From a phage, in the sequence record PQ826431.1: a stretch of 64,000 nucleotides of DNA; one strand, 5' to 3'. Both the position numbers and the translations under genes were made by a program. A model generated the notes under the pieces. It was not told where the DNA came from, did not search any database, and worked only from the letters and a program-made list of their open reading frames with translations. Below, one piece after another: positions 1-64,000 of this stretch; within the stretch, counting starts at the first letter, position 1, and each line of letters starts with the position of its first letter.

Positions 1-531
1 TCTGTCCCACATAAGTGCTTCAGCAAAACGGTTTTCCTGTGTTTTTGTCATCTTCGAAATGTATTCTGGAATATCTGTTACAGGGAGATATTCCAAAGAA
101 GATGGATACCCACCATGAATAAACGCAAGTTTCATGCCTCTGTAGTTAACAATGAGAACAACAGGTAAATCTTCTGTCATCATTGCTAAGGCTGTAGCTC
201 CTTCTTCACCACATTCTTCAAAGACCGTATATCCTCCATTTTGATACCAACACTCGTAGTAGCTACGATCTCCTTCCAGCATACCTTTAATCATCATGTC
301 TTCATGATTGCCACGAATAGCGTAGCGATTGTGTTTACGAGTAAATTCTAAAACACAACGAAAGTTTTGCTTTCCACGGTCAGTAAGATCTCCTAGAGAT
401 ACAACCACATCTGTATCTCGGATACCTAACTTTGCCTTTCCTTTTTCATACAAATTATAACAACCGTGTAGATCTCCAATTATAAAAAGATCTTGATCGC
501 TTTTAACAGTAATTTCTCTGTGTATGATCAC
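1..531 (-). CDS. Ser/Thr protein phosphatase (calcineurin-like metallophosphoesterase), partial; C-terminus beyond window edge
   Basis: Manual minus-strand translation from GTG at 531-529 gives VIIHREITVKSDQDLFIIGDLHGCYNLYEK...SLGDLTDRGKQ...IRGNHEDMM with the three PPP-family motifs GDxHG, GDxxDRG, GNHE; open to position 1; start overlaps stop of the gene at 528..857 (GTGA). Confidence 0.7.
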   Translation of the reverse strand, partial: MIIHREITVKSDQDLFIIGDLHGCYNLYEKGKAKLGIRDTDVVVSLGDLTDRGKQNFRCVLEFTRKHNRYAIRGNHEDMMIKGMLEGDRSYYECWYQNGGYTVFEECGEEGATALAMMTEDLPVVLIVNYRGMKLAFIHGGYPSSLEYLPVTDIPEYISKMTKTQENRFAEALMWDR

Positions 532-857
532 TTATCCTCCTCAAAATCTAAGAAAATAAAAATATTCACCTTTCCTTCAATCTCTTGTTCTAAAACAAGA
601 TCGGCAAATTCTGCATAAGCTTTCTCTTCAACTTTTTCAATATGTTCTGCGGCATCTTTAAAAGGCGTATCCCCATCCACCTTTACTAATAAGAAAAGAG
701 ATCGCATTTCGACGTTTTTACTGTTACGAGGAAGGAAATCTACAGCTTCAACAATTCTCCAACCCAAATAGCCAGGGGTTTTATGAATCTCCCCTAAATA
801 CTTTTCTAAGATTTTACGACCCTCGTCGATAAGGGCTTGTTCTGTAGTAATTTCCAT
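528..857 (-). CDS. hypothetical protein (109 aa)
   Basis: ORF in tightly packed co-oriented minus-strand gene array; no recognisable motif. Confidence 0.45.
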   Translation of the reverse strand: MEITTEQALIDEGRKILEKYLGEIHKTPGYLGWRIVEAVDFLPRNSKNVEMRSLFLLVKVDGDTPFKDAAEHIEKVEEKAYAEFADLVLEQEIEGKVNIFIFLDFEEDK

Positions 858-867
858 TCCTTCCTCC

Positions 868-1458
868 TCAAATTATTAACGAAACCGCATGACTAAATCT
901 TGGTTCAGATATAACCTCTGCTACAGTCACATATGTATCGTGCAGCCAAAAAGATTCTACTCTACAAACACAAATACCGTTGATAATGAAATCTACACAG
1001 GCTTTATTATTTTCGCACACTTGTTGACTATAAACAACCCCTAAAGAGTCATAAAGTGATCTCACTGTTGCTACCATTTCATCTGTTTCGTCTTCCTGTG
1101 AAACAAAGAAAACGAATACAGACAAGTTATTAGCGAAAGTATTGCTATTCTCTACTTCAACCGACTTACAAGGTAAAAAGGAGTAATATTTACCGTTAGG
1201 TATCAATTTCGCCTCAACCTGGTTAAGTATGCTTTGAGATGGTTTTGTTACATAAAAAAGATTTTCTGTTGGGTTTTCAACATTGCTCCTTACTATGCAA
1301 CGAGTGGGGTTCGAAGGATCAAAAACATGATCGAAATCGACACACACAGGTAAGTTAACAACTTTAAACTTTTTGCTAAGAATGCTTACTGCTGTAAAAA
1401 TCAAACCAGCATTTATTTTGCCAGTGAAAGTTGAACGCATAACTACTCCTCGGATCAT
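868..1458 (-). CDS. hypothetical protein (196 aa)
   Basis: ORF in co-oriented array, start/stop abut neighbours; no motif recognised. Confidence 0.5.
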   Translation of the reverse strand: MIRGVVMRSTFTGKINAGLIFTAVSILSKKFKVVNLPVCVDFDHVFDPSNPTRCIVRSNVENPTENLFYVTKPSQSILNQVEAKLIPNGKYYSFLPCKSVEVENSNTFANNLSVFVFFVSQEDETDEMVATVRSLYDSLGVVYSQQVCENNKACVDFIINGICVCRVESFWLHDTYVTVAEVISEPRFSHAVSLII

Positions 1459-1649
1459 TCTACCAAAGAGAATTCCGCCTCTTCCAGGTAGATTACAGAC
1501 CTTGTTGCATGATATTTAACGCTCCAGAAATTACCTTCGCGCCGTAAAAGTATCTCATTCACATCAAGATTGCTTAGAAAAACCATATAACTTAAAGCTT
1601 GTTGACGCGTTGAGAATTGTTTCTCTAAAAGTTCTTCTCCGCTCTGCAT
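1455..1649 (-). CDS. hypothetical protein (64 aa)
   Basis: Small ORF with ATGA-type overlap to downstream gene; preceded by hairpin plus AGGAGG RBS. Confidence 0.4.
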   Translation of the reverse strand: MQSGEELLEKQFSTRQQALSYMVFLSNLDVNEILLRREGNFWSVKYHATRSVIYLEEAEFSLVE

Positions 1650-1694
1650 AATCCCTCCTTAAAATACTCCCTCCGAAAAGGGAGTATAAGTATA

Positions 1695-1898
1695 TCACGT
1701 AGTTGTTATGTTGTCTTCTTGGATACTAGAATCCACTTCTGCAAACATATCTTCTGCACTGTAATTATTTCCAGTCCAGCGTGATAAAAGGATAGCACCA
1801 ATCTCTTTTGCATGAGATTCGGACTCTGCATAAACGTTAGTCCCAGTGTCACCTTTTTTCTTTTCATGTGCATAAATGCAGTAATAATTGTAAGCCAT
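1695..1898 (-). CDS. hypothetical protein (67 aa)
   Basis: Small ORF in co-oriented array. Confidence 0.4.
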   Translation of the reverse strand: MAYNYYCIYAHEKKKGDTGTNVYAESESHAKEIGAILLSRWTGNNYSAEDMFAEVDSSIQEDNITTT

Positions 1899-2134
1899 TA
1901 ATCTTCCCAGTCATTGCCCTCGGTAGAGTGAACTAAAGCTCGCACGATACCACCGTAATCTACTGCCTGATTTGCAGCATGTTCGGCATAAACTTCAATG
2001 GCTTTTTTGAAGAAAAGAGCAGTAGCTGCTTCAATATTATCCATTTCGCCATCTACGTCAGTAGAAAGTGAAAGGTTGAGGCTTTCATCTACTTCATCAA
2101 AATCAATAGCCACTGTCATAATTAGTTTACCCAT
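1898..2134 (-). CDS. hypothetical acidic protein (78 aa)
   Basis: Small ORF abutting neighbours. Confidence 0.4.
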   Translation of the reverse strand: MGKLIMTVAIDFDEVDESLNLSLSTDVDGEMDNIEAATALFFKKAIEVYAEHAANQAVDYGGIVRALVHSTEGNDWED

Positions 2135-2146
2135 AGTTCACACTCC

Positions 2147-2656
2147 TTAAACAAAATAAAATGGTTGAGAGAGGCCCAAACGATTCTTTGGGTCGTATAC
2201 ATACCAAGCGTATGCTGTCTTATCTGTTCCACCTGCAACAAACGAAGGCCGTTCTGAAAGGACTATAAGGTTTGTTGGTGGATTCTTTTGATGGAACTCT
2301 CGTCGTTTCTTTGACTCCAAGAAGCCCAACCGAAGAAGATAAATACAAACATCCGCCTCTTTTAAGCTCTTTTCCAAGAACTCCATTGCTAACTTAAATG
2401 GAGGATTTGTGATTATAATGTCGGGACGATTTTCCCATTCATGACTAAAATAATCTTTACCTTCTTCAAGTTCGCAATATTCTGAACCTTCAGGAAAATG
2501 GCGATAAATCGCTTCAGCTTCACCTCTGCAAGGTTCTGCAAAAACCCAACCTTCTTCCTTTAGATTTTTGAAATCTATAACACTAAACAAACTATTGATT
2601 GCTTTTTGCGGTGTCGGATAATAATCGCTCGTTGGGCGATCATAATCTAATGCCAT
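2147..2656 (-). CDS. putative DNA N6-adenine methyltransferase (small phage Dam-like)
   Basis: Translation contains 'IIITNPPF' (NPPF/DPPY-type catalytic motif IV of N6-adenine/N4-cytosine MTases); size about 170 aa like small phage Dam enzymes; assignment is motif-based only. Confidence 0.4.
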   Translation of the reverse strand: MALDYDRPTSDYYPTPQKAINSLFSVIDFKNLKEEGWVFAEPCRGEAEAIYRHFPEGSEYCELEEGKDYFSHEWENRPDIIITNPPFKLAMEFLEKSLKEADVCIYLLRLGFLESKKRREFHQKNPPTNLIVLSERPSFVAGGTDKTAYAWYVYDPKNRLGLSQPFYFV

Positions 2657-3152
2657 CTAAAATCTCCTCTTTTGTAATATTATCCAACTCTTTAAAGGAT
2701 GAAATCTCGTTTAATAATCCTATTTGATCAGCTTCTAGAGGATAAGTGTTTTTATCTGTTTTTCTAGACAGAATATCTTCAACAAACTTATCAATAGCCA
2801 AAGAAGAATCATAAAATTTTAAAAGTTGGTAATCCATAGGAGATATTTTGTCATCTCTTAGAAATATTTCTAACATGTTTTCAGGAGTATCATGGTTTAG
2901 TTTATGTTCACCAAAAATATTAACTTCATAAACATCTTTGCCAAACCAACGTTTCTTCTTTTCAACAGTATAGGTTTTTGCCACCAGACCATCTAAACAG
3001 TTTCTTGCCCTCTTACATGTTTGACGGTAAGAGTGGATAGCGCCTTCAACAAACTTAGCAGGAACTTGTAACATTATTAATCTCCTATGTTTAAGAAATG
3101 CCCCCGAAGGGGGCAGTTTGTTAAATAGCGGTTCCTTCGAAATCCGCCACAT
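2640..3152 (-). CDS. hypothetical protein (170 aa)
   Basis: ORF preceded (minus sense) by GC hairpin and AGGAG RBS. Confidence 0.5.
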   Translation of the reverse strand: MWRISKEPLFNKLPPSGAFLKHRRLIMLQVPAKFVEGAIHSYRQTCKRARNCLDGLVAKTYTVEKKKRWFGKDVYEVNIFGEHKLNHDTPENMLEIFLRDDKISPMDYQLLKFYDSSLAIDKFVEDILSRKTDKNTYPLEADQIGLLNEISSFKELDNITKEEILDGIRL

Positions 3153-3813
3153 TTACGAGATTAATATTTTCAGATTTAGAAGTCAAGTTGTTTTCTGCAA
3201 CAGATTTTTCTTCAGTATCCGCCTCGTTACCTGCCACGTTACGAGGTTCTTCTTCACCGTAGGGATTACCGAATTTCAAAAGATTGATCAATTCTTCTTT
3301 GGAGAAGTTTTCTAAATCATCATCTGTTAATTCAATAATCTCGTCTTGTTCTTCAATAAATGTTTCACCACCAGAAAAAGCATCTCGCTTTTTAGCTACT
3401 TCCATAGCCTGTTCTGGTGTTGCTCCTGCATCAAGAGCAGCTAAAGCAAAGTCTGACCCGCTTCCTACCGCATAATATTCTTCATCAATCGGATATGCAC
3501 GTGTTGGGTTGTTACCTTCGTGCAGGAAAATACGTCCATCTGGATGAACAACAAGTGCAATAAACTCTTCATCTTCTTTATCTGGATCAGAGTGAATCAT
3601 CAAACCAGGGACAGCATCACGTGCTGCTTCGCACTGTAGATTTTGTTCAAACCATTGAAAGAAAGAAAGCACGGAGGTCAGACGACCAGCACCGCCTACA
3701 AGGTAATCTCCAATTTTTCGGACCTTTTTGAAATTAATAGAATCTACACGTCCACCAAAAGTTACCTTACCGTCACTCAAAATCTTATTTTTGGTCGCAA
3801 TAATTGTCGTCAC
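3121..3813 (-). CDS. Ntn-hydrolase / proteasome-HslV-like peptidase with acidic C-terminal tail
   Basis: N-terminus 'MTTIIATKNKILSDGKVTFGGRVDSINFKKVRKIGDYLVGGAGRLTSVLSFFQWFEQNL' parallels HslV/proteasome beta N-terminus (Thr right after Met, GxxGxxxD, 'AVGSGSDFALAAL' near C-domain); about 50 aa acidic C-terminal extension. Confidence 0.55.
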   Translation of the reverse strand: MTTIIATKNKILSDGKVTFGGRVDSINFKKVRKIGDYLVGGAGRLTSVLSFFQWFEQNLQCEAARDAVPGLMIHSDPDKEDEEFIALVVHPDGRIFLHEGNNPTRAYPIDEEYYAVGSGSDFALAALDAGATPEQAMEVAKKRDAFSGGETFIEEQDEIIELTDDDLENFSKEELINLLKFGNPYGEEEPRNVAGNEADTEEKSVAENNLTSKSENINLVNVADFEGTAI

Positions 3814-4316
3814 TATTCTTCCTCCTCTGTTAATGTTTTAAGAACCGCTTTCCCGCCATTCACATATTTGCAGATGTATTCTATCGCACGTAGTGTCTCT
3901 TTGTCAACAAAAATTTGATCAGACGTTGCGAGCGGGTTATTAAGAAGATCACTGCAATCACGAACAAGCAGTGCTTTCTTATTAAACAAATTACTTAAGA
4001 ACAGTAACTTCGCCTCTTCTTCTGTTATGTGCAGAAGGCTAGGATCGGAGCCAGCTATTCCTATTATACAATCAAACAAGCTTTCTTTACTATCAGAAAG
4101 TTCTTGAAAATGGTTTAAAAGCCAATCTTCTCCTAGACACCAACATTTAAACATTTCCAGTTTATCTCGGAGGGTCATATTCTCTAAAGTAAGAGCAATC
4201 TCTTTTTCAATATGGTTTACACAAATTTGACGAAATTCGTTAGGTTTTACGAGTCCCGTTTGATAGCACTCATCTATACCGCTTCTTCCGATAGCTATTG
4301 TTGCTACACCCATCAA
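3813..4316 (-). CDS. hypothetical protein (167 aa)
   Basis: ORF abutting Ntn-hydrolase gene; no motif recognised. Confidence 0.5.
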   Translation of the reverse strand: MMGVATIAIGRSGIDECYQTGLVKPNEFRQICVNHIEKEIALTLENMTLRDKLEMFKCWCLGEDWLLNHFQELSDSKESLFDCIIGIAGSDPSLLHITEEEAKLLFLSNLFNKKALLVRDCSDLLNNPLATSDQIFVDKETLRAIEYICKYVNGGKAVLKTLTEEEE

Positions 4317-4348
4317 TCCTCCTTATAAATGGCTTCCCTGCCACATTA

Positions 4349-5107
4349 TTAAATAAACACTTCAGTAATCAGTTTAGACAAACGTCCACGTTTATTATCG
4401 TCCGTTGTCAGTTCAACATATCCAATAAAATCTACAATTGGCTCACGAACACCCTCTTCATTCTCTGGATATAAAAGTTCCAAAATTTGATGCAGACCAT
4501 TGCTACGTTTTTTAATTGCATATGTCTGGCGAACATCGCCTAATACAATAACATGCGTATTAATACCTGCACGTTCAATAAGAAGTTTAAGTGTTTCTGT
4601 TGACATAAGTTGTGCTTCGTCAATAATGACGATTGTATTATCCAGGGTAGCCCCCAACAAATAGTTAGGAATATTCAATTCGATCTTACCTGATCCAATA
4701 TCGTTTTCCAATTTGTTGGCTGTCATGAATTGCTGGAAAATACGTTTTGTAGATTCATAGTGTGCTGCTAGTTTATCTGTTTTATCCCCAGACAAGAAAC
4801 CAATCTGGTCATCTCCGACTTCAGTAGGGTTCTTGATAAAAAGTAGTTTACGGAAGTCTCCTGAACGAAGCATCTGCAAAGCTTTCCATAAAGCAACAGA
4901 GGTTTTACCAGTCCCTGCCGGAGCATTTACAACAGTCAGATCATTCCAAATCATGCTTTGAACAATCTTATTTTGGTCCCCTTCAGGCATAAATTCATCT
5001 AAACGGTAATCGTCATTACCTACCGCTTTTGCTGCATAACGGCTTTCAATCTTTGCTGAATTAGCCAGTTTCTGCCGTTGTGTTTTAGCTGCGGTTTTAT
5101 TTCCCAT
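4349..5107 (-). CDS. phoH: PhoH-like ATPase
   Basis: Walker A 'NAPAGTGKTSVAL' and overall PhoH-family pattern; start moved from track position 5158 to internal ATG at 5107, which is preceded by AAAGGAG RBS and lies downstream of the lysozyme stop and a GC hairpin. Confidence 0.8.
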   Translation of the reverse strand: MGNKTAAKTQRQKLANSAKIESRYAAKAVGNDDYRLDEFMPEGDQNKIVQSMIWNDLTVVNAPAGTGKTSVALWKALQMLRSGDFRKLLFIKNPTEVGDDQIGFLSGDKTDKLAAHYESTKRIFQQFMTANKLENDIGSGKIELNIPNYLLGATLDNTIVIIDEAQLMSTETLKLLIERAGINTHVIVLGDVRQTYAIKKRSNGLHQILELLYPENEEGVREPIVDFIGYVELTTDDNKRGRLSKLITEVFI

Positions 5108-5144
5108 AGTAGCACTCCTTTTAGAAGGGGCCGAAGCCCCTTTA

Positions 5145-5645
5145 TTAGTTGTAAGCATCTAAAGTTCCAGAAGTCAGAACTTTAATTACTCGTTCAGCAC
5201 GGTTTGGCGTCTGGCTATACCATCGGCTTTTACGCATGTTTTTACCTGCTTGAGTATAATATGCATTGCTGATTAAAGTCAAGCTATTTTGAAACCCTTC
5301 AGCACCTTTTAACCCCAACTGGAAAACCATGTTGATTATTCCCAATTTACGAGTATCACTAACCTTATCATAGATTGGTGATAAGATAGTACTGTTTTTT
5401 ATGTCTCTCTTCACTTTTGCAACATCGTCAGCAAAGATTTGACGGGCTTCTTTTTCTGTGATAACTCCATTAGTCTTACGACCAAGAAGATTATCTAAGA
5501 TTTGAATAGCCTTTGCTTTATCTTTTATTTTAGTCAGAAGGTGTCCTATGCCGACTGTCCAATAACCAAGATGGTCTTGATAAACAGTAAGCTTCAGTCC
5601 TTCATCGACTCGTAGCATATCAAACTCATCTACTACTTTAGCCAT
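5145..5645 (-). CDS. e: endolysin, T4 E-type lysozyme (GH24)
   Basis: Translation 'MLRVDEGLKLTVYQDHLGYWTVGIGHLL...NGVITEKEA...INMVFQLG...SRWYSQTPNRAERVI' closely parallels T4 lysozyme ([28 protein letters not shown] ... SRWYNQTPNRAKRVI). Confidence 0.9.
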   Translation of the reverse strand: MAKVVDEFDMLRVDEGLKLTVYQDHLGYWTVGIGHLLTKIKDKAKAIQILDNLLGRKTNGVITEKEARQIFADDVAKVKRDIKNSTILSPIYDKVSDTRKLGIINMVFQLGLKGAEGFQNSLTLISNAYYTQAGKNMRKSRWYSQTPNRAERVIKVLTSGTLDAYN

Positions 5646-5807
5646 TTACTTCCTATTCGTCGTCTCCTACTCCGTGATCCAACTCGTTAAACAACAAATG
5701 TTCTGGAGAAGTTTCACGTTTTGGTTTCGTTTTCTTTATGTTGGACTTCAGCTCATTTGCCAAAGCACGAGAAAAGATCTTACGTTTCTGTTTACTTTTC
5801 ATAATTG

Positions 5808-6068
5808 TTACTCCGCAATTTGAGCCATGAGATCACGCAGTTCGGTAAAACCGCCTACGTATGTTACCTCCCCGTTCACTTCAGACAGAATTTGTGGAAA
5901 TGTGCGTGGAGGAACTCCGGTAAGATCAACAACTGTTTTAGTCATTGATTCTAAATCATAGTCTTGATCAAGACTTAAATATTCAAACTGTTTATTGCGC
6001 ATGGTTAATAGTTGTTTTGACATTTCGCAAAATTGACAGTTAGGTTTACCAAAAATTACAAATTCCAT
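5808..6068 (-). CDS. glutaredoxin/NrdH-like redoxin
   Basis: 86 aa with 'CQFC' active-site-like motif near N-terminus ('FGKPNCQFCEMSKQLL') in the nucleotide-metabolism cluster. Confidence 0.55.
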   Translation of the reverse strand: MEFVIFGKPNCQFCEMSKQLLTMRNKQFEYLSLDQDYDLESMTKTVVDLTGVPPRTFPQILSEVNGEVTYVGGFTELRDLMAQIAE

Positions 6069-6910
6069 TACCTCTCCTTATTAAGTAATACTGCTAAAGA
6101 CTGTTCAATACCTTTATTTAAATCTGATTTTGTAAGATAGTGACTGGTTACTAGTTGTGACTTCACCGGACGTGCTGCTGGAGCATTATAGGTTGAAGCT
6201 GATACCGCCGATATCTTAACAGGTTCTGGCATCTGTGTCAAGATCTTTTCCGCAAACTCCGCCCAAGAAATAAAATGGCTTCCTGCAAAATGGTAAGTCT
6301 TAACAGACCTTGACCAACCTGTTTTTAATACTTCAAAAATAGCTTCTGCTAAATCTGGAGCATATGTTGGACAAGAGAACTGATCAGCAACAACAATAAA
6401 ATCACGTTGTCCATCATTATAGCGAGACAACATGGTTTTTAGAAAGTTATTTCCAAATTCGCTATATACCGAGGCTGTTCGAATAATATATGCATTTGGG
6501 TTAACTCCTCGCACCATTTTTTCACCAAGTTCTTTCGTATACCCATAATTGTTTATTGGGTTAGGTGTAGTATCTTCAAAAATAGGATGAGAATAATTAA
6601 AAATATAATCTGTAGAAATATGCACAAAATCAATTTTAAGTTTGCTGCACACTGCCGCAATATTTGCAGGTCCATACGCATTAACAGCCAAAGCAGTAGC
6701 AAAATCATGTTCTGCTTTATCTACAGCCGTATAAGCGGCGCAATTAATAACACCATCTACATAATCTTCAACAATAGCGTTTCGCACAGCTTCAAAATTT
6801 GTAATATCTACACGTTCTTTAGGATAAATTAAAGATACATTTGAAGGAACCACTTTACGTAAAGCTTGTCCCAGTTGTCCATTACCGCCCAATACCAGAT
6901 ATGTTAGCAT
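6068..6910 (-). CDS. rmlD: dTDP-4-dehydrorhamnose reductase (RmlD/RfbD-like)
   Basis: Rossmann 'LVLGGNGQLGQAL', and blocks 'CAAYTAVDKAEHD', 'HISTDYIF', 'NYGYTKELGEKMV', 'IIRTASVYS', 'ADQFSCPTYAPDLAEA' matching RmlD conserved regions. Confidence 0.8.
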   Translation of the reverse strand: MLTYLVLGGNGQLGQALRKVVPSNVSLIYPKERVDITNFEAVRNAIVEDYVDGVINCAAYTAVDKAEHDFATALAVNAYGPANIAAVCSKLKIDFVHISTDYIFNYSHPIFEDTTPNPINNYGYTKELGEKMVRGVNPNAYIIRTASVYSEFGNNFLKTMLSRYNDGQRDFIVVADQFSCPTYAPDLAEAIFEVLKTGWSRSVKTYHFAGSHFISWAEFAEKILTQMPEPVKISAVSASTYNAPAARPVKSQLVTSHYLTKSDLNKGIEQSLAVLLNKER

Positions 6911-7470
6911 ACACCCTCGCTACGTAACTGTTGAAAAGATTTAGCCATTGCATCTTTTGTTGATAGGATAGGTTTAAAACCTTCGTCAAAAATCATATCG
7001 AAGCCCCAATCGATCCCTATGTCAGGATCATCCCAACGTAAACTTTGTTCACTAGAAGGGTCGTATGGAGTTGTGCATTTGTATTCAAAGATCGCATCCA
7101 TACTCAAAACTATAAAACCATGTGCCAAACCAGGAGGAAGCCAAAACTGCGTATGGTGTCGTGCACGAAGAACAACACCGTCCCAAGCACCGTAAGTTGG
7201 ACTGTCTTTACGTAAGTCTACAGCGAAATCCAATACTTCCCCACTTACACAACGAACAAGCTTACCTTGCGGATTATTTGTTTGAAAGTGCATTCCTCGC
7301 AAAACACCGAAGTTTGATTTAGACATATTATCTTGAACGAAAGTTTGTTTACCAATAATATCTTCGTATTTTTGTTCATTGTATGTTTCTAAAAAGAAAC
7401 CACGATCATCTTTATAAACGTCTGGTTTGATAATTACCGCACCTTCAATTTTTGTTTTTTCTACTTTCAT
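6904..7470 (-). CDS. rmlC: dTDP-4-dehydrorhamnose 3,5-epimerase (RmlC/RfbC-like cupin)
   Basis: 'VLRGMHFQ...GKLVRCVSGEVLDFAVDLRKDSPTYGAWDGVVL...LPPGLAHGF' matches RmlC cupin signature; overlaps rmlD start by 7 nt. Confidence 0.8.
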   Translation of the reverse strand: MKVEKTKIEGAVIIKPDVYKDDRGFFLETYNEQKYEDIIGKQTFVQDNMSKSNFGVLRGMHFQTNNPQGKLVRCVSGEVLDFAVDLRKDSPTYGAWDGVVLRARHHTQFWLPPGLAHGFIVLSMDAIFEYKCTTPYDPSSEQSLRWDDPDIGIDWGFDMIFDEGFKPILSTKDAMAKSFQQLRSEGVC

Positions 7471-7479
7471 TTTCTCTCC

Positions 7480-7806
7480 TTACCAGACATGTTGAGAAAT
7501 AATAGTTTCCGTTTTAATGTTATATTTTTCAAGTAGCTCTGCATAGGCTTCTTTTGCATTCTCATTCAATTGCTCAAGATCTACAGCTATGCTTCCTTCT
7601 CCACCTTCTAAATCAAGGCCATATATGCAATAAGACTCATCTGCATCGTAGAAAGGAGAGATGCGGCTTAAGTCAAGACCTTCTTGTAAGAACCAATTAA
7701 AATCTCCATCAAATTCTTCTTCAATTCTAGGATCTTCTCCTACAGCCTCTTCCCACTTATTAAAAGGTGCACCCTGTAACATACGCCATTCGATATCAAT
7801 ACCCAT
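7480..7806 (-). CDS. hypothetical acidic protein (108 aa)
   Basis: ORF in array. Confidence 0.45.
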   Translation of the reverse strand: MGIDIEWRMLQGAPFNKWEEAVGEDPRIEEEFDGDFNWFLQEGLDLSRISPFYDADESYCIYGLDLEGGEGSIAVDLEQLNENAKEAYAELLEKYNIKTETIISQHVW

Positions 7807-7981
7807 TTTTCATCTCCTCCTCTTCTTGAGCAGCTTTAATAATTGCTTCATAAATATCGTAAGCAATGCCTCCACAACATCTAGCTTCGAAAGCTATTGC
7901 TTCTGCAATGTGATCTGTTAATTCTCGTGGAATACGGACATACTCTTTTTCATTCTCCATCTTCCACCTCTTCTTTTTCAA
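7796..7981 (-). CDS. hypothetical protein (61 aa)
   Basis: Small ORF overlapping neighbour by 11 nt. Confidence 0.35.
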   Translation of the reverse strand: MKKKRWKMENEKEYVRIPRELTDHIAEAIAFEARCCGGIAYDIYEAIIKAAQEEEEMKNGY

Positions 7982-8095
7982 AGACTACTACTCGTCCCTC
8001 ACCATGACAATTCAGGCAAGGAAATGTTACCATAATTTCCACTTCCATCTGTCCAGTCCCACCGCACACAGGACAAAAAATAAGTTTTTCAGCCA

Positions 8096-8305
8096 TTATT
8101 CCTCCTTAATTATTTCAAACTTGGCAACACCATTTACAATAATATGACCACAAGACATAACTCCTAGCCAAGGATCGCCGTTTTTCTTCAGGCGTTTACC
8201 GAATACATCACAAAAACCATTCTTCATTTCGGAGGCTTCATAAGAAGCCCCTTTGTCAAAAACGTCTTTGAATGTGTCGATTATACCAACACATCTCAAA
8301 ATCAT
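8096..8305 (-). CDS. hypothetical protein (69 aa)
   Basis: Small ORF immediately upstream of nrdB (stop overlaps). Confidence 0.4.
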   Translation of the reverse strand: MILRCVGIIDTFKDVFDKGASYEASEMKNGFCDVFGKRLKKNGDPWLGVMSCGHIIVNGVAKFEIIKEE

Positions 8306-9390
8306 TAGAAGTCAAGCTCCTCATCATCAGAGAGATCTTTGTTAGCTGAATTCAATTTGTAGTTAGTTAACTGAATCTCTTGGGCTGCTGACTGAATCAA
8401 ATCAGGATTCAACCATTTTTCCATCCAAGCTAAAGGACTATGTTTAGGTGCTTTAAACTTAGCTTTCATTTTCAATCGACGATAAATAGGAGCAGCATTG
8501 AAATAAACCCACTGTTTAGACAATTCGGCGTTAAGACCTACAATAAAACGACCTTCACTAAACAGGTAGTCACACCACTGTTCCTCTTGTTCAACAACAG
8601 TGTCGAGGATCAAAGTCAACTCTTCAATATTGTCTTCGTAAATTTTACGCCAAATTGGGTCATGCATCAATGCATCAATTACAGCATAATCCATCTTAAC
8701 ATGCAAGATTTCATCTAGCATAATTTTCTGGATCAGTTTACAAGCCCCAACAAACAGTTGTTGTTCTGCCATAGCAAAAGTAGCAGAGAAGGAAGATATA
8801 AACTGAATACCTTCTAATCCAATCAGGGCTACCATCCCTTTAAGAATCAGCAGTCGAAGTTCATCGTTAGCTTCAATCAATCCTAGAGCATACTTATGAC
8901 CAGCTTCTTCCAACTGACCCATGATATCAGCAATGATACCCATACGATTGAAAATTTTATCATTAATCATAATCTGATTGATGACTTCAATTGGATCTGG
9001 AGTACATTGACGGATTATTTCAGAATACGTTAACGCATGGAGAACTTCCATTTCACTCTGCTTCATCATCATAGCACAGGCTTCATTGTTACTCAAGAAT
9101 GGAGAGAACAAAGTGATGATTGATTTTGCAAGAGAATCATTTTCCCATTGGAACGATAAGTTTTTAATCATAACATCATAGTTGTTTTTAGAACAAGCTA
9201 CGAAATCTTTACGTGTCTGATCCAGATTAACTTCGTTTTCATCCCAATCTTGTGCTTTTTGAAGTTTGTAGAGTTTGTGCATTTCTGGATAAGTTACGTT
9301 AACAGAATCAAAGATCCCTAATTGCTCCCCCAAAAATACTGGATATTTTCCTGTTTTGTAAACTTCATTGTGTAAATTAATTGCTGCCAT
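8305..9390 (-). CDS. nrdB: ribonucleotide reductase class Ia small subunit (NrdB)
   Basis: Ferritin-like di-iron blocks ('SEMEVLHALTYSEIIRQ', 'LIGLEGIQFISSFSATFA', 'DEILHVKMD'); acidic C-terminal tail typical of R2; preceded by hairpin plus GAGGAG RBS. Confidence 0.9.
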   Translation of the reverse strand: MAAINLHNEVYKTGKYPVFLGEQLGIFDSVNVTYPEMHKLYKLQKAQDWDENEVNLDQTRKDFVACSKNNYDVMIKNLSFQWENDSLAKSIITLFSPFLSNNEACAMMMKQSEMEVLHALTYSEIIRQCTPDPIEVINQIMINDKIFNRMGIIADIMGQLEEAGHKYALGLIEANDELRLLILKGMVALIGLEGIQFISSFSATFAMAEQQLFVGACKLIQKIMLDEILHVKMDYAVIDALMHDPIWRKIYEDNIEELTLILDTVVEQEEQWCDYLFSEGRFIVGLNAELSKQWVYFNAAPIYRRLKMKAKFKAPKHSPLAWMEKWLNPDLIQSAAQEIQLTNYKLNSANKDLSDDEELDF

Positions 9391-9433
9391 TTAAAATTCT
9401 CCTCAATAAAAAGGGGCCGAAGCCCCTTTATAT

Positions 9434-10087
9434 TTAGCCTCGAAATACTGTTTTTGTTTCCGCCAGGTGCCAATAGAAATCCGCCTTGTTTACAAGAGTG
9501 TTGTACACCTCTGGATAAAAATGTTCTTCCTCTTTGTAACGATCCGCTGTTTCCCTGATTGACTTAGCTTTATCTTTTAGCCAAGCGAAGTGTGCCTCTT
9601 CCTCTGTAGCGAAGTAACCTAAATGCTTTCCTTTGTGTCCAGATGATTTAGAAGAAATCTTACCATCGGATTTTCTTACAGTTACCCCTAAAAGGGATTT
9701 TCTTTCCGTCCTTTTTGAGTAACTTAACAGAGTATTCACATATGCTGGAACAAACCTACAATACGCTGGACAATAGACCGTATTACCTTCAAGTACAAGG
9801 TCTTTGTCCAGAACAAAGTTTGCTACAAAGTTTTCTTGATACCACATGTCGAAGTTTGAAAACATAAACCACTCGTCACAAACCGTCACACCTGTATACC
9901 CAGGTCTTGCTTGTTCCATTTTATAGGCTCTTTCGAACATGTTTTTCCAAGCTTTGTAAGACGGGTCTGGCTTCCCGTCTACAAATAATCGTCTTTCTAC
10001 ATCAACTACTAAGGGGATTTCTCCCCTTTCGGTAGTAACGGTCACTGCACGTTTACCTTTGAGCATTTGACCTCCTACATGCTGCAA
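9434..10087 (-). CDS. free-standing HNH-family homing endonuclease-like protein with AP2-like C-terminal DNA-binding region
   Basis: Located between nrdB and nrdA; shares 'CDEW..F.NF' block and C-terminal 'KGKHLGYFATEEEAHFAWLK' (AP2-like) with the paralog at 20446..21075. Confidence 0.55.
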   Translation of the reverse strand: MQHVGGQMLKGKRAVTVTTERGEIPLVVDVERRLFVDGKPDPSYKAWKNMFERAYKMEQARPGYTGVTVCDEWFMFSNFDMWYQENFVANFVLDKDLVLEGNTVYCPAYCRFVPAYVNTLLSYSKRTERKSLLGVTVRKSDGKISSKSSGHKGKHLGYFATEEEAHFAWLKDKAKSIRETADRYKEEEHFYPEVYNTLVNKADFYWHLAETKTVFRG

Positions 10088-12321
10088 CCCTCACATCCAG
10101 ACTCTTTCAGGTTATCTTCTTGTGCTAAAGAATCTGCTGATTTTGTTCTACTATTAAGGTAATACAATGACTTACCACCCAGTCTAGCAAAGTTCAAAAT
10201 AAATTTCATCTCTTCTTTAACTGATAAACGTCCCCCTACCAATTTAGAATAATCTAACCAAGAATCACAAGAAATTCCTTGGTCCGTAAACTTGGTAAAG
10301 ATACCATACATTTCTGCAAGATCTTTAGCCGGAGTATCCCAGGCAGATTGGTAGAACATTTTCAGTTTTTCATAGTCTGGAACAATAAATAATACACTGC
10401 CTTTCTGACTTTGTTTATACATAATGGTATCACGAACAGGATACAGAGAGTTAGTAGTATTGCTTACCAAACTGCTGGACTCATTAGGTGCAATAGCAGC
10501 CAAGACACTGTTACGGATACCACCTTGTTCAATGATTTCAGCACGTAAGCCTTCCCAGTCCATTTTAAGATCAAAATTACCGATACTATCTACTGTTTTA
10601 GCATAAGTGTCAATTGGTAGCCAACCTTGAGGCCATTTGGTCTTATCGATCCACTCCGCATTACCTTTTTCCTTAGCCAGACGCAGAGAGGCTTTTGCCA
10701 ACCAAAAGTAATGACGTTCTGCAAGTTCATGCATTAATTTTTTAGCATAAGCATCTGAATAATTTACAAAATTACTTGCCAAGTAATGCGCTAAGTTTGT
10801 AATGCCTACACCAATAGATCTACGTGCTTTAGCAGTTATTTCGTTATGTTTAAATGGATAATCCATTGTTTCAATAACGTTGTCAATTGTCAATACAGTG
10901 TAGTATGCAACATCTTCATATTCTTCAGGTAATACACGACCAGCAACAATAGAAGATAAGAAACATAAAGCCAATTCTTGATCTTCTGTATTCTCACCAG
11001 TAAAGAGATCCGGCATACTGTGGAAAGCTTTAGTTGGTAAGAAGATCTCTTGACACAGGTTTGATTGATACACCGTATCCAGGAAAGGTGTATGGTTGTT
11101 AACGTTGTCAGCAAAGAACATGTAAATACGTCCTGTTTCTGCACGTTGAACAATAATCTCTGTCAGAAGATCACGAGCCTTAACAAATTTTTTCTTAATG
11201 CGACGACGGCTTACTTTGTCATAAACTGCATCAAACTCTTCTTCACTTTTATACAAAGCTTCATAAAGTTCAGGAGCATCATCACAACTAACTAACATCC
11301 AATCTTCGTTTTTTGCTGCTCGACGCAAGAACGAACGGTTAACAACAATAGAATAATCCAGTTTGTCTACTCGTTTATCTATAGGTGTTGTTGGATTCTT
11401 CAGTCGAATCAGATCGTCGAAGTCTGGTTCAAGTATGGTAAAGGTAACTGTAGCACTACCTCCACGGCTTGCTTGCTTCGAAGCTCCAACACTATCTTCC
11501 ATCCATTTCAGATACGGAAGAAGACCACCATGAATAATACGATTATTCTTAACACCTTGACCTGTGGCACGAGTTTGAAGATTAACACCAATACCTGCGT
11601 TATTCAACGTATACTCATGAGCTAAGTAATTAGCAATGGCTAAAGATTCTGCCGTATCGTCTGCACGGAATAAACAACAAGACGCACTTCCTTTGATTGG
11701 AGTTCGTAGAGTTGTCAGATACGGCGATGGCAGATTAATCTTAAGATCGCTAACATAAGTATAAAGTTTTTTAATATCTTCTATACGGCGTTCTTTTGGT
11801 TGGATCTCCATAACCTTCATTGCGATACCAATGAAAAGAAACTGTGGAGACTCATGCACCACATCGTTTACTGCATCTCGAATAAGATATTTATCTACCA
11901 TCTGACGTAAAACAGAATAACCATAAGTTAGATTTTTATTATGCTTTACAATCTTACCGATTTCTTTGATCTCTTCATCAGTATAATCCATTTTAGCCCA
12001 ATGTCCACGTTCTACCATATCATGATAAAAGGTATTCAGTGAAGGGATACTGTGGTATCCCCCATGAGCCTGTTTGTAAATCATACCCAGAAGAAGTCTT
12101 CCTGCCATATCACTGTAAGCTTGTGTTTTCTTGTCAATACACGCTGCAATCATTGCTTTATGCAGATCACGTGTAGACACACCGTCATAACACCGCTTCA
12201 CAGCTTCTAATTCAATTTCAGACCAGTTTAGTTTACCTGCTGCAAATTCAGACCACTTGCGAAGTTTTTCTGGATTAAACTCCTCTGTCTTACCGTTAGA
12301 TTTAGTTACAAAACGAATCAA
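10075..12321 (-). CDS. nrdA: ribonucleotide reductase class Ia large subunit (NrdA) with N-terminal ATP cone
   Basis: 748 aa; blocks 'SASCCLF', 'ETGRIYMFFADNVNNHTPF', 'SNLCQEI', 'LALCFLSS', 'GIRNSVLAAIAPNESSS', 'KSLYYLNSRT' and C-terminal 'ESGCEGCSM' parallel E. coli NrdA. Confidence 0.95.
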   Translation of the reverse strand: MIRFVTKSNGKTEEFNPEKLRKWSEFAAGKLNWSEIELEAVKRCYDGVSTRDLHKAMIAACIDKKTQAYSDMAGRLLLGMIYKQAHGGYHSIPSLNTFYHDMVERGHWAKMDYTDEEIKEIGKIVKHNKNLTYGYSVLRQMVDKYLIRDAVNDVVHESPQFLFIGIAMKVMEIQPKERRIEDIKKLYTYVSDLKINLPSPYLTTLRTPIKGSASCCLFRADDTAESLAIANYLAHEYTLNNAGIGVNLQTRATGQGVKNNRIIHGGLLPYLKWMEDSVGASKQASRGGSATVTFTILEPDFDDLIRLKNPTTPIDKRVDKLDYSIVVNRSFLRRAAKNEDWMLVSCDDAPELYEALYKSEEEFDAVYDKVSRRRIKKKFVKARDLLTEIIVQRAETGRIYMFFADNVNNHTPFLDTVYQSNLCQEIFLPTKAFHSMPDLFTGENTEDQELALCFLSSIVAGRVLPEEYEDVAYYTVLTIDNVIETMDYPFKHNEITAKARRSIGVGITNLAHYLASNFVNYSDAYAKKLMHELAERHYFWLAKASLRLAKEKGNAEWIDKTKWPQGWLPIDTYAKTVDSIGNFDLKMDWEGLRAEIIEQGGIRNSVLAAIAPNESSSLVSNTTNSLYPVRDTIMYKQSQKGSVLFIVPDYEKLKMFYQSAWDTPAKDLAEMYGIFTKFTDQGISCDSWLDYSKLVGGRLSVKEEMKFILNFARLGGKSLYYLNSRTKSADSLAQEDNLKESGCEGCSM

Positions 12322-12337
12322 CTTCTCCTCCCTATTA

Positions 12338-12592
12338 TTAATGCATATTCAAAACATCTACATCATAACCGAACTTCATTTCATTAAAAAGTCCATTAGC
12401 ATATAGAAAACCTTCAAAATGAGTTATGTCATCAAACCCTTTTGCTTTTGCTCGACGGTCTGCTTCTTGTCTTTTAGGAGATAAACGTTTTGAAGTGTCT
12501 AGAATTACAGTTACATTACAACCAACAGTTTCATCAAAATAGACTTCGATTTCACAGCCTTCATATTTATTATCAGTCATTGTCCCTCTCAT
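12338..12592 (-). CDS. hypothetical protein (84 aa)
   Basis: ORF directly downstream of nrdA. Confidence 0.45.
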   Translation of the reverse strand: MRGTMTDNKYEGCEIEVYFDETVGCNVTVILDTSKRLSPKRQEADRRAKAKGFDDITHFEGFLYANGLFNEMKFGYDVDVLNMH

Positions 12593-13032
12593 TGATTAGT
12601 ATCATCTGCTTTCGCAGGATCATAAGAGTTACCGAAATCATCCATCTTAATATGTGACGCACCCCAACCTGTAAATTCTTCATCACCAAAATGAAAAATA
12701 TCATTTTCTTGATAGATTCGTTTAAAACCACAATTAGGTGAAACAGGGAAAGTGAAAAGCGTTGTATTTGCAAACACTACTCGCTTATCGTTATTGCTTC
12801 GGATATTCACATTACGCTCAACAGAATAGTGTGAATCTTCAGCCATACCCAGCATTACAAGCGACGCTCTAATAACAGCATTTTGTTTCTCGTGTGGGAT
12901 ATTACCATTGTGTTTATTTGATTCTAGTTTCCAGATAGGGGTAGACATTACAGTAGACATGCTTACGGTAGCCCAAGTTGTAGTATTTACTAATGACATA
13001 TTTTCTCCTTCATTTTGAATGGGAGGACTCAC
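12589..13032 (-). CDS. hypothetical protein (147 aa)
   Basis: ORF with 4-nt overlap to neighbour. Confidence 0.45.
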   Translation of the reverse strand: MSPPIQNEGENMSLVNTTTWATVSMSTVMSTPIWKLESNKHNGNIPHEKQNAVIRASLVMLGMAEDSHYSVERNVNIRSNNDKRVVFANTTLFTFPVSPNCGFKRIYQENDIFHFGDEEFTGWGASHIKMDDFGNSYDPAKADDTNQ

Positions 13033-13097
13033 CTCCTCCCAGTATTGTGCTATATTATACTAAAACTAATACTAAAGTCAATAACTATTTAAACAGA

Positions 13098-14096
13098 TCA
13101 CCATTTAGTATGATTTGTTAAAAGTTGACGATGTTGAATCCAGCCTTTGAAATTGCCAGACCAAAACTTACCATTACGATCTACATGGGTAATGCCTGGC
13201 TCCCAAGAGTTAAAATCCCAAGGAGCATTGATAAACAAATCTTCAAAACAGTTCTCTCCATATTGTTCGTATGTTTCTTGCATTGGAGTGGCTTGATGTT
13301 CAAACGGAGAAGCATGAACCTTGCGCCCAGTCAGCAAACGACCATAGATATCTAAAGCTTTATCTTTAGTTGCATTCAAACGACGATAGCTAACCTGTGC
13401 ACAACACGAAGCTGAAATAGCTTTGGCTTCTTCCAAAGTAAGCACAACAACTTCTCCAGATTCATCTTGAACGTAGTATCCACCAAAAACAAAATGATCG
13501 TCACCTTCTGTGCCAATAGTATCATAGAAATGGTCTACATAAGGTGTGTGCCATTGCCCTGGTTTCAGCACTTCTGGTGTAGATCCTTCATACTCTTTGT
13601 GCATCTCTTTAGCCAAAGCTTCGATAGTAGGATCGGCTTCTTTGTCATCACGCAGCCACCAGAAATTTTCATATTCTGTTGCTGTCAGAACTGTTTTAAT
13701 TCGTTGGAAAGGTTCCAGAAGACGGTTTGCAACTTGTTTGTGGTACCCTGCCAAAGAGAATTCTTCTGCAAAACGTGCTGCACTAAGCGCGGCAAGATCC
13801 CACCACTCTTGAGCAGTATAACCTGCATCAATAAGAGCGTCATGATCAACACCTTTATCCTGCATACCAGGTTGGTTAGCCCCAAAACGATAAGGACGAG
13901 CAGGTTGATTTCGCACCATTTCAATCAGTGTTTTAACAGGTATAGCACGGCTAGAAGCAGCATTACGACTGAACAGGCGGTGAGTCATCAATTCTGAATG
14001 AATAATACGTGGATATTCTAGTTCAAAAGTTACAATCTCTTTTCCGTCTTCAGTGATGGAATGCGCAATAATACTAGCCGAAATCTGTTTTGTCAT
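13098..14096 (-). CDS. thyX: flavin-dependent thymidylate synthase (ThyX-like)
   Basis: 'LMTHRLFSRNAASSRAIP' resembles the ThyX RHRxxxxxxxSxR signature; sits in the nucleotide-metabolism block; 332 aa is longer than typical ThyX. Confidence 0.6.
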   Translation of the reverse strand: MTKQISASIIAHSITEDGKEIVTFELEYPRIIHSELMTHRLFSRNAASSRAIPVKTLIEMVRNQPARPYRFGANQPGMQDKGVDHDALIDAGYTAQEWWDLAALSAARFAEEFSLAGYHKQVANRLLEPFQRIKTVLTATEYENFWWLRDDKEADPTIEALAKEMHKEYEGSTPEVLKPGQWHTPYVDHFYDTIGTEGDDHFVFGGYYVQDESGEVVVLTLEEAKAISASCCAQVSYRRLNATKDKALDIYGRLLTGRKVHASPFEHQATPMQETYEQYGENCFEDLFINAPWDFNSWEPGITHVDRNGKFWSGNFKGWIQHRQLLTNHTKW

Positions 14097-14112
14097 TTTT
14101 TCTCCTTAGTTT

Positions 14113-14715
14113 TTAAAAATTGTTCAAAGTGTTAAAAACATCCAAACATGTTAGCCACTGATCTTCTAAACCTGTGATCACAACATTTGGTTTTTTCTTT
14201 AGTTCTTCTAGATGGTTATCTTTATAAGGCGTATTAAAATATATTTTAACCACTTCATCTGGAAAATATAGTAGGTTATCAGCCCTGTCATCTATTGCTA
14301 TATCACAAGGCAATAAGTATTTTTCTTTCGTAGCAAAAAAGCCGTTGCCAGATCCTTTGCTAAAATCAATCGTATCTAATGTTCTTAAAACATGCTTATG
14401 TTTAGAACTTAAGTGACCACCTTTTGTCACACTTGCGATCAAAAGATTGCTACCTTTCCTTGAAACATACTTTAAGAAATCTGGCATACCTGGAACAAAA
14501 CCCATTGTATCATAGAGATGAGGATTATCCAGAAATCCGTAAGGATCTATATTGAACTCCTCCCTGAAACCAGGAAAGTAGTTGGTAAGATCATAGTCTG
14601 CATTTTTTGTGAATGTGTCTATCTTAACACCAAGTCCACTAATCTTATTCAACCATTCTAACCAAGCAACATCTAATGGAGCCACAACTAAATCCCAATC
14701 ACATACTATCTGCAT
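14113..14715 (-). CDS. putative 5'(3')-deoxyribonucleotidase (HAD-like)
   Basis: N-terminal 'VCDWDLV' (DxD nucleophile motif) and 'IAIDDRADN' (IDDR block) as in 5'(3')-deoxyribonucleotidases; motif-level only. Confidence 0.45.
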   Translation of the reverse strand: MQIVCDWDLVVAPLDVAWLEWLNKISGLGVKIDTFTKNADYDLTNYFPGFREEFNIDPYGFLDNPHLYDTMGFVPGMPDFLKYVSRKGSNLLIASVTKGGHLSSKHKHVLRTLDTIDFSKGSGNGFFATKEKYLLPCDIAIDDRADNLLYFPDEVVKIYFNTPYKDNHLEELKKKPNVVITGLEDQWLTCLDVFNTLNNF

Positions 14716-14753
14716 AAAACCTCCTCTCTCTCTTTTAGTATAGTTATCTTATA

Positions 14754-15329
14754 CTAACTTTCAATTTCCTGCAATAGGATTTTGACTATTTGTTTGCGGC
14801 GTTTTGCTACTGTGCTTTCAGGTTCTATTTTACGCTTCTTCAGCCATGCCTTATCTTTCTTAGCTCTACACAAAGCTATCGCTTCTTTTTCAGCTTTTGC
14901 TTCTTCAAAAGATATGCCTTGCTTGTCTGCATAAGCAAGAATAGAGTTGCACAATTTACAAACCATTCGCAAATCTTCTTCTTTCACATAGATCAAACGG
15001 AAAACAAAAAGAGGAATATCATCAAAACATTGAAGTTGTTTTGCTGCGTGAATATGATCCACTTGGAAGTCTTTCATTCCTCCCCTATGTCCACATATTT
15101 CGCACTCACAATTCCAAACTTGTTTTGGTTTTCCAGTTTTCTTGTCTATCATTACATTGCCGTCTTTATCTACTCGATCAACTTTAAAACGCCTTGCATT
15201 GATAACCTTAATTTTATTAGGGTGTCTCATCCATGCTTTTCTAAAACATCCCCTAAGATAAGTATAAAATTCAGCTTGTGTTTTCCAGGGTGTTCCTTCA
15301 CCCCACATTATTTTTGGTTCACCTGCCAA
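14754..15329 (-). CDS. putative recombination endonuclease VII-like (His-Me finger, zinc-binding)
   Basis: 'CECEICGHRGG...FQVDHIHAAKQ...VCKLCNS' mirrors T4 endo VII 'CLICQREL...HLDHDH...LLCNLCN' architecture. Confidence 0.4.
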   Translation of the reverse strand: MAGEPKIMWGEGTPWKTQAEFYTYLRGCFRKAWMRHPNKIKVINARRFKVDRVDKDGNVMIDKKTGKPKQVWNCECEICGHRGGMKDFQVDHIHAAKQLQCFDDIPLFVFRLIYVKEEDLRMVCKLCNSILAYADKQGISFEEAKAEKEAIALCRAKKDKAWLKKRKIEPESTVAKRRKQIVKILLQEIES

Positions 15330-15552
15330 TATTGCTCACCTTTTTAGCTGTATATTCCCCTGGTGGGATATTGTGTTTAAAAAACAAAAGGCGGTCTAAC
15401 CCCGCCTTGCACATTGTTTCTGGAATAGTCAAAGTTAGTAAAAGTTTATCACCTTTTCGGTTGAATATTTTATAAACTTCTCCTGCTCCATATTGTTTAG
15501 TATTGCTCGCCACTAATACGTTCCTTAAGTTGTTTAATAGCTTCAACTGCAT
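15319..15552 (-). CDS. hypothetical protein (77 aa)
   Basis: Small ORF partly overlapping the 15497..15898 gene; coding status uncertain. Confidence 0.25.
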   Translation of the reverse strand: MQLKLLNNLRNVLVASNTKQYGAGEVYKIFNRKGDKLLLTLTIPETMCKAGLDRLLFFKHNIPPGEYTAKKVSNIGR

Positions 15553-15898
15553 CTACATAAGAAGAGTTATACATGTGTTTCAGTGCCACTCGGATTAAAG
15601 GATCTTTTGTGAAGAAATCAATAAGAAGCATAGCTTGATCATGTTTAGCTGCATTTGTCATAGATGGATAATTTTCACGAACCATATACGTGTTATTTTC
15701 CATAAGGGTTCTTTCTAGTTCAATACAATGAATAGCTTTATCTAGGTTAATCTGACGTTCACCTTTGATACGTGTTGCGTATTTTGCCAATTTGCAAAAA
15801 CAAGGTGTGCCACCAACCAAATAAGCTAGTTCAATAGGTTGCATTGCCATTTTTGTGTAGTGATCACCGTCAACCTGATTATCAAAAGCATTAGACAT
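15497..15898 (-). CDS. DUF3310-like phage protein
   Basis: 'GDHYTKMAMQPIELAYLVGG...CKLAKYATRIKGERQINLDKAIHCIELER' matches the pattern I recall for the DUF3310 family (HY...IE.I...F.KGN.IKY..R); function unknown. Confidence 0.45.
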   Translation of the reverse strand: MSNAFDNQVDGDHYTKMAMQPIELAYLVGGTPCFCKLAKYATRIKGERQINLDKAIHCIELERTLMENNTYMVRENYPSMTNAAKHDQAMLLIDFFTKDPLIRVALKHMYNSSYVDAVEAIKQLKERISGEQY

Positions 15899-16154
15899 AA
15901 TTTTCCTCCTGAATTCCTACTGCGCCGTCTTCTGGGTAGTCTGTATAATAAGCTACCCTACCTTGATAGATAACATCACCATCGCTATTGTAGATTGCTG
16001 TATCTTCTTGAATTGTTATTTCAACGTCAAGTAAATCTGGGTCTTTCTCGATGGTATAGTTCAAACCTAACATTTCAAACAGTTCGAAAATTTCGTTACC
16101 TGTTAATGTAATGCTCATATTTCCTCCTTTTATTGTGGTTAGCAGAGTATACAC
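15891..16154 (-). CDS. hypothetical protein (87 aa)
   Basis: ORF with 8-nt overlap to downstream gene. Confidence 0.4.
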   Translation of the reverse strand: MYTLLTTIKGGNMSITLTGNEIFELFEMLGLNYTIEKDPDLLDVEITIQEDTAIYNSDGDVIYQGRVAYYTDYPEDGAVGIQEENYV

Positions 16155-16204
16155 TAATATAAAATTTTTGTCAATAAAAAAGGGAGCAATAAGCTCCCTG
16201 ATTA

Positions 16205-17164
16205 TTAGATTCCAATAATAGTTGCTGCTCGTTTATCCTTGGATCTGGTGTTTGCTCTACTACGTGACAAACCTCCACAAGATTCACAACGAATGATATC
16301 GAAAGAACTTACCGCAGTGTGGTATTGTTTACCAGTAACAACGTGAACGTGATCACTGCCACAACGAGAACAACGGACCTTCTCATCTGGGTAATAAGCG
16401 GATAAGTTAGGATGCTGTGGAATCCACGGAAGGATTTTCATATACAAATCACGGAGTGAAACAACATCACCATCATTGTAAATCTGCATACGTTCAAAAG
16501 CATCACGATCACCTTCACAACATGCTTTCCATAAAGGGAACCCCTCGTTATCCAGTTTTTCACTTTCTGTTTCGAAATATGCTCCCATTTCTTTAAGGGA
16601 GTTGGAAGGAAGTGCAAATTGTTTCTTAGCTGCCTTCAATGTATCAACGACTACATAATTAGAAGGAGGAGCCATATCGTGATATGCAAATCGTTGGTTA
16701 ATGTATGCACGGTCAAACTTATACCCGTTGTGTGCCACAACTACATCTGCCTCGTTCAGAAGGTTCCAAAGATCTTGGCAAAGCTCCCAATCATCTGTAT
16801 GATCAATATCAAAAAGAGGATAAGAAGACAAGTTCTTACCTTCCACTTCACCTGTATACAAATCAGCAGAAGAGTAAGATAACAAATAACCCCTACGAAT
16901 TACTTGATCTGGAGAAATGAAGGCTTTGAATCGACGGAAAGTATATGCAATCTCTGGTGCAGTTTCAACATCAATAATTTTAATAACTGGTTGTTTCTTT
17001 TTAACTGGCTCTTGTCTACTTGCTCCGAATCGTGCAAGGAAATCGTTCACTGTGCTTTTTCTTGTTGGACTACCTAAAACAATTGCTGCAATATTGCGAG
17101 AAGACATACCCTCTGCACTCATACTAAGGATATCTGCTTTCTGCTCTTCTGTTAATCTGCTCAC
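16205..17164 (-). CDS. DnaQ-like 3'-5' exonuclease (DEDD family) with N-terminal HTH-like region and C-terminal zinc ribbon
   Basis: Exo I 'IKIIDVETAPE', Exo II 'VVAHNGYKFDRAYI', Exo III 'YNDGDVVSLRDLY'; C-terminal CxxC...CxxC. Confidence 0.6.
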   Translation of the reverse strand: MSRLTEEQKADILSMSAEGMSSRNIAAIVLGSPTRKSTVNDFLARFGASRQEPVKKKQPVIKIIDVETAPEIAYTFRRFKAFISPDQVIRRGYLLSYSSADLYTGEVEGKNLSSYPLFDIDHTDDWELCQDLWNLLNEADVVVAHNGYKFDRAYINQRFAYHDMAPPSNYVVVDTLKAAKKQFALPSNSLKEMGAYFETESEKLDNEGFPLWKACCEGDRDAFERMQIYNDGDVVSLRDLYMKILPWIPQHPNLSAYYPDEKVRCSRCGSDHVHVVTGKQYHTAVSSFDIIRCESCGGLSRSRANTRSKDKRAATIIGI

Positions 17165-17850
17165 TCTGCCTCCTGTTGCGAGATGTATGACTGAAGCATA
17201 CTCTCAAATGTTGTATCGTCATTATCCCAGCGTTTCATGTATACCAACTGGAAAATTGTTTCTATCCATTCATCTGTTGTCATATGGACTTCTTCTCCAT
17301 CCCAAGAAGTAAAATTAACACCATCTGGGAACCATGAGTAGTAAGTATCTTTAACTGTTTGGAAAAGTTCTGCTTGAGTTTTACAAGCTGAAAGAAGATT
17401 AAAACAAGTAATATCTCCGAACTTAATATCAAAATCTTGATAAGGTCGGATACTATCTGTTTTATCTCCCATTAGCATCTGGTATGCTAACCAGTAACTG
17501 CCCCAACCTTTAACTTCTTTCTTTTTACCTTTATCTACGATCCATATATCGCCAATAGACTCGTCAATAAGAATTATATCTGGATTTTTAAATACTCCAT
17601 CCTCTTTGTAGAAATTAAAAAGGATACTAGGAGTATGTAAACTATCTTTATCTATAGATACTACGATATAAGAAAATTTACCCGTCCTTTTATAATCTTT
17701 ATAACCTTGGAAACCATACTTCTCTAACTCATCATCAGCTTCTATTACAGTAACAACATCACCATTGTGGAACTCCACAAGATAATCTTTGGTTTCTGAA
17801 AGCTGAAGTGGTTTGATATCTAATCGTTCAGATTTATATTCTACAGGCAT
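17161..17850 (-). CDS. hypothetical protein; the same frame is open for a further 147 sense codons upstream (17851..18291) with no ATG/GTG/TTG
   Basis: Track ORF from ATG at 17850; manual translation shows coding-like open frame up to the TAA at 18292-18294. Confidence 0.5.
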   Translation of the reverse strand: MPVEYKSERLDIKPLQLSETKDYLVEFHNGDVVTVIEADDELEKYGFQGYKDYKRTGKFSYIVVSIDKDSLHTPSILFNFYKEDGVFKNPDIILIDESIGDIWIVDKGKKKEVKGWGSYWLAYQMLMGDKTDSIRPYQDFDIKFGDITCFNLLSACKTQAELFQTVKDTYYSWFPDGVNFTSWDGEEVHMTTDEWIETIFQLVYMKRWDNDDTTFESMLQSYISQQEAE

Positions 17851-18291
17851 TTTGAAGGCGTGTCTGAAAGTTTTTCCTACGCCAATAACTCCGCAATATT
17901 TTTCTAAACGTAGATGTTTTAGAATACCTAAGACTTTTGTTTTAGCTGCTTGGAAGGTGTGTCCGATATCTTCTGGCGGGTATTGCTTATCAATGATTTC
18001 GAACTCTTCCTTTGTGAAGGGACGTTTGTTTTTGGAGGCTCTTTCTGCATTTGTATCTCCTAGCCAACCTCCAATTTTAGTCTTACTTTTACCCCAAAAC
18101 TCTGTCTTATTTTTAAATTCCTTTTGAGCACCTGAAGGGATGTGCTTCGCAATGATTGTTCTTTTCTCTAATGCAGACGCTGCTTGGAAAGCGATCTGAT
18201 CATAATCAATTGCAGCTATTGTTTCTTCGTTGACATATAAATGAAGATCTTCAGGTTTAATTAAAATATAACCGCTAATATTTCCCCCTAA

Positions 18292-18501
18292 TTATTCATC
18301 GTCATCCTCTGTTGAGAATGTTTTAGTATACGGACATTGACGACTTTTCGGGATTGCTATAACTTCATCTTGGTTAGCGTTAGAATAGTAGCAATATTTT
18401 GTATTGCCATTAACTTCAGAATCAGACAAGATTAAAGTAATTTGACCTGCTGCTACTGTGAAACTAAAAGCTAAAAGAACGACTGTCAGAATCTTTTTCA
18501 T
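18292..18501 (-). CDS. small secreted/exported protein (signal peptide)
   Basis: N-terminus 'MKKILTVVLLAFSFTVAAGQ' is a typical Sec signal peptide; two Cys in the mature part. Confidence 0.5.
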   Translation of the reverse strand: MKKILTVVLLAFSFTVAAGQITLILSDSEVNGNTKYCYYSNANQDEVIAIPKSRQCPYTKTFSTEDDDE

Positions 18502-18572
18502 AACGCCTCCTAAAAGCCTACCTCATTAAGTAGGTAGGCATAATATCATAACTAATCCCGCAAGTCAAGAAC

Positions 18573-19451
18573 TTATTTAAGGATTGTTGCTTTGGTTAAA
18601 TCTTCCATCAGACCTCGAATCTCATTGAAGCACAGAAGGACCGAAGCTTCAATACTACCTTCTTCGTCTGCAAAATATTTCGGAAAACGTAGTTTAGAAA
18701 GTTTAAACTCTTTATCCACTACAAAATCTACAACACCATCATATTCAAGACCGATTGCAACAACATTTTTACCATCTTCTTTTAGTTCGACAGCTTTAGA
18801 CTCATATAAGGATTCTTTACTCCAAACAACAACGCCCTCGCTATCCTCCATTTTGATATAATTTCCGAGAGTAATACGATCTGCTTCGTGATTCTCCAGC
18901 AATTCACCAAAACCTTTTACAATAGCTTCTTCATGCACACTAAAACCTACTGAAGGGAAAGTCCCCAGAACGGAACGGAGGAAAGAAGTAATCTCTTCTG
19001 CAACCTTTTTACTTCCATTAAGAACATAAAGAAGATTCGTAGTTTTATCCAAGACAACATAGTTAAAGAAATCTTCAGGTTCTGTTTCAGGCAATAGTGC
19101 AAATTCAATATCTTCCTTCATTGCTTTGACTACTTCTTTATCGACATAAAACTCTTTACCTTCGCTCTCCATGTCCTGACGCATTTCTTCTAGACGTTCA
19201 TTCAGAATACGTTTAACTTTCTTTTTATCTACCTTCTTCACAGATTGACCTACATTAAGTAGTTCAAGATCTGAGAACTCTTTTACAAATTTAGAGTCAT
19301 CTTCGAAACGAACAAGACCGATAGTGTGTGACTGGGAGCCTTCTGCTGTTACAAATTCCAGAGGAATATCTGTAATGCTGTTAAGGGATGCTACAGAAGC
19401 ATCGTCACCAACAACCATAGGCAGAGCGGATTTAAAAGATTTTACAAACAT
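18573..19451 (-). CDS. hypothetical acidic protein (292 aa)
   Basis: ORF followed (minus sense) by GC hairpin; no motif recognised. Confidence 0.5.
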   Translation of the reverse strand: MFVKSFKSALPMVVGDDASVASLNSITDIPLEFVTAEGSQSHTIGLVRFEDDSKFVKEFSDLELLNVGQSVKKVDKKKVKRILNERLEEMRQDMESEGKEFYVDKEVVKAMKEDIEFALLPETEPEDFFNYVVLDKTTNLLYVLNGSKKVAEEITSFLRSVLGTFPSVGFSVHEEAIVKGFGELLENHEADRITLGNYIKMEDSEGVVVWSKESLYESKAVELKEDGKNVVAIGLEYDGVVDFVVDKEFKLSKLRFPKYFADEEGSIEASVLLCFNEIRGLMEDLTKATILK

Positions 19452-19507
19452 GTTTCCTCCTATTTAATACATCTCACATTACCGCCCGTAAAGGGCGGCT
19501 TACAACA

Positions 19508-20233
19508 TTACTTGTTAATAATACCTGCGATATTAGGTTTAATGAAACCTGACCACTTCATGATCTTACCTTTATCATCAAAGAACACATACACTTTCTG
19601 TTTTTCATTATAAACGGCATGAACACCAGTGTATGCCCCTTCTGGACGATTGGCATTTCGTTCTTCAATTGAAGCGCATTCTTGTGCAATGGCTGAATCG
19701 ATATCTGAAGTTTTCCAAGTTTTCAGCAACTGTTGTTTAGTTGGATACTTGGAATCATTACTTTTCAATACCTCTTTAATAACTTTCTTTTCTGGATATT
19801 TTGAACGGATTAGAGTGTCACGAGACATACGCATGATACCAGCAGCCATTAGTGCCATTTGAACTGGCTCTGTAAATGTTTGTTCCAAAGCATCAAAATC
19901 AGTATACACAGTTGGAGTAAAAACATCGCCTACAGCATAGTCCAAGAAATTCATCGTATGTTCTTCACCAAAGAACATGTAAGTAAGATAACTGGATACT
20001 ACAAAAATATCCGCTGCTGCATCCAAGAGTTCTACATGATCGTTTACTTTCGCGGCTGTTTCATACTCTTTAAGCTCTTCACGAACGAACCCGATTTGGG
20101 ACATAAATAGCTCTTGAGTGAATTCAGGTTGTTCACCACCTCGTGCTTTGGCATTCCAATCAATTACGTGCTTTGCTGCATTTTTGAAAAATTCAGTATC
20201 GAATTTAATATCTTTAAAAAAATTCTCGATCAT
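19508..20233 (-). CDS. hypothetical protein, possibly MazG-like all-alpha NTP pyrophosphohydrolase
   Basis: 'REELKEYETAAKVNDHVELLDAAADIF' resembles the EExxE...ExxD metal-binding pattern; weak. Confidence 0.3.
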   Translation of the reverse strand: MIENFFKDIKFDTEFFKNAAKHVIDWNAKARGGEQPEFTQELFMSQIGFVREELKEYETAAKVNDHVELLDAAADIFVVSSYLTYMFFGEEHTMNFLDYAVGDVFTPTVYTDFDALEQTFTEPVQMALMAAGIMRMSRDTLIRSKYPEKKVIKEVLKSNDSKYPTKQQLLKTWKTSDIDSAIAQECASIEERNANRPEGAYTGVHAVYNEKQKVYVFFDDKGKIMKWSGFIKPNIAGIINK

Positions 20234-20242
20234 TGTTTCTCC

Positions 20243-20434
20243 TTATTTAAAATATTGTTTTGTAAATTCCACCAGATATACAACAACTGCACCCATTTGT
20301 GTACCTGCTGCACCGTAGACAATAATTAGACTAACCTTCTGCCACCATGTTGGGTGAGGGAAAGTTGATGCGCCAATTATACCACAAGCAACAATAGAAA
20401 GGAACACAAGAACCAGAATAACTTCAATGCTCAC
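20243..20434 (-). CDS. small membrane protein (two predicted TM helices), holin-like candidate
   Basis: 63 aa, hydrophobic stretches 'VILVLVFLSIVACGIIGA' and 'VSLIIVYGAAGTQMGAVVVYLV'; function not established. Confidence 0.35.
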   Translation of the reverse strand: MSIEVILVLVFLSIVACGIIGASTFPHPTWWQKVSLIIVYGAAGTQMGAVVVYLVEFTKQYFK

Positions 20435-20445
20435 TGCAACCTCCT

Positions 20446-21075
20446 TTATGTTTTAATCTTGCCAAAATACAATACTTCAGCTTCCTGTCTTGCTGATATA
20501 GCATCTTCAATATCAGTAAATGCTCCAAGACGGATATCTTTTCCTTGATAGGATATACGAGCAATCCATCTTTTTTCTTTCTCGCTCCACACAACACCTG
20601 TTTTACCAGAAGTGTTGTTTTTCTGTTTTCGTGTATTGTATGACTGGACAGACCTTGTAGCCCAGCGACAATTTTCTTTACTGTAATCTTTTTCCGAGTC
20701 TATTCTGTCAAGAGATAAACCTTTAGGTCTATCTCCCATATCCTCAAAAAATGCAGAGAATGAATTTCTCCAAGCATCGCAGACCTTAATACCACGACCA
20801 CCGTAGTATTCAAAGTGAGTATTGTTTTTGTTATAGCATCTCCCTAACATAGCTTCCCACGATTTGTATGCTCCTGTTTGTGTTGTTTGCGGTCTACACT
20901 TCGAACAATAAGAACTTTTATTCTTCCTAAGTGTTGCCATAGTTACCGTGCAAATATTACCACAATCACAAGAACAAGTAAAACGTCTTTTGCCATGCTT
21001 GTCCCTTTCAATCTCTTCTAAGACAGTATAACAACCACATTTCTTACCTACAAGGTCTACTCTCTTGGCTCCCAT
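20446..21075 (-). CDS. HNH homing endonuclease with N-terminal zinc finger and C-terminal AP2-like domain
   Basis: 'LSLDRIDSEKDYSKENCRWATRSVQSYN' (HNH_3-type motif), 'YYGGRGIKVCDAWRNSF', C-terminal 'GVVWSEKEKRWIARISYQGKDIRLGAFTDIEDAISARQEAE' (AP2-like). Confidence 0.7.
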   Translation of the reverse strand: MGAKRVDLVGKKCGCYTVLEEIERDKHGKRRFTCSCDCGNICTVTMATLRKNKSSYCSKCRPQTTQTGAYKSWEAMLGRCYNKNNTHFEYYGGRGIKVCDAWRNSFSAFFEDMGDRPKGLSLDRIDSEKDYSKENCRWATRSVQSYNTRKQKNNTSGKTGVVWSEKEKRWIARISYQGKDIRLGAFTDIEDAISARQEAEVLYFGKIKT

Positions 21076-22184
21076 GTTCCCTCCACCATTTCCCGTAAAC
21101 GGACACCTGTTGGTTTAGTAGGTATTCCACCATCAGAAAACTCTTCATACTCAATCTCAACAAATTTACCAATTAACATTTCGGCATTCTCTGCTTTACG
21201 ATAATTGATAGTCTCATGAGCATCTTTACGCATTAAGAATTCGACTACTTTACCATTTTCCATCTCACCTGTCAACACTCCATCGCCATTTTTATCACTT
21301 TTTGAATTTGTTACTTTAACTTCAAGGGTGTGGCGAGGCTTACGTTTAATAACGTCATAAGAACGTTTATCAAATTCGTAAACTCCGTGAGCATTACGAT
21401 ATACTACACCTTCAGCTTTCTCAAGTAAAGCTTTTTCATAGAAAGCATCAAACTGTTCTTGGTTTTCAATATACTCTGTATGAACTACGCAAATAAGCTC
21501 GTCAAGACCATAATCTTCAACTACTGCCTTAAGAGCAGTAAGAACATCAACACGTTTTTCAAACGGTAGATCTGGAACTGGAATATCGTATACGTAATAG
21601 TTCAGCAAAGGTGTATTTGCATTATGCTTCTTCCAGGCACTGTTAATTTGTTGTAGACTAAGGACACCTAACCCAGCAAACACTTCACCATCAAGAGGAT
21701 GACCAACAACTTCACTAATAAAGTTTGGAATACCTTTCCAATGAGGTGGCAGGTTGTACACTTCCCCAGCTTTTGATAAACACTCTCCTTTCATGTTAAT
21801 CATAGAACGTAACCCGTTCAGTTTGTATTGTGCATAACCAGGGAACACAACCCTTTCAGGATAATCTTTATAATCCTGGCATTTCATTGGTGTGGAAGGA
21901 ACATGGTTTTCAGCTTCTTCTTTTGTTTTATAATAGCCATTCTTTAACTGTTTTGTCCATTTGGCAAAAGCTTCAAGTTCAGCTTGTTCTTCTGGTGTTG
22001 TTTCATTGGAACGACCAATGTTTTTTGCTTCTGCTGTATAAGATTTTTCTGTGATTTTTCCACCTACCCTTCCATGAGCTACAGTAACAACTGCACCATC
22101 TGTATACACTGTCCACTGTTTAAGTTTTCCTTTTGAATCTTTACCATACAGCGTTTGATTTGTTTGTTGCATTAGTCCTCCCAC
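21057..22184 (-). CDS. nucleotidyltransferase-superfamily ligase (DNA ligase-like)
   Basis: Motif I 'KLNGLR' (KxDG-type with N), motif III 'DGEVF', motif IV 'EGVVYR', motif V 'VIKRK'. Confidence 0.6.
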   Translation of the reverse strand: MGGLMQQTNQTLYGKDSKGKLKQWTVYTDGAVVTVAHGRVGGKITEKSYTAEAKNIGRSNETTPEEQAELEAFAKWTKQLKNGYYKTKEEAENHVPSTPMKCQDYKDYPERVVFPGYAQYKLNGLRSMINMKGECLSKAGEVYNLPPHWKGIPNFISEVVGHPLDGEVFAGLGVLSLQQINSAWKKHNANTPLLNYYVYDIPVPDLPFEKRVDVLTALKAVVEDYGLDELICVVHTEYIENQEQFDAFYEKALLEKAEGVVYRNAHGVYEFDKRSYDVIKRKPRHTLEVKVTNSKSDKNGDGVLTGEMENGKVVEFLMRKDAHETINYRKAENAEMLIGKFVEIEYEEFSDGGIPTKPTGVRLREMVEGTWEPRE

Positions 22185-22393
22185 TTAAAAACTGAAATTT
22201 TCAATCTGTTACACACTTCATCCAAATCTGCGTCGAGTAACGTTGTAGATGTTGCCAACATATAATCAATGCTTGTGAAACCTTGCCCTTTGGCATAGTC
22301 AAGCATATCTTCATACATATCTTCAAGATCACCGTCATCAAAAGTAGCTAGAAAATCCTCGTCCCCGCTACGAACATAAAATGCAGTACTCAT
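22172..22393 (-). CDS. hypothetical acidic protein (73 aa)
   Basis: Small ORF in array. Confidence 0.4.
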   Translation of the reverse strand: MSTAFYVRSGDEDFLATFDDGDLEDMYEDMLDYAKGQGFTSIDYMLATSTTLLDADLDEVCNRLKISVFKWED

Positions 22394-22578
22394 TCATCTT
22401 CATCCCAAGATTCACAAGCACAACAATCATAGATTTCTATAATACCAGTACGTCCACAAGAAAGGCAAGTGATTTTATCACCGTAGAATACATAATTCTC
22501 GTCTCCGTTGGTATTCACGGAAATCAGATCACTGCCACAGGGACATTCCAACCAAGGCACAATGATATCTTTCTTCAT
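22390..22578 (-). CDS. hypothetical zinc-ribbon protein (62 aa)
   Basis: CxC...CxxC pattern ('ECPCGSD...CLSCG'). Confidence 0.4.
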   Translation of the reverse strand: MKKDIIVPWLECPCGSDLISVNTNGDENYVFYGDKITCLSCGRTGIIEIYDCCACESWDEDE

Positions 22579-22749
22579 GTTTTCTCCTTAACCTTTAGGT
22601 GTGCAGAATCCACGATCAAATACATTCTTACGGATGCCTTCTGCTAAAGCCATCTCACAAGCCCCTTGCGATCCGAATTCTTGTGTATAATCATTACTAC
22701 CATGACTCCAAAGAGCAAACAAAATATAGATTGTTGCCATTTTTCCTCC

Positions 22750-23076
22750 TTAAGCATTCAGTTCGCTGTTGAGTTCATATATCTCCTCTTGAAGAGAATA
22801 GATCTCTTCCTCCAAACGGGAGATCTCTTCTTTTAGATATACCATTTCGGATTCTTTCTCTTCTAATTCATTTTCAAATTTTACTTTATTAGCCTCATTT
22901 TCATAATGCAGTTCAGCGTAATCATCACGCATTTGTTCAATAAGATGAATCAGAGACAAGATATAATTGTCTCCCGTTTCATCACACCACTCTTCACCGT
23001 GACGGAGAACGGTAATTCGTCCAGTATCTTCATCTAAAATTGTCTCATATTTACAATCATCTGTATAAATCTGCAT
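22750..23076 (-). CDS. hypothetical coiled-coil protein (108 aa)
   Basis: C-terminal heptad-rich region 'EEISRLEEEIYSLQEEIYELNSEL'. Confidence 0.45.
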   Translation of the reverse strand: MQIYTDDCKYETILDEDTGRITVLRHGEEWCDETGDNYILSLIHLIEQMRDDYAELHYENEANKVKFENELEEKESEMVYLKEEISRLEEEIYSLQEEIYELNSELNA

Positions 23077-23085
23077 TATTTCTCC

Positions 23086-23490
23086 TTATTGAAGTTTAAG
23101 TGAACCACGAAGACGTTTCTCTTGCTGATCACGGATATATTGTGGAACCTCGTGAATTGAATCATTACCGTGCCTATTTTCAACAACTAAAGAGATAACT
23201 TGATAACCAAACTCTTCAGCAAGAGCTAGATAAGGTTTAAGTTCTTTCTCTGTGGTTGAAGTATTAGAAACAATAATCTTGTTAAGATTAGATGCCATAG
23301 CATCACGAACAATACCCTGACACCATGCGTGTGCTTTACCTACATTTTCTGGCTTCCAATCGTAAACACCACTCTCTGTGTAATGATATTGATCTGCCTC
23401 ACAGATAGGCCAATAACCTTCAGAAATAATTTCTGCTACTGTAGATTTACCAGCACCTGAAACACCACGTAAAATGATAAGTTGTTTCAT
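23086..23490 (-). CDS. P-loop polynucleotide kinase-like protein (Pnk kinase-domain-like)
   Basis: Walker A 'ILRGVSGAGKST' at N-terminus, small size (134 aa), adjacent to ligase and phosphoesterase. Confidence 0.65.
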   Translation of the reverse strand: MKQLIILRGVSGAGKSTVAEIISEGYWPICEADQYHYTESGVYDWKPENVGKAHAWCQGIVRDAMASNLNKIIVSNTSTTEKELKPYLALAEEFGYQVISLVVENRHGNDSIHEVPQYIRDQQEKRLRGSLKLQ

Positions 23491-24423
23491 TTATCCTCCA
23501 AAAAAGTTTTCGATTTTTTCACGTCGCTCTTGCTGATTTAAAGCAGCCCATTGAATCTTCGTAAAATTATTTCGAATCCATTCTAACAAAGCGTAATATT
23601 CTTCGTCAACCATTTGTTTGGCATTTTTTGGATTATCCCAAATCAGATCCCACTTTTTATCTCCACCGCGCATAAGAAACTTCTTAGTAAGATAGTGTGG
23701 TGATTTAATTTTTAAAAGTAAGTTGAACGGATAGTTTGTTTCACGAACTACAAACCCTTCGTGTTTACAATGTTTAGACATTTCAACAACATCTGAAAAC
23801 TTAACCATTGGATGAACTTCAGGACGCTTAAATTTGGTGACAGAAGCAATTCCATCAAGAGCACCTTCAGGTAACATAAAACTTGTCCCATCAGGATTTT
23901 GAATTCTGGCACCAATTAAGTATGCACCTGGTTCTTCTTCGACAATATGCGGATCAGAAGGATCACAGATTTCAAAAAGGAAAGTTGCTTTTGCACTCTC
24001 TGTCCATTTGATGAAATGTTCTATGTCATCACACTCTGAAATAATATGATTCTTTGCAATACTTGCAAAATCTGATTCAAGGCTTCCTGTTGTCGATACA
24101 ATAAGTTGACCTTTATATACACCTACAGAGGCCATAAAACCATTTACTTTACGAACCACATCTACAAGTTCATCCGCTGGTAGATCTGTGCCATTCTCAA
24201 AACGATTAAAAATCTTAGTGAAAGGCCAAATAACAACATTGTCATCAGCATCAACAACGATTCCGCGACATTCTAGAAGACGAGAATCAATGCTCCATAA
24301 GTTATCCCAGAAAACTTTGTTCTTATACTTAAGAACAGATAGACCAGAATACTCTCCTTCTTTATATGTTTTCTTATGAACTAAACCTTTTTCAACCAAA
24401 TCGTCGCAATTAAATTTAGCCAC
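23491..24423 (-). CDS. RNA ligase-like nucleotidyltransferase
   Basis: Motif I 'KVNGF', motif IV 'EGFVVRET', motif V 'LLKIKSP'; 310 aa; start abuts kinase gene. Confidence 0.6.
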   Translation of the reverse strand: MAKFNCDDLVEKGLVHKKTYKEGEYSGLSVLKYKNKVFWDNLWSIDSRLLECRGIVVDADDNVVIWPFTKIFNRFENGTDLPADELVDVVRKVNGFMASVGVYKGQLIVSTTGSLESDFASIAKNHIISECDDIEHFIKWTESAKATFLFEICDPSDPHIVEEEPGAYLIGARIQNPDGTSFMLPEGALDGIASVTKFKRPEVHPMVKFSDVVEMSKHCKHEGFVVRETNYPFNLLLKIKSPHYLTKKFLMRGGDKKWDLIWDNPKNAKQMVDEEYYALLEWIRNNFTKIQWAALNQQERREKIENFFGG

Positions 24424-24424
24424 A

Positions 24425-24976
24425 TTATTCTCCTTTGATTATTTTGTGATGGTCTACAGTCACGATATCTCGTTTACTCATCATAGAAATTATCTCATCA
24501 AAATGCAAGATTTTTCCGTGTGCATCCCAACCCACATCTAACATTTTACCATAAGCTTCATCAGGGAAAGATCCGTGGGAATGCCCGTGTAGCATGATTG
24601 ATCCACGACCTTGTTTATTCCAGGAGGCCATAGGGTAATGGCTTAAGACGAAGAACAGCTTCTGATATTTCACTTCGTCATAATACACCACTTCTCCATA
24701 CTCTGCAAGCACTTCTCGGTGTTTGCTGTAGTCATGGTTCCCAACACAGTAGGTGATATCTCCTTGGAGACGGGAAGCAATTTTACGGGTATCTTCTTCA
24801 GTTCCGAAACAGAAGTCGCCCAAATGCCACATCTTAACACCAGGAGTAGTAGCACATTTGTTCCATGCTTCGATCAAGGCTTCTGTCATGTGGTCCATAT
24901 CTTCCCACGGACGATATTCAGGAGCAAACTCTCGAATACGTTTATGCATAAAATGCAAATCGCTTGTAATAAACAT
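24425..24976 (-). CDS. calcineurin-like metallophosphoesterase (candidate RNA end-healing phosphatase)
   Basis: 'MFITSDLHFMH', 'HLGDFCFG', 'CVGNHDY', 'LHGHSHGS' metal-ligand motifs of the metallophosphoesterase fold. Confidence 0.7.
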   Translation of the reverse strand: MFITSDLHFMHKRIREFAPEYRPWEDMDHMTEALIEAWNKCATTPGVKMWHLGDFCFGTEEDTRKIASRLQGDITYCVGNHDYSKHREVLAEYGEVVYYDEVKYQKLFFVLSHYPMASWNKQGRGSIMLHGHSHGSFPDEAYGKMLDVGWDAHGKILHFDEIISMMSKRDIVTVDHHKIIKGE

Positions 24977-25332
24977 TAGTATAATCCCTCGCTAAATAAT
25001 TCATGGTCGTGACCATTACGCTCATGGTCGATCTGGTCAGCATTTTCCGCGATAATGTAAGCATCCGCACGACTCCACCAATTGTAATACTGATCGATAA
25101 AGCCTTGATTATCTGGTGTGCACAAAGTTTTGTTGATTACACCTGCTTCTTTCAACACGTTTAACTGTGCATATAGTACAGGATTTGCATGTCGAACACA
25201 AGGAATAATTAATTCTTCACCATTATTCAAAATATACTTATTTGCAGCACAGACGATAACACGTTGCGCATAATGCCCCTCACCAATCCAGGTAAGAGGT
25301 TGGTAACAAATGTTGTTTTCAATACCACTCAT
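24976..25332 (-). CDS. hypothetical protein (118 aa)
   Basis: ORF in early array. Confidence 0.45.
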   Translation of the reverse strand: MSGIENNICYQPLTWIGEGHYAQRVIVCAANKYILNNGEELIIPCVRHANPVLYAQLNVLKEAGVINKTLCTPDNQGFIDQYYNWWSRADAYIIAENADQIDHERNGHDHELFSEGLY

Positions 25333-25491
25333 TGTTTCCTAATCCTCCTCTCTTAAGTTATCCTCGAAAAAACTAGTATCTGGAAGTAAAAGATCATTGC
25401 TTGTGTCGGGCCAATCCTCTTCTTCTCTGTAGATAAAGTAACCTTCGTCCTCTTCTTGTTCCGACCAAACCGAATGATGCATGTTCTCTCC

Positions 25492-25848
25492 TTAGTAGTG
25501 CACACGAATCATTTTAATACCATAACGCTGCATGGATTCTTTTGCAAGCATGAATTTATCCCCAGCGGCGGGATTAGAAGTATGCACGAAAATGGTAGGT
25601 GAACCAAAGCAAGGTTTACCAAACGCCAGAAGTTCTTCCAGATGCAGGAAAACATCATACCCATCTTGGTCTGACTCCATACCCAAATCGTTGTCAAAAT
25701 GCCACTCGTCTACAAAACGATAACCCTTCTGCACCTCATTCATGTAGTGAGAGGCAAGAAGTTCCTGTGATGTTTTAAACCAGATTGCATCTGGACAACC
25801 ATAATCTTTTGGATCACGTAAATCATCAAGCCAAATAATAGTACTCAT
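25492..25848 (-). CDS. hypothetical protein (118 aa)
   Basis: ORF in early array. Confidence 0.45.
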   Translation of the reverse strand: MSTIIWLDDLRDPKDYGCPDAIWFKTSQELLASHYMNEVQKGYRFVDEWHFDNDLGMESDQDGYDVFLHLEELLAFGKPCFGSPTIFVHTSNPAAGDKFMLAKESMQRYGIKMIRVHY

Positions 25849-25858
25849 ATAACCTCCT

Positions 25859-26329
25859 CTAAGCTGGCATTATTAAAAAAGAACTCTCCACTTCAAAATG
25901 CCAATCGTCAACAAGCCCTGATTCCCAATCCTTCTCTTCATGGAAAGAGCAAATCCAACGGTACATACCTGGCGGTGTATTATCAACATCTTCTGGCAAC
26001 CCGTAATCCAAAGCTGTCAAACCGTTCTCTGTAAAACTAGGATGGAGATTAGGAGCTTTCAATACAGAAACCCTTCCTCCAACATCTACAGCCACAATCC
26101 ACTCTGTCATGTATGGGCTGTCATATTGAGGTTCATCAGAACCTACCTCAACAGCCTCTGTGCGTAAGATGATAATAGCCTGCTCTGTGATTGGGGCTTT
26201 GACAATATACCCGTGATCCTCAAAAAGATCGATAACCTCGAACTCATCGCCGTTTTCGACACCATAACTCTTATTCAAAGAGATAAACTTCGGGTTATCA
26301 TCGTAAGCTTTAGTTACTTTAATTCTCAT
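25859..26329 (-). CDS. hypothetical protein (156 aa)
   Basis: ORF in early array. Confidence 0.45.
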   Translation of the reverse strand: MRIKVTKAYDDNPKFISLNKSYGVENGDEFEVIDLFEDHGYIVKAPITEQAIIILRTEAVEVGSDEPQYDSPYMTEWIVAVDVGGRVSVLKAPNLHPSFTENGLTALDYGLPEDVDNTPPGMYRWICSFHEEKDWESGLVDDWHFEVESSFLIMPA

Positions 26330-26550
26330 TTTTCCTCCTTCACTTTAACCTCAAATTCTACAGGCTTACCCTCAATGTAAAAACAATGATACTCTGCCTT
26401 ATCATCCTCATCACGAGGCCAAGTTACCAAGGAGTTATAGCAATCTTCTGGTGCTTTGAAGATGGTTTTAGTCTCCACAGTAACATTCCCATTAAGTGTT
26501 GCCAATACCACCCACCCAGTTACAGGGATCATAGTGCCTCCACTTTCCAC
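26326..26550 (-). CDS. hypothetical protein (74 aa)
   Basis: ORF with 4-nt overlaps to neighbours. Confidence 0.4.
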   Translation of the reverse strand: MESGGTMIPVTGWVVLATLNGNVTVETKTIFKAPEDCYNSLVTWPRDEDDKAEYHCFYIEGKPVEFEVKVKEEK

Positions 26551-26711
26551 GTTTTACCCTTATCAACCAAGGTCTTTGCTACAGCATACTCCTTCCCATT
26601 AACAAGGAAATAATAAACGATAAAAGATTTCCCGATTGTTACTGTCTTAGTAACCTCTACACGTTTAACACCTTGCATGTATTTTGCCTTACCGGAATAG
26701 AGTAAAATCAT
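26529..26711 (-). CDS. hypothetical protein (60 aa)
   Basis: Small ORF in array. Confidence 0.35.
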   Translation of the reverse strand: MILLYSGKAKYMQGVKRVEVTKTVTIGKSFIVYYFLVNGKEYAVAKTLVDKGKTWKVEAL

Positions 26712-26989
26712 TTTGCATTCCTCTTGTTGTTGATAACATCCATAGCAGTATATGGTTTATTAGTGCCATGATACTCCAGAATCATTGGAGAGCCTTCTTG
26801 CACTACTTCAAAGATACCATAAACAGAACTTTCAGCAAATACCATTTGCTTCGTGCCTTCATCGTTTACAACGAGAGAAAACTTCTTGCCTGTCCCGTTG
26901 AGGATCTCGTATTTCTTGCCAGCAGTGAATAATCCAGAGTACCACTCATTATCTGTTGCTTTTACACACTTCAGGAAAGTCTTGATCAT
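26708..26989 (-). CDS. hypothetical protein (93 aa)
   Basis: ORF in array. Confidence 0.4.
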   Translation of the reverse strand: MIKTFLKCVKATDNEWYSGLFTAGKKYEILNGTGKKFSLVVNDEGTKQMVFAESSVYGIFEVVQEGSPMILEYHGTNKPYTAMDVINNKRNAK

Positions 26990-33148: not shown

Positions 33149-35224
33149 GTGGCAAAGAAAAAGGCAGCAGGTAGTTTAGCTGGAGTAGATATTGAAGTAA
33201 AGGCTCAACCAGGTAAACAGACTCTTGCAATGGATTTAATGCCAGAAGTTATGATTTATGGTGGTGCCGCTGGATGTGTTTCTGCTGAAACGGAATATCT
33301 TACAAAAGATGGTTGGAGGCAGATTAGTGAATATTCGGGAGAGGATATTTACCAATACAATCCTAAGAATAAGCGTTTAGAATTGGTAACACCTTATTTT
33401 GTAGAATACGATTTAAATGGAGATAACCTATACAGAATAACAAATGGTGTAGGATTATTCCAAGAACTTAGTATGGAACACCGTTTTGTATTCTATAAGA
33501 AAAAGAAATCAAAGAAACATTTCGAGATTCTTGTAGGAGATCTTATTGCATTACAGCAAATAGGAAAACCCCTGCAAGGTTATGTAGAAAATCCATTCGG
33601 TAAACGTGTTCCTTTTAACATACCTGGTAAAAAGAGCACTTACTTAAAAATACACGAGGTTATTTCAACAGATGATAAGAAATATTGTTTTGAGACTCCA
33701 AGCAGTTATATTGTCTTTAGACGTGGCGATCACTGCTTCGTTACTGGGAATAGCGGCAAGTCTCGTCTGCTATTGCTGAAAGCTTTAAAATACGCCTACA
33801 AAGACCCTTTGTTTGGTGGAATACTTTTCCGTAAGAACACCACTGCTCACCGTAAACCAGGTGGTCTGTTTACAGAAGCAAAACGTTTGTATCTTCCTTT
33901 ACAACCACACGTAAAAGAAAGTACAATGGATATCATTTTTGAAGCCACTGGTGGTGGAACCCTCAAATTTGACCATTTGGAAAATGATAACGTAACAGCA
34001 GAAACAAACCATCAGGGTACACAGTATTCAATGGTAGGTTTTGATGAGTTAACCCACTTCACACAATATGAAATGCTCTATCTTCTGGGACGTATGCGTT
34101 CAGAGTCAGAAACAAGTTTCATGTTGTGCACATGTAACCCTGACGCAGATAGTTGGGTTTTGAATTGGGTGTTACCTTATCTTGATGAGGGTGGTTATCC
34201 TAGAGAAGATATGTGTGGTAAACAAAAATATTTCATCATTGTTAACGATGAACCTGTTTTTGCTGACACACCTGAAGAACTGAAAGAAAAATATCCAGAA
34301 AACTGTTTCATGGAAAACCCTAATACAGGGGAGACAGTTGTTATTGAACCACAAACTTTCGTATTTATTGGTGGGACAATATTTGATAACCCAGAACTAA
34401 TTAGGCTTAACCCTAATTACTTAGCACAGCTTAAATCACAAACAGCTATCAAAAGAGCACAGCTTCTGGACGGTTGTTGGTTTGCACGTATCCAGAAAGA
34501 ATCTTTCTTTCAACGTGAATGGTTACATAAAATATCTTATAAAGATGTTCCTAACAATCTTAAACTAATGCGAGCATGGGATAAAGCTGTTTCAGTTCCT
34601 ACAGAAACTTACCGTTATCCAGACTATACAACATCTGTCAAAATGGGTAAAGACCAAGATGGTAATATCTACATCTTTGGCGACTATGATTATGATGCTG
34701 TGGATGAGAAAAGTAAAATTTTCGGAAGGTTTCGAAGACTACCTGGGGAAAGGGATAACCTGATTCTAAATCAATGTAAGATTGATGGACCAGAAGTTAC
34801 AGTAGTTCTTCCTAAAGACCCATCTGGTGCTGGGACAATAGAATATACAGAGTCTGCAAAGAAACTTATTCTAGAGGGTTTTGTTGTTAAACCAGATGCT
34901 ATGCCAGGCAACAAGAAAAAGCTTCAGCGTTTTATGCCTTTTAGTAGTGCGTGTCAAAACGGTTTTGTTTATATTGTTGAAGATTCTTTCCCTAATGTGG
35001 AAACTTTAACCCACTTTTATAAAGAATTGGAATCTTTCAATGGTGAAAGATCTACAGCCACTATTAAAGATGACATTCCCGATGCTGCTGCCTCTTGTTT
35101 TAATACTCTGTCAAAAGAGAATACTTTCAAAGCAGTAGCTATCCCTACAACAACAAATGCTCCTACAGGATACAGTAGAATGAACAGCGGATTTCACCAA
35201 CCGTATAGTGTCCGTAAAAGATAA
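33149..35224 (+). CDS. terL: terminase large subunit (TerL) interrupted by an in-frame mini-intein
   Basis: Walker A reconstituted across the insertion ('YGGAAG' + 'SGKS' = GGAAGSGKS), Walker B 'MVGFDELTHF'; 691 aa, 532 aa without insert; position before portal. Confidence 0.8.
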   Translation: MAKKKAAGSLAGVDIEVKAQPGKQTLAMDLMPEVMIYGGAAGCVSAETEYLTKDGWRQISEYSGEDIYQYNPKNKRLELVTPYFVEYDLNGDNLYRITNGVGLFQELSMEHRFVFYKKKKSKKHFEILVGDLIALQQIGKPLQGYVENPFGKRVPFNIPGKKSTYLKIHEVISTDDKKYCFETPSSYIVFRRGDHCFVTGNSGKSRLLLLKALKYAYKDPLFGGILFRKNTTAHRKPGGLFTEAKRLYLPLQPHVKESTMDIIFEATGGGTLKFDHLENDNVTAETNHQGTQYSMVGFDELTHFTQYEMLYLLGRMRSESETSFMLCTCNPDADSWVLNWVLPYLDEGGYPREDMCGKQKYFIIVNDEPVFADTPEELKEKYPENCFMENPNTGETVVIEPQTFVFIGGTIFDNPELIRLNPNYLAQLKSQTAIKRAQLLDGCWFARIQKESFFQREWLHKISYKDVPNNLKLMRAWDKAVSVPTETYRYPDYTTSVKMGKDQDGNIYIFGDYDYDAVDEKSKIFGRFRRLPGERDNLILNQCKIDGPEVTVVLPKDPSGAGTIEYTESAKKLILEGFVVKPDAMPGNKKKLQRFMPFSSACQNGFVYIVEDSFPNVETLTHFYKELESFNGERSTATIKDDIPDAAASCFNTLSKENTFKAVAIPTTTNAPTGYSRMNSGFHQPYSVRKR
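33275..33751 (+). other. mini-intein (Hint domain, about 159 aa, no endonuclease domain) inside terL P-loop
   Basis: Begins 'CVSAETEYLTKDGWRQISEY' (intein block A-like), ends '...YIVFRRGDHCFVTGN' followed by Ser; excision restores a canonical Walker A. Confidence 0.65.
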
Positions 35225-35227
35225 TTG

Positions 35228-35256
35228 TTGACAAAAGTCACTTTAAAGTGTATTAT
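35228..35256 (+). promoter_or_regulatory. sigma70-like promoter (TTGACA-N17-TATTAT)
   Basis: Read from sequence between terL and portal. Confidence 0.45.
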
Positions 35257-35325
35257 AACTAGATAGGTGAGGTTGTATATAATACAGCCTTGCCTTAACG
35301 ATTTTATACCTGACTGGAGGAACAA

Positions 35326-36891
35326 GTGTCAACAGGAAAAAGAACGTACACTAAAAAGTCAGAATACTGGGACAAAGGTGCTGCAAATAAAGCTGCTCTC
35401 TCTCCAACAAAAGAGGCAGAGAAAGAGAAAACGTTACTCCTGTCACCTGAAATAGGAACGATCGGATTAAACTCAATCAAAGCATTTACGAATTTCATGC
35501 AACCTTATGAGACTCGTTTCCCAGAATGTATTCGCACTTTTAAAGAGATGGGTGAAGACCCTGATGTAGCTACTGCTCTTGACGCTACATATATCTTTGT
35601 AGATAGAGCATTCTTTGATTTCAAGATAAAATACAATGTAAACTCGGCAAAGTCAAGAAAAGCTGCTAAGTTTATTGATTACATGTTGCGCAATATGCAA
35701 GCCCCTCTACGTCAATATGTTAGATCACTTTTGACATATAAGCAATATGGTTTTGCATTCGCAGAGAAAGTTTATGAGTTGGATGAAGATCCTAAAAGTC
35801 CTTACTTTGGGTATTGGCGATTAACCAAACTGGCTTTTAGACCACAAGACACTCTTCACATGGCTCAACCTTTTACATATTCGGCAGACGGACGTTCTAT
35901 TCTATCTGTTAACCAGAATATCACCAATACGATGTTAGCTCCAGGCAATACAACTTTAGAAACTGGTATTAAAGAAATTCCTTTCAGTAAAGTTTTATTT
36001 GTTGGTAGCAACATTACAGAGAATAACCCACTAGGAGTTAGTCCGCTTTTAGCTGTATATCGTAGCTGGCGTGAAAAATCTCTTATTCAGGAATTTGAGG
36101 TTATTGGGGTATCTAAAGATTTAGGTGGTATGCCAGTTCTTAAGGTTCCAAGTGACATTCTAAACAGGGCATCTTTAGATCCTGCTGGGGATGAAGCACA
36201 ATCTCTTCGAGTTCTCCAAGCCAACATCGCTAACCTGCACTCTGGTGAGCAAGCCTACATGGTATTGCCTTCAGACGTTTATGAAGGCACAGTGATGCGT
36301 CAATACGATCTTGTATTCCAAGGTGTTGATGGCACGGGTAAACAGTTTGACACTCAAGCACTAATCAAACAACGCAAGCTAGATATTTATAACCGCTTTG
36401 GTGCGGGTGTGTTGATTATGGGTGATGGTGATGCAGGAAGTTTTGCGCTTTCTGACAACAAACAAACACTATTGTCTCATTTTATTGAGCGAGATGTAGA
36501 TATTGTTGTAGAAGCTATAAACTCTCAACTGATCCCTCAAACACTACGACTAAACAATATCTTCCTTTCTGATGAAGATATGCCTAAGTTTGTCAGTGGT
36601 GAAATGGGTGATCCTGATATTGAAGTAAATGCTAAAGCTATTCAGCAGTTGGTAGCCTCTGGTGCAATACCTTTAACCCCAGAAGTTATTAACGAATTCC
36701 TTGAAAAAATTGGTTTTGAATATCGCATCCCTGACGATATTGTTGCCAATAAAGAGAAATTCTTTGAATTCATGGATAACTATATGCCTGACAAAACTTC
36801 ACGATCAGGAGATGGTTTAGCTACAGCGGGAACTGGAACGTCTGATACTGTTTATGCTCTAGATCCTTCAGCACAAAACCTGTCGAATTAA
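35326..36891 (+). CDS. portal protein (putative)
   Basis: 521 aa ORF immediately downstream of terL; GTG start with GGAGG RBS; assignment by size and synteny. Confidence 0.6.
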   Translation: MSTGKRTYTKKSEYWDKGAANKAALSPTKEAEKEKTLLLSPEIGTIGLNSIKAFTNFMQPYETRFPECIRTFKEMGEDPDVATALDATYIFVDRAFFDFKIKYNVNSAKSRKAAKFIDYMLRNMQAPLRQYVRSLLTYKQYGFAFAEKVYELDEDPKSPYFGYWRLTKLAFRPQDTLHMAQPFTYSADGRSILSVNQNITNTMLAPGNTTLETGIKEIPFSKVLFVGSNITENNPLGVSPLLAVYRSWREKSLIQEFEVIGVSKDLGGMPVLKVPSDILNRASLDPAGDEAQSLRVLQANIANLHSGEQAYMVLPSDVYEGTVMRQYDLVFQGVDGTGKQFDTQALIKQRKLDIYNRFGAGVLIMGDGDAGSFALSDNKQTLLSHFIERDVDIVVEAINSQLIPQTLRLNNIFLSDEDMPKFVSGEMGDPDIEVNAKAIQQLVASGAIPLTPEVINEFLEKIGFEYRIPDDIVANKEKFFEFMDNYMPDKTSRSGDGLATAGTGTSDTVYALDPSAQNLSN

Positions 36892-36919
36892 AAATATTTA
36901 ATATTTTTTAATTTTTCTA

Positions 36920-36948
36920 TTGACAAAACAACAAATATCCTGTAGACT
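36920..36948 (+). promoter_or_regulatory. sigma70-like promoter (TTGACA-N17-TAGACT)
   Basis: Within 'CTATTGACAAAA' box upstream of head genes. Confidence 0.4.
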
Positions 36949-36984
36949 AAGATTTATGGGATATCTGTTTTTAAGAGGTTTCAA

Positions 36985-37464
36985 ATGGAACTCAATAAAG
37001 ATACACTGTGGGAACTCTTCAAAACCTTCGCTGGTTTTAAAGAGAATTCTGAATCCCAACAAGATTCTATACCATCTCAAAAACCTGAAACTCTAGTCAA
37101 ACAAAATAAATTTGATGAAGAAAAGATGCAGGTTATTGAGGTCTTGTATTGTCCACCTGAAGAAGACGATCTCCACGGAGAGCGCATGTCTGATTTGGAA
37201 ATCAGGAAGATGGTTGACAACTTCAATGAGAATATTACCAATATTAGTGGTAATCTTGGTCACATGAAGAACACCGATAAGTTTGCTCCAATTAAAGCTT
37301 GGGTAAATGAAGTCGATTGTTACATTGGTGACGAACTCGTTGTGGAAGGAACTCCCCTCGTTAAAATCCAATTCAACGACCCTGAATTATATCAAGCTCG
37401 TAAAGACGGCGTTCTTAAAGGTTTGAGTATAGGCGCAATGGGCGTTAAAGTCAAGAAGGACTAA
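36985..37464 (+). CDS. head morphogenesis protein (possible prohead core/protease component)
   Basis: 159 aa between portal and scaffold; function by position only. Confidence 0.35.
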   Translation: MELNKDTLWELFKTFAGFKENSESQQDSIPSQKPETLVKQNKFDEEKMQVIEVLYCPPEEDDLHGERMSDLEIRKMVDNFNENITNISGNLGHMKNTDKFAPIKAWVNEVDCYIGDELVVEGTPLVKIQFNDPELYQARKDGVLKGLSIGAMGVKVKKD

Positions 37465-37466
37465 TC

Positions 37467-38582
37467 GTGGCAAATACATATTTAACTAACGTAGACTTTT
37501 CAGGAAAAGCTACGGAAGAGTCACTAGGTGCTCATATTGCTTACACTTTTGATTTTCAAGGTGGAGCGGCATCTGGTTATAATACCCCCCTTTTATTTAA
37601 GTCAGACGGATCTCCAGACATAACTTTTGAAAAGTTAGAAGCTCTCACTAAAATGGGAGAAGATGTTACAGAGTTACGTAAAAGCTATATTCAACAAGTA
37701 ATGGATCGCATTTCTGAAAAAGTGCGTGAAAAATTTGAAGCTGGTTGGGATTGGGTTTACGTTATTGATGCTGACTTCGATGCGAACGTTGCAATTTTCT
37801 GTTCAGATAACGGTATGTTCTCTGTTGGCTTTAAAGTTGACGGACTGAATGTTGAAGTTGAAGAGGTTGCTAAACCTGTTGTTCGTGTTACTGATTATCA
37901 AGTTGTTGATGGTGATGTAATGATCTCCATTGATTTCTTTGAGGACGTTTTAGACGATGCTTTGAGTAATCTCGTTAAGAGTTCCTTGAAACAAAGTCAA
38001 GTTAAAGATTATTTAGTGAAAGCTCACGCTAAAGCTAATACAAACTCTGTGGATGCAGAGGCTAACCCCGCAGGTGATAAATCTGCAAACACAACTGGAA
38101 TCAATAAAGGAGAAACCCCTTTGGAAAATATCAACAAAGAAGAATTCCTGAAATCTGCTGAATTCCAAGAACTGATGAAAGCACAGATCGCTGAAGCTGT
38201 AGAAAAAGCAGCAGCAGATGCACGTGCAGCCGCAGAACTTGAAGCACAGGAAAAAATCGCTAAGGCAGAACAGGAAGCAGAAGAACTTCGTAAAGCTGAA
38301 CAAGCTCGTATCGAAGAAGAATATACAACTGTTGTTAAATCCTATTCTTTCGTAGAAGAAGACAAAGTTGAAGCTCTCGTTAAATATCTGGTAGACAATA
38401 AAGATATCGCTGAAACTATCGTCAAAGCATTCGAAAAAGCACGTGCAGAAGTGGACGCAGTTAAGAAAGAATTTGGAACAGAACGTGGTGTTGACGTGAT
38501 CAATACTCAACCTGTAGCTAAATCTTCTTCTGAACTGATTAGTCAGAAAGCTGCTGAACTTAAAAAAGCCCAGAAACAATAA
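37467..38582 (+). CDS. scaffolding protein (putative)
   Basis: 371 aa, acidic, long Ala/Glu/Lys-rich coiled-coil C-terminal region ('AAELEAQEKIAKAEQEAEELRKAEQARIEEE'); position between portal and capsid. Confidence 0.55.
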   Translation: MANTYLTNVDFSGKATEESLGAHIAYTFDFQGGAASGYNTPLLFKSDGSPDITFEKLEALTKMGEDVTELRKSYIQQVMDRISEKVREKFEAGWDWVYVIDADFDANVAIFCSDNGMFSVGFKVDGLNVEVEEVAKPVVRVTDYQVVDGDVMISIDFFEDVLDDALSNLVKSSLKQSQVKDYLVKAHAKANTNSVDAEANPAGDKSANTTGINKGETPLENINKEEFLKSAEFQELMKAQIAEAVEKAAADARAAAELEAQEKIAKAEQEAEELRKAEQARIEEEYTTVVKSYSFVEEDKVEALVKYLVDNKDIAETIVKAFEKARAEVDAVKKEFGTERGVDVINTQPVAKSSSELISQKAAELKKAQKQ

Positions 38583-38601
38583 TCTTAGGAGATTAAATTA
38601 A

Positions 38602-39000
38602 ATGGCTAAAGGAATTACTTTATCTAACTCTCGCCAGGAATTCGGACACCTGGTTCTGGGTGGAGTGTTTAGCTCTGACCTTGGACACTGTGTACGTGAA
38701 GTTAACCTGGTTAAAACAGCAACCATGAAAATTGGTTCTATCCTGAAAGCTGACAACACTGAAGCTGCTAAAGCTGAAGCTGCCGATGCTGCTAAAGTTC
38801 TGATTTGGACTGATGCTCTGTTCGGTATTGACGATGTAGCAGTAGGTGACACTTTCACCGCAGTTGTTGGCGTACGTGATCTTACTCTGAACCGCTTTGC
38901 AGTATACTACAAAGATGGCTCCCTTGTAGATGAAGCTGGCGTAGCAGCACTGGAAACACATGATCTGAAACTGACCGAAAAAGTCGTTTTCACTTCTTAA
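38602..39000 (+). CDS. head decoration protein (putative)
   Basis: 132 aa immediately upstream of the major capsid gene (lambda D-E-like arrangement); host-optimised codon usage. Confidence 0.45.
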   Translation: MAKGITLSNSRQEFGHLVLGGVFSSDLGHCVREVNLVKTATMKIGSILKADNTEAAKAEAADAAKVLIWTDALFGIDDVAVGDTFTAVVGVRDLTLNRFAVYYKDGSLVDEAGVAALETHDLKLTEKVVFTS

Positions 39001-39021
39001 TTTTAATAGGAGATTAATATA

Positions 39022-40023
39022 ATGCCAGCAGTAATTTTAGATCAGGTTGTAGATTTCAGCCCTATGATCGAACTTCAGGATTCCCCTGATACACTGATTG
39101 CCAGCCTGAATCTGTTCAGTGTTGACTATCATTCAACTACCGCTATTGAAATCGGTAAAGAAAAAGCTGAAGATGCTCTGATCTCCGCTCGTGAGCGTGG
39201 TGGTGAGCGTAACTTCCTGAGCATGAAAAATCCAGAACTGAAAGCGTTCCGCATTCCGTTCTTCCCTCTGGATAAAAACATCAAAGCTCAAGATATTCAA
39301 TCTTTCCGTAGCTTTGCAATGGCAGGAATCAATGACTCTCTGCGCACAGACGCTGAAGTTGTTAACCGCTATATGTCCCAGATTCTGCGTGACGTAGCAA
39401 AAACCAAAGAGAAAATCTTTGCAGAAGCAGTTATGGGTCGTGCCTATAACGGCGTAGGTGGTGCAGCTAACTCTGCATACAACTGGTATACCGAATGGGG
39501 TGCTACCCAGAAATCTGTTGCTGTAGACTTTGCTTCTACCACTGTTTCTCCAGCAGCCACTATCGAGAAAGAAGCTCGTGCTTACATCATCGATACTAAA
39601 CAAGATGGCTCTACCGCTACTCGTATCGTAGCTCTGTGTTCTCGTGAATTTTTCGCATCTCTGGTTAACTCTCCATTTGTTCGCCAGGCATATCAGTATT
39701 TCCAGGGAACTCCTAACCTTCTGCGTGATCGCCTTAGCGGTAACATGGATGTTCAGGTGTTTGAATGGAACGGTGTAACTTACATTGAAGATATCCACGG
39801 TAACATCCCTGCTGGTGAAGCATATGTTCTGCCTATGGGTATCGAAGGTATGTTCCAGGCGCACTACGCTCCTGCGGATACTCCAGAACTGGCTAACACC
39901 CAGGCTCGTGAACTGTATACCTTCATGATCAGCCAGCACCGCACTATTCAGCTTCAGTCTGAATTCTCGCTGCTCGCAGTTAACACCCGTCCAGAACTGG
40001 TAGTTAAACTGACTACGGCTTAA
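39022..40023 (+). CDS. major capsid protein, lambda gpE-like family
   Basis: 333 aa; C-terminal 'VLPMGIEGMFQAHYAPADTPELANTQARELYTFMISQ' parallels lambda gpE 'NTMVLGNTQARGLRTYGCIQ'; followed by terminator. Confidence 0.75.
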   Translation: MPAVILDQVVDFSPMIELQDSPDTLIASLNLFSVDYHSTTAIEIGKEKAEDALISARERGGERNFLSMKNPELKAFRIPFFPLDKNIKAQDIQSFRSFAMAGINDSLRTDAEVVNRYMSQILRDVAKTKEKIFAEAVMGRAYNGVGGAANSAYNWYTEWGATQKSVAVDFASTTVSPAATIEKEARAYIIDTKQDGSTATRIVALCSREFFASLVNSPFVRQAYQYFQGTPNLLRDRLSGNMDVQVFEWNGVTYIEDIHGNIPAGEAYVLPMGIEGMFQAHYAPADTPELANTQARELYTFMISQHRTIQLQSEFSLLAVNTRPELVVKLTTA

Positions 40024-40044
40024 TAGAACTCTGTTAAGATTAGA

Positions 40045-40080
40045 GGCTCGTCCGTGATGGGCGAGCCTTTTCTGTTTACA
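40045..40080 (+). terminator. rho-independent terminator after capsid gene
   Basis: GGCTCG...CGAGCC hairpin followed by TTTTCTGTTT. Confidence 0.6.
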
Positions 40081-40107
40081 ATAAGAGTTTACAACGAGGA
40101 GATTGAT

Positions 40108-40452
40108 ATGTCAAACCCAGAATTGAAACGTTACTTTAGTTATCACGAAATGATTCGTGATTTCGAATCGCTTTCACCACTGATCGATGCTGATAAAACA
40201 TTAGTATCTGCGCCACCAATGTCTTTCTATCTGAAAGATGGTCGTATTGCATTAGGTGGAAACTTCATTCACTTCCTCACGCGTTTGAGAGAAGAAACAG
40301 GTATTCTTGTGCATCCTTTTGCAAGTGAAGAACACATGGGTTACTATCTTGTAAGTTACGAAGACTATGCGCCTGTAAAAATCAAAGAAGAAGTTTTAAA
40401 AGTAGAAGCGGTAGACACTCCAGCTAAAAAACGTTCCCTTCGTAAAAAATAA
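40108..40452 (+). CDS. hypothetical head-tail protein (about 114 aa)
   Basis: Start placed at ATG 40108 (MSNPELK) after GAGGAG RBS; track start 40054 overlaps the terminator. Confidence 0.45.
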   Translation: MSNPELKRYFSYHEMIRDFESLSPLIDADKTLVSAPPMSFYLKDGRIALGGNFIHFLTRLREETGILVHPFASEEHMGYYLVSYEDYAPVKIKEEVLKVEAVDTPAKKRSLRKK

Positions 40453-40461
40453 GGTGGGCTT

Positions 40462-41010
40462 ATGCTGAATGCGGTAGAGTTGGCACCACTGATCCGAATT
40501 CTTGTTTATAACCCTTCTCAAGAAGTATTGCCAGATGCAATGCTGATTCAGATCATCCAAACTTGGATTGATATTATAGGGAATGAAGATAAGGATAAGT
40601 GTGCAGTATTGTGGAACAGCTTGATTTCTGTTTTAGAGTATTTATGGAACAACGATGTTCTTAACAACAGTACTCAAACAGGAGGAGCTATGTCCCGCAG
40701 AGAAAAGATGGGTGAAGTCGAAGTTGAAGTTAAATTTAACAACGGTCAAGTCACTTATAAGTCTCCGTGGGAAGATATCTATCATAACTATTTAAATGGT
40801 CTTATGGTCATTCCTGGGTGCACGGCAGGACGAGGAGCAACCAGTAAAGTTCTTATTGGCGGTGTGGATGCTCGTGAGATTGATCGAGTAAACAGCGATC
40901 CTAACTCTGTGAATGGTCTTGGTAATGTTGCAAGTGTTGATCGTAATACCCGCAACGTTAATTATTTGCGAAATTACGGACCTGTTTCTTTTTATCGTAG
41001 GGACAAATAA
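40462..41010 (+). CDS. head-tail connector/adaptor protein (putative)
   Basis: 182 aa, position after capsid gene. Confidence 0.4.
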   Translation: MLNAVELAPLIRILVYNPSQEVLPDAMLIQIIQTWIDIIGNEDKDKCAVLWNSLISVLEYLWNNDVLNNSTQTGGAMSRREKMGEVEVEVKFNNGQVTYKSPWEDIYHNYLNGLMVIPGCTAGRGATSKVLIGGVDAREIDRVNSDPNSVNGLGNVASVDRNTRNVNYLRNYGPVSFYRRDK

Positions 41011-41498
41011 TGGAAAGTGAGATCTTACCAGGTGACGATACAGATTGGGAAACCATTATCAAAAAGATGATGGATCTTGAACAAGTTCAAATCGAAGCTG
41101 GTTTTTTAACAAACAAAAGGCATCCTGAATCAGATCTCACTATTCCTGCAATAGCAGCTATTCAACAATATGGTAATGAAACAAACAACATACCTGCTCG
41201 CCCTTTTATAACAGATGGTGCTGTTATCTCACAGAACAATATAGCTAAAAAGATGAAGCAGGTTTTTGCAAATTACCTAATGAACAATGTTGGGTTGGCT
41301 GTTTTTGAGCCTATAGCGAGAGCCTCTAGAGAAGGAATAGCTCAAGCGATTGCAATGCAACGTTATCGTCCTTTATCTCCTGTGACAATTAAGATACGAC
41401 AAGATAAAGGCAACTATTCTAATCATATCTTAATAGATACGGCATATATGATAAATGCAATCGAAACAAAAATCACAAAAAGCAAGTCTAAAAAATAA
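41010..41498 (+). CDS. head-tail joining protein (putative)
   Basis: 162 aa, start overlaps previous stop (ATAATGG). Confidence 0.4.
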   Translation: MESEILPGDDTDWETIIKKMMDLEQVQIEAGFLTNKRHPESDLTIPAIAAIQQYGNETNNIPARPFITDGAVISQNNIAKKMKQVFANYLMNNVGLAVFEPIARASREGIAQAIAMQRYRPLSPVTIKIRQDKGNYSNHILIDTAYMINAIETKITKSKSKK

Positions 41499-41499
41499 C

Positions 41500-41528
41500 T
41501 TGCATAAACTTTGTTTTTGATGTATACT
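41500..41528 (+). promoter_or_regulatory. sigma70-like promoter (TTGCAT-N17-TATACT)
   Basis: Read from sequence; overlaps the track-annotated start of the next ORF. Confidence 0.4.
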
Positions 41529-41960
41529 AAAAAGGAGATACAAGTGTTACTAGATCAATTTACTCTCCTTGATCTAACTGAATACCAAGGCCGTAGACGA
41601 GTCTACAAAGAGGCAGTTGGTTCAGTTATTGCTAACTTAGAAAGTAGTGTAGAATATGAACCATTTACTATTGAAGCGGCAAGCTTACAACCGATATCTG
41701 GTAAAACACTGAATGCACTACCTGAAGGTTACAGATCTAAGGCTCAATATAGTTTCTGGACTAAAACAGAAATGAAGGGGTTACAACAAGGAACAGAACA
41801 GTTATCAGATCAGATATTGATAGATGGTAAATGGTATTCTGTTTATTCCCTTAAAGATTGGACCAGAACATCTTTCTTAGTCCATCATCACTGTGTTGCG
41901 ATATTAGACGATCAAAACAACTCCTGGTCTTATGGAACAGAAGGAGGAAACTTTGGCTAA
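41511..41960 (+). CDS. tail completion/neck protein (putative); true start probably GTG near 41544
   Basis: AAGGAG RBS precedes the GTG at about 41544; the track start lies inside the promoter-like sequence. Confidence 0.4.
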   Translation: MFLMYTKKEIQVLLDQFTLLDLTEYQGRRRVYKEAVGSVIANLESSVEYEPFTIEAASLQPISGKTLNALPEGYRSKAQYSFWTKTEMKGLQQGTEQLSDQILIDGKWYSVYSLKDWTRTSFLVHHHCVAILDDQNNSWSYGTEGGNFG

Positions 41961-42591
41961 TATTTACCAACAAATAGAAGCATACGAAAATGCCATCTAC
42001 TTAAATATAGGTGGCTTCCTTCAAGAATTAGTGGGGTTGCCAGTCTATGTTATGGATAAGCCATTCATTAAACCGGATACTCCTTACCTAGCACTACGTA
42101 TTATCACTTCCAGCGATTCTGGAGGTTGGTCTTACCGAAGCTCTATTCAAAATGATATGTATTCCTACGAGATGGATAATACCTACGAGATTGAACTTGT
42201 AGCCTATCGTGGAAGACCTACCACTTTGATGAGCTATGTTCTGGCTGCTCTCCGTGGTGCAGAGGAATTAAAATACAAACATCTCTATTCTAAAGGTCTT
42301 GGTTTTTTAGGAGCCTCTAATATAGCTCAAGCCAATACAATTGTAGACGGAGATAAGACTGAATTAAGAGCGCGTATGGTTATGACGTTCAACACTCGTA
42401 TGAGTATTGAAGATATTGCTACTACACCAATAGAAGCAATCAACATGCACATCCGTTCATTCAGAGATAGTTACAATGATCCTATCCCTTTAGATTTAAT
42501 TCTAAACAGGGTTTATGCAATTACTTTGGTTCCAGGCGAATACTCGTCAGTTAATCAAAATGGATCATTATTTAACAACCCTACCGAATAA
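41932..42591 (+). CDS. tail/neck protein (putative)
   Basis: 219 aa; start uncertain (GAAGGAGG then TTG about 41953). Confidence 0.4.
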   Translation: MEQKEETLANIYQQIEAYENAIYLNIGGFLQELVGLPVYVMDKPFIKPDTPYLALRIITSSDSGGWSYRSSIQNDMYSYEMDNTYEIELVAYRGRPTTLMSYVLAALRGAEELKYKHLYSKGLGFLGASNIAQANTIVDGDKTELRARMVMTFNTRMSIEDIATTPIEAINMHIRSFRDSYNDPIPLDLILNRVYAITLVPGEYSSVNQNGSLFNNPTE

Positions 42592-42625
42592 ACTCATTGG
42601 AATTAAGTTTCTAACAGGAGCATAA

Positions 42626-43999
42626 ATGGCAACTTTTCGTGAAAAGGTAGCAACCGTAACTTTACTGTATGGTGCTACATCAATTCGTGAAACCCAGTTC
42701 GATATTCCCCTGATCCTTACAGGTCAGAACGTAACTGGCGAAGCGATTCAATATTACTCTTCTTCCGATGCACTTTTGGAAGCAGGTTATGGATTAAATG
42801 ATCCAGCGTATATTATGGCAGTCAAACTGTTTAACGGTTTGTTCCCACCAGATCAAGTCATGGTTGGTAAGCGTGAAGTTACAAACTTTACTCTAACTCC
42901 AATCGTAGAAGATAGTGCAACTTACACAATTACCATCAAAAATGGTACCAAGAAAAAAGAATTTAAATTCATTGCTGATGACACTGCAACTGCACAAGAG
43001 ATTGTAGTTGGTCTGACTGAAATGATCAATGCAGATCTTGTTTATGGCCCACTGTTTACAGTAGCTAACAACGGCGCTGCAATGACTTTCACTCCAGTAG
43101 AAGGTAAGTTTGGTTCTATTGACAGCACAGGTTTCACTCAAGAAACTGTCTATGCTAATGCTATTACGGAAGATATTGCTGCTCTGCATGATATTGATAG
43201 TAGCTGGTTCTGGACCCTTTCAGATTCCCATGAAACAGAAGATGTTCTAGCTTTGGCTGCATGGGTAGAAGAGAATGATAAAGTTTACTTCTTCTCTAGC
43301 TCTGAACCTGGAATTAAAACGAAAGCAGAAGATAACGTTCTGGAACGACTGAATGACCTCGGTTATAATAACACTTGCTTTGCTTTGTGGATGACCGATG
43401 CAGATTCTGTATTCCCAGAAGCAGCAGTTGTTGGTGCAATCTGTTCTCGTCAGCCTGGTTTAACTACTCTTCACGGTAAAACACTGGTAGGTGTAGAGAT
43501 CGAGAAACTGGATCAGACTTCGGAAAACAATATTGTTCAACAGAACGGTAACATCTATCGTAAAGAGCATGGAACTCTGTTCTATCGTGATGGATTGATG
43601 GTTAGCGGTTTCTTTGTTGACTATGTTGTTCATGCTTTGTGGTTTAAAGCTCGCACAGAAGAATCACTGTTTACACTGTTTAAACAACAGTCTATGCTGG
43701 GTGGTGGTGTTCGTGCTACTTCAAACGGTCTGGCTTTGATTCGACAAGCTGTTCTGGCTAACCCGATCCAAGTAGGTATCCTCAACGGTTCCATCGCTAA
43801 TGAAGTTGTTACTTCTGAAGAGACTGGTTTGCGTGTCGATCTGAAACCTATTGTTTATATTCCTTCTCGTGCTGATATGACTGATGCGCAAATCAATGCT
43901 CGTCTGGTCGATGGGATGAAGATTGAATATGTTTACGCTGGCTTCTTCCATTACGTTAAAGTTCAGGTCAACGTCCTGACTAACCGTACTGCAAACTAA
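42626..43999 (+). CDS. tail sheath protein (putative)
   Basis: 457 aa ORF immediately followed by a 159 aa ORF, chaperone pair and tape measure, i.e. sheath-tube-chaperone-TMP order of contractile tails; no motif-level proof. Confidence 0.5.
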   Translation: MATFREKVATVTLLYGATSIRETQFDIPLILTGQNVTGEAIQYYSSSDALLEAGYGLNDPAYIMAVKLFNGLFPPDQVMVGKREVTNFTLTPIVEDSATYTITIKNGTKKKEFKFIADDTATAQEIVVGLTEMINADLVYGPLFTVANNGAAMTFTPVEGKFGSIDSTGFTQETVYANAITEDIAALHDIDSSWFWTLSDSHETEDVLALAAWVEENDKVYFFSSSEPGIKTKAEDNVLERLNDLGYNNTCFALWMTDADSVFPEAAVVGAICSRQPGLTTLHGKTLVGVEIEKLDQTSENNIVQQNGNIYRKEHGTLFYRDGLMVSGFFVDYVVHALWFKARTEESLFTLFKQQSMLGGGVRATSNGLALIRQAVLANPIQVGILNGSIANEVVTSEETGLRVDLKPIVYIPSRADMTDAQINARLVDGMKIEYVYAGFFHYVKVQVNVLTNRTAN

Positions 44000-44045
44000 T
44001 ACGGCGGGGGTTAAGCCCCCGTTATCAAAATAAAGAGGATCTATA

Positions 44046-44525
44046 ATGGATAAAATGCTTACTGGCGTAATGGCCTACGACCCATCTCAAGTTATCCTTT
44101 CATTAGGTGGTTGGGAACCGTGGGGTTTTGCGGCTGATACTAAAATCGTTATTGCTAAATCTAACGATATTATCAACCCTTATTCAGGGACTGATGGTGA
44201 CGTTTCACTAGCTTTGAGTCGTAACCGTTTGGGAACACTCACAATGTCTTTGCAACGCACATCTCCAGCTAATGAAGTACTTGCAACATATGCACAAACA
44301 ATGTATTCTACTCGTCAAGTAGCATTCAGCGTTTACTTGGAAGACCCACGTGGCTATTACATTAGCACGATTGGATGGATTCAAAGTCAGCCTGAAGATA
44401 CTATTGGCGAAATGATTACAGAGAACCAATGGGTTATTGGTCTTAAAGATGCAAGCCTTCTGCGTAATGAAGTTGGTGTAGGTTTGAGCACCCTTAACTC
44501 AATCTCTGCTCTGACAATTCAATAA
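44046..44525 (+). CDS. tail tube protein (putative)
   Basis: 159 aa, position; followed by terminator-like hairpin. Confidence 0.5.
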   Translation: MDKMLTGVMAYDPSQVILSLGGWEPWGFAADTKIVIAKSNDIINPYSGTDGDVSLALSRNRLGTLTMSLQRTSPANEVLATYAQTMYSTRQVAFSVYLEDPRGYYISTIGWIQSQPEDTIGEMITENQWVIGLKDASLLRNEVGVGLSTLNSISALTIQ

Positions 44526-44531
44526 TAAATA

Positions 44532-44555
44532 AAGGGCAGAAATGCCCTTTTTATC
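44532..44555 (+). terminator. rho-independent terminator/attenuator after tube gene
   Basis: AAGGGCA-GAAA-TGCCCTT hairpin followed by TTTTAT. Confidence 0.6.
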
Positions 44556-44570
44556 ATTAGAGAGGAAAAT

Positions 44571-45053
44571 ATGTCACAAGAACAAGATAACACAATTCAA
44601 AAATATGCTCGACCAGAAGAAGTAGTTGAGATTCCGTTAGATGGAAACAGATCTGTTACTTTCCGTATTATGAAGTGGAGTCCATCTAAAGTGTTTGACA
44701 GGATTCCAGAATTGGGTAGTGTTCTGGTTGTTCCTATGACTATGTACAGCACAGCAACAATGTCCGCAGACGAAGACCTTGAGTCACGTATTGCTATGGC
44801 ACTGATCCAACTTTTTGCAGGTTTGGAAGAAAAGAATTTAACTGTCTTTTTGCGTAAAATTTTAGATGAGGTTTATACTCAAGACGGTTATAACGTTGCA
44901 GAAAATTTTGACGAATTATTTATGGCTCACCCAGAACTAGTGTTAGATCTTACTGCTAAAGTTCTGGAGGTAAACTACGGCCCTTTTTTCAAACGAGGTT
45001 TCGGAAAACTGTTCACACAGCTTCAGGCGATGACGAGTTTAGCAGCAAATTAA
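44571..45053 (+). CDS. tail assembly chaperone (G-like), zero-frame product
   Basis: 160 aa between tube and tape measure; contains slippery U_UUU_UUC near its 3' end. Confidence 0.55.
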   Translation: MSQEQDNTIQKYARPEEVVEIPLDGNRSVTFRIMKWSPSKVFDRIPELGSVLVVPMTMYSTATMSADEDLESRIAMALIQLFAGLEEKNLTVFLRKILDEVYTQDGYNVAENFDELFMAHPELVLDLTAKVLEVNYGPFFKRGFGKLFTQLQAMTSLAAN

Positions 45054-45319
45054 CACCTGCGATTGAACATGCTATCGACACAGCAACGAAAACCCTTACT
45101 TTGAAGTGGTATGAGGTTATTCTTTGCAAAGTCGTTAAAGATACCTCGGAAACACTGAAAACATTGGATAACTACGGTGTAGATTATCTTTTAAAACTAT
45201 ATGAGTATTTAACATACGAAGAGTATGTTGAAGCCATGTATGTTAAAGACACTTCAATAAAGAGAAAACATCAAAACCAGACAAATAAAATGTCAGATTT
45301 GTTTAAGAAACTTGTTTAA
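44984..45319 (+). other. predicted -1 programmed frameshift site (T_TTT_TTC at 44984-44990) and -1 frame extension giving a GT-like chaperone fusion
   Basis: The -1 frame is open from the heptamer through the 45101..45319 ORF (which has only a TTG start in the track). Confidence 0.5.
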
Positions 45320-45339
45320 TCCAACACGAGGAACATACT

Positions 45340-47328
45340 TTGTTAGAAATTAACGCCTCCAAAATTAGTAACGTGGTTACGTTTAAGGTGGACAAGAACA
45401 GTCTCAAGGAAGCAAAAGATGCCGTGTTGAGTGTTCAGAAGTTTGCAAATAAAATGCAACCCACTATGAACATGACCAAGTTTAGACAACAAATGAAAGA
45501 GATTGAGCGTGAACTTAAGAAAGCTCAAACTCAAAGTCAAAAACCTATGCGAGCACCTACTCCCGCTGGAGCGGGTGCTCCTGTAGGTGGATCTGGCAGA
45601 CCAAGAACTCCTAAAACCCCGCAAGGAAGAGAAGAAGAAAAAGCTCGTAAAGCGGCTGAACGCGAAGCTAAAGCAGCAGCACGTAGGGAAGACTTAGGTA
45701 ATCTTCGTTTGCAAAACTTTAACTACCGAGCAAAAGCATTTAGTAAAGCCAGCCCTGGCGCTATACAAGAAGCTAGAGACGTTATGGGTAAAGCTGTAGA
45801 GCAATACAAAAAGGGTGAAATAACTCTTCAACGTATGAACCAAGCTCTTGCTCACCAGTTAGATGCCTTACGCAGATCTCATCGTGAAAAGAATGCTGAA
45901 ATAGAAGACGAGGTTCGCGGTCGTCGCCGTATTCGTAGAGAGCTAGAAGCAGAAGCTAAAATGCGTATACGTATGCGAAATCGTGAACTTAGAGATATAG
46001 AACGCAACCGTAAGCGTGAATTAGCTCAACAAAAACGTGATCGTGATCGTCGATATGGACAATTAAAAGAAGGTGCAGCAGGTCTTAATCCACGTATGAT
46101 TGCATCCTCTTTGATAGGTGCTGGGCTGTTTGCAGGTGGTTCTGTAGTTGGTAACACGTTGATGAATACTAACGAAAGAATTAAACTTGTAAGTCGTGGC
46201 GCTGAAAACGTTCAGACAAACGCCAACGCTATTTTGGCAATGACAGCTTGGGGTGAACAGAACGGTGTAGACTCTGCAAATATTATTAAATCAATAGATA
46301 ATATTAAAGACGTTCGTGAACGTCTTGGTAATACAGTTTTAGCCTCAAAATGGAATGAGAAAGAAGGGAAGTGGAAAGGCGGTGATAATGGCATAAATGA
46401 CATTATGAACTTGTTTGGATGGAATCCAGAACAGCTTAAACCTTTACAGAACGACCCTTTAGCTTTTATTCAGGCTACTGTTAATGAAGGTGAGCGTCGA
46501 GGTATGAACTCTGCTCAAATCGGGCGACTTCTTGAAAACCTTGGTGACGACCTTATGCACTACCAGCGCATGTTTAGTAAAAACGGCGAAGGGTATAATG
46601 AGGTATTGAAAATGCTTCAAAGAACAGGTGCAACATTAACTCAAGAACAAATAGATGCTTCTAAAGAGTTTACTCGTTTTGCTGCAACAGTTCAGCTTGT
46701 AGGTCAAGGTATGCAGAACCATTTCTTAGAGGGTTTTGTGAAAGCCTTACCTAAAGATGATTCTTGGTTGGATAACGTTAAAGTGCTAGATCAGTTTGCC
46801 AAAGATTTAGGTGAAGAACTTGGTAAAACAACAGTTCAACTTGGTGGTTTTGCTAAAGAATTGGGAGATGGTTTCGGATCTTTTACCAATTGGCTTAAAG
46901 AAACATTCCCAGATACCTTCGGAGACAACACAGATCCTAATAAATCTATGGCACAAAAAGCATACGAGGCAACGCAAAGTGGAGACAGTAACCCTGTAGC
47001 AGATTGGTTGTACAATTTAACAGGTATTGATACACAAGATATTGGTCGTATGTGGAGAGGAGAACAAACAAGGACACGTGCTTTTGGATTTGGTAATCCT
47101 CTTGAAGATTTACGTGAATCAGCCTATACACCTAACGTAAGTTTGGCTCGTAATCAACCTGTTGTTGAGAATACGGTAGCAATACCAAGTGATCTTATCA
47201 AAGTTACGATCAGTCCTTCTTCCGAGTTTGGAAATATTCTTGATGCAAGAATTCAAAATAGCGGAAATAGCATTTTCCAACGTTTGTCTCTTTCAACTCT
47301 AAGTGGACAATCTAGCACTGGTGGTTAA
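45340..47328 (+). CDS. tail tape measure protein
   Basis: 662 aa, N-terminal charged coiled-coil region, Gly-rich and TM-like central segment, position after chaperone pair; TTG start. Confidence 0.65.
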   Translation: MLEINASKISNVVTFKVDKNSLKEAKDAVLSVQKFANKMQPTMNMTKFRQQMKEIERELKKAQTQSQKPMRAPTPAGAGAPVGGSGRPRTPKTPQGREEEKARKAAEREAKAAARREDLGNLRLQNFNYRAKAFSKASPGAIQEARDVMGKAVEQYKKGEITLQRMNQALAHQLDALRRSHREKNAEIEDEVRGRRRIRRELEAEAKMRIRMRNRELRDIERNRKRELAQQKRDRDRRYGQLKEGAAGLNPRMIASSLIGAGLFAGGSVVGNTLMNTNERIKLVSRGAENVQTNANAILAMTAWGEQNGVDSANIIKSIDNIKDVRERLGNTVLASKWNEKEGKWKGGDNGINDIMNLFGWNPEQLKPLQNDPLAFIQATVNEGERRGMNSAQIGRLLENLGDDLMHYQRMFSKNGEGYNEVLKMLQRTGATLTQEQIDASKEFTRFAATVQLVGQGMQNHFLEGFVKALPKDDSWLDNVKVLDQFAKDLGEELGKTTVQLGGFAKELGDGFGSFTNWLKETFPDTFGDNTDPNKSMAQKAYEATQSGDSNPVADWLYNLTGIDTQDIGRMWRGEQTRTRAFGFGNPLEDLRESAYTPNVSLARNQPVVENTVAIPSDLIKVTISPSSEFGNILDARIQNSGNSIFQRLSLSTLSGQSSTGG

Positions 47329-47335
47329 TAAAATA

Positions 47336-47358
47336 CCTCGCTTCGGCGGGGTTTTTTC
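47336..47358 (+). terminator. rho-independent terminator after tape measure gene
   Basis: CCTCGC-TTCG-GCGGGG hairpin followed by TTTTTT. Confidence 0.7.
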
Positions 47359-47365
47359 GTTTCCC

Positions 47366-47395
47366 TTGACACGAAGTTTCTATATGTGTTACAAT
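47366..47395 (+). promoter_or_regulatory. sigma70-like promoter (TTGACA-N18-TACAAT)
   Basis: Immediately after terminator, upstream of baseplate genes. Confidence 0.45.
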
Positions 47396-47454
47396 AATCA
47401 ATATGGGAAGATCTTGCATCTTCCTTTTGGCATTATCATTACTACGAGGTTATC

Positions 47455-48156
47455 ATGGCAGCAATGACTCCACAACAGTCGGTGAGAGCCGTCTATAAGG
47501 CAGAACAGGAAATCAACTCTACCGAGAATAAAAATACCTCGGCATCTACTGTAAAGGGTGATAATGGTTTCTGCATTTTAGCAAGTGTTTATAATAGTTC
47601 AAGTGATCAATACATTCAAAACTTTAAAGCAATTACTTTCGATTCAGTCCCTGAAGTAGGTGTAACTCGTGAGGCAGATGTTACAAGTTTTCCAGTAGAA
47701 TCGGGATCGGATGTAAGCGACCACGTTCAAATAAAAAACAACAGATTTAAACTTTCAGGTATAATTACCGAAACACCAATTCGGCTCATGCGAGATCAAT
47801 TATACAGTGCAGGTGTAAATGGGGCAAGGATTTCTCAAGCAATAGAATATCTAGATCAAATATTTGAGTCAAGACAACCAATAGTTCTTTTGACAGAACA
47901 CAGAACTTTTGAAAATGTTATTCTCAAAGGTTATTCGTATGATTATAAATCTGAATTTGCTATGCAATTTGATTTAGAGTTTGAACAAATCCGTCTCGTT
48001 TCTAAGGCCACTACTAACGCTATTGCTGTAAAAACAGCACCAAATAAGTCAACTGGTGGTGATGTGAAAGGTCAAGTTGCTTCTAATGGTCCTAAGTCAG
48101 ATATTACAGTAAGAACTGCTGAAGCTACTAATACCCCAACAAACAATGGAGGTTAA
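47455..48156 (+). CDS. tail/baseplate assembly protein (putative)
   Basis: 233 aa, first gene after tape measure. Confidence 0.4.
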   Translation: MAAMTPQQSVRAVYKAEQEINSTENKNTSASTVKGDNGFCILASVYNSSSDQYIQNFKAITFDSVPEVGVTREADVTSFPVESGSDVSDHVQIKNNRFKLSGIITETPIRLMRDQLYSAGVNGARISQAIEYLDQIFESRQPIVLLTEHRTFENVILKGYSYDYKSEFAMQFDLEFEQIRLVSKATTNAIAVKTAPNKSTGGDVKGQVASNGPKSDITVRTAEATNTPTNNGG

Positions 48157-48158
48157 TA

Positions 48159-48572
48159 GTGACAACTTATTCTAAAACAACAAGGTCTACAAGTAATACT
48201 GGCTACAGTGCAGTTTATCTGGAGGACCATTCTACTTATTTTGCATGGTATCTGAAAACTGAAGAGTACCCTGATCAAACATATACAGTTACATTGGATG
48301 GAGTTGATTATGACATTCGTTTAAGGTGGAACACTAGGGACGAATCTTGGCAATGTCAAATGGGATTATCTGGAGATGATCCGAGTATAAGTTTCAAAGT
48401 TACAAATGGTTTAGATCTTCTTAAACCTTATAAATATCTTGAAAGTGTACCAGATGGTCAATTGTATATAGTAGATACAGTTAAGATTAATGGTCGTCCT
48501 GGGTATACAACTACAGGTCGAGATAAACGTTTTGTATTGGTTTATATTGATAACAAACCTAATCAGGCGTAA
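48159..48572 (+). CDS. tail protein (putative)
   Basis: 137 aa, position. Confidence 0.4.
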   Translation: MTTYSKTTRSTSNTGYSAVYLEDHSTYFAWYLKTEEYPDQTYTVTLDGVDYDIRLRWNTRDESWQCQMGLSGDDPSISFKVTNGLDLLKPYKYLESVPDGQLYIVDTVKINGRPGYTTTGRDKRFVLVYIDNKPNQA

Positions 48573-48581
48573 GGAGATAAT

Positions 48582-49592
48582 ATGGCAGAAAGAGAGTATA
48601 CAAAAGCTCCTGCCCCTAATTTAAACAGGGCATACAAATTATTAATTGGTTCTGCCACAAACACAATACAGAAGAGAACTAAGAACTCGGCATTTAAATC
48701 TACAGTAGATTTGGATACCAAGTTAGGGACAACAGAAAAATCCTCTTCTAATTTGTATTTGTTGCAAGACCATCAAATAACCTTCAGTATTAAGAAAGAT
48801 AATAACAAAGATCCTAACCAAGCAGAGATTGTAGTTTATAACCTTTCAGATGATACTGTTAACTATATAAACCGTGGTATCCGAAATAACTTGGCTGTTG
48901 CTTTAGCGGTAGGATACGAAGGTGAAGAGTTGGTTATGATCTTCAAAGGAACTATCCAGTGGGTTAGTGATACTTTTGACTCGGTAGACAGGAAAACCAC
49001 TTTACACTGTTTGGATGGTGGTATTAACATTGCAGAAGCAAGAACAAGCCGCAGCTATCCAAAAGGAACTAAAATCAAACGTGTTGTGACAGATTTGGTA
49101 AAGGATTTAGGGACTACAGAAGGTAATATACATGTAGACAATGACCAAACACTGTCTTCAGCAACAGCTATGTGTGGAAACACTTCACATTACCTAGAAC
49201 ATATTTGTAAGAGTATTGATCACAATGTGTCAATACAAGACGGATCTGTTTATGTTACTCCACGTTCCCAAATGTCTAGTGCACGTAGCGCCTACATTAG
49301 TCCTGAAACTGGTTTAATAGGAAGCCCAGAACCATTCCACAATGATATTAAACCTACTAAAAAAGTTACCAAATCCTCTAAGAAGGCAAAGAAACCTACA
49401 GATGGTGTTAAATTCAAATGCCAAATGAATGGTGCAATATTACCAGAAAAAACAATCTGGTTAAAAAGCCGAGATTATGATGGTCCATTTAAAGTAGTTT
49501 CTGTTTCTCACAACGGAGATAAAGAAGGTAAAGAGTGGGTTACTGAAGTGGAGTGTGTATCCGTGTCTGAAATAATGACTAAGGAGAAATAA
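48582..49592 (+). CDS. baseplate hub-like protein (putative)
   Basis: 336 aa, position. Confidence 0.4.
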   Translation: MAEREYTKAPAPNLNRAYKLLIGSATNTIQKRTKNSAFKSTVDLDTKLGTTEKSSSNLYLLQDHQITFSIKKDNNKDPNQAEIVVYNLSDDTVNYINRGIRNNLAVALAVGYEGEELVMIFKGTIQWVSDTFDSVDRKTTLHCLDGGINIAEARTSRSYPKGTKIKRVVTDLVKDLGTTEGNIHVDNDQTLSSATAMCGNTSHYLEHICKSIDHNVSIQDGSVYVTPRSQMSSARSAYISPETGLIGSPEPFHNDIKPTKKVTKSSKKAKKPTDGVKFKCQMNGAILPEKTIWLKSRDYDGPFKVVSVSHNGDKEGKEWVTEVECVSVSEIMTKEK

Positions 49593-50326
49593 TGGATGCA
49601 TTGAATTTTGTCACAGCAATGCGTGGCTTAATGACAGAACAATTAGCAGAAGTCCATACAGCCTTGCCAGTCCGTGTGACTGGCGTTAATTATGGTGCTA
49701 AGACTGTCACCTTAGAATCTATTGTTAAAAACACACGATCTAGTGAAGATGAAATAGATTATCCTACTTTTGAAGATGTTCCTTTCATGGTTAATGGTGG
49801 TGGGACAGGAAGAATCTCATTCCCTATTAAATCAGGAGATTTAGGGACCGTTATATTTTCTGAACGAGATCCTTCTAATGCACTGCAAACTAGTGGGGAA
49901 ACTTCTTCATCATCCACTTTTATGCAGCCTTGTGGATTATACCCTATTTGTTTTATTCCCAAAATAGCTACAGGAACAGATTCAACAGAAGCTGTAGATT
50001 CTGAAAAGGTAGTTATTTCTAATAACAAAAACACGTACGCTTCTTTCGACCCTACAGGTAATATTTCAATATGGAATAGTCAAGGGATGAAAATAGACAT
50101 TACTACCTCCGGTATTACTATTACAGATGGCACAGGGACTTTGGATCTAAAAGGTGGTAATTTAACTTTCAAAGGCGGCGTAGCAGATATTAATGGTCTT
50201 AAAATAGATCAGAACGGTTTGATGACAGATGGTAATGGCATCGGATTCCATACTCACACGCACACGGTTCGTAACATTCAGAGCGGTAGCTCAAGTGCCG
50301 AGTCCTTAAAACCAACAGGAGCCTAA
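49592..50326 (+). CDS. baseplate central spike-like protein (putative)
   Basis: 244 aa with Gly/Thr-rich beta-rich C-terminal region ('KIDITTSGITITDGTGTLDLKGGNLTFKGG'); position. Confidence 0.4.
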   Translation: MDALNFVTAMRGLMTEQLAEVHTALPVRVTGVNYGAKTVTLESIVKNTRSSEDEIDYPTFEDVPFMVNGGGTGRISFPIKSGDLGTVIFSERDPSNALQTSGETSSSSTFMQPCGLYPICFIPKIATGTDSTEAVDSEKVVISNNKNTYASFDPTGNISIWNSQGMKIDITTSGITITDGTGTLDLKGGNLTFKGGVADINGLKIDQNGLMTDGNGIGFHTHTHTVRNIQSGSSSAESLKPTGA

Positions 50327-50327
50327 C

Positions 50328-50954
50328 ATGGGAATCCCTTTTGACTTAAAACTTGGACCAAACAACGACCTCATCATGGATGATGGGGATTTGGTCCTCA
50401 CCACAACCAGAACAGAAATTGCAGCACAAACTCTTGGGATAACTCTGAACACGTATCGTGGGGAGTGGTTTTTAAATACTAACTTCGGTGTTCCTTACTT
50501 ACAAGAGATTATTGGTGTTGCTAGAAAGAAAGATATTGTAGACAGAATATTTTTAGCAGAGATTGCCAAAAACGTTTACATAGATACAATAAACAGTTAT
50601 AAATCTGCTTATGATATGGATCAACGTTATTACTCAATGACAGTTATGGTCACAGTTGGAGCAGATACAGTAACATCTATATTCAATACTCAACCTTCTG
50701 AAGAGTTTATTTACCCTGAAGCTGGTGAAGACAATGCAGCGATCATTTGTGAAGCTTACAGTATTGTTGAGAATTCGAATAGACTTTATCGCTTTATCAA
50801 CTTTGTTGGTTTGCCACGTGATACCTACTCTACTTGGTGGAATGAATGGTCTACAGAGTCAGCAGTGGAAAGAATCATGGTTAACGAAAAAGGTGATGCA
50901 TTAGCTACAAACAATGACTTCGGTATAACAGCTATGACAGGAGTAGAAGAGTAA
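50328..50954 (+). CDS. baseplate protein (putative)
   Basis: 208 aa, position. Confidence 0.4.
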   Translation: MGIPFDLKLGPNNDLIMDDGDLVLTTTRTEIAAQTLGITLNTYRGEWFLNTNFGVPYLQEIIGVARKKDIVDRIFLAEIAKNVYIDTINSYKSAYDMDQRYYSMTVMVTVGADTVTSIFNTQPSEEFIYPEAGEDNAAIICEAYSIVENSNRLYRFINFVGLPRDTYSTWWNEWSTESAVERIMVNEKGDALATNNDFGITAMTGVEE

Positions 50955-51427
50955 TGGCAGATTTAACTACGATCAAAATTTCTGATCTTACACAAACAAC
51001 CTCTGTGTCTGATACAGATTTCTTTGTAACAGATCAGGCTGGAATAACAAAGAAAACTTCTTTGAAAGTGCTGTTGAGTGGTGCAGGGGTAACTAGAAAC
51101 CGTCTGAATGCACGGGGAACAGTAACTAGCACCTTGGCATTAGATATTAGTTCAGCAGAATATTTTTCAGCAACTTTATCTTCTGCAACGTGCACAATTA
51201 GTTTTACTAATATTCCAGTAGCAACAAATGCAGTTTTAAACTTTACTTTAGCTTTGCGTCAAGGAAGTGGTGCAAATAAAGTCGTATGGCCTTCTTCTGT
51301 AAAATGGAGTTTTGGTCGCCCCCCAGTTTTGAGTTATCGTCAAGGTGCAACAGACACTTTTGAGTTTATCAGTTATGATAATGGAGCAACTTGGACAGGT
51401 AGCTTAGTTTTAGCAGGAGTTATTTAA
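50954..51427 (+). CDS. baseplate/tail protein (putative)
   Basis: 157 aa, overlapping start/stop. Confidence 0.4.
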   Translation: MADLTTIKISDLTQTTSVSDTDFFVTDQAGITKKTSLKVLLSGAGVTRNRLNARGTVTSTLALDISSAEYFSATLSSATCTISFTNIPVATNAVLNFTLALRQGSGANKVVWPSSVKWSFGRPPVLSYRQGATDTFEFISYDNGATWTGSLVLAGVI

Positions 51428-54303
51428 TGTCAAGAGTTAAGCACAATATTGACAACACGTTTCAGTTGATTGAAGGGTTGGTTCAGTTTTTGGAAAGAAA
51501 TACTGGTCTTACCATAGATCCTACGGTTCAGCATTACATTATCAACCCACAAAACGTATTGGCGAACAACAGACACTTTATTAACTGGACAGCGCAGGAA
51601 GGGCAACCAAACGGTGACGCTACTACCGAAGGTCAATCTGTGCTTATCACTGGTTTTGCTTATGCATATTTGGCTACAGGGGATAAAAAATATCTTGAAT
51701 CTGCCGAGAAGTATTGGCAAGCTTATATAGATCACTTCTTCGGGGGCCAACCTATTCCTGATCCTCCGGCTAAATATCGTCCCAACTGGATCATCAATGG
51801 TAAAGAACCACGTTTAGCACATTACCCTCTCACAGATGATGGGTATCCTACGCACGGTGGGTTCAAAGGTAGCATGATGACTTGGATTAACGGAAGGACT
51901 ATTATTCCTAAAGGTGCGCCACACTGGGGAGAATACTTAGATAAAGCTTGGTTTGCTTTCAATGGTAATCTTGGTTGGAACTCTGTTAACGCAACAGTGT
52001 ATGCAACTAACCCAGATGGTTCAACCAACTGGAAAGAATATGGAGATCAGTGGGACGTTGAATGGATTATAGACCGTCTAGGACGTAAAGTTGATTGGGA
52101 TGGTAACATTTTATCTACTGGTCATAGCTTTGCAGAATATGGAACAGTGCAACTTAAAAACGCTTCTGTGAACGGTGACTATAAATTCAACTACGCTACA
52201 TGCAACCCTGTAGAACACGGTGGGTATCTACTTAAACGTAATGAGATGTGGCATAACCGTCCTGTAAACGTTCCGGTAGAGTTAGGTTATCAAGATAATG
52301 CTTCCGATGCTGAAACGTGGTGGTGTGATGCAAACTACTTGATGTATCAGATCACAGGAGAGAGAAAATACTGGCTTTGCTGGCAATCTTCTTTATTGCT
52401 GTGTCAAGACTACTCAAACATCGATATGTTTGATAAATTCTTCCGTAGATCTACGACAGCAATAATTCCTTTTACAGATGGTATTTCTTATGATTACTCA
52501 TACCCATCTACAGCAATACCTAAATATTCTCGTGACGAATTAGGATACACAGTAATTCGCCAAGATGTTGCAGCACAAACAACTCTAGAACAACAGGCAG
52601 TTTGGTTCAGAGTGGATCAGAATTCAAAACTACGTATTGAGTTTCAAGGCGTAGATGATGCAGGGGAAGGTGTTCTTTTCCGTCCAGAGTTAGAATTAAG
52701 CAAGACTAAGAGTGAAACAGACACAGTGACATATCGTTGTGGCTTACCTCTTGGTGCAGCTAATATGACTAAGATGGATATACCTTTATCCAGTTTTATG
52801 CGCACTGAACCTCCTGGAGGTGGTGTATATATTATTGCCGAACCTAGAATCATTGTTGACTGGGGAAGCAATACTGTGATACAATATAAATATGCAACTG
52901 GTATTGCTGGGACAAATAGTGATCAGATAGTTTCTGCTAATATGGATTCAGATGGTGGTTTTACTATTGGGTTTTGGTTAACACCAACTAAAACAGCCAA
53001 TTTAAAATCTATTACGTATCGTTCATACGCAGATGATTTTAACATCACTATTACGGATTCCGCAGGTTGGAGATGGTGGGCTATGTTAGAAAAAACAAAT
53101 TCTGCATGGGTTACTAAAGCTTTAAGTCCTGCTGATTTCAAATTAAGTACTTGGCAACCTAATCACGATGACACAGAGACAAAACCTTCGTCAATAAACC
53201 TGACTGCTGTTGATCAGATCAACATTGCATTGGATTCTGAACCTGCAAATGGCTTGACAGGGGCAATCGACTTTTATTGCGTTAACGATATCCCATCTTT
53301 GTATTCTTCAGCCGCTGGCGATGATTACACAATGTATTTCAGGGTTACAGTTTCATCTGAAAATCCTTATACAGCAAAACTTGGAGATTGTACAATACTG
53401 GACTACAAACTTGACAGTTTGAATTATACTCCAGGAATCATTCCATTTTCCAATATTAGTGATCCTAATACAGCATTATATGACGGTTGGCGTGGTATTC
53501 CTTACCCAGGTTATCAATACCCATCCTTATATTGTTTTAAAGGGAGAGATATTGACTGGGTTCGTATGAACAACAGTATAGACTTTTTATATGATTCACA
53601 AATGTGGTTTTATAATAAGTTTGCCCCTGTAATGCCTGGGCCAATGGCACAAGCTTATGTTTGGGATCGTTGGGATGCTCATAAATATGGAAACAAAAAT
53701 GAGTTCACAATGTATCATTGGAACGATAAAGCTTGGGATGGTTATGAAGCACGAGCATTCTTCTGTGCGTGTCATACGGTATACGAACTAAAGCGACGAG
53801 GAGCCGAAGTTCCTGAAAAACTTTTAACAGTTTGTAAAAACTGGATCAACTACCTGAAGTGGTTCCAAGATAACAACGAAGGAAGAACACCAACAATATT
53901 TTATCCCAACGGAGAAGTGGCTGCGCCTGTAGATGACTTTACAAGTCACATGTCTGCGCTCTTTATGGCGGGATGTGCTATAATGGGGATGGCTGGATAT
54001 GATTCAGAAATTCCTAACATTAAAATAGTAGCAGACCGCTGTTTTGAACTTATTCAGGAAAACTATATTGTTCTTGGTCCTAATCACGTTATGAATGGTT
54101 GTTGGAGTGCTGCTCCTAGACCAGACAGTGATAACGGAGTCTTCTTTGGCTTCCACGCTGGAGAGTTGTTACGTGGTTTTGGGTTGTATGCTTTATACAA
54201 AAAACTTAATCCCCAAAATGCATTACCTGTTTTGGATTCGAGCAATATTCCTGCACTTACTGTTTTGACAATGGCAAACATTAGTGTGGACGTTACCGAG
54301 TAA
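51427..54303 (+). CDS. large structural protein (958 aa), possibly carrying a glycan-degrading domain
   Basis: Largest ORF in tail module; enzymatic role is speculative. Confidence 0.4.
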   Translation: MSRVKHNIDNTFQLIEGLVQFLERNTGLTIDPTVQHYIINPQNVLANNRHFINWTAQEGQPNGDATTEGQSVLITGFAYAYLATGDKKYLESAEKYWQAYIDHFFGGQPIPDPPAKYRPNWIINGKEPRLAHYPLTDDGYPTHGGFKGSMMTWINGRTIIPKGAPHWGEYLDKAWFAFNGNLGWNSVNATVYATNPDGSTNWKEYGDQWDVEWIIDRLGRKVDWDGNILSTGHSFAEYGTVQLKNASVNGDYKFNYATCNPVEHGGYLLKRNEMWHNRPVNVPVELGYQDNASDAETWWCDANYLMYQITGERKYWLCWQSSLLLCQDYSNIDMFDKFFRRSTTAIIPFTDGISYDYSYPSTAIPKYSRDELGYTVIRQDVAAQTTLEQQAVWFRVDQNSKLRIEFQGVDDAGEGVLFRPELELSKTKSETDTVTYRCGLPLGAANMTKMDIPLSSFMRTEPPGGGVYIIAEPRIIVDWGSNTVIQYKYATGIAGTNSDQIVSANMDSDGGFTIGFWLTPTKTANLKSITYRSYADDFNITITDSAGWRWWAMLEKTNSAWVTKALSPADFKLSTWQPNHDDTETKPSSINLTAVDQINIALDSEPANGLTGAIDFYCVNDIPSLYSSAAGDDYTMYFRVTVSSENPYTAKLGDCTILDYKLDSLNYTPGIIPFSNISDPNTALYDGWRGIPYPGYQYPSLYCFKGRDIDWVRMNNSIDFLYDSQMWFYNKFAPVMPGPMAQAYVWDRWDAHKYGNKNEFTMYHWNDKAWDGYEARAFFCACHTVYELKRRGAEVPEKLLTVCKNWINYLKWFQDNNEGRTPTIFYPNGEVAAPVDDFTSHMSALFMAGCAIMGMAGYDSEIPNIKIVADRCFELIQENYIVLGPNHVMNGCWSAAPRPDSDNGVFFGFHAGELLRGFGLYALYKKLNPQNALPVLDSSNIPALTVLTMANISVDVTE

Positions 54304-54311
54304 GGGGTAAA

Positions 54312-56465
54312 ATGAAACAAGCTATATTTACTGTCACGCGAGACAAGAGAGTAAATGCGAGTTCATTTAACTACACGACTGTTGACGGAACAGCAGTCGC
54401 TGGTAGAGATTATATTGCAAAATCGGGAACACTTGTGTTCCCTGATGATGCTGATTCTGCTACTATTGTGGTTGAAGTATTTGAACGACCAAAGAACTCA
54501 ATAGATCTTAACTTCTCCCTCCAAGTTTCAGGGATTAGTCAAAATAACATGATGGTTGAAACAACCATCAATTGTATTATAACTACTATCCAAGAAAATA
54601 CTACTCCAATAACTTGGACTACAAAAGACGTTAAAATGTTCTCTCCTATGTATTGGACAATAGATTCTCAAGCAACGGAAAGTTGTTCTATTGTATCTCA
54701 TGGAGACTCTTTTACTGCAAGATTTGTAAACAGAACAACAGCAGGTTTGGCAGGGGTTATCTGGAGCACAGTTGACAAATATGACCATAAAGGTGTTGGG
54801 TATTTGCCTCACACAGATTTAAGTTCAGAGAAACTTTGGTTTAAAATGGAAATTAGTCAAAACATGCCAGGTTTTAAAGAAGAACCTTTGGTGCCGACTT
54901 TAACTGTAACTCTCCTGGATAAAAGTGTTCATTATGTCAGTTTAGGATTCTACGCTTCAGATATTTCAGAAGATGGTAAAACAGCCACAATCAAGTTAGA
55001 TTTTGGTAATATCTTTTCTGGCCCTAATAATGATATTCCTTTGGATATGAGTGCTGTAGATAATATTTTCTTCTCTTTGATTACAGCAAGGTATGAAGAA
55101 ATAGAAGAGATTGTGCCTATTGATAGTCAAGAGGCTTGGTTTACTTTCACTCTTCTTGAACCTACTTCTGGTTACAGTATGATGAAAGTCAGCAACCTTG
55201 TCCAGCCTGAACATGATATTCGTATGTGCACATCTTATGATGATATGTATAACCTGACTCCAGAGAGAGTTATTTATAATACATATGCGCTAGGTTATCG
55301 TGGGATGATTAACCATTATAACGGAATGTCCCATTATTATGAGTTCTCATGGAATGGAACATCTTGGGCTTTAAATAGATCTGTCTTCCTGAATCCTGCT
55401 ACAGAAGCTTGGCTAAATAGTTTCCATTCTATAGCAAACGAGAAGGGCTACACAATAATGAACTCTTTAAGTTTTGAATTGATGAGCACAGTTTGTCCTG
55501 TAGAATGGGTCCAGCATGATTGGAACGATGCTCTTGCAGCAACAGGGTATAAGCCTCCTAGTTACGTGTTGTCTCCAACTATTGACGAAGGCATGGAATA
55601 TTTGCAAAATGTTATTAACAAAATAGCATCTATTTCTCAAGCTAATAACATTCCAGTCGTCATTCAAATTGGTGAACCTTGGTGGTGGTATAATACAGCA
55701 AGTAAAATGCCTTGTATATATGATTACACTACCAAACTGGCATTCAATACAGAAACAGGCTTATTTGCACAAGATGCAGGAACAATAGATAATTATAAAA
55801 CAGGAACGCCATTTGACGAATACTATGCATTTTTGTCTCGTAAACTAGGGTTAAGAGTTACAAAGTTTGCAACAGACACCAGAGCAACTTACCCAGGAGC
55901 TAAAGTAACATTGCTTCCGTTCTTACCATCGATTATCGGCAACGGTTTGATGGAGAAAGTTAACTTTCCGTCTGATTACTACATTCCTGAAGCTTTTGAT
56001 TTTTACTGTTCAGAGTGTTACGACTGGCTTCTGGAAGGTAAGATGATGAAAGCATTTGATGCAATTACCATACCACATGAAAAATTAGGTTTTGAATATT
56101 CTGATATTCACTATCTTTCGGGTTTTGTTCCAGATGCTACTCTTGCACCTTTGTATGGCTTCGATCCTGAATCAAACTACCGCACGTATCTTTGGAAAAT
56201 GATTATAGGTAATATAGTGTTGAACGCCAATAAGTTCAATGGGCTTACACAATACATATGGGCCTATCCTCAAATAATGCATGATTCTATCACGGTAGTT
56301 AATTCTCAATCCCAAGTTTTCTATATGGGTAACGTGCCTTTGAACGTTTATTTACAGGATATCACTCTTAAACAGGTAAATGTTGAGATTGCCACCATAA
56401 GTGGAATTACATTAGCCACTAAATCTGGAGAAGATTTAGTAACAACGCAAAAATTTTATATATAG
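54312..56465 (+). CDS. tail fiber/baseplate structural protein (717 aa)
   Basis: Large ORF in tail module. Confidence 0.4.
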   Translation: MKQAIFTVTRDKRVNASSFNYTTVDGTAVAGRDYIAKSGTLVFPDDADSATIVVEVFERPKNSIDLNFSLQVSGISQNNMMVETTINCIITTIQENTTPITWTTKDVKMFSPMYWTIDSQATESCSIVSHGDSFTARFVNRTTAGLAGVIWSTVDKYDHKGVGYLPHTDLSSEKLWFKMEISQNMPGFKEEPLVPTLTVTLLDKSVHYVSLGFYASDISEDGKTATIKLDFGNIFSGPNNDIPLDMSAVDNIFFSLITARYEEIEEIVPIDSQEAWFTFTLLEPTSGYSMMKVSNLVQPEHDIRMCTSYDDMYNLTPERVIYNTYALGYRGMINHYNGMSHYYEFSWNGTSWALNRSVFLNPATEAWLNSFHSIANEKGYTIMNSLSFELMSTVCPVEWVQHDWNDALAATGYKPPSYVLSPTIDEGMEYLQNVINKIASISQANNIPVVIQIGEPWWWYNTASKMPCIYDYTTKLAFNTETGLFAQDAGTIDNYKTGTPFDEYYAFLSRKLGLRVTKFATDTRATYPGAKVTLLPFLPSIIGNGLMEKVNFPSDYYIPEAFDFYCSECYDWLLEGKMMKAFDAITIPHEKLGFEYSDIHYLSGFVPDATLAPLYGFDPESNYRTYLWKMIIGNIVLNANKFNGLTQYIWAYPQIMHDSITVVNSQSQVFYMGNVPLNVYLQDITLKQVNVEIATISGITLATKSGEDLVTTQKFYI

Positions 56466-56473
56466 GAGTAAAA

Positions 56474-58150
56474 ATGTCAACTACAATTACTAATTTACCC
56501 GAAACATCAAAAGTTAACGGTTCAGATTACCTGGTTTTAGATCAACCTGATAAAACTGTTAAAAGCACAGTTTCCAATTTTCTTGCTGACACTGGGGTGG
56601 TTTTAGCCACCCAGTTGAAAGATACAGATGGAGCAGATTCAGGTTTATCCATTATCGGCACTAACCACCGGGGGACTTTACAGGAAGATTTAGATGCTAT
56701 CGACCGTCGTCCTGATGGGTATTCCAATAATATCCAAACAGTTCTATCGAATGGCCAGGATGTGCAGATTGCAAAAGATATTAATATCACAACAGTAATA
56801 TCGCCTGTGGCTGACTACCAAGTAATTCAAGGGGTAGGTGGTTTAGTCTCCAATACTACAAAAACGCAAGCTGTGAATATTAATGGAAAAAACGGGGTTA
56901 AAGTAAGAGATATACGTGTTTCTGGTTTAATTGTGAATGCCCCTACAACTGGGGGTAATGTGGCGTATGCTGTTAATGCTAATGACTGCTCAGATATTTC
57001 AATGATTGGTATTAATACATTTGGCTATACAGGCTCTGTGCAGCTGACAAGAGTTGCAGACTCAGTTGTTAGGGATGTGTATTCTAGAGGTAATAGATAC
57101 CATTCTGATGTTGTTGCTGGCGGGTATGGAGTTCTTCTTGGCGGGTGTAAGAGAGTTCTCATTGACGGTATTAATTTTGAGGCTGACCATGCAAAGGGCG
57201 ACTTAGGTCGCCATGCTCTGTATGTGTCCGTAGTACAGTCAGATGGTTCGTACTGTGAGGATATTATTGCAAAAAATATTATAGGTCGCTATTCAGGTGT
57301 CGATGACCGTAATATGTGGTTTATTAATATTCGCCATAGTAAGCGAGTATTGGTAGATGGGTTACTGCTGCAAGGTGGTAACGGTGGTGTAGCACTAAAC
57401 ACTGATGACGGAGAAGTTAGAGATACTCAAATAAAGAATGGGCATTTGCAAGTTCTCCAGTATGGAAGCGACACTGTCTATGGCATTAGTGGTACACCTG
57501 CTGATAGTTCTCTTCTTAACAACCTCCTGATTAGTGGTGTCTCTTTTGATATGCAAACCAAACTCGGGGTTACAGCCACCACAAACGGCATAATTCCGAT
57601 ATCTCTGAGTTGTCAGCGTTCACGTATCGAGAACATTAAAATAGCAGGTAACGGTGCGTCTACACCAATATTGCTAGGCTCCTGCTCACAATTAACCATT
57701 GATGGGGTCACTGATACGATAAACGCTGGTAGTGTTACCCAACCATTCTTGCGATTTCAGGGAACTTGCTCTGATATATCAGTGCTGAACATAGATACCC
57801 CTAGAGATACTATGTTCTTTGGGCTGGATAATGTAACTAACCTTACTGTCAACTGGGAGCGGTTTGGTCGTATTGTGAGTAACAACGGAACCATCAACAT
57901 ATCCGATAGCAACTCACTATTCAGTTCTGTCACTAGTACAGGTACTGGTGAGATTACTGTTGTATTCAAAAATCACGTTACCATTGATGCGGTCAGGAAT
58001 TGCACTGTAACCCCAGCATCGACGGCAGGATTTGTGTGTCTGCCAGAGGTTGTTGGTCGTAACTTAATTTTACGTTTCTATAATAGCAATGGTACGTTAG
58101 TTCCCCTTGCTTCTTCCATTGTATCGGCTGATGTTAGGTTACATTCATAA
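56474..58150 (+). CDS. tailspike-like protein with predicted right-handed parallel beta-helix (pectin-lyase-like fold)
   Basis: Repetitive beta-rich segments 'VRDIRVSGLIVNAPTTGGNVAYAVNANDCSDISMIGINTFGYTGSVQLT...VLIDGINFEADHAKGD'; N-terminal region similar in composition to other fiber N-termini in the module. Confidence 0.5.
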   Translation: MSTTITNLPETSKVNGSDYLVLDQPDKTVKSTVSNFLADTGVVLATQLKDTDGADSGLSIIGTNHRGTLQEDLDAIDRRPDGYSNNIQTVLSNGQDVQIAKDINITTVISPVADYQVIQGVGGLVSNTTKTQAVNINGKNGVKVRDIRVSGLIVNAPTTGGNVAYAVNANDCSDISMIGINTFGYTGSVQLTRVADSVVRDVYSRGNRYHSDVVAGGYGVLLGGCKRVLIDGINFEADHAKGDLGRHALYVSVVQSDGSYCEDIIAKNIIGRYSGVDDRNMWFINIRHSKRVLVDGLLLQGGNGGVALNTDDGEVRDTQIKNGHLQVLQYGSDTVYGISGTPADSSLLNNLLISGVSFDMQTKLGVTATTNGIIPISLSCQRSRIENIKIAGNGASTPILLGSCSQLTIDGVTDTINAGSVTQPFLRFQGTCSDISVLNIDTPRDTMFFGLDNVTNLTVNWERFGRIVSNNGTINISDSNSLFSSVTSTGTGEITVVFKNHVTIDAVRNCTVTPASTAGFVCLPEVVGRNLILRFYNSNGTLVPLASSIVSADVRLHS

Positions 58151-58350
58151 TACTTAGCCCCTCTTTGTAGGGGCATTACTTAGAAAAACAAAGAGGTTGT
58201 TATGAACGAAATGTTCTCACAAGGCGGTATTGCCCCAGGTACTACTGCCATTAGTCTTAGTGCTGCCGGAGTATTAGTTCACTCTGCGGGTAATGTGGAC
58301 CTTGGGGAATTAGCTGCATATCGTGATTTAAAAAGTAATGAGAACGCACT

Positions 58351-58593
58351 ATGAGAAAATTTTTAATAGGTATGTTCTGTACATATCCTGATAATAAAGT
58401 CAGTTCTACGAAAGTCTGGAACGCTGTAGGCATGTCGGTTATGACAGGCATGTTTATCTTTTTAGGAATAGAAAAAGAAATTCCTGAATGGATGGGTTGG
58501 GCTTTTGTTTTCATGATAACTCCTTCTCGCCTCATGAAAAATCTTATTGATTTACGCTGGGGCAGATCACAATCTACCAAAGAGGATGACTAA
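58351..58593 (+). CDS. small membrane protein (80 aa)
   Basis: Two hydrophobic segments; embedded in the tail fiber region; an unlisted 50-codon ORF (about 58201..58353) precedes it with ATGA overlap. Confidence 0.4.
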   Translation: MRKFLIGMFCTYPDNKVSSTKVWNAVGMSVMTGMFIFLGIEKEIPEWMGWAFVFMITPSRLMKNLIDLRWGRSQSTKEDD

Positions 58594-60080
58594 TGGACGA
58601 ATATGGTTTGACAGATGCGGGATTTGTAATCCCGACTTTTGACGATGTTTTAAACAACTACATGACAGCAGTAAAAAACACATTTGGTGCAGATGCAGCC
58701 ACTTCGGAAGATACTGTGATCGGACAACTGTTTAGAATAATTGCATACACAGATTACACATTGTGGGAAGGTATGCAAGGTGTTTATAATACTCAAACAC
58801 TGGATGGTGCAGAAGGTATTTATCTTGATGAAATCTTTTCTAAACGCGGTTTCTATCGAGCAGGGGCAGCAGCAAGTACAGGTTATGCATATGTTAAGAG
58901 TAATAACAAAGCAGCTTGGACTTATGAGCTAGGCACGGATATTTACTTCAACTCTGATAGTGATATGAACTACTATGTTAGCACACCAACTATGTTGAAT
59001 GCTAAGATTGCAGCTTATCAAATCTCTCGTGCTAATGCAACTGCTACAGGTGTTCCAAATATTACTTTTTATGCACAAAGTGCGGTCGATGGAGGACTAA
59101 ACAGTAAAACACTTGCACCTGGTTCTTCTACATTTATAACCGATCTTGAAACTTTTATCAAGGCGAATTTAACAGAAGCTGATCGTAGTCTTGTATTTTC
59201 TGATTCAGGTAACTTATCAATTGGTTTTACTTCTTTAACCAGTGATACTCCAGTGGGGCTGGTAACTCCTATTAAATTTTATGCTAGTGTTCCGGTTGGA
59301 ACCAAGTGGAGTGAGATTCCGGTAGTTGCAGCAGAGAAAGGATACAATCCTGTTGGTGTGGAGTCTATTACAGGGATATCTTCTACCTTTACAGGTTATC
59401 TTGATAGTGGTAACTTCTATTCATTTTCCCCTGGTCGAGATGTTGAGACAGACGCAGAATTCCGCTCTCGTTTCAATGACAATGTTGACGAAGCTAACGC
59501 AGGGACACGAGCAGCTATTGTGAAAGCTCTGCTACTTACAGATGGTGTTACTAAGGTGAAGATTTATGATAACCCTACGTTACATGATCAAGAACACGCT
59601 CCAGCTATGACTTTCCAGACTATAGTTTATGGTGGCAGTGCAGAAGAAATTGCAAATGTTATCTATAAAACCAAACCAATCAACACTTTGACACACGGAA
59701 CAACTAACATAACAGTTACAACAGAAGATGGAGGACAAGAAATTATTCGCTTCTCTCCTGGTGCTTCTGCTATGTATTCCGTAAAACTTGTTTATCAAAC
59801 TGTCAACGGAACAACTTTAAGTGGAACAGAAAAACAAAACATCGTAGAAGCTTTACAAAACCTGCAAGCTTACTTTGAATTAGGTTCTTCAGTAACGAAC
59901 GATCAAATCAAAGGTGTTATTTATGCAGCACTTGCTTTTGGACGCTTGACTTCTCTTCGTGTTTATGTTAAACTTAATACTGAGGATGACAGTAAATATA
60001 CAGAGAATAATATAGTTCCTGCTTATAATGTTGTCCCTTCTTTTGACCTTGATAACATTTCTTACGAGTATGGAGTGTAA
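58593..60080 (+). CDS. tail fiber/baseplate protein (495 aa)
   Basis: Large ORF in tail module. Confidence 0.4.
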   Translation: MDEYGLTDAGFVIPTFDDVLNNYMTAVKNTFGADAATSEDTVIGQLFRIIAYTDYTLWEGMQGVYNTQTLDGAEGIYLDEIFSKRGFYRAGAAASTGYAYVKSNNKAAWTYELGTDIYFNSDSDMNYYVSTPTMLNAKIAAYQISRANATATGVPNITFYAQSAVDGGLNSKTLAPGSSTFITDLETFIKANLTEADRSLVFSDSGNLSIGFTSLTSDTPVGLVTPIKFYASVPVGTKWSEIPVVAAEKGYNPVGVESITGISSTFTGYLDSGNFYSFSPGRDVETDAEFRSRFNDNVDEANAGTRAAIVKALLLTDGVTKVKIYDNPTLHDQEHAPAMTFQTIVYGGSAEEIANVIYKTKPINTLTHGTTNITVTTEDGGQEIIRFSPGASAMYSVKLVYQTVNGTTLSGTEKQNIVEALQNLQAYFELGSSVTNDQIKGVIYAALAFGRLTSLRVYVKLNTEDDSKYTENNIVPAYNVVPSFDLDNISYEYGV

Positions 60081-60082
60081 AA

Positions 60083-60712
60083 ATGGCAGTGAGTGTTGAC
60101 CATGTAACAACTTGGGCCAGTATCAATGAAGATGTTAAAAACCTTCTGATTGAAGATTTTAAATCTTCTCCTAACATTGTCAAGCTCCTCTACATCGTAT
60201 CCAGTGAAAAGCAAAAGATAGATCAGGCAATGATCTATCTTGCTAAACACCGCTTGATCTCTACAGCCACAGGCAAATACCTAGATATTCTAGGGGAAGA
60301 AATGGGGATCGAACGTAATGGCTCTGATGATGAAGAGTATAGAACAATATTAAAAATCAGGGCTTACCGCGTAGCCTCATCGGGGACTCGTGGTGACATA
60401 ATTGATATCTTCGCCCGTTTCACAGGAACAGAGCGTGAAACGCTTAATACTTACGTAGGTTTGAATAAAACCTTTGATGTGTTTTTCTACAACCTGTGTC
60501 TTCAATCTGATCAAGCTTTAGAGCAGTTGCTAAGTGTTTTCCCTATTATTAGTAGCTACCGTCTTGGAGCAAAAGCAGGATCAGCTTTTGGTTTTAGTTC
60601 TTATTATGCTACCAAACCGCCTCATGGTATTGGTGGTTTAGGTTCCCTGTACATGGAATCTACTGGGGATGAAACAGGACGCATGTGTACGCTTCTCAAG
60701 CAAATAGATTAA
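60083..60712 (+). CDS. tail protein (209 aa)
   Basis: ORF in tail module. Confidence 0.4.
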   Translation: MAVSVDHVTTWASINEDVKNLLIEDFKSSPNIVKLLYIVSSEKQKIDQAMIYLAKHRLISTATGKYLDILGEEMGIERNGSDDEEYRTILKIRAYRVASSGTRGDIIDIFARFTGTERETLNTYVGLNKTFDVFFYNLCLQSDQALEQLLSVFPIISSYRLGAKAGSAFGFSSYYATKPPHGIGGLGSLYMESTGDETGRMCTLLKQID

Positions 60713-60721
60713 GGAGTTTAA

Positions 60722-61783
60722 ATGGCGAAGCCAATATATTATCCTGACTGGGCTACACAAACTGTAACGCTCCCAGGAACTTTAAACACAAACAAAATTA
60801 GACCTAAAGAAACCATCCGCACAGTTGGTATGGATTATGGTCAAATCATGACTTGCGAAGAAATGAACTGGATTCTTAATAATATCGGTTTATGGATTCG
60901 CTATTTGGTGGATGATTTTCTTCCAACTTTACCTAATACCTACTTGCCTTTAGTGGGAACTAAGATTACAATGGCAGGTGATGCTACTGGTGAGGCCACT
61001 TGGAACGGTAACAAAGAAGTTACTTTATCTATCCAAGTTCAAGATAACAGTCATAATCACTTGTCAGCAAACATTACAGATGCCACTAGTTCAACAGTAA
61101 CACCAAACGTGCTGGTAAAACGTGATGCGGGTGGTGCTATTTATGGTGGCGATGTTTATGTTAACGGTACTTCCACAACAGATCCTGCAACACTGTTCTT
61201 CAAAAACTTTGCAGGACAAACAAATGGTGAGATTTCTGCCGAGTATCAAAGCGGAGGTCAGCTTTACATCTATCGTAGAAATCCTAGCACAGGTAGTGTA
61301 TCGGCAGGTATTCGTTTATATGACGCAGGTTATGTTCTAATAGATAATCCAAGATCAAACAGTGGACAAGATACTTCTAACGGAAATGCTTTAGTTCGTT
61401 TAGATTATCTGAACTCTCGTTTGACTTCCCTTCAGAACACATTGCAGACGAATATTAACACTGTTCAAAACAACTTGAATAATGTTAACAACAACCTCTC
61501 TTCTCGTATAAACAATGTAGAAAGTAATCATCAAAGTCAGATTACAAATAACTACAACTATGCTAACGGAACCTTTGTAAGAGATATTCGTTATACTAGC
61601 CAAGGTGTGTATTATCCACCAGGGAACGAGGTTTCTTGGACTTATATCTGTTCTTCTGGTTATGTTCTTTCTGGTATTATCGTACAGGAAACAGGACGTA
61701 GCTCTGCGGATAACATCGGTGGGGTTTACTTCAAACGCCTCCAGCGCAACGTTAACGGAAACTGGTACGATATTGGAGGCTAA
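60722..61783 (+). CDS. tail fiber protein with trimeric coiled-coil-like Asn/Gln-rich repeats
   Basis: 'LQNTLQTNINTVQNNLNNVNNNLSSRINNVESNHQSQITNNYNY' heptad-like repeats typical of fiber shafts. Confidence 0.5.
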   Translation: MAKPIYYPDWATQTVTLPGTLNTNKIRPKETIRTVGMDYGQIMTCEEMNWILNNIGLWIRYLVDDFLPTLPNTYLPLVGTKITMAGDATGEATWNGNKEVTLSIQVQDNSHNHLSANITDATSSTVTPNVLVKRDAGGAIYGGDVYVNGTSTTDPATLFFKNFAGQTNGEISAEYQSGGQLYIYRRNPSTGSVSAGIRLYDAGYVLIDNPRSNSGQDTSNGNALVRLDYLNSRLTSLQNTLQTNINTVQNNLNNVNNNLSSRINNVESNHQSQITNNYNYANGTFVRDIRYTSQGVYYPPGNEVSWTYICSSGYVLSGIIVQETGRSSADNIGGVYFKRLQRNVNGNWYDIGG

Positions 61784-62329
61784 ATGATATTTACAAACTT
61801 TAAAAAATATATTCCTGAAGACCCTGAACTAAAAGAATTGGTAGAAGCAGAGAACATTCTTTTTCTTCGTTGCGATCAAGGTTACGATTGGTATGATTTA
61901 CGTAGCACAGAATTCAATAACGATAAAATGAAAGTCGTTTTTGATGATCAAAATCGTATTGTGTTTTGGAATACTGATCCTACACTACTTTGCCCTGAAG
62001 ATCTTTCTATAGCACAAGTAGACTTTAATATAGATACTTTTGAGGATATTAGGAACAAGGTTCTGGATTTAGAAACCTTAACTCTTAAGGATAAAGAGTA
62101 TTCCCGTGAAGAGTTGATGACACAAGCTAGTGCAAAAATTCGCTCTTTACAAGAAACAGCGGTAGCACTTATAACACCTTTACAGTATGCTAAAGATTTA
62201 GAAATGGCTACTGAAGACGAATTAGCTTATCTTAAAAATCTTCAAGTTTATGTAGTTAAACTAAATCGTGTTCCGCTTCAAAAAGACTATCCTTACGCTA
62301 TAGATTGGCCTACATTACCGACAGAATAA
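61784..62329 (+). CDS. tail fiber assembly/chaperone-like protein (putative)
   Basis: 181 aa directly downstream of fiber gene; by position. Confidence 0.35.
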   Translation: MIFTNFKKYIPEDPELKELVEAENILFLRCDQGYDWYDLRSTEFNNDKMKVVFDDQNRIVFWNTDPTLLCPEDLSIAQVDFNIDTFEDIRNKVLDLETLTLKDKEYSREELMTQASAKIRSLQETAVALITPLQYAKDLEMATEDELAYLKNLQVYVVKLNRVPLQKDYPYAIDWPTLPTE

Positions 62330-62338
62330 GGGATCACT

Positions 62339-62674
62339 ATGGAATTTCAAGAAGCATGGGGACTTGCAAAGGATGCAATAATCCCTTTAATCGGAGTCAT
62401 CTGGTTCTTTTTCAAACAAAAAATGGATAAATTCGGCTCTGATCTTGAGGAAATGGAGGAGAAAAGTCGAGAGCTAGAGAAGAAGTTGGTCTTTGTTGAA
62501 TCAACTTATGCAACTAAAGCCGAACTTACCCAGATGCTAAATCAAATTAACTCTACATTAATGGCAAATAATAACACCCTTGAGCAAAAAATTGAAAAGA
62601 TTATGGACCTCAAGAATGCGACTATCCAAATGATGCTAGATGACATAGTTAAACGTACACAGAATAAGGGGTAA
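62339..62674 (+). CDS. small membrane-anchored coiled-coil protein (111 aa)
   Basis: N-terminal hydrophobic segment 'AIIPLIGVIWFFF' then coiled coil. Confidence 0.4.
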   Translation: MEFQEAWGLAKDAIIPLIGVIWFFFKQKMDKFGSDLEEMEEKSRELEKKLVFVESTYATKAELTQMLNQINSTLMANNNTLEQKIEKIMDLKNATIQMMLDDIVKRTQNKG

Positions 62675-62677
62675 TTA

Positions 62678-64000
62678 ATGGCAACATTCCCAACATATCC
62701 AGCAACGTCTCTCGAACAGGGCGTAGACCTGGTTATTTTCTCATCTAACCAACTCCATGATGTTATTAATGGAAGTGCTACAGAGAGTATTGAAACAGAA
62801 TCAGGGTTGATACCAACCCTGAGAAAAGCCCTTGTTGACAACTTTTTCTTTAAAAGCCCATTGGATTGGGCGCAAGGCACAAACGAAACAGTTTTTAACC
62901 AACTTCGTTATTTCCAGAATGGAGTATTGAGCGGTTATTACTATGCCCCTAACGCTACATTGGTTAACCCAATCCCTATGCAAGGGACTCCAGTAGGAGA
63001 TAACAACTGGGTATTGTGGGGACTGAAGACAGAACAATTGGCAACAGAAGTCACCCCTTGGGTATATTCTGGTGCAACTGGTTATGAAACAGTAATTAGT
63101 CCTCCTTACATCTTTGATAGTGCTATTGTTACGATCAATGGTGTTATTCAGGTTCTGGGGGAAGCTTTCCGTATAGAAGATAGTAAGATCATCTTATCTG
63201 AACCTTTGGGACACGATCCTGCAACAGGACTGCCAAACAAACTTTTTGCTTATATTGGCAAAATCGTAGCTTCAGCAGATACAGATCCTAATCTAGAGAA
63301 CCGTCTTGTTAGTTTAGAAACAAAAACGGAAGAACTAACAGAAAGCATGGATAAAGTCCCTCTGCAAACTATTGCTCGTAAGTATGGTTTGTTAGATGAT
63401 GAGGTGGCTTACGCAACAGCAGGTCAATCGTTAACAGGGATTAAAGCTCTGTATGATCCGGTAGCGCAGTCTTCCTACACATTACCTCCTAACATTACAG
63501 GCACTTTAACATCCTTGTCTGTTTCTGGAGTAATGACTTATTCTGGAGGATCTGTAGACCTTTCTGCACTGGCTGTTGAGCGTGGACAGTTTGTTCATTT
63601 GCCTACAAGCTTTGGTAATAATGTAACTCTGACAGCTAAAAATCAGACGATTGGACGTGGCGCTGGTCGTTATCGTTGGGCTGGAAGTTTACCAAAAAGT
63701 ATTTTGGCTTCCGATACCTTGGAGACGAGCGGAGGATTAGGTCCAAATGCATGGGTTCTGACTAATACAGAAGGACTGTTAACCCCTCGTGGTGGAACAT
63801 ACAACGATTTATTCGATGTTGTCTACTTGTCCGAATTTGCTAACAATATAACTACCTATACCACACCAGAAGCAGCTTTCCAAGCGGCACTGTTAGCAGC
63901 AAAAGCTTCGAAAAGCAAGATTCTCGATGCTTACGGTTGCGATATGACTTTCACGACAAGCTCTTTTGATATTCAAGGTATCACTTTGCGTGGGGGTGTG
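62678..64000 (+). CDS. tail fiber/tailspike protein, partial (continues beyond window)
   Basis: Manual translation from ATG at 62678 (MATFPTYPATSLEQG...) appears open to the window end; N-terminal region resembles the N-terminus of the 56474 tailspike-like protein in character; not in ORF track because no stop is reached. Confidence 0.45.
   Translation, partial: MATFPTYPATSLEQGVDLVIFSSNQLHDVINGSATESIETESGLIPTLRKALVDNFFFKSPLDWAQGTNETVFNQLRYFQNGVLSGYYYAPNATLVNPIPMQGTPVGDNNWVLWGLKTEQLATEVTPWVYSGATGYETVISPPYIFDSAIVTINGVIQVLGEAFRIEDSKIILSEPLGHDPATGLPNKLFAYIGKIVASADTDPNLENRLVSLETKTEELTESMDKVPLQTIARKYGLLDDEVAYATAGQSLTGIKALYDPVAQSSYTLPPNITGTLTSLSVSGVMTYSGGSVDLSALAVERGQFVHLPTSFGNNVTLTAKNQTIGRGAGRYRWAGSLPKSILASDTLETSGGLGPNAWVLTNTEGLLTPRGGTYNDLFDVVYLSEFANNITTYTTPEAAFQAALLAAKASKSKILDAYGCDMTFTTSSFDIQGITLRGGV

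Follow-up and report, generated by a model that had tools for sequence, protein, structure and literature searches.

Non-AUG starts are already known, and the locus described here is a new, well-supported case in which the public annotation is mostly wrong. The start of infC keeps its non-AUG character across species while the exact codon varies, and in phage T4 an internal AUU start within gene 26 was reportedly described by Nivinskas et al. in 1992. In E. coli, AUA, AUC, AUU and CUG are the four near-cognate codons that initiate at 1-2% of AUG, and infC and pcnB are confirmed AUU-started genes (bioRxiv 10.1101/063800). These codons are read by the initiator tRNA at low efficiency and proofread by IF3 (bioRxiv 10.1101/063800; PMC5499595), the use of non-AUG starts depending on IF3, ppGpp, temperature and context (PMC5499595). 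In Streptomyces, the GTC start of sigR is repressed by IF3 (PMC5472188).

The window, the whole stretch of 64,000 nucleotides that was analysed, derives from a phAPEC8-like Phapecoctavirus (Stephanstirmvirinae). Its minus strand contains a long open frame devoid of canonical start codons, followed in frame by an annotated exonuclease. This start-less stretch appears to be the true 5' part (first 143 codons) of a single 372-codon nuclease gene, with translation proposed to start at the ATT at 18279-18277. The whole explanation, a single 372-codon gene with a near-cognate AUU start, is assigned a probability of about 0.87. The features of the locus are the following.

17161..18279, minus strand: predicted full-length FEN-like 5'-3' exonuclease gene, 372 codons plus TGA, with the proposed ATT start
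18277..18279, minus strand: proposed start codon ATT (AUU), the first near-cognate after the upstream stop, 4 nt after the Shine-Dalgarno sequence, with homologous codons in relatives
18283..18289, minus strand: Shine-Dalgarno sequence AGGGGGA, read from the sequence, predicted pairing -9.3 kcal/mol
17851..18276, minus strand: N-terminal 142 codons after the start (residues 2-143), identified from pN/pS, PHROG 107, tblastn and D25/D27
17848..17850, minus strand: internal Met144 codon, the start in most GenBank records, lacking a Shine-Dalgarno sequence and inside a conserved motif
18292..18501, minus strand: 69-aa signal-peptide-like gene, PHROG 4641 (function unknown), from the ORF list and a PHROG match, its TAA 12 nt before the ATT
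18540..18568, minus strand: sigma-70-like promoter TTGACT-17-TATTAT with an extended-10 TG, consensus scan 10/12, pattern match only
16205..17164, minus strand: downstream DnaQ-like 3'-5' exonuclease gene with a GTG start, from the ORF list
16181..16199, minus strand: terminator-like hairpin and T run after the DnaQ-like gene, from a scan, pattern match only

In the minus-strand translation of positions 18300-17161, the sequence following ...DE* comprises 376 sense codons, ending at the TGA at 17163-17161. The leading 147 sense codons (17851-18291) contain no stop and no ATG, GTG or TTG. The frame is bounded at its 5' end by the TAA at 18294-18292, which is also the stop of the 69-aa ORF 18292..18501, and the ATG at 17850-17848 is the earliest in-frame canonical start. 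The preliminary description, made from the letters of the window, had reported this 147-codon start-less frame reaching back to the TAA, and the translation reproduces it. It had also judged such a frame unlikely by chance, in line with the probabilities calculated from base composition alone: ~4e-5 for 147 codons without a stop and ~3e-4 for the absence of a canonical start within 147 sense codons. Across all six frames of the 64-kb window this is the longest start-less leading stretch, the runner-up having 87 codons. Among ~90 gene-like ORFs scanned, only the nuclease frame extends, stop-free, a long way beyond its first canonical start into upstream sequence not otherwise assigned; in the one comparable case, 45101-45319, the ORF overlaps the preceding one instead. 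Residues 1-143 (17851-18279, minus strand) contain zero Met, GTG or TTG codons, and it is this lack of any canonical start that makes the gap so conspicuous in the genus. Because relatives carry in-frame TTG or GTG codons within the N-terminal region, the complete lack in the window is probably due to chance.

The frame of the ORF at 45101-45319 (plus strand) continues without a stop for 47 codons before the first start and runs into the 3' end of ORF 44571-45053, and the ORF lies just before the 662-aa ORF 45340-47328. The segment 44571-45319 resembles a tail-assembly-chaperone programmed frameshift of the kind usually found ahead of a tape-measure gene.

The part of the frame upstream of Met144, referred to here as the extension, evolves under purifying selection, and its synonymous sites are nearly saturated: pN is 0.09-0.25 and pS 0.68-0.81 in comparisons with seven relatives of 72-86% protein identity. 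The extension alone matches PHROG 107 'exonuclease' (E 5e-7) over profile positions 110-185, and the C-terminal part matches positions 191-378, contiguous with them. Searching with the whole 376-codon frame, tblastn returns 1213 phage records, 901 of them with at least 80% query coverage, and the 143-residue extension alone returns 673. In CR3-like, rV5-like, Pseudomonas and Vibrio ICP1 phages, the alignments of distant homologues begin at query residues 1-22. Within the extension, D25 is invariant and D27 near-invariant in a 45-sequence alignment. Homologous, selected coding sequence is found upstream of the first ATG, GTG or TTG, the situation that characterizes near-cognate-start genes. The protein-like appearance of the peptide, noted earlier from the letters, thus reflects real coding sequence (pN << pS, PHROG 107 and tblastn matches), and the comparison with orthologues that had been proposed as a check finds the upstream frame conserved and open in every lineage examined.

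The 372-codon product appears to be a flap-endonuclease-type (FEN-like) 5'-3' exonuclease, with the characteristics of the PIN-like FEN fold (FEN / 5'-3' exonuclease superfamily). Residues D25, E180, D182, D183, D210, D212, D272 and D275 are invariant among 45 sequences and make up the carboxylate cluster expected of this fold; they are the likely metal-binding sites, one of them in the first beta-strand. The Pfam family PF02739 (5'-3' exonuclease N-terminal domain) scores relatives at 24.7-28.3 bits, below its cut-off of 34.3. Mapped via P0035, whose residue 1 corresponds approximately to window residue 23, this sub-threshold region covers roughly window residues 107-224 and straddles Met144. 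The window protein itself gives no PF02739 match at E<=1 in Pfam, only noise, and the extension alone likewise gives noise. A PDB sequence search with the single protein finds nothing, and a PDB profile search yields one marginal match, the Taq 5'-nuclease at E 0.12, good for motif alignment only. The Met144 motif GKTFRHAFKMPVEYKSER aligns to the Taq polymerase 5'-nuclease motif SFRHEAYGGYKAGR. Compared by eye, the Asp of the Taq 'VFD' motif is apparently Gly in the phage nuclease. An extra sequence at ~aa 40-105, with strands at 39-46, 52-55 and 93-100 and helices at 58-62 and 71-82, lies between the D25/D27 motif and the PF02739-like core and accounts for the failure of the Pfam and PDB sequence searches. 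The phage nuclease differs by this insert from T5 D15 exonuclease, T4 RNase H, E. coli ExoIX and the Pol I 5'-nuclease domain, its similarity to them being too low for the PF02739 threshold.

At the junction with the upstream gene, the minus strand reads GAT GAA TAA followed by TTA GGG GGA AAT ATT AGC GGT TAT. Four codons separate the TAA from the ATT at 18279-18277, which is the first near-cognate codon downstream of that stop, and AGGGGG ends 4 nt before it. A near-cognate codon is therefore present at proper Shine-Dalgarno spacing, at the position where canonical-start orthologues begin. The predicted duplex of this Shine-Dalgarno sequence with the 16S 3' end has an energy of -9.3 kcal/mol, against a median of -8.6 over 77 window genes, and ranks 26/77, an ordinary strength. 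A super-Shine-Dalgarno sequence compensating for the weak codon was considered and rejected, as the element is not unusually strong among window genes; being merely average, it offers no obvious compensation. RNA folding of 111 nt around the start reveals no structure beyond that of shuffled sequences (z -0.25), leaving a structural switch at the start unsupported. At ATG 17850, the duplex energy is +0.4 kcal/mol, meaning that no Shine-Dalgarno sequence lies upstream, and Met144 sits inside the conserved motif TFRHxFxMPxEYKxxR. This ATG thus reads as an internal Met144 codon, not a start.

The start was compared in 16 sampled lineages whose protein is 50-86% identical to that of the window. 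In the window and in 16/16 of these clade relatives, the start position holds ATT, ATC, ATA or CTG and never ATG, GTG or TTG. Counted by lineage, ATT occurs in 8, ATC in 5, ATA in 3 and CTG in 1, distributed as follows besides the window.

ATT: L010/L011/L028 (Justusliebigvirus), L024, L025, L031, L032, L033, L034
ATC: L009/L027, L012, L013, L021, L022/L023
ATA: L014, L030, L035
CTG: L015

The set coincides exactly with the four near-cognates reported from E. coli to initiate at 1-2% of AUG. Every relative has AGGAGG or AGGGGG 4-5 nt before the start codon. In L013, a TAA directly precedes the ATC, so that the frame opens exactly at that codon. CR3-like phages carry ATG-GGT-TAT (MGY...) after GAGGAG, versus ATT-AGC-GGT-TAT in the window, and rV5-like phages, together with the metagenomic L037 and L038, carry TTG after AGGAGG at the same aligned residue. 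In a neighbour-joining tree, the ATT, ATC and ATA lineages form one clade and a sister clade holds ATA, CTG and TTG, with the TTG and ATG phages outside. The Pseudomonas Nankokuvirus Epa17, where tblastn reached query residue 1, was considered as a further non-canonical case and turned out to have an ordinary ATG. The non-canonical start is confined to the Stephanstirmvirinae-like clade, where the conservation of a non-canonical codon among orthologues (the window and 16 relatives) points to a weak start as a conserved property of this nuclease gene.

In the main clade, ~5-7 changes are inferred among weak codons, none of them to ATG, GTG or TTG, at saturated synonymous sites, and ATG is reachable from a weak start by a single base change. 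The pattern is only suggestive of active avoidance of ATG at the nuclease start. The missing third-position G over ~5-7 inferred changes is weakly significant on its own, as T-to-C is an easy path and the lineages are related. The change from ATA to CTG (Ile-to-Leu) is one that would also be conservative at an ordinary internal codon, and it counts against the start reading.

Several alternatives were weighed against this arrangement. The AUU might be served chiefly by termination-reinitiation, with ribosomes coming straight from the stop of the upstream small ORF, not by de novo 30S binding, and nuclease output would then follow translation of the upstream gene. As the main route this is unlikely, although it survives better than any other alternative. 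In most lineages the start follows the upstream stop by 8-12 nt, and the stop often overlaps the Shine-Dalgarno sequence (TAGGAGG), but genes are closely packed throughout these genomes. In E. coli, reinitiating ribosomes employ initiator tRNA and IF2, with IF3 modulating the process (PMC2268962); against this route, a strong Shine-Dalgarno sequence at fixed spacing is conserved here, as de novo initiation predicts. ATT/ATA is nevertheless retained in L034, where the upstream gene differs and ends 21 nt away, and in L035, where the stops are located well upstream. Some initiation may still come from ribosomes leaving the upstream ORF, but this is not required, because the ATT and Shine-Dalgarno arrangement persists where the upstream gene differs.

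Initiation at another nearby non-canonical codon, such as the ATT at 18267-18265 or that at 18261-18259, is improbable. Several ATT and ATA codons do fall within the first 10 codons, but the alternatives are at least 16 nt from the Shine-Dalgarno sequence; it is only at the first ATT that every lineage retains a near-cognate with 4-5 nt spacing, and only this position coincides with the ATG or TTG of the canonical-start homologues. The preliminary description had listed initiation at a rare ATT or ATA among its options, and this option is now strongly supported by the Shine-Dalgarno sequence 4 nt away and the ATT, ATC, ATA or CTG found in 16 lineages.

Very improbable is the loss of the start, another of its options, which would leave only the 229-aa product from ATG 17850 and an upstream frame that is decaying or untranslated. 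Nearly all public records annotate that 229-aa CDS, and no canonical start exists upstream of ATG 17850. However, the extension is under purifying selection with synonymous sites saturated, is open in every lineage examined and carries the invariant D25, and divergent lineages also lack a canonical start. Furthermore, the ATG at 17850 has no Shine-Dalgarno sequence and cuts through a conserved motif, and the 229-aa fragment would miss the first strand and an acidic residue of the FEN fold.

Readthrough or recoding, by which the 69-aa signal-peptide gene would be joined to the nuclease and no separate start would be needed, is hardly credible. The two ORFs are indeed in frame in the window, as first described, and are separated only by the TAA and four codons; this relation is a coincidence of the genus, since in L009, L010/L011, L024 and L030 the two genes occupy different frames. 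L013 has two in-frame stops, one of them directly before the start, and L034 carries a methyltransferase gene upstream instead. A conserved in-frame ORF pair with a single leaky stop, as programmed readthrough would have, is not found, the frame relation varying among lineages. The metagenomic gene call P0005 (444 aa, L021, Logan SRR30397360 contig) displays such a fusion, but the locus fails to translate to the query, and the junction contains a TAG that the caller took for a sense codon. P0005 was discarded as a gene-caller artefact; faced with a coding stretch that has no start, the caller probably switched to an alternative genetic code. A secretion signal on a cytoplasmic replication nuclease is also biologically implausible. 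Finally, a sequencing or assembly error near 18280-18300 that removed a canonical start has a negligible chance, as 65/65 GenBank relatives match at 95% identity or more over the 93-nt region 18282-18190 (47 of them identical), the IMG/VR contig L008 and ESCO13 agree through the Shine-Dalgarno sequence and the ATT, and no canonical start exists at the site in any of the divergent lineages that were sequenced independently.

The near-cognate start reading has direct consequences for the public records. The region is at least 99% identical to 32 GenBank Phapecoctavirus phages and 95-99% identical to 33 more. In phAPEC8, SKA64, TSP7_1 and EF1-1, a 229-aa 'putative exonuclease' begins at the ATG equivalent to 17850, leaving a gap of ~440 nt. 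Of 60 listed close relatives, 55 carry no feature across the first 93 nt and 4 are entirely unannotated, and in the Justusliebigvirus records the gene begins 32 codons further downstream, at a GTG that is not conserved. In phAPEC8, gp266 is a 40-aa hypothetical protein encoded by a 123-nt out-of-frame ORF (17928-18050, minus strand) inside the N-terminal region of the nuclease; it is almost certainly a spurious gap-filling call. ESCO13 (KX552041.2; AQM50955.1 / YP_009786567.1) carries a 372-aa putative exonuclease CDS from the same ATT with an annotated RBS, which is the same protein with the same start as in the window; there the start is a database annotation only, given without comparative or experimental support. 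The ESCO13 genome announcement makes no mention of an ATT start, and in the literature on phAPEC8, ESCO13 or phage ATT start codons no description of this start or of its conservation was found, nor were proteomic or ribosome-profiling data for the nuclease N-terminus. The replication/repair nuclease of a widely used therapeutic coliphage group (phAPEC8- and phi92-like) is therefore short by 143 residues in almost every public record, the missing residues including a catalytic-site Asp. Gene callers restricted to ATG, GTG and TTG leave a 440-nt 'gap' or fill it with spurious ORFs, and one switched genetic code.

The surrounding gene order comprises a nucleotide pyrophosphohydrolase, an RdgC-like protein, the 69-aa ORF, the exonuclease and the DnaQ-like exonuclease. 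The last is a 'DNA polymerase exonuclease subunit' in the phAPEC8 annotation, and PF13482 RNase_H_2 is found on its orthologues. The TGA of the nuclease overlaps the GTG start of the DnaQ-like gene (GTGA, 17161-17164, minus strand), the same 4-nt overlap occurring in relatives, so the two nucleases may be translationally coupled; the DnaQ-like gene also has its own AGGAGG. By pattern match only, the sigma-70-like promoter upstream of the 69-aa gene is the probable driver of the operon and the hairpin at 16181..16199 its probable end. At 18511-18568 (minus strand), the promoter is followed directly by a GC-rich hairpin and a short T run (GCCTACCT...AGGTAGGCTTTT), both before the Shine-Dalgarno sequence of the 69-aa gene. 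Together, the promoter and the terminator-like hairpin may act as an attenuator, or the hairpin may stabilise the RNA at its 5' end. The Schickermooser record has a 'terminator' feature somewhere under the 1.7-kb match to 17000-18700.

A tRNA cluster at 29603-31645 (plus strand) contains 10 ARAGORN calls (Met/CAT twice, Arg, Ser, Asn, Thr, Gly, Gln, Pro, Ile), and Rfam adds a tRNA match at 30304-30388 that ARAGORN does not call. The first CAT tRNA, at 29603-29677, resembles by eye E. coli tRNA-Ile2 (lysidine, reads AUA). The second, at 31567-31645 (plus strand, anticodon CAT), displays an initiator-type A1xC72 mismatch, G2:C71/C3:G70/G4:C69 and A11:U24; of the three G:C pairs that bacterial initiators typically have in the anticodon stem, and which initiation proofreading inspects, it has only one. 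This tRNA is present in genomes of both Phapecoctavirus and Justusliebigvirus, and is labelled tRNA-fMet in the BASEL record EmilieFrey. The phage tRNA-Ile(GAU) was considered as an Ile-initiator for AUU or AUC and rejected, having a normal U1:A72 and an ordinary anticodon stem.

In the proposed mechanism, the AGGGGG would position the 30S subunit 4 nt upstream of the AUU at 18279-18277, and the initiator fMet-tRNA would decode the AUU, giving a protein that begins MSGYILIKPEDL... with an expected N-terminal peptide (f)M-SGYILIKPEDLHLYVNEETIAAIDYDQIAFQAASALEK. The weak start, discriminated against by IF3, would keep a potentially harmful nuclease low, at ~1-2% of the level from an AUG start if E. 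coli reporter figures apply, and may make its synthesis sensitive to the host initiation state. The IF3 dependence is expected from the general behaviour of AUU starts, and the purpose would be dosage limitation or IF3 sensing. A link between the initiator-like tRNA and the AUU start is speculative: that the weak start is part of a phage strategy built on relaxed initiation fidelity, with this tRNA as a second IF3-sensitive feature, is distinctly doubtful. If true, the nuclease would be synthesised only once IF3 discrimination has fallen, as might happen late in infection or under host stress, and the same host change would favour the initiator-like tRNA at 31567-31645.

The locus offers a clean natural case of a viral non-AUG start kept over deep divergence with turnover among four near-cognates, and a tractable system for asking why translation of a phage nuclease would be held very low or made IF3-dependent. 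Of the known systems, the E. coli genes infC and pcnB resemble the phage nuclease in having an AUU after a normal Shine-Dalgarno sequence in Enterobacteria-type translation, and infC resembles it further in that the codon varies, here among ATT, ATC, ATA and CTG. They differ in that the product of infC is IF3 itself, whereas the phage product is a predicted nuclease whose AUU start is derived from sequence comparison; as this product is not IF3, no autoregulatory loop is expected, unlike in infC. Streptomyces sigR is similar in that a non-canonical, IF3-responsive start keeps a potent regulator low, as proposed here for an enzyme, and differs in codon, organism and protein; the IF3 effect is experimental in sigR and extrapolated for the phage nuclease. 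T4 gene 26 is likewise a case of an E. coli phage using AUU initiation, but its internal AUU gives a shorter second product, whereas here the AUU would be the sole start of the full-length protein.

Follow-up and report, generated by a model that had tools for sequence, protein, structure and literature searches.

What kind of gene lies between a DNA ligase gene and a gene for a small hydrophobic protein in the phage sequence PQ826431.1, how did it arrive there, and by which chemistry would its product cut DNA? The first-pass annotation of the window, the whole analysed stretch of 64,000 nucleotides, had called it an HNH-AP2 homing endonuclease gene. Our verdict is a free-standing homing endonuclease gene (HEG) of known kind with an under-recognised core resembling that of PacI. 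The joint explanation, a free-standing HEG at the junction of the ligase gene and the small gene that has spread by homing with co-conversion and has a PacI-type core, is rather probable. The open reading frame and its surroundings are as follows.

20446..21075, minus strand: free-standing HEG, 209 residues, ATG start, AF2 model with pLDDT 92.5
21057..21084, minus strand: start region for HEG translation, lying within the final ligase codons, as read from the sequence
21057..22172, minus strand: ATP-dependent DNA ligase (so annotated in relatives), 371 residues, PF01068 E 1.5e-9, phrog_114 E 1.7e-74
20243..20434, minus strand: small hydrophobic-protein gene, 63 residues, phrog_19851, a divergent allele travelling with the HEG

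Given its match to phrog_374 (E 1e-72), the HEG is a real reading frame and not a chance one. The neighbours are those first proposed, a small membrane protein gene, here the hydrophobic 63-residue reading frame, and the ligase gene, which is the host gene adjoining the insertion site. Because the ligase reading frame ends with the TAG at 21057-21059 and the HEG starts with the ATG at 21073-21075, preceded by a GGAGG at 21080-21084, the two genes overlap by exactly the 19 nt that had been claimed. The AGGAGG of the small gene directly follows the HEG stop codon. The surrounding DNA-metabolism operon encodes an RdgC-like exonuclease, a MazG-like pyrophosphohydrolase, the DNA ligase, an RNA ligase, and a polynucleotide kinase. 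A test for promoter-like sites found 9 where 9.2 were expected and yielded no dedicated HEG promoter above chance, and the HEG is therefore probably co-transcribed with the ligase operon. The three terminator-like sites found (1.5 expected) are all on the plus strand, opposite to the genes of the region. An RNA hairpin sequestering the ribosome-binding site of the HEG obtained no support (z = 0.14), and the GC content of the HEG (0.381 versus 0.38 in the ligase gene) does not set it apart.

The encoded protein is modular, with two accessory domains at its ends.

20890..21048, minus strand: N-terminal Cys4 zinc ribbon, about residues 10-62, with C36, C38, C57, and C60
20458..20610, minus strand: C-terminal AP2/ERF-type DNA-binding domain, about residues 156-206

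The Cys4 zinc finger and the AP2-like C-terminal domain of the first-pass annotation were both found, and the gene stands as a free-standing mobile gene of the endonuclease type that carries them. The four cysteines are invariant in 67 homologous sequences, the ribbon has strands at residues 16-22, 31-36, and 41-45 in the AF2 model, and its segment shows weak similarity to the zinc ribbon of bL31 (E 0.008). Some homologs have two to three copies of this module. The C-terminus has the three-stranded sheet on one helix that is typical of AP2/ERF domains (PF00847), together with sequence or profile similarity to them. Searches of the PDB sequences with the protein, the motif segment, and the family profile returned AP2 domains and the weak bL31 similarity only, and no nuclease.

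If the gene is mobile its presence should vary among close relatives, and this is the case. In a collection of 50,697 phage records, HEG DNA was found in only 6 records representing 4 distinct phages, all of the genus Justusliebigvirus. Among the 127 isolate records with a match these 4 phages are the only carriers, and the HEG is absent from the other approximately 120 Stephanstirmvirinae records that match the flanks. Because the gene is so rare and sporadic, the locus is clearly not universally conserved, which the first-pass annotation had named as an observation against its proposal. In the three HEG-less phages examined for this the empty site is precise, with a gap of 8 nt in phi92, one of 53 nt in ZCKP1, and an unrelated reading frame of 64 residues in anhysbys. 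Sporadic presence with precise empty sites is the pattern of a free-standing HEG. Isolates with and without the HEG exist in both genera concerned here, Justusliebigvirus and Phapecoctavirus (e.g. PaulScherrer, muut, and VEcB versus phi92 and anhysbys). Distant homologs are located at unrelated loci in other phages, and an 83%-identical homolog, P0002, has the same gene arrangement around it.

The location within a DNA-metabolism operon could also be taken to mean that the protein, although an active nuclease, mainly serves a purpose other than its own homing, such as competition between co-infecting phages through marker exclusion of HEG-less ligase alleles, or a phage DNA transaction like the initiation of recombination. 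Free-standing endonucleases of phage T4, namely MobE (encoded between nrdA and nrdB), SegF, and SegG, are indeed associated with co-conversion or marker exclusion. However, the gene is dispensable, being missing from about 95% of related isolates, and we regard a main role of this kind as decidedly unlikely. Marker exclusion is mechanistically a homing event, and such a role would therefore be a matter of emphasis more than a separate mechanism.

The transfer of the HEG by homing should have left traces in the neighbouring DNA. Two further features are needed here.

20235..21183, no strand: transferred patch, the HEG with co-transferred flanks on a Phapecoctavirus backbone, from sliding identity
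21057..21183, minus strand: recoded ligase 3' end that came in with the HEG

In sliding identity comparisons the patch is 96-100% identical to the HEG-carrying Justusliebigvirus phages and 0-74% identical to Phapecoctavirus, while the reverse holds outside, where the flanks are 98-100% Phapecoctavirus. The crossovers lie within 20216-20234 on the left and within 21184-21188 on the right, and the 949 nt of the patch comprise the HEG, all 192 nt of the small gene, and 127 nt from the 3' end of the ligase gene. Compared to Justusliebigvirus-type contigs there are 5-8 differences in 951 positions of the patch versus 307 in 782 (39%) and about 163 in 951 (17%) in the adjoining flanks. In public assemblies, the identical 209-residue protein is found on both backbones, in about 13 places of Phapecoctavirus type and about 10 of Justusliebigvirus type. 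By these alignments, the HEG is a selfish gene that has jumped very recently between two genera of Escherichia coli phages, from Justusliebigvirus to Phapecoctavirus, and took about 320 bp of neighbouring DNA along. The cassette is foreign within Justusliebigvirus too, over nearly the same interval (PaulScherrer versus phi92). The active mobile-element traffic that had been suggested for this genome is thus well supported, more strongly than the first-pass annotation could see, both by the variable presence among close relatives and by the clear footprint of an inter-genus transfer with its co-transferred flanks. A search for separate homing events into Phapecoctavirus, recognisable by differing tract lengths, found none; the patch edges are identical in every copy examined, and therefore a single transfer event, not repeated homing, has to be assumed for this genus.

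The protein of the small gene is only about 30% identical to the resident alleles gp212 of anhysbys and gp090 of phi92 (estimated by eye from the printed sequences), with a common ...YFK* end. In HEG-carrying genomes the ligase C-terminus reads ...AEMLIGK...REMVEGTWEPRE instead of ...ASTLINQ...REMIPGTWEPAE. The 17 substitutions specific for HEG carriers in the 3' end of the ligase gene are clustered at 21064-21086 and 21141-21183, and these clusters may represent a candidate target or immunity region. At the codons of the start region the HEG-less alleles have ATGATyCCAGGTACTTGG (IPGTW), without Shine-Dalgarno sequence and without the ATG start. Between the HEG-less alleles of the two genera the ligase terminus is 91% identical, compared to a mean of 83 +/- 8%, which is not significant given that 77 of 361 comparison windows are as high. 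The ligase terminus is thus not unusually conserved, and any target site named for the HEG is therefore a guess.

The following course of events would account for the patch. During co-infection, the HEG protein would recognise the HEG-less allele at a site that most likely falls within or close to the final approximately 130 nt of the ligase gene, or in the adjacent small gene. Recognition would be the task of the AP2 domain, perhaps with assistance from the zinc ribbon. The protein would then cut the HEG-less allele at this site, repair from the HEG-carrying genome would copy the HEG together with short flanking tracts, and the substitutions in these tracts should protect the recipient from renewed cutting. 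A Justusliebigvirus-type patch consisting of the HEG and short, near-identical flanking tracts within a Phapecoctavirus genome is the product expected from homing with co-conversion. Phage genomes are mosaic anyway, and the window contains a second foreign patch at 22400-22750. A mosaic genome with another such patch would also be in line with ordinary recombination, or selection on the linked genes, having brought in the patch, in which case the HEG protein could be a dead, His-less relic that now only binds DNA sequence-specifically or regulates through its AP2 domain and zinc ribbon. However, it is hard to see why a foreign patch should then be centred on the HEG with short flanks on both sides, why the same protein should be present on two backbones that differ by 17-39% in the adjacent flanks, and why the gene should be rare and sporadic with precise empty sites. 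The other part of the evidence on such a relic comes from the nuclease core.

20611..20889, minus strand: predicted nuclease core, about residues 63-155, consisting of a helical part and a beta-beta-alpha unit
20635..20715, minus strand: beta-beta-alpha active-site motif, residues 121-147, from the AF2 model, the PacI alignment, and conservation

The predicted core is about 95 residues long and matches 111,265 cluster representatives at E<=1e-3. Its predicted active-site motif, D123 R124 x D126 ... Y131 ... N135 C R W ... Q144 .. N147, is formed by strands at residues 121-124 and 136-139 and a helix at residues 141-146 (pLDDT >90), and has a beta-beta-alpha-metal fold as far as the predicted model goes. 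Over 438 domain copies R124 is conserved in 427 (His in none), N135 in 434, and W138 in 435, and position 131 is Tyr in 408 and Phe in 28. R124 is also invariant in the 67 homologous sequences. The core contains only three conserved cysteines (C80, C99, and C136), and many relatives have two to three cores in tandem.

The first-pass annotation had described the string LSLDRIDSEKDYSKENCRWAT...N as an HNH_3-type motif. The string is present and corresponds to residues 120-147, but the HNH_3 label does not fit. A Pfam scan of the protein and its sub-domains gave no match of any kind at E<=1 to 10, HNH models did not match any of 42 family members (the HEG protein and 41 homologs) at E<=0.01, and an NCBIfam scan of the protein and its sub-domains gave no match either. 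An HNH_3 or I-HmuI-type identity (PF13392) was rejected, as no HNH model matches and the position of the general-base His is R124. The absence of HNH catalytic residues on alignment, which that annotation had counted against its proposal, is half the case, the general-base His being replaced by an invariant Arg throughout the family. That the protein is a canonical HNH_3-AP2 homing endonuclease like those of the I-HmuI/HNN type, with the usual His as general base, is hardly credible when the defining residue already contradicts it, even with the annotation 'HNH endonuclease' of the protein in PHROGs and RefSeq, the presence of an AP2 domain, and the resemblance of NCRWAT...N to the NLRW...N boxes of HNN-AP2 proteins (PMC2248197). 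The HNH(N)-AP2 endonucleases of the phages RB49, RB16, RB43, JSE, Xp10/Xop411, and T5 (Magnani et al. 2004; PMC2993671, PMC2248197) share with the HEG the free-standing location, the order of nuclease domain and AP2 domain, the sporadic distribution, and several copies per genome. They differ in having an Asp/His pair and an HNH_3 match, while the HEG family has the invariant Arg, no match to an HNH model, and a helical N-terminal extension. I-HmuI (PDB 1U3E), the structural prototype of HNH_3, is likewise a homing endonuclease from a phage and combines a beta-beta-alpha-Me core with DNA-binding modules, as is predicted for the HEG protein. The motif spacing of I-HmuI, D-x ... N-x-R-W ... N, is presumably similar to that of the HEG motif.

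The closest structural neighbour of the core is PacI, a beta-beta-alpha-Me nuclease that has Tyr in place of the His and uses an Asp and an Asn as metal ligands. The description of its active site was taken from two reviews (PMC5714182, PMC4081073) and its sequence from the PDB. Aligned without gaps to D92-A108 of PacI, the motif shows 9 identities in 17 positions including D, R, Y, and N: D92 R93 ... Y100 ... N104 of PacI correspond to D123 R124 ... Y131 ... N135 with identical spacings of +1, +8, and +12. The core thus has the properties of a His-less site, with no catalytic His, a loop Tyr at the PacI spacing, Asp-Arg at the end of a strand, and a structural Asn. An hhalign comparison of the core and PacI gave the same register, at a probability of 11.5% and E 0.0026 over only 20 columns, too weak to establish sequence homology statistically; phmmer and hmmsearch with the HEG sequence and profile did not find PacI in the PDB. 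Nine residues after N104, PacI has an Asn (N113), whereas the HEG protein has Q144 (350 of 438 copies), with N147 (364 of 438) three residues on. PacI (PDB 3LDY/3M7K), which belongs to His-Me finger group 20 of Jablonska et al. 2017 (PMC5714182), is a stand-alone type II restriction enzyme and forms a homodimer; its nuclease domain contains two Cys4 zinc sites, and it has no AP2 domain. The HEG protein instead has three conserved cysteines in the core, its Cys4 site in the separate N-terminal ribbon, and the C-terminal AP2 domain. The helical N-terminal extension of the HEG family, W..M..RC...YGGRGI.VC..W, superposes on PacI. We infer that the core is of the PacI beta-beta-alpha-Me type and not HNH_3.

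In such a site the metal would be bound by Asp123 and either Asn147 or Gln144, Tyr131 in the loop would stand in for the missing general-base His, and Arg124 would occupy the His position like Arg93 in PacI. It may be, and we propose this tentatively, that the HEG stands for a very large group among the homing endonucleases of phages, which cuts with a PacI-like His-free site in which Tyr131 is the general base or a covalent nucleophile. The relatives with tandem cores would then be single-chain pseudo-dimers. A catalytically dead relic has in its favour that the His is missing, that two other His-less groups of His-Me fingers have been judged inactive (PMC5714182), and that tandem cores are unusual for a nuclease domain. 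However, D123, Y131, N135, Q144, and N147 are strongly conserved in a very large family, as expected for an active site, and match the active His-less site of PacI. Taken together with the distribution and the centring of the patch, a dead relic is unlikely, and an active homing endonuclease is preferred. A hidden endonuclease in the methylase insertion of phage Pacc40 has BLAST matches to 'AP2 domain-containing protein' entries and has been superposed on PacI 3LDY (PMC11855218). Compared by the description in that paper, it suggests the same or a related family and a homing element. It differs from the free-standing HEG in being encoded inside a gene in an alternative frame, and a Tyr-for-His active site is not discussed for it (PMC11855218).

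The first-pass annotation had also counted two paralogs in the window. A second related gene indeed exists.

9434..10087, minus strand: distant second family member with core and AP2-like domain, without zinc ribbon, phrog_953 E 2.8e-57, phrog_374 E 5.4e-41

It is related to the HEG at 23.6% identity in tblastn (E 0.006) and with a probability of 97.2% in hhalign (E 3.8e-11). The term paralog is overstated, because the two share only about 24-28% identity and the second copy lacks the zinc ribbon and several of the conserved core residues, with K, Y, L, and S at the positions of R124, N135, Q144, and N147, respectively; Y131 is kept. It is present in 15 of 79 related records, and most others have a clean gap of about 650 bp. 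The second copy is a remote and partly decayed homolog, sporadic in its distribution like the HEG. It is located exactly between nrdA (10075-12321) and nrdB (8305-9390), like mobE in T4. A local HMM search did not find a third family copy in the window.

The HEG shares with the free-standing T4 endonucleases, whose categories are listed in PMC2993671, the location between conserved DNA-metabolism genes, the sporadic distribution, and the transfer with flanking polymorphisms. The T4 enzymes belong to other nuclease families (canonical HNH or GIY-YIG) and their activities and target sites have been shown by experiment, whereas the HEG encodes a predicted nuclease. Literature searches retrieved no characterised member of the HEG family, no cleavage assay for the family, and no paper on the locus.

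If neither the crossing between genera nor the PacI-type chemistry held, this would be an ordinary free-standing phage HEG. With the crossing, the locus provides a clean and datable natural case of an HEG passing a genus boundary, with crossovers mapped to 5-19 nt and the C-terminus of the host ligase recoded to carry the ribosome-binding site and start codon of the invader. With isolates that carry or lack the HEG already available, homing, co-conversion, and marker exclusion could readily be measured here in E. coli phages of therapeutic type. The related group comprises more than 100,000 sequence clusters, is not covered by a Pfam model, and goes under varying annotations such as 'HNH endonuclease' and 'AP2 protein'. 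The label 'HNH endonuclease' on this very large phage family probably hides a PacI-type chemistry with Tyr for His. So far, Tyr-dependent beta-beta-alpha-Me catalysis is known for a single rare-cutting restriction enzyme and a few homologs in giant viruses; if the proposal is true, it would rank among the most common nuclease chemistries of mobile elements in phages. Its confirmation would correct the annotation and make the family a source of compact modular site-specific nucleases built from an AP2 domain, a zinc ribbon, and a small core.

The open reading frame at 20446-21075 is a genuine free-standing homing endonuclease gene (HEG), and its product is expected to act as a nuclease. A chance reading frame can be dismissed because the protein matches phrog_374, 'HNH endonuclease', at an E-value of 1e-72 and at least 7,988 proteins at E<=1e-3 in a word-indexed search. 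The arrangement described in the first-pass annotation, with small hydrophobic and ligase neighbours and a 19-nt overlap with the ligase gene, is all present in the sequence:

20446-21075, minus strand: HEG, ATG start, 209 aa
21057-22172, minus strand: ATP-dependent DNA ligase gene, upstream of the HEG (PF01068, E 1.5e-9; phrog_114, E 1.7e-74)
20243-20434, minus strand: gene for a 63-aa hydrophobic protein, downstream of the HEG (phrog_19851)

The HEG starts at the ATG at 21073-21075, and the ligase frame ends with the TAG at 21057-21059. A gene for a MazG-like pyrophosphohydrolase follows the hydrophobic-protein gene. In a mechanical list of ORFs the ligase begins at a GTG (375 aa, 21057-22184); all annotated relatives use an ATG, giving 371 aa and corresponding to 21057-22172.

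AlphaFold2, run on a 67-member family alignment, gave a confident three-part model of the HEG protein (pLDDT 92.5):

about residues 10-62: small three-stranded zinc ribbon holding the Cys4 set
strands 121-124 and 136-139, helix 141-146: beta-beta-alpha unit ending a helical region
residues 161-204: three-stranded sheet and helix, the AP2 domain

Invariant in the 67 sequences are C36, C38, C57, C60, R79, G95, I96, W102, D112, R124, Y131, N135, C136, W138, G157, and G160. The first four of these are the cysteines of the zinc finger proposed earlier, which is thereby borne out, and the ribbon has weak sequence similarity to that of bL31 (E 0.008). The C-terminal part is an AP2 domain, as had also been suggested: the family profile matches WRI1 at E 5.7e-6, and Pfam AP2 was detected in 19 of 42 homologs. 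Pfam scans of the window's own protein and its sub-domains gave no AP2 match.

The catalytic domain had been called HNH_3-type from a motif that corresponds to residues 120-147, and this assignment has to be given up. Scans of the protein, of its sub-domains, and of 41 homologs against Pfam and NCBIfam gave no match to a model of any HNH family. The position of the general-base histidine of HNH enzymes, at the end of strand 1, is occupied by Arg124. Among 438 domain copies from 262 proteins this position is Arg in 427 and never His. Arg124 is also invariant in the 67-member alignment. The loss of the histidine is a family-wide trait, not a sign of decay in the window copy. The textbook exception among the His-Me finger nucleases is PacI, which lacks the catalytic histidine; a tyrosine in the inter-strand loop replaces its function, and the metal ligands are one Asp and one Asn (PMC5714182, PMC4081073, PMC3384342). 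The PacI sequence (3LDY_A residues 73-136, checked against the PDB) aligns to the HEG protein without gaps, D92-R-S-D-S-F-E-G-Y100-S-P-Q-N104-A-R-L-A108 to D123-R-I-D-S-E-K-D-Y131-S-K-E-N135-C-R-W-A139, with 9/17 identities. Shared residues include the Asp-Arg pair as well as the loop Tyr and structural Asn. Independently, hhalign found the same register in a short, low-confidence match (probability 11.5%, E 0.0026). The motif residues are strongly conserved over the domain copies:

Conservation of motif residues among 438 domain copies
Y131: 408 Y, 28 F
N135: 434 N
W138: 435 W
D123: 318 D, 46 E
Q144: 350 Q
N147: 364 N

The core is a beta-beta-alpha-Me domain that lacks the histidine, resembles PacI in fold, and is joined to a zinc ribbon and an AP2 domain. 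It looks PacI-like and probably works in a PacI-like manner, with Tyr131 and Asp123 as the putative catalytic residues. Established membership of the PacI family is not claimed for it because the two internal Cys4 sites of PacI are not reproduced, the core having only three conserved cysteines, and because the family has Gln at the spacing of PacI N113. These cysteines of the nuclease core (20611-20889), C80, C99, and C136, recur in 420, 374, and 385 of the 438 copies, a high degree of conservation, and might bind a metal in a structural site comparable to the zinc sites of PacI.

The family is very large. When the 99-aa core was used in an exhaustive phmmer search, 111,265 cluster representatives matched at E<=1e-3 and 77,997 still did so at E<=1e-10; those with the best scores contain two to four tandem cores. 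In the set of 262 proteins (P0001-P0262, with P0121-P0262 being the best hits of that search), 142 have two tandem PacI-like cores and 17 have three. Over all 438 copies, Y131 is replaced by Phe in 28. The tandem-core proteins could be pseudo-dimers on a single chain, one half of which is inactive. Core matches in BFVD are phage proteins from many hosts, including Erwinia and Pseudomonas jumbo phages, Twort, SEP9, mycobacteriophage Courthouse, Aeromonas phage CC2, and Bacillus phages, under names as inconsistent as 'HNH endonuclease', 'AP2/ERF domain-containing protein', 'HTH homing endonuclease', and 'DNA-binding domain protein'. Literature searches found no characterised member; a 2025 paper superposed a related hidden endonuclease of phage Pacc40 on PacI and did not discuss the active site (PMC11855218). 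One phage contig (L018, 6029-6577) encodes a distant homolog (P0029) directly after a dCMP deaminase gene and a canonical Pfam HNH_3 protein three genes downstream, and therefore carries both endonuclease types in one DNA-metabolism cluster.

Phapecoctavirus isolates, among them ZCKP1, anhysbys, and phAPEC8-like phages, match the flanks of the window at about 97% identity, and the HEG is absent from every one of these records (72% coverage, in two pieces). Only six records contain HEG DNA. They stand for four phages, PaulScherrer, VEcB, muut, and ESCO8, all of the sister genus Justusliebigvirus. Within this genus, too, the HEG is sporadic: of about 56 records at 95-99% identity, only the same six carry it. 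In public assemblies the identical protein is encoded on both backbone types, in about 13 places of the Phapecoctavirus type and about 10 of the Justusliebigvirus type. Precise empty sites between the small gene and the ligase gene are present in phi92 (8 nt; L007 1213-1220) and ZCKP1 (a 53-nt gap; L002 1527-1579), and anhysbys has an unrelated 64-aa hydrophobic ORF at this junction (gp213; L001 1523-1717). Because phages without the HEG hold such different contents there, the junction is an insertion/deletion hot spot independent of the HEG.

The HEG lies in a patch, 20235-21183, that is 96-100% identical to HEG-carrying Justusliebigvirus and 0-74% to Phapecoctavirus in sliding windows, whereas directly outside the window is 98-100% identical to Phapecoctavirus and 50-88% to Justusliebigvirus. 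Compared with Justusliebigvirus-type metagenomic contigs encoding the identical protein, the patch has 5-8/951 differences and the HEG alone 1/630, and the adjacent flanks have 307/782 and about 163/951. The left crossover falls within the shared 19-mer AAAAAAATTCTCGATCATT (20216-20234) and the right one within GCATT (21184-21188). Besides the HEG, the patch contains the last 127 nt of the ligase gene and the whole small gene in a divergent allele, with an estimated 30% or so amino acid identity to the resident allele and the same ...YFK* end. At 21100-21150 the ligase segment of the cassette shares 92-94% identity with phi92 but no more than 74% with Phapecoctavirus; the cassette is therefore Justusliebigvirus-like in origin and the Phapecoctavirus copy derived. 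A comparison of PaulScherrer with phi92 shows that the cassette, over nearly the same interval, is foreign to HEG-minus Justusliebigvirus too, which implies an earlier entry from another lineage. An 83%-identical homolog (P0002) likewise has a 19-nt overlap and is followed by a gene for 65 aa. All Phapecoctavirus copies examined have the same patch edges, which argues for one transfer that has since spread. Homing would be the cause of this replacement. The mobile-element traffic suspected earlier thus has stronger backing, from sporadic presence, precise empty sites, and a transfer footprint, than could be seen from the window itself. A second foreign patch at 22400-22750 (identity 0-0.58 per 50 nt against anhysbys and ZCKP1) covers a 62-aa Cys-rich ORF (22390-22578, minus strand) and a 50-aa ORF (22588-22740, minus strand); this is a further mosaic replacement, in which no endonuclease gene can be seen.

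The initiation signals of the HEG are written into the host ligase gene. The ligase C-terminus reads ...M-I-P-G-T-W-E-P-A-E* in the HEG-minus phages of the two genera, encoded by ATGATyCCAGGTACTTGGGAACCAGCAGArTAA, and ...M-V-E-G-T-W-E-P-R-E* in HEG-plus genomes. The codon changes that turn IPG into VEG give rise to a GGAGG (21080-21084) located 4 nt ahead of the new ATG; that ATG in turn comes from a synonymous ACT to ACA change. The HEG stop codon TAA is directly followed by AGGAGG for the GTG start of the small gene. No promoter or terminator signal above chance was found at the locus, and RNA structure around the ribosome-binding site is not significant (z 0.14); the HEG is most simply read as being co-transcribed with the ligase operon. 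The 17 HEG-plus-specific substitutions cluster at 21064-21086 and 21141-21183, and these clusters together with the replaced small gene are candidate target or immunity determinants. The location of the target stays a candidate because conservation at the ligase terminus does not significantly exceed that elsewhere in the gene.

The first-pass annotation had also proposed two paralogs. A second homolog is indeed present in the window:

9434-10087, minus strand: distant family member, matching phrog_953 and phrog_374

It lies between nrdA (10075-12321) and nrdB (8305-9390), a classic intergenic site that mobE occupies in T4, and is polymorphic, being present in 15/79 related records. The family profile aligns to it over the core and AP2 domain (hhalign probability 97.2%, E 3.8e-11) at 28% identity. 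The two genes are distant family members, not recent duplicates, and probably arrived independently. The product of the second lacks the zinc ribbon and departs from the family at several conserved core positions (R124 to K, N135 to Y, Q144 to L, N147 to S), with Tyr131 kept; it may be a degenerating copy or one of altered specificity. No third copy was found within the 64 kb.

Free-standing HEGs are common in phages and this one is already an 'HNH endonuclease' in RefSeq, and the gene is therefore of moderate interest. Its significance lies in a clean inter-genus event and in the active-site chemistry of a very large family, which has probably been mislabelled.

Follow-up and report, generated by a model that had tools for sequence, protein, structure and literature searches.

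We examined a 64,000-nucleotide stretch of phage DNA (sequence record PQ826431.1; hereafter the window), which comes from a Phapecoctavirus, a phAPEC8-like E. coli myophage, and shows 97–99% identity to many GenBank records. The original prediction of three abutting minus-strand genes, encoding a metallophosphoesterase, an RNA ligase and a P-loop kinase, was borne out: the open reading frames (ORFs) lie at exactly the predicted coordinates, and all the quoted motifs were found in the three translations. These genes (the trio) and the relevant features around them are as follows:

21057–22184: ATP-dependent DNA ligase (PF01068, 1.5e-9; phrog_114, 1.7e-74)
23086–23490, minus strand: candidate P-loop polynucleotide 5'-kinase, 134 aa (ORF, Pfam, PHROGs and family profile)
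23491–24423, minus strand: predicted Rnl1/Trl1-type RNA ligase, ATP-dependent, 310 aa, GTG start
24425–24976, minus strand: predicted metallophosphoesterase with a binuclear site, aq_1665/COG4186 clade, 183 aa
24976–25332, minus strand: PHROG 839 protein, 118 aa (ORF; phrog_839, 4.6e-47)
25492–25848, minus strand: cREC (cyclic-phosphate-processing receiver-like) protein, 118 aa (Pfam PF20274 cREC_REC, 1.1e-13)
29603–31645, plus strand: tRNA gene cluster, 10–11 genes (ARAGORN, Rfam)

The stop codon of the PHROG 839 gene overlaps the start of the phosphoesterase gene (TAATG), and the two genes are translationally coupled. The TAA of the phosphoesterase gene is followed, after a single nucleotide, by the GTG of the ligase gene, which is preceded by an AAGGAGA ribosome-binding site; the ligase gene in turn ends in GGAGGATAA, with the kinase ATG directly after it. 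Judged from the sequence, the junctions of the three genes would suit coupled translation. A scan of positions 18000–29600 for promoters and terminators gave counts (36 and 10, respectively) no different from those in shuffled sequence (32.6±6.1 and 6.5±2.6), so the operon boundaries could not be placed. The base composition showed no sign of recent acquisition, the GC content being uniform at 36–41%. The genes around the trio belong to nucleotide metabolism.

The trio was assigned to families using Pfam and PHROGs, with matches far above chance level. Because PDB searches with single sequences gave no match for the ligase and only P-loop noise for the kinase, family profiles were used for these two proteins. 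The ligase, which carries the motifs KVNG, EGFVVR and LLKIK, matched PHROGs at 5e-70 and passed the cut-off of Pfam PF09511 RNA_lig_T4_1 (5e-15; 56.3 bits, cut-off 28.3), yet fell below that of the NCBIfam RnlA equivalog TIGR02308 (23.9 bits, cut-off 242.25); on these scores it is placed in the RNA_lig_T4_1 domain family but appears to be no RnlA equivalog. T4 Rnl1 was the only solved structure found by the ligase family profile (4e-10), with no detection of Trl1-LIG, and hhalign paired the protein with T4 Rnl1 at a probability of 96.5%. In this alignment, R53, K70, F72, K92, G95, E151, E222, G223, K238 and K240 correspond to R54, K75, F77, K99, G102, E159, E227, G228, K240 and K242 of T4 Rnl1, respectively. 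Here, Lys92 in KVNG is the putative adenylylation site, while Glu151, Glu222-Gly223 and Lys238/Lys240 represent motifs III, IV and V. The residues of motifs I, III, IV and V are invariant in 120–121 of the 121 aligned sequences, the single exception being a gap. Mutagenesis by the Shuman laboratory reportedly defined R54, K75, F77, G102 and K119 as the essential residues of T4 Rnl1 outside the motifs; the first four are matched by R53, K70, F72 and G95, and K119 aligns with an invariant Thr112.

After motif V the ligase continues for about 69 aa, in short helices. A C-terminal tRNA-specificity domain (T4 residues ~255–374) is the defining feature of the Rnl1 family (PMC11404444); no homology to this domain was found in the ligase, and the profile and hhalign alignments end at T4 residues 249 and 266. 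Three further residues, His159 (8 residues past the motif III Glu) and Lys248 and Arg252 (8 and 12 residues past motif V), are likewise invariant in 120–121 of the 121 sequences, again with a gap as the exception. The T4 counterpart of His159 is Ile167; in the His-Arg-Arg triad by which fungal ligases recognize a 2'-phosphate, the His lies 9 residues past the motif III Glu (PMC11404444). The predicted fold is nearest to Rnl1 among solved structures, over Rnl2, Rnl3, Rnl5, DNA ligase and capping enzyme, and is equally close to fungal LIG and T4 Rnl1. These sequence and fold predictions place the protein in the T4 Rnl1/fungal Trl1 clade of RNA ligases, well apart from the DNA ligases and the capping enzymes; the RNA-ligase identity thus held when both of the latter clades were checked by profile and by predicted fold.

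The kinase has the P-loop GVSGAGKST and matches Pfam AAA_33 (2.7e-10), phrog_2071 (2e-56) and phrog_505, "polynucleotide kinase" (8e-8). In line with the original proposal, its family profile matched Pnkp1 (4xrp, 7.6e-7), T4 Pnk (1ly1/1ltq, 1.4e-4) and the CthPnkp kinase domain (4gp7, 5.5e-4) first, followed by PSTK (7.7e-4); two Mucorales kinases (9d8a and 9drz) were among the top matches, and most of the best-scoring matches with a named function were polynucleotide or tRNA kinases. The significant matches whose deposited role concerns nucleic acids (Pnkp1, T4 Pnk, the CthPnkp kinase domain and PSTK) all fall in these two kinds of kinase. These profile matches indicate a polynucleotide-kinase affinity of the 134-aa protein. 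An invariant Asp33, the putative general base, is aligned with Asp35 of T4 Pnk. In T4 Pnk, R38 is the arginine that binds the phosphate on the 3' side of the terminal nucleoside, and R126 is the lid arginine; a nearly invariant His36 of the phage kinase aligns with Arg38, which is essential in T4, while its invariant Arg106, in the lid region, aligns near T4 R122 and not clearly with R126.

The phosphoesterase (motifs SDLHF, HLGDFCFG, VGNHD and HGHSHG) matches PHROGs at 6.5e-56 and Pfam Metallophos at 3e-5 (24.9 bits, cut-off 21.5). Across 38 homologues there is no variation at the binuclear-site residues D6-H8, G53-D54, G79-N80-H81, H113, G131-H132 and H134, and the two-metal site is intact. 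The complete site and its motifs agree with the initial reading. The protein does not, however, belong to the Pnkp/lambda-phosphatase clade: it lacks the phosphate-binding GDxxDR arginine of that clade, and its nearest fold lies outside it, with aq_1665 as the first structural neighbour and LpxH, YfcE and Ap4A hydrolases next among the nearest. The literature searched yielded no aq_1665/COG4186 clade member with a characterised function. It is gene context alone that points to this protein as a candidate 2',3'-cyclic phosphodiesterase/3'-phosphatase. A precedent for RNA end healing by a metallophosphoesterase is CthPnkp, whose metallophosphoesterase domain hydrolyses 2',3'-cyclic phosphates, as does lambda phosphatase (PMC2190708). 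When loci were seeded from distant phosphoesterase homologues, two of the four had no ligase within 4 kb, so the family is not confined to RNA repair. Two other assignments were rejected: the DNA-ligase-associated nuclease PdeM scored far below its NCBIfam cut-off (E 0.0034; 16.8 bits, cut-off 150), and the NARP1-associated ADPR-1''-phosphate phosphatase is a Macro-domain protein.

The cassette is wider than first described, since the phosphoesterase gene is preceded, at a distance of 0.5 kb, by a gene for a cREC protein. The cREC domain has been defined and linked to RNA ligases (PMC7824862; PMC9503650), and the gene adjoins the ligase or the kinase gene in rV5-like loci; its product is predicted to be an accessory esterase acting on 2',3'-cyclic phosphate or ADP-ribose-cyclic phosphate. 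The membership of the PHROG 839 gene is uncertain. Its product has 298 remote homologues with a common domain of ~95 aa. Neither Pfam, applied to the protein and to its longer homologues, nor a family profile compared with the PDB gave a match. The gene is lineage-specific: of the 80 loci surveyed, just 3 have it next to the ligase. The second ligase-like gene (21057–22184), which lies downstream of the trio, 0.9 kb from the kinase gene and 1.3 kb from the RNA ligase gene, does encode a ligase, but an ATP-dependent DNA ligase rather than an RNA ligase (PF01068, phrog_114). A MazG-like gene is also present here; tblastn with an rV5-type sirtuin found no sirtuin in the window; Phapecoctavirus relatives have one ~27 kb from the cassette, 55% identical to the rV5 type. 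The tRNA cluster lies on the opposite strand, 4.6 kb from the trio, and holds fewer than the 12 tRNAs originally counted: ARAGORN found 10 and Rfam 11, of which the weak one (30304–30388) is a RefSeq tRNA pseudogene in Mt1B1_P17. Possibly, these tRNAs serve as substrates or as a parallel remedy for tRNA cleavage. No consistent signal of RNA repair came from the other recurring neighbours of the ligase, which include an HD-like protein, DUF7390, an Rv2179c-like exoribonuclease and thioredoxin.

Strong support for a joint function comes from a survey of 80 viral loci with a ligase homologue, representing 42 ligase lineages at 70% identity. The results showed that the kinase occurs in 75 of these loci, 12 of which have it as an in-frame fusion with the ligase and 35 as an abutting gene, while the phosphoesterase occurs in 66 (abutting the ligase in 36); both are present in 62. 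The gene order varies, being either mpp-lig-kin or kin-lig-mpp. By comparison, cREC was found in 10 loci and the sirtuin in 11, and in most lineages the phosphoesterase is the sole nearby candidate for 3'-end healing. A DNA ligase lies within 8 kb in 31 loci and the trio persists in the other 49; wherever the kinase is part of a fusion, its partner is the RNA ligase, with no case of fusion to the DNA ligase. At least 42 phage lineages carry the trio, with hosts that include enterobacteria and Vibrio, and in related phages it stands beside known counter-defence genes (NARP1-type Adps/Namat, Macro); those for NAD+ reconstitution are frequent neighbours. The three genes are thus linked across phages, with recurrent kinase-ligase fusions, and this supports the heal-and-seal function first suggested for them.

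Overall, we think it probable that the trio constitutes a heal-and-seal RNA repair module of three polypeptides made from one long transcript, likely mending cut tRNAs. The three proteins would most likely be co-translated from a long early or middle minus-strand transcript. A host ribonuclease, e.g., an anticodon nuclease, would cut a tRNA to leave a 2',3'-cyclic phosphate and a 5'-OH; the metallophosphoesterase, possibly with help from the upstream cREC, would open and remove the cyclic phosphate to give a 3'-OH; and the 134-aa P-loop kinase would phosphorylate the 5'-OH with an NTP as donor. The Rnl1-type ligase would then self-adenylylate at Lys92, pass the AMP to the 5'-phosphate and seal the break. 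We infer that the phosphoesterase acts on RNA 3' ends and that the module may serve in counter-defence; the choice of tRNAs cut by anticodon nucleases as the target draws on the analogy with T4. The chemistry at the 3' end is possibly different, given the cREC here and the sirtuin in relatives.

In T4, tRNA repair by Pnkp (pseT) and Rnl1 (rnlA) counters the anticodon nuclease PrrC. The T4 system uses two polypeptides and the phage trio three, and the 3' end is healed in T4 by a HAD (DxDxT) phosphatase domain fused within Pnk, in contrast to the candidate metallophosphoesterase of the trio. The trio kinase, at 134 aa, also differs from T4 Pnk in having His for Arg38, and the 310-aa ligase differs from the 374-aa T4 Rnl1 in having neither a recognisable C-terminal tRNA-binding domain nor a Lys119 equivalent. 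With the bacterial Pnkp/Hen1 and Pnkp1-Rnl-Hen1 systems (Clostridium thermocellum and Capnocytophaga gingivalis), the trio has three chemistries in common, namely a P-loop kinase, a binuclear metallophosphoesterase and an ATP-dependent ligase. However, these systems hold their domains in one polypeptide or in an obligate complex with the Hen1 methyltransferase, whereas the trio has separate genes, and the ORFs scanned (22172–28143) contained no methyltransferase domain. We propose that the trio is functionally equivalent to T4 Pnkp plus Rnl1 or to the bacterial Pnkp pathway, with one activity per small polypeptide. A separation of healing and sealing on different polypeptides, with a stand-alone RNA ligase, has been described in Mucorales (PMC10946426).

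A closer parallel is the sirtuin-centred RNA-repair neighbourhood of rV5-like and Mydo-like phages, a computational prediction by Iyer, Burroughs, Aravind et al. 2022 (PMC9503650, type 2). It shares with the window a T4-like tRNA ligase, cREC, a "nucleotide kinase", a MazG-family pyrophosphatase and a calcineurin-like phosphoesterase, and the ligase of the window is 57–62% identical to those of the retrieved rV5-like loci. There are differences, however: the defining sirtuin is adjacent in that neighbourhood but absent from the window and ~27 kb off in Phapecoctaviruses; cREC lies between ligase and kinase there but upstream of the phosphoesterase here; and the phosphoesterase, termed "occasional" there, is in 66 of our 80 loci, sirtuin and cREC being the restricted parts.

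A question raised by this parallel is whether the genes follow the fungal/plant-style, NAD-dependent route that Iyer et al. 2022 predicted for rV5-like phages, an alternative absent from the first reading, which we consider doubtful. In such a route, cREC would open the cyclic phosphate to a 2'-phosphate and 3'-OH, the kinase would phosphorylate the 5' end, the ligase would require the 2'-phosphate, as Trl1 does, and leave it at the junction, and a phage sirtuin or host KptA would strip it with NAD+; the metallophosphoesterase would clear the resulting ADP-ribose cyclic phosphate and take no part in RNA healing. The nearby cREC gene, the position of the sirtuin between kinase and DNA ligase in rV5-like and related loci (PMC9503650) and its retention in Phapecoctaviruses (55% identical to the rV5 type) are consistent with this proposal, although the window itself has no sirtuin, which in close relatives is distant from the cassette, and sirtuin and cREC are each in only 10–11 of the 80 loci, against 66 for a phosphoesterase gene that here abuts the ligase. 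The ligase is likewise ambiguous. Its predicted fold is as near fungal LIG as T4 Rnl1, and the invariant His159, Lys248 and Arg252 recall the fungal His-Arg-Arg triad where T4 has Ile167, but the ligase profile detects T4 Rnl1 and not Trl1-LIG, and the resemblance to the triad is weak since motif V is followed by basic residues in T4 Rnl1 as well. The Trl1 pathway further involves a 2H cyclic phosphodiesterase, a 2'-phosphate requirement and a need for Tpt1; none of the neighbours of the cassette showed a 2H or Tpt1/KptA domain.

Quite unlikely, in our view, is that the kinase and the phosphoesterase are small-molecule enzymes that lie beside the RNA ligase since all are early genes, acting either alongside MazG and ribonucleotide reductase in nucleotide metabolism or in degrading nucleotide or ADP-ribose immune signals. 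The kinase was named a "nucleotide kinase" by Iyer et al. (PMC9503650) and is missing the Arg38 equivalent, but the best named matches of its profile are mostly polynucleotide or tRNA kinases. For the phosphoesterase, the nearness of LpxH, YfcE and Ap4A hydrolases (after aq_1665), the two of four seeded loci without a ligase and the nucleotide-metabolism genes all around would fit such a role. In contrast, the in-frame kinase-ligase fusions of 12 loci and the persistence of close contact with the ligase despite changes of order (kinase abutting or fused in 47 of 80, phosphoesterase abutting in 36) argue against it. It is highly improbable that the trio processes DNA ends for the adjacent ATP-dependent DNA ligase, with a PdeM/MPE-like nuclease and a DNA 5'-kinase: despite the proximity of that gene (0.9 kb from the kinase gene here, no farther than 8 kb in 31 of 80 loci) and a weak PdeM match (E 0.0034), this match reaches 16.8 bits against a cut-off of 150, the trio is kept in the 49 loci where no DNA ligase is close by, the kinase fusions all involve the RNA ligase and none the DNA ligase, and the middle gene is an RNA ligase by every test.

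The trio is real and was read correctly, and its interpretation as an RNA repair cassette is supported. Its novelty is modest and the finding fairly ordinary, because GenBank records already annotate the three genes as kinase, RNA ligase and phosphoesterase and the rV5-type arrangement in related phages was described by Iyer et al. 2022 (PMC9503650); our literature search found no experimental data on the trio proteins. A bolder version, which we regard as unlikely, is that the trio forms the conserved core of the phage RNA-repair module with the widest distribution, that aq_1665/COG4186 is a new 3'-healing family and that the ligase is 2'-phosphate-dependent and Trl1-like. If true, this structural-genomics orphan family would gain a function in RNA 3'-end healing, the short Rnl1-like ligase would use the invariant His159/Lys248/Arg252, with the junction 2'-phosphate removed by phage sirtuin or host KptA, and the module would represent, in viruses of bacteria, a counterpart of the chemistry by which fungi and plants splice tRNAs.

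Phages classically respond to host anticodon nucleases by heal-and-seal RNA repair, and tRNA-cleaving defences, such as PARIS, retron-PtuAB and Cas13a, are still emerging. Characterisation of the trio would assign a function to the aq_1665/COG4186 metallophosphoesterase, define a minimal polynucleotide kinase of 134 aa and tell whether these ligases need 2'-OH or 2'-phosphate ends; small stand-alone ligases and kinases of this kind are also potential reagents.

Three minus-strand ORFs were called at exactly the coordinates of the original prediction, which had read them as a three-gene RNA repair cassette, and their translations contain all of the phosphoesterase, ligase and P-loop kinase motifs that it had cited. 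These genes and those upstream of the phosphoesterase are as follows.

Genes of the cassette and its upstream flank
23086-23490, minus strand: kinase, ORF of 134 aa
23491-24423, minus strand: RNA ligase, ORF of 310 aa with a GTG start
24425-24976, minus strand: metallophosphoesterase, ORF of 183 aa
24976-25332, minus strand: PHROG-839 protein, 118 aa, translationally coupled to the phosphoesterase
Between the PHROG-839 and cREC genes: ORF of 47 aa
25492-25848: cREC_REC protein (receiver-like domain; PF20274, 1.1e-13)

The junctions are suited to coupled translation: the stop of the upstream gene and the phosphoesterase ATG share bases (TAATG), 1 nt separates the phosphoesterase TAA from the ligase GTG, which is preceded by AAGGAGA, and the ligase ends in GGAGGATAA with the kinase ATG directly after. 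The trio lies within an unbroken minus-strand gene run of uniform composition (about 28143 to 18573), and a scan for consensus promoters and terminators yielded no more signal than shuffled sequence did. More than 50 GenBank records of Phapecoctavirus (phAPEC8-like E. coli myophages with genomes of about 150 kb), such as Mt1B1_P17, WPEC1, ukendt and Schickermooser, match the 3.7 kb around the trio at 97-99% identity. Five "Campylobacter phage" records (e.g. B15, MG065650) are about 97% identical to window 22700-26400, and other matches to this region carry Acinetobacter or Serratia phage names; all of these are probably database host mislabels or contaminants.

Two surrounding features were revised. 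The supposed second ligase-like gene (21057-22184) is a phage ATP-dependent DNA ligase (PF01068, 1.5e-9; phrog_114, 1.7e-74), whose ORF has 375 aa here, from an upstream GTG, versus 371 aa annotated in Schickermooser, ESCO37 and Mt1B1_P17, a difference that start-codon choice alone may explain. Its 3' end is overlapped by 19 nt by an HNH endonuclease gene (20446-21075, minus strand; phrog_374, 1e-72), which is missing from this position in the same three phages and therefore looks like a homing-endonuclease insertion. The cluster counted as 12 tRNAs comprises 10 genes by ARAGORN and 11 by Rfam. The eleventh is a weak tRNA-like element (30304-30388, plus strand; Rfam 39 bits) missed by ARAGORN, and RefSeq lists its Mt1B1_P17 counterpart as a tRNA pseudogene with a GTA (Tyr) anticodon.

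The RNA ligase assignment held in profile searches, as a 32-sequence profile compared with all PDB sequences had T4 Rnl1 as its sole match (4e-10). The protein matched Pfam RNA_lig_T4_1 over the gathering threshold (5e-15) and phrog_562 (5e-70), and fell far short of the cut-off of the NCBIfam RnlA equivalog model; nearly all of its 1756 homologues are 290-325 aa long, on phage-sized contigs. Comparison by hhalign with T4 Rnl1 (a sequence 100% identical to T4 rnlA) gave 96.5% probability over residues 48-266, aligning R53/K70/F72/K92/G95 with T4 R54/K75/F77/K99/G102 and E151/E222/G223/K238/K240 with T4 E159/E227/G228/K240/K242, while the T4 Lys119 position is an invariant Thr112 in this family. 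AlphaFold gave a confident model (pLDDT 92.5), whose fold resembles fungal LIG and T4 Rnl1 almost equally. Rnl1 is defined by a 120-aa tRNA-binding domain, and no homology to it could be detected in the C-terminal region of this protein, which consists of short helices over about 69 aa. We accordingly place the protein among the RNA ligases of the Rnl1/Trl1 superclade, but not as a strict Rnl1 orthologue. Outside the canonical motifs, His159, Lys248 and Arg252 are invariant in 120-121 of 121 aligned ligases, the lone exception being a gap; they lie 8 residues past the motif III Glu and 8 and 12 past motif V, respectively.

The kinase matched Pfam AAA_33 (2.7e-10) and the PHROG families 'ATPase' (2e-56) and 'polynucleotide kinase' (8e-8), and its 331 homologues are all stand-alone proteins of 123-145 aa. 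In agreement with the predicted polynucleotide kinase, the best PDB matches of a 35-sequence profile were mostly polynucleotide or tRNA kinases, namely Capnocytophaga Pnkp1 (7.6e-7), two Mucorales kinases, T4 Pnk (1.4e-4), the CthPnkp kinase domain and PSTK. Conservation extends to the P-loop and to Asp33, the counterpart of T4 Asp35, whereas His36 stands in place of T4 Arg38; the alignment of the lid arginine to T4 Pnk is ambiguous.

For the phosphoesterase, the proposed end-healing role calls for caution. All binuclear-site residues are invariant among 38 homologues and the predicted model is confident (pLDDT 95), but the Asp-Arg of the lambda/Pnkp clade is missing from motif II (GDFCFG), and no functional literature was found on the aq_1665-type clade to which the protein belongs. 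We therefore infer its role in RNA repair from gene context. A precedent is provided by CthPnkp and lambda phosphatase, metallophosphoesterases that hydrolyse 2',3'-cyclic phosphates (PMC2190708).

To examine this context, 80 viral loci with a ligase homologue (40-87% identity; 61 clusters at 90% identity, 42 at 70% and 26 at 55%) were scanned with family HMMs.

Neighbour genes at the 80 ligase loci
Kinase: 75 loci (fused to the ligase 12, abutting 35, within 1.5 kb 24)
Phosphoesterase: 66 loci (fused to the ligase 0, abutting 36, within 1.5 kb 23)
DNA ligase: 31 loci
MazG: 13 loci
Sirtuin: 11 loci
cREC: 10 loci

Kinase and phosphoesterase occur together at 62 of the 80 loci, mostly in the orders phosphoesterase-ligase-kinase and kinase-ligase-phosphoesterase, and in a third arrangement kinase and ligase are fused in frame into a protein of about 430 aa. 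This linkage persists through rearrangement and fusion, which argues for a shared function. The fusion lineage, from uncultured phages (L056 7539-8831, L058, L061, L063-L066 and L071-L073), has the kinase N-terminal in one polypeptide and accounts for 13 of the 14 loci lacking the phosphoesterase; no aq_1665-type enzyme was found near the fusion gene in the retrieved contig stretch, up to 8 kb each side. Among its neighbours are genes for an Rv2179c-like 3'-5' exoribonuclease and for a thioredoxin. The reverse linkage is weaker: when distant phosphoesterase homologues were used to seed four loci, ligase and kinase were present at two (Vibrio phage Chloris L087, and L090) and absent from the other two.

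Relatives of this neighbourhood have been described before. The cREC domain was defined by Aravind and co-workers, who predict that it processes cyclic phosphates and connect it with the RNA ligases of phages (PMC7824862); they interpret the rV5-type neighbourhood as NAD-dependent RNA repair (PMC9503650). The rV5-like loci that we retrieved have exactly the published order (phosphoesterase..ligase-cREC-kinase-SIR2-DNA ligase..MazG), whereas the window is rearranged and without a sirtuin (cREC-x-PHROG-839-phosphoesterase-ligase-kinase..DNA ligase..MazG). No sirtuin was found within the 64-kb window; in close relatives the gene is some 27 kb from the cassette, which would put it about 5 kb past the window's left end. 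Just downstream of the kinase, where rV5-like phages have the sirtuin, is a coiled-coil protein (22750-23076, minus strand) with conflicting GenBank names ('hol-like chemotaxis', 'DNA polymerase I', hypothetical), none backed by a domain match. The PHROG-839 protein, named 'anti-restriction nuclease' in some records, defines a domain of about 95 aa (invariant Arg47-His48, Gly77-Phe78 and Ser114-Glu115) with 298 remote homologues, often C-terminal in larger proteins; no relative was found in Pfam or PDB. GenBank names the trio 'putative polynucleotide kinase', 'putative RNA ligase' and 'putative phosphoesterase', and no experimental work on these proteins was found in the literature searched. 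The trio is a further example of a known system type, already annotated and computationally described in relatives, and the cassette should be widened to include cREC.

The chief rival explanation is this published Trl1/Tpt1-like route, in which cREC would generate a 2'-phosphate end, the ligase would require it and the sirtuin would remove it. The near-tie of the ligase fold favours it, as do His159 and Lys248/Arg252, which by position recall the His-Arg-Arg triad that binds the 2'-phosphate in fungal tRNA ligase (PMC11404444). T4 Rnl1 has Ile at the His159 position. However, the resemblance to the triad is weak, the ligase profile detects T4 Rnl1 and not Trl1, and the sirtuin is unlinked in this phage and rare overall, making the route unlikely. 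Action of the kinase and phosphoesterase on small molecules is less probable still, and processing of DNA ends for the adjacent DNA ligase is highly improbable, both being disfavoured by the kinase-ligase fusions and the linkage pattern.

A T4-like heal-and-seal pathway spread over three polypeptides is the best-supported reading and, on balance, a probable one. The phosphoesterase, perhaps with cREC, would convert a 2',3'-cyclic phosphate to 3'-OH, the kinase would phosphorylate the 5'-OH, and the ligase would seal the ends via Lys92-AMP. In most lineages no other candidate for 3'-end processing lies near the ligase, and this is the chief reason to regard the phosphoesterase as the healing enzyme. 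The interpretation as RNA repair by the three genes is supported as far as computation reaches, with caution for the aq_1665-type phosphoesterase.

T4 Pnkp/Rnl1 acts against PrrC, and by analogy the trio may target tRNAs cut by anticodon nucleases. In Vibrio-, Pseudomonas-type and other phages, it directly adjoins PRPP-synthetase-like and NAPRTase-like genes, with a Macro gene too in Chloris.

Loci with the trio beside PRPP-synthetase-like and NAPRTase-like genes
L087 (Vibrio phage Chloris), 5677-8564
L090, 1-2415
L004, 6879-7727

These neighbours match the NARP1/NARP1-AP NAD+-reconstitution counter-defence operon, and the trio therefore lies within a counter-defence island in these genomes. 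Together with the tRNA cluster near the trio in the window, such NARP1-type neighbours in related phages are circumstantial evidence that fits a counter-defence role.

What the first reader, a model, noticed from the sequence alone, without database searches (positions are those of the whole stretch)
33275..33751. Mini-intein inserted in the Walker A P-loop of the large terminase
The TerL ORF reads ...MIYGGAAG-[CVSAETEYLTKDGW ... YIVFRRGDHCFVTGN]-SGKSRLLLL... Removing the 159-residue insert, which begins with Cys and ends with Asn followed by Ser, recreates a canonical Walker A GGAAGSGKS, and Walker B (MVGFDELTHF) follows. The insert has an intein block-A-like N-terminus and no homing endonuclease domain. 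The penultimate residue is Gly rather than the usual His.
Basis: partly seen in the sequence, partly recalled or inferred. Interest (0 to 1): 0.7.

Follow-up and report, generated by a model that had tools for sequence, protein, structure and literature searches.

The report
Mini-intein in phage terminase P-loop
The DNA-packaging motor gene of this E. coli phage is interrupted, in the middle of its ATP-binding loop, by a 159-residue self-splicing protein element (a mini-intein) that has gone unannotated and has an unusual catalytic layout with two cysteines.

Summary
ORF 33149..35224 (+) is the large terminase (TerL) of a Phapecoctavirus, a phAPEC8-like coliphage. Residues C43-N201 (nt 33275-33751) split the Walker A motif GGAAG|SGKS. 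Insert-less relatives, including rV5, read GGAAGSGKS without a break.

Evidence that the insert is an intein:
- Larger relatives at the same TerL site carry a LAGLIDADG homing endonuclease.
- Presence and absence are scattered across the TerL tree.
- Within Stephanstirmvirinae the insert is fixed and under strong purifying selection (dN/dS about 0.05).

Pfam and NCBIfam miss it, and none of the GenBank records I inspected annotates it.

The penultimate Gly is the family norm (T-G-N), as in AceL NrdHF. The new feature is a near-invariant pair of thiols: Cys1 plus Cys138 at block F position 4. Related inteins in RNR-beta carry either Ala1 with Cys F:4 or Cys1 with Gly F:4. The family therefore spans the class 1 and class 3 layouts. 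Splicing itself is untested.

The parts
33149..35224 (+). Large terminase (TerL) precursor ORF, 691 aa, GTG start after a GGAGGG ribosome-binding site
   Evidence: Pfam Terminase_6N E 5e-17 over residues 202-460. Annotated as terminase large subunit with the same ends in GenBank relatives.
33149..33274 (+). N-extein (42 aa), ending in the first half of Walker A, GGAAG (nt 33260-33274)
   Evidence: Insert-less homologs continue directly into SGKS.
33275..33751 (+). Mini-intein, 159 aa (TerL C43-N201), Hint fold, no homing endonuclease
33275..33316 (+). Block A: C1-VSAETEYLTKDGW. Cys1 is the candidate N-terminal nucleophile
   Evidence: C1, T6, G13 and W14 are invariant in 28 TerL inserts. Cys1 is present in 189 of 192 relatives.
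33467..33487 (+). Block B: L-S66-M-E-H69-R70-F71 (B:7 Ser, B:10 His, B:11 Arg, B:12 Phe)
   Evidence: His is invariant in 192 of 192 relatives and B:7 is Ser or Thr in 183 of 192. This is the same S-x-x-H-R pattern as AceL NrdHF S65/H68/R69/M70 (PMC7891396).
33494..33520 (+). Lysine-rich loop YKKKKSKKH, strongly conserved within the phage clade; role unknown
   Evidence: Seven of its nine residues are invariant in 17 clade members. Synonymous codon changes in other phages show the constraint is on the protein.
33680..33700 (+). Block F: K-Y-C138-F-E-T-P142. Cys138 sits at F:4, the position of the class 3 branch-point nucleophile
   Evidence: K136, Y137 and C138 are invariant in 28 TerL inserts. 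Cys at this position in 190 of 192 relatives. It has the same register to the C-terminal Asn as the Cys of the Ala1 RNR-beta inteins (21 residues); the AceL NrdHF C124-N146 spacing is 22 (PMC7891396).
33737..33751 (+). Block G: F-V-T157-G158-N159 (G:5 Thr, G:6 Gly in place of His, G:7 terminal Asn)
   Evidence: G158 and N159 are invariant. Among relatives: G at G:6 in 185 of 192, N in 188 of 192, T or S at G:5 in 174 of 192. AceL NrdHF ends T144-G145-N146.
33752..35224 (+). C-extein (490 aa plus stop). Ser+1 opens SGKS (nt 33752-33763), the second half of Walker A; Walker B MVGFDE is at nt 34031-34048
   Evidence: The +1 residue is Ser, Cys or Thr in all 192 relatives.

Best explanation
The 159 residues are a functional mini-intein. 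TerL is translated as a 78.7-kDa precursor whose ATP-binding P-loop is broken between Gly42 and Ser202. The Hint domain then excises itself as an 18.6-kDa product and joins the flanks with a normal peptide bond. That restores GGAAGSGKS and yields the active 60.1-kDa terminase.

The chemistry I infer:
1. A thiol attacks the Gly42-Cys43 peptide bond, activated by His69 with Ser66.
2. The N-extein acyl group is passed to the hydroxyl of Ser+1.
3. Asn159 cyclises and releases the intein. The missing penultimate His is probably compensated by Arg70 (B:11), as in AceL NrdHF.
4. An O-to-N shift gives the peptide bond.

Two thiols are available for step 1: Cys1 (the class 1 route) and Cys138 at block F:4, which together with His69 and Thr157 forms the class 3 triad. 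My commitment is that Cys1 initiates and Cys138 acts as a covalent relay or a redundant second initiator. About even odds that Cys138 participates covalently.

The element descends from a mobile intein carrying a LAGLIDADG endonuclease. It lost the endonuclease and became fixed in the Stephanstirmvirinae.

Shown here: the in-frame optional insertion, the fold, the homology, the conservation pattern and the selection. Inferred: that splicing occurs, and by which route.
For: 1. The insert is optional at a conserved site. 59 of 93 related TerLs read GG[AS]AGSGKS uninterrupted, including the sister clade P0019-21 and rV5.
3. Sequence homology to that proven intein: E 2e-11.
4. The same domain occurs in primase-helicases, a RecD-like helicase, RNR large and small subunits, RtcB and multi-intein proteins. 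Among 192 copies: Cys1 189, His B:10 192, Cys F:4 190, Gly G:6 185, Asn 188, and +1 always Ser, Cys or Thr.
5. Larger relatives at the same TerL site model as Hint plus LAGLIDADG, like PI-SceI and TliVMA (E 2.5e-14), with weak LAGLIDADG_3 Pfam hits.
6. Scattered distribution: at least 12 gains or losses on the extein tree.
7. Purifying selection on the whole insert: dN/dS 0.04-0.08, against 0.03-0.07 for the extein.
8. Precedents for penultimate Gly. AceL NrdHF G145, where G145H abolishes splicing and R69 compensates (PMC7891396). Bethlehem gp51 intein G316 (PMC5050341).
9. Either thiol can suffice in this family. RNR-beta inteins at one site are either Ala1 with Cys F:4 or Cys1 with Gly F:4.
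Against: - No experiment shows splicing of this protein. Everything rests on sequence, models and comparison.
- Pfam and NCBIfam intein models give no hit on the insert.
- Three residues depart from the canonical pattern: the penultimate His, the block F His and Asp F:4.
- Selection is as strong on the central linker and the Lys-rich loop as on the catalytic core. That is more than splicing alone obviously requires and could point to an extra or different function.
- dS is saturated (1.5-2.9, and incalculable in one comparison), so the dN/dS values are rough.
- Only the best 150 of 12,248 profile hits could be inspected, so family statistics describe the closest relatives only.
Confidence: 0.9

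Rival explanations
1. It splices purely by the class 3 route. Cys138 (F:4) attacks the N-terminal junction directly and forms a block F branched thioester. Cys1 is not a nucleophile and is kept for structure or for redox control.
For: The class 3 triad Cys F:4 / His B:10 / Thr G:5 is fully conserved. The nearest characterised homolog by sequence and by structure is a proven class 3 intein with the same S-x-x-H-R, Cys F:4 and T-G-N residues. Family members with Ala1 keep Cys F:4. Literature states that class 3 inteins do not require an N-terminal nucleophile even when one is present (PMC5222942). Tori et al. found 3 of 37 WCT inteins with Ser1 or Cys1.
Against: Cys1 is present in 189 of 192 relatives and in all 35 TerL inserts. 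That is hard to explain if it were dispensable, since typical class 3 inteins have Ala there. B:12 is Phe, not Trp. Related RNR-beta inteins with Cys1 do without Cys F:4 altogether (Gly), so Cys1 can initiate in this lineage.
Confidence: 0.3
2. It splices purely by the class 1 route. Cys1 makes the linear thioester. Cys138 merely replaces the usual Asp F:4 as a non-covalent helper.
For: Cys1 is invariant. Two RNR-beta relatives work with Cys1 and Gly at F:4, and two inteins in P0147 have Cys1 with Ser at F:4.
Against: Cys F:4 is as conserved as Cys1 (190 of 192). Thr or Ser at G:5 is conserved as in class 3 inteins, and high conservation of Thr there is reported as a class 3 trait (PMC7891396). 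Ala1 relatives show that the F:4 thiol can initiate.
Confidence: 0.3
3. It is a domesticated, non-splicing Hint-derived domain that stays in mature TerL as a structural or regulatory insertion.
For: It is fixed in all Stephanstirmvirinae examined. It co-diverges with the extein. It is under extein-like purifying selection, including the non-catalytic linker and the Lys-rich loop. The N and C termini of a Hint domain lie close together, so the flanks would stay near each other.
Against: It sits inside the Walker A loop, between residues that must wrap the phosphate. The splice-junction residues C1, N159 and Ser+1, together with His69 and Cys138, are invariant. The same domain with the same residues sits in many unrelated enzymes at catalytic motifs. 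Sister TerLs function without it. Mapping of TerL intein sites onto a pentamer led others to conclude that assembly is unlikely with an intein present (PMC5050341).
Confidence: 0.04
4. It is a cleavage-only autoprocessing Hint domain, like a BIL domain. It cuts TerL without ligating the flanks.
For: BIL and Hedgehog domains are among the structural neighbours.
Against: A +1 nucleophile (Ser) and a terminal Asn are present and conserved, whereas BIL domains lack the +1 nucleophile (PMC7664689). Cleavage without ligation would leave the essential P-loop permanently broken.
Confidence: 0.02

Closest known systems
AceL NrdHF-1-1 intein (PDB 6zgq; Hoffmann et al. 2020, PMC7891396), a naturally split class 3 intein from a phage-like Antarctic metagenome contig
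   Different: AceL NrdHF begins with Ala1, is split into two genes with a GIY-YIG endonuclease gene between them, and sits in RNR-beta. The window element begins with Cys1, is contiguous and cis-splicing, sits in TerL, and has a linker 13 residues longer between blocks B and F.
Mycobacteriophage TerL P-loop inteins TerL1-a and TerL1-b (Kelley et al. 2016, PMC5050341)
   Same: Inteins in the Walker A loop of a phage large terminase. Those were shown to splice, and splicing was argued to be required for ATPase assembly.
   Different: Those sit in Terminase_1-type TerL, at or next to the classic GK|T position, and are detected by standard intein profiles. This one sits in a Terminase_6N-type TerL, three residues upstream at G|SGKS, and belongs to a different intein sequence family. 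In that survey the only TerL6 site was the C-motif.
WCT-triplet inteins that retain Ser1 or Cys1 (3 of 37 in Tori et al. 2010, PMC2807308). From memory: MP-Catera gp206 and the Nocardioides JS614 TOPRIM intein, studied in Tori and Perler 2011, a paper not held in the library
   Same: They combine an N-terminal nucleophile with the class 3 block F Cys and block G Thr.
   Different: Those have Trp at B:12 and His at G:6 and were rare exceptions. Here the dual-Cys state is the norm across the nearest relatives, with Phe, Val, Met, Ile or Leu at B:12 and Gly at G:6.
Mycobacteriophage Bethlehem gp51 (RDF) intein
   Same: A phage intein with a penultimate Gly that splices well. Changing the Gly to His slows splicing (PMC5050341).
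   Different: Classified as class 1, contains an endonuclease, and sits in a different host protein.
Canonical bifunctional inteins PI-SceI, TliVMA and PI-PfuI
   Same: The 325-aa relative at the same TerL site models as Hint plus LAGLIDADG and matches these structures (E 2.5e-14 to 6.5e-11).
   Different: The window copy has lost the endonuclease, leaving a conserved 51-residue linker. Sequence identity to these inteins is about 10-14%.

Membership tests
Intein (protein-splicing Hint domain) | In-frame insertion at a conserved site of a host protein, absent from homologs | tested here: met
   GGAAG|SGKS is interrupted here and continuous in 59 related TerLs and in rV5.
Intein (protein-splicing Hint domain) | Hint fold | tested here: met
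Intein (protein-splicing Hint domain) | Nucleophile at position 1 (or an internal substitute), block B (T/S)xxH, C-terminal Asn, and Ser/Thr/Cys at +1 | tested here: met
   C1, S66-x-x-H69, N159 and Ser+1, all invariant or nearly so in relatives.
Intein (protein-splicing Hint domain) | Penultimate His (G:6). Common but not obligatory | tested here: not met
   Gly158. Gly is the family norm (185 of 192), and spliced precedents exist.
Intein (protein-splicing Hint domain) | Excision with ligation of the flanks, shown experimentally | not testable with these tools
   Needs protein expression or proteomics.
Mini-intein | Splicing domain only, with no homing endonuclease domain in frame, out of frame or antisense | tested here: met
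   159 aa. The model is one Hint domain with a single short helix. No other ORF of 60 aa or more lies inside it. Relatives with the endonuclease are 300-330 aa.
Class 3 inteins | No Cys, Ser or Thr at position 1 | tested here: not met
   Cys1. The later literature treats this as 'not required' rather than 'absent'.
Class 3 inteins | Cys at block F position 4 | tested here: met
   Cys138. 190 of 192 relatives. Its register from the C-terminal Asn (21 residues) is identical to that of the F:4 Cys in the Ala1 RNR-beta inteins; AceL C124-N146 is 22 residues. The register was derived from the HMM alignment and counted from the C-terminus; no residue-level structural superposition was available.
Class 3 inteins | Thr at block G position 5 | tested here: met
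   Thr157. Thr or Ser in 174 of 192 relatives.
Class 3 inteins | Trp at block B position 12 | tested here: not met
   Phe71. Trp in only 2 of 192 relatives. AceL NrdHF, a proven class 3 intein, has Met there.
Class 3 inteins | Block F branched thioester intermediate, the mechanistic definition of the class | not testable with these tools
   Needs trapping and mass spectrometry of mutants.
Class 1 inteins | [quoted passage not shown] | tested here: inconclusive
   Cys1 is present and conserved, but its chemical role cannot be tested here.
Class 1 inteins | Typical assisting residues: Asp at F:4, His at F:13 and His at G:6 | tested here: not met
   Cys138 at F:4. No His about nine residues after Cys138 (I146/V147). 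Gly158 at G:6.
Bacterial intein-like (BIL) domain | Lacks the +1 nucleophile and mainly cleaves | tested here: not met
   Ser+1 is present, and the +1 residue is Ser, Cys or Thr in all 192 relatives.
Terminase_6N-type TerL (the host protein) | Walker A, Walker B and a C-terminal nuclease region | tested here: met
   PF03237 E 5e-17 over residues 202-460. A TIGR01630 terminase match over residues 559-654, below its cutoff. Walker A is restored only after removing the insert.

The most novel reading that the evidence does not exclude
The window intein belongs to a large, mostly phage and metagenomic intein family that standard profiles miss. Its normal state carries both the class 1 nucleophile (Cys1) and the class 3 nucleophile (Cys F:4, with the His B:10 / Thr G:5 triad). 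The family also contains members that have lost one thiol or the other: Ala1 with Cys F:4, and Cys1 with Gly F:4, at one RNR-beta site. If both thiols are chemically active, as a relay or as redundant initiators, this dual-nucleophile state would be the viable evolutionary bridge between class 1 and class 3 splicing. It has been argued that no such bridge exists (PMC7664689). The coliphage TerL copy would be an easily manipulated natural system in which to test it.
Probability: 0.35. Interest if true: 0.75.

Novelty: new variant of a known kind. Interest (0 to 1): 0.55.

Why it matters
**Practical.** More than 130 deposited coliphage and related genomes carry this element, including the reference phages phAPEC8 and phi92 and several therapy candidates. 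All eight records I inspected label the gene as terminase large subunit, as hypothetical protein or (phi92) only by locus name, with no intein noted. A 2024 paper that describes one of these phages states that no inteins have been reported in coliphages (PMC11162368). TerL lengths, alignments and terminase-based phylogenies for this subfamily include 159 residues that are very probably absent from the mature enzyme.

**Conceptual.** The element represents an intein family that Pfam and NCBIfam do not detect. It keeps two candidate initiating cysteines and lacks both assisting histidines. Its relatives include natural single-thiol versions of both kinds. That makes the debated question of how class 3 splicing arose from, or converged with, class 1 directly testable with a few point mutants in an E. 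coli phage gene. A small, apparently robust mini-intein with Ser+1 and a Gly at -1 could also be of interest as a protein-engineering tool, as AceL NrdHF was.

Tried and rejected
- **Standard intein HMMs.** Pfam and NCBIfam scans of the insert found nothing. Single-sequence phmmer against PDB gave only noise. These negatives were overturned by profile and fold searches, so they reflect model coverage only.
- **Endonuclease by sequence.** A profile of the large relatives against PDB sequences found only 6zgq and no LAGLIDADG protein. Pfam LAGLIDADG_3 hit only 3 of 12 members. The endonuclease was confirmed by fold instead.
- **Hidden endonuclease.** I looked for a gene in another frame or on the antisense strand of the insert, as reported for some actinophage inteins. 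There is none of 60 aa or more.
- **Second copy.** A six-frame scan of the window with the family profile found only the TerL copy.
- **Nucleotide-level constraint on the Lys-rich loop** (slippery site or embedded signal). Rejected: synonymous positions vary between phages.
- **Recent horizontal acquisition.** GC content is 0.342 in the insert against 0.385 in the extein, only mildly lower. Intein and extein identities track each other within the clade. Inheritance there is vertical.
- **Literature.** Searches for a prior description in phAPEC8, phi92 or Stephanstirmvirinae found none. Tori and Perler 2011 could not be read.
- **Model geometry.** I could not measure Cys1-Cys138 distances because model coordinates are not exposed.
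Full report
**1. The observation**

The window comes from a Phapecoctavirus, a phAPEC8-like E. coli myovirus of about 150 kb. The TerL gene is 99.0-99.8% identical in DNA to the 30 best-matching deposited genomes. ORF 33149..35224 (+) encodes 691 aa and reads ...MIYGGAAG|CVSAETEYLTKDGW...DHCFVTGN|SGKSRLLLL. The insert is TerL C43-N201, nt 33275-33751, 159 aa, exactly as reported. Removing it recreates GGAAGSGKS. Walker B (MVGFDE) follows at residues 295-300. The Pfam Terminase_6N match begins at residue 202, the first residue after the insert. Computed masses are 78.7 kDa (precursor), 60.1 kDa (spliced) and 18.6 kDa (insert).

**2. The insert is optional for this terminase family**

Among 120 TerL homologs, many of 500-520 aa read YGGAAGSGKSRL without interruption. 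These include P0019-21, which are 62-64% identical to this TerL, and rV5 of the neighbouring subfamily Vequintavirinae (IGGAAGSGKSFL). Other homologs carry an insert at exactly the same point. It always starts with Cys, ends in [TS]-G-N, and is followed by SGKS. Sizes range from 146 to 328 aa (146-159 for the mini forms, 246-328 for the larger ones). On a neighbour-joining tree of 93 exteins (59 without insert, 26 mini, 8 large), presence or absence needs at least 12 changes. Several insert-bearing TerLs have insert-less nearest neighbours. That scattered pattern is what a mobile element produces.

**3. The insert is a Hint domain homologous to a proven intein**

Pfam, NCBIfam and single-sequence PDB searches of the insert found nothing. 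An alignment of 28 inserts (A1) gave:
- a confident AlphaFold2 model (pLDDT 91.9, pTM 0.83);
- Foldseek hits at E<=0.001 that are all inteins, bacterial intein-like domains or Hedgehog autoprocessing domains;
- the same entry by sequence, from the A1 profile (E 2e-11).

**4. It belongs to a large intein family found in classic intein host proteins**

The A1 profile matched 12,248 proteins at E<=1e-3, 3,425 at E<=1e-10 and 187 at E<=1e-30 in the 50%-clustered library. Only the best 150 were returned, so what follows describes the closest relatives.
- The matched domain lies at varied positions, and 39 proteins carry two to four copies.
- Hosts sampled include Toprim/DnaB-type primase-helicases, a RecD-like helicase, the RNR large subunit, RtcB and the RNR small subunit.
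- 79 of 192 copies sit in a P-loop at G|[STC]GK[ST].
- Pfam's intein models do not hit these domains in the host proteins either.
- 168 of the 192 copies are 280 aa or longer. A 325-aa relative from a TerL P-loop models at pLDDT 93.2. It matches the bifunctional inteins TliVMA, PI-SceI and PI-PfuI (E 2.5e-14 to 6.5e-11), and its middle part matches I-DmoI-type LAGLIDADG endonucleases. This agrees with weak LAGLIDADG_3 Pfam hits.

The window copy is therefore a mini derivative that has lost the endonuclease. No ORF of 60 aa or more lies in another frame inside it.

**5. In this phage lineage the mini-intein is fixed and strongly constrained**

The insert's DNA is found in 134 deposited phage genomes, mainly Phapecoctavirus and Justusliebigvirus (the phi92 group) and relatives. 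Within the clade, intein identity tracks extein identity (for example 87/90, 73/74 and 53/68%). Comparing the window with phi92, Tr1, PsgM04F and phiWec181:
- intein dN/dS is 0.04-0.08, against 0.03-0.07 for the extein;
- the central linker (residues 75-125), where relatives carry the endonuclease, is as constrained as the Hint core, with omega about 0.06;
- seven of the nine residues of the Lys-rich loop YKKKKSKKH are invariant across the 17 clade members while its codons vary, so the constraint is on the protein.

dS is saturated, so these ratios are approximate.

**6. Catalytic anatomy and mechanism**

Block positions come from the HMM alignment and from counting back from the C-terminus. 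They are:
- Cys1
- Ser66 (B:7), His69 (B:10), Arg70 (B:11), Phe71 (B:12)
- Cys138 (F:4), Pro142
- Thr157 (G:5), Gly158 (G:6), Asn159 (G:7)
- Ser+1

| Position | Count in 192 relatives |
|---|---|
| Cys1 | 189 |
| His B:10 | 192 |
| Cys F:4 | 190 |
| Gly G:6 | 185 |
| Asn G:7 | 188 |
| Thr or Ser at G:5 | 174 |
| +1 residue | Ser 111, Cys 53, Thr 28 |
| Trp at B:12 | 2 |

This is nearly the pattern of AceL NrdHF: S65, H68, R69, M70, C124, P128, T144, G145, N146. In that intein Cys124 was shown to be the class 3 branch point, both assisting histidines are absent, G145H abolishes activity, and R69 contacts the C-terminal scissile carbonyl (PMC7891396). A spliced phage intein with penultimate Gly is also known (Bethlehem gp51; PMC5050341).

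The unusual point is that Cys1 is kept alongside Cys F:4. Definitions of class 3 stress a missing N-terminal nucleophile. Later work says only that it is not required, and 3 of 37 WCT inteins had Ser1 or Cys1.

**7. A natural experiment inside the family**

One of the top 150 hits (P0237) begins with Ala. Searching with it recovered inteins in the RNR small subunit (PF00268) at a single site...RDE|x...TVTGN|xVHGYY. They come in two layouts.

| Layout | Members | Block F | +1 |
|---|---|---|---|
| Ala1 with Cys F:4 | P0237, P0269, P0277, P0270-74, P0276 | EVYCVQVP | Cys |
| Cys1 with Gly F:4 | P0279, P0281 | RVYGVQVP, TMYGVEVP | Ser |

P0279 and P0281 are 54% identical to each other and 38-47% identical to P0237. 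All share block B SPNHRM, as in AceL NrdHF (VSPNHRMIY). Two inteins in P0147 have Cys1 with Ser at F:4, and P0153 has Pro1 with Cys F:4.

One family therefore holds three states: both thiols (the majority, including the window copy), the internal thiol only (class 3 layout) and the N-terminal thiol only (class 1 layout). This shows by comparison that either thiol can suffice in this scaffold. It does not show which one acts when both are present.

I commit to splicing (0.9). Within that, I favour initiation at Cys1 with Cys138 as a covalent relay or a redundant initiator, at about even odds for covalent participation.

**8. Rivals**

- A retained, non-splicing domain would leave the Walker A loop broken. 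It would not explain invariant junction residues shared with copies in unrelated enzymes. The extein-like constraint on non-catalytic parts keeps a small probability alive, or suggests an added role.
- A cleavage-only BIL-type domain is contradicted by the conserved +1 nucleophile and by the need to restore the P-loop.

**9. Comparison with what is known, and novelty**

Inteins in TerL P-loops are well known in mycobacteriophages, but in Terminase_1-type proteins at or next to GK|T. P-loop ATPases in general are favoured sites. Here the host is a Terminase_6N-type TerL, the site is G|SGKS, and the intein family is different.

The eight GenBank records I inspected call the gene terminase large subunit or hypothetical protein, or, for phi92, give only the locus name Phi92_gp119 (plus the hit tables). 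These include phi92 and a BASEL phage whose authors annotated inteins elsewhere. A 2024 paper that describes a Justusliebigvirus says no inteins are reported in coliphages. I found no prior description in the searchable literature.

I rate it a new variant of a known kind. It is certainly an intein by every computable criterion, but it has a catalytic layout (Cys1 + Cys F:4 + T-G-N, with no assisting histidines) that no characterised intein has.

**10. Limits**

- There is no biochemical evidence.
- Structures are predictions, and I could not read coordinates to measure thiol distances.
- Family statistics cover only the best 150 hits.
- The tree is a quick neighbour-joining tree.
- The single-thiol variants are metagenomic sequences, though each layout is supported by at least two diverged sequences.

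Noticed in passing
P0237, P0269-P0281 (RNR small-subunit proteins): At one insertion site in RNR-beta (...RDE|...TVTGN|xVHGYY), related inteins occur either as Ala1 + Cys F:4 + Cys+1 or as Cys1 + Gly F:4 + Ser+1. This looks like a natural swap between the class 3 and class 1 layouts, with the +1 residue co-varying.
   Followed up: partly
P0270-P0274; L009:3001-4092: ORFs of 351-363 aa consist almost entirely of an Ala1-type intein, with only about 11-16 aa before it and at most 13 aa after it (MNTLQGNIEAE|intein|CVHGYHKCRARFM). They lie on contigs up to 345 kb. In L009 the neighbours are a TnpB/Cas12f-like gene and a DNA methyltransferase, and no RNR gene with a Pfam hit is adjacent. This may be an orphan or decaying intein.
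   Followed up: partly
window 33494-33520: The lysine-rich loop YKKKKSKKH inside the intein is strongly conserved (seven of nine residues invariant) across 17 clade members at down to 68% extein identity, while its codons vary. The former-endonuclease linker (intein residues 75-125) has omega about 0.06. This is more constraint than splicing obviously needs.
   Followed up: partly
L004:683-3113 (Escherichia phage WalterGehring, Vequintavirus): The homologous TerL of a sister subfamily is annotated as a two-piece joined CDS with a putative homing endonuclease gene (1327-1917) inside the gap. That appears to be an intron at a different TerL position, so the same gene hosts different mobile elements in neighbouring phage groups.
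   Followed up: no
window 29603-31645: A cluster of 10 tRNA genes found by ARAGORN (Met, Arg, Ser, Asn, Thr, Gly, Gln, Pro, Ile, Met). Rfam reports an eleventh tRNA-like match at 30304-30388 (39 bits) that ARAGORN did not call.
   Followed up: no
window 32512-32904 and 32795-33139: Two overlapping ORFs in different frames lie immediately upstream of TerL. Their counterparts are annotated as Rz-like spanins (i-spanin and o-spanin) in related records, so lysis genes sit directly before the packaging gene.
   Followed up: no
hit tables: Records named Acinetobacter phage vB_AbaM_ABPW7, Campylobacter phage B15/A145 and Pseudomonas phage PsgM04F share 79-99.8% DNA identity with this coliphage TerL or intein. 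For the near-identical ones the host labels look doubtful and may reflect contamination or mis-assignment.
   Followed up: no
P0124 (2602 aa), P0166, P0167: Very long metagenomic proteins carry many inteins. P0124 has at least four copies of this family between residues 1264 and 2228, plus Pfam-detectable inteins upstream and a DUF559 endonuclease-like C-terminus.
   Followed up: no
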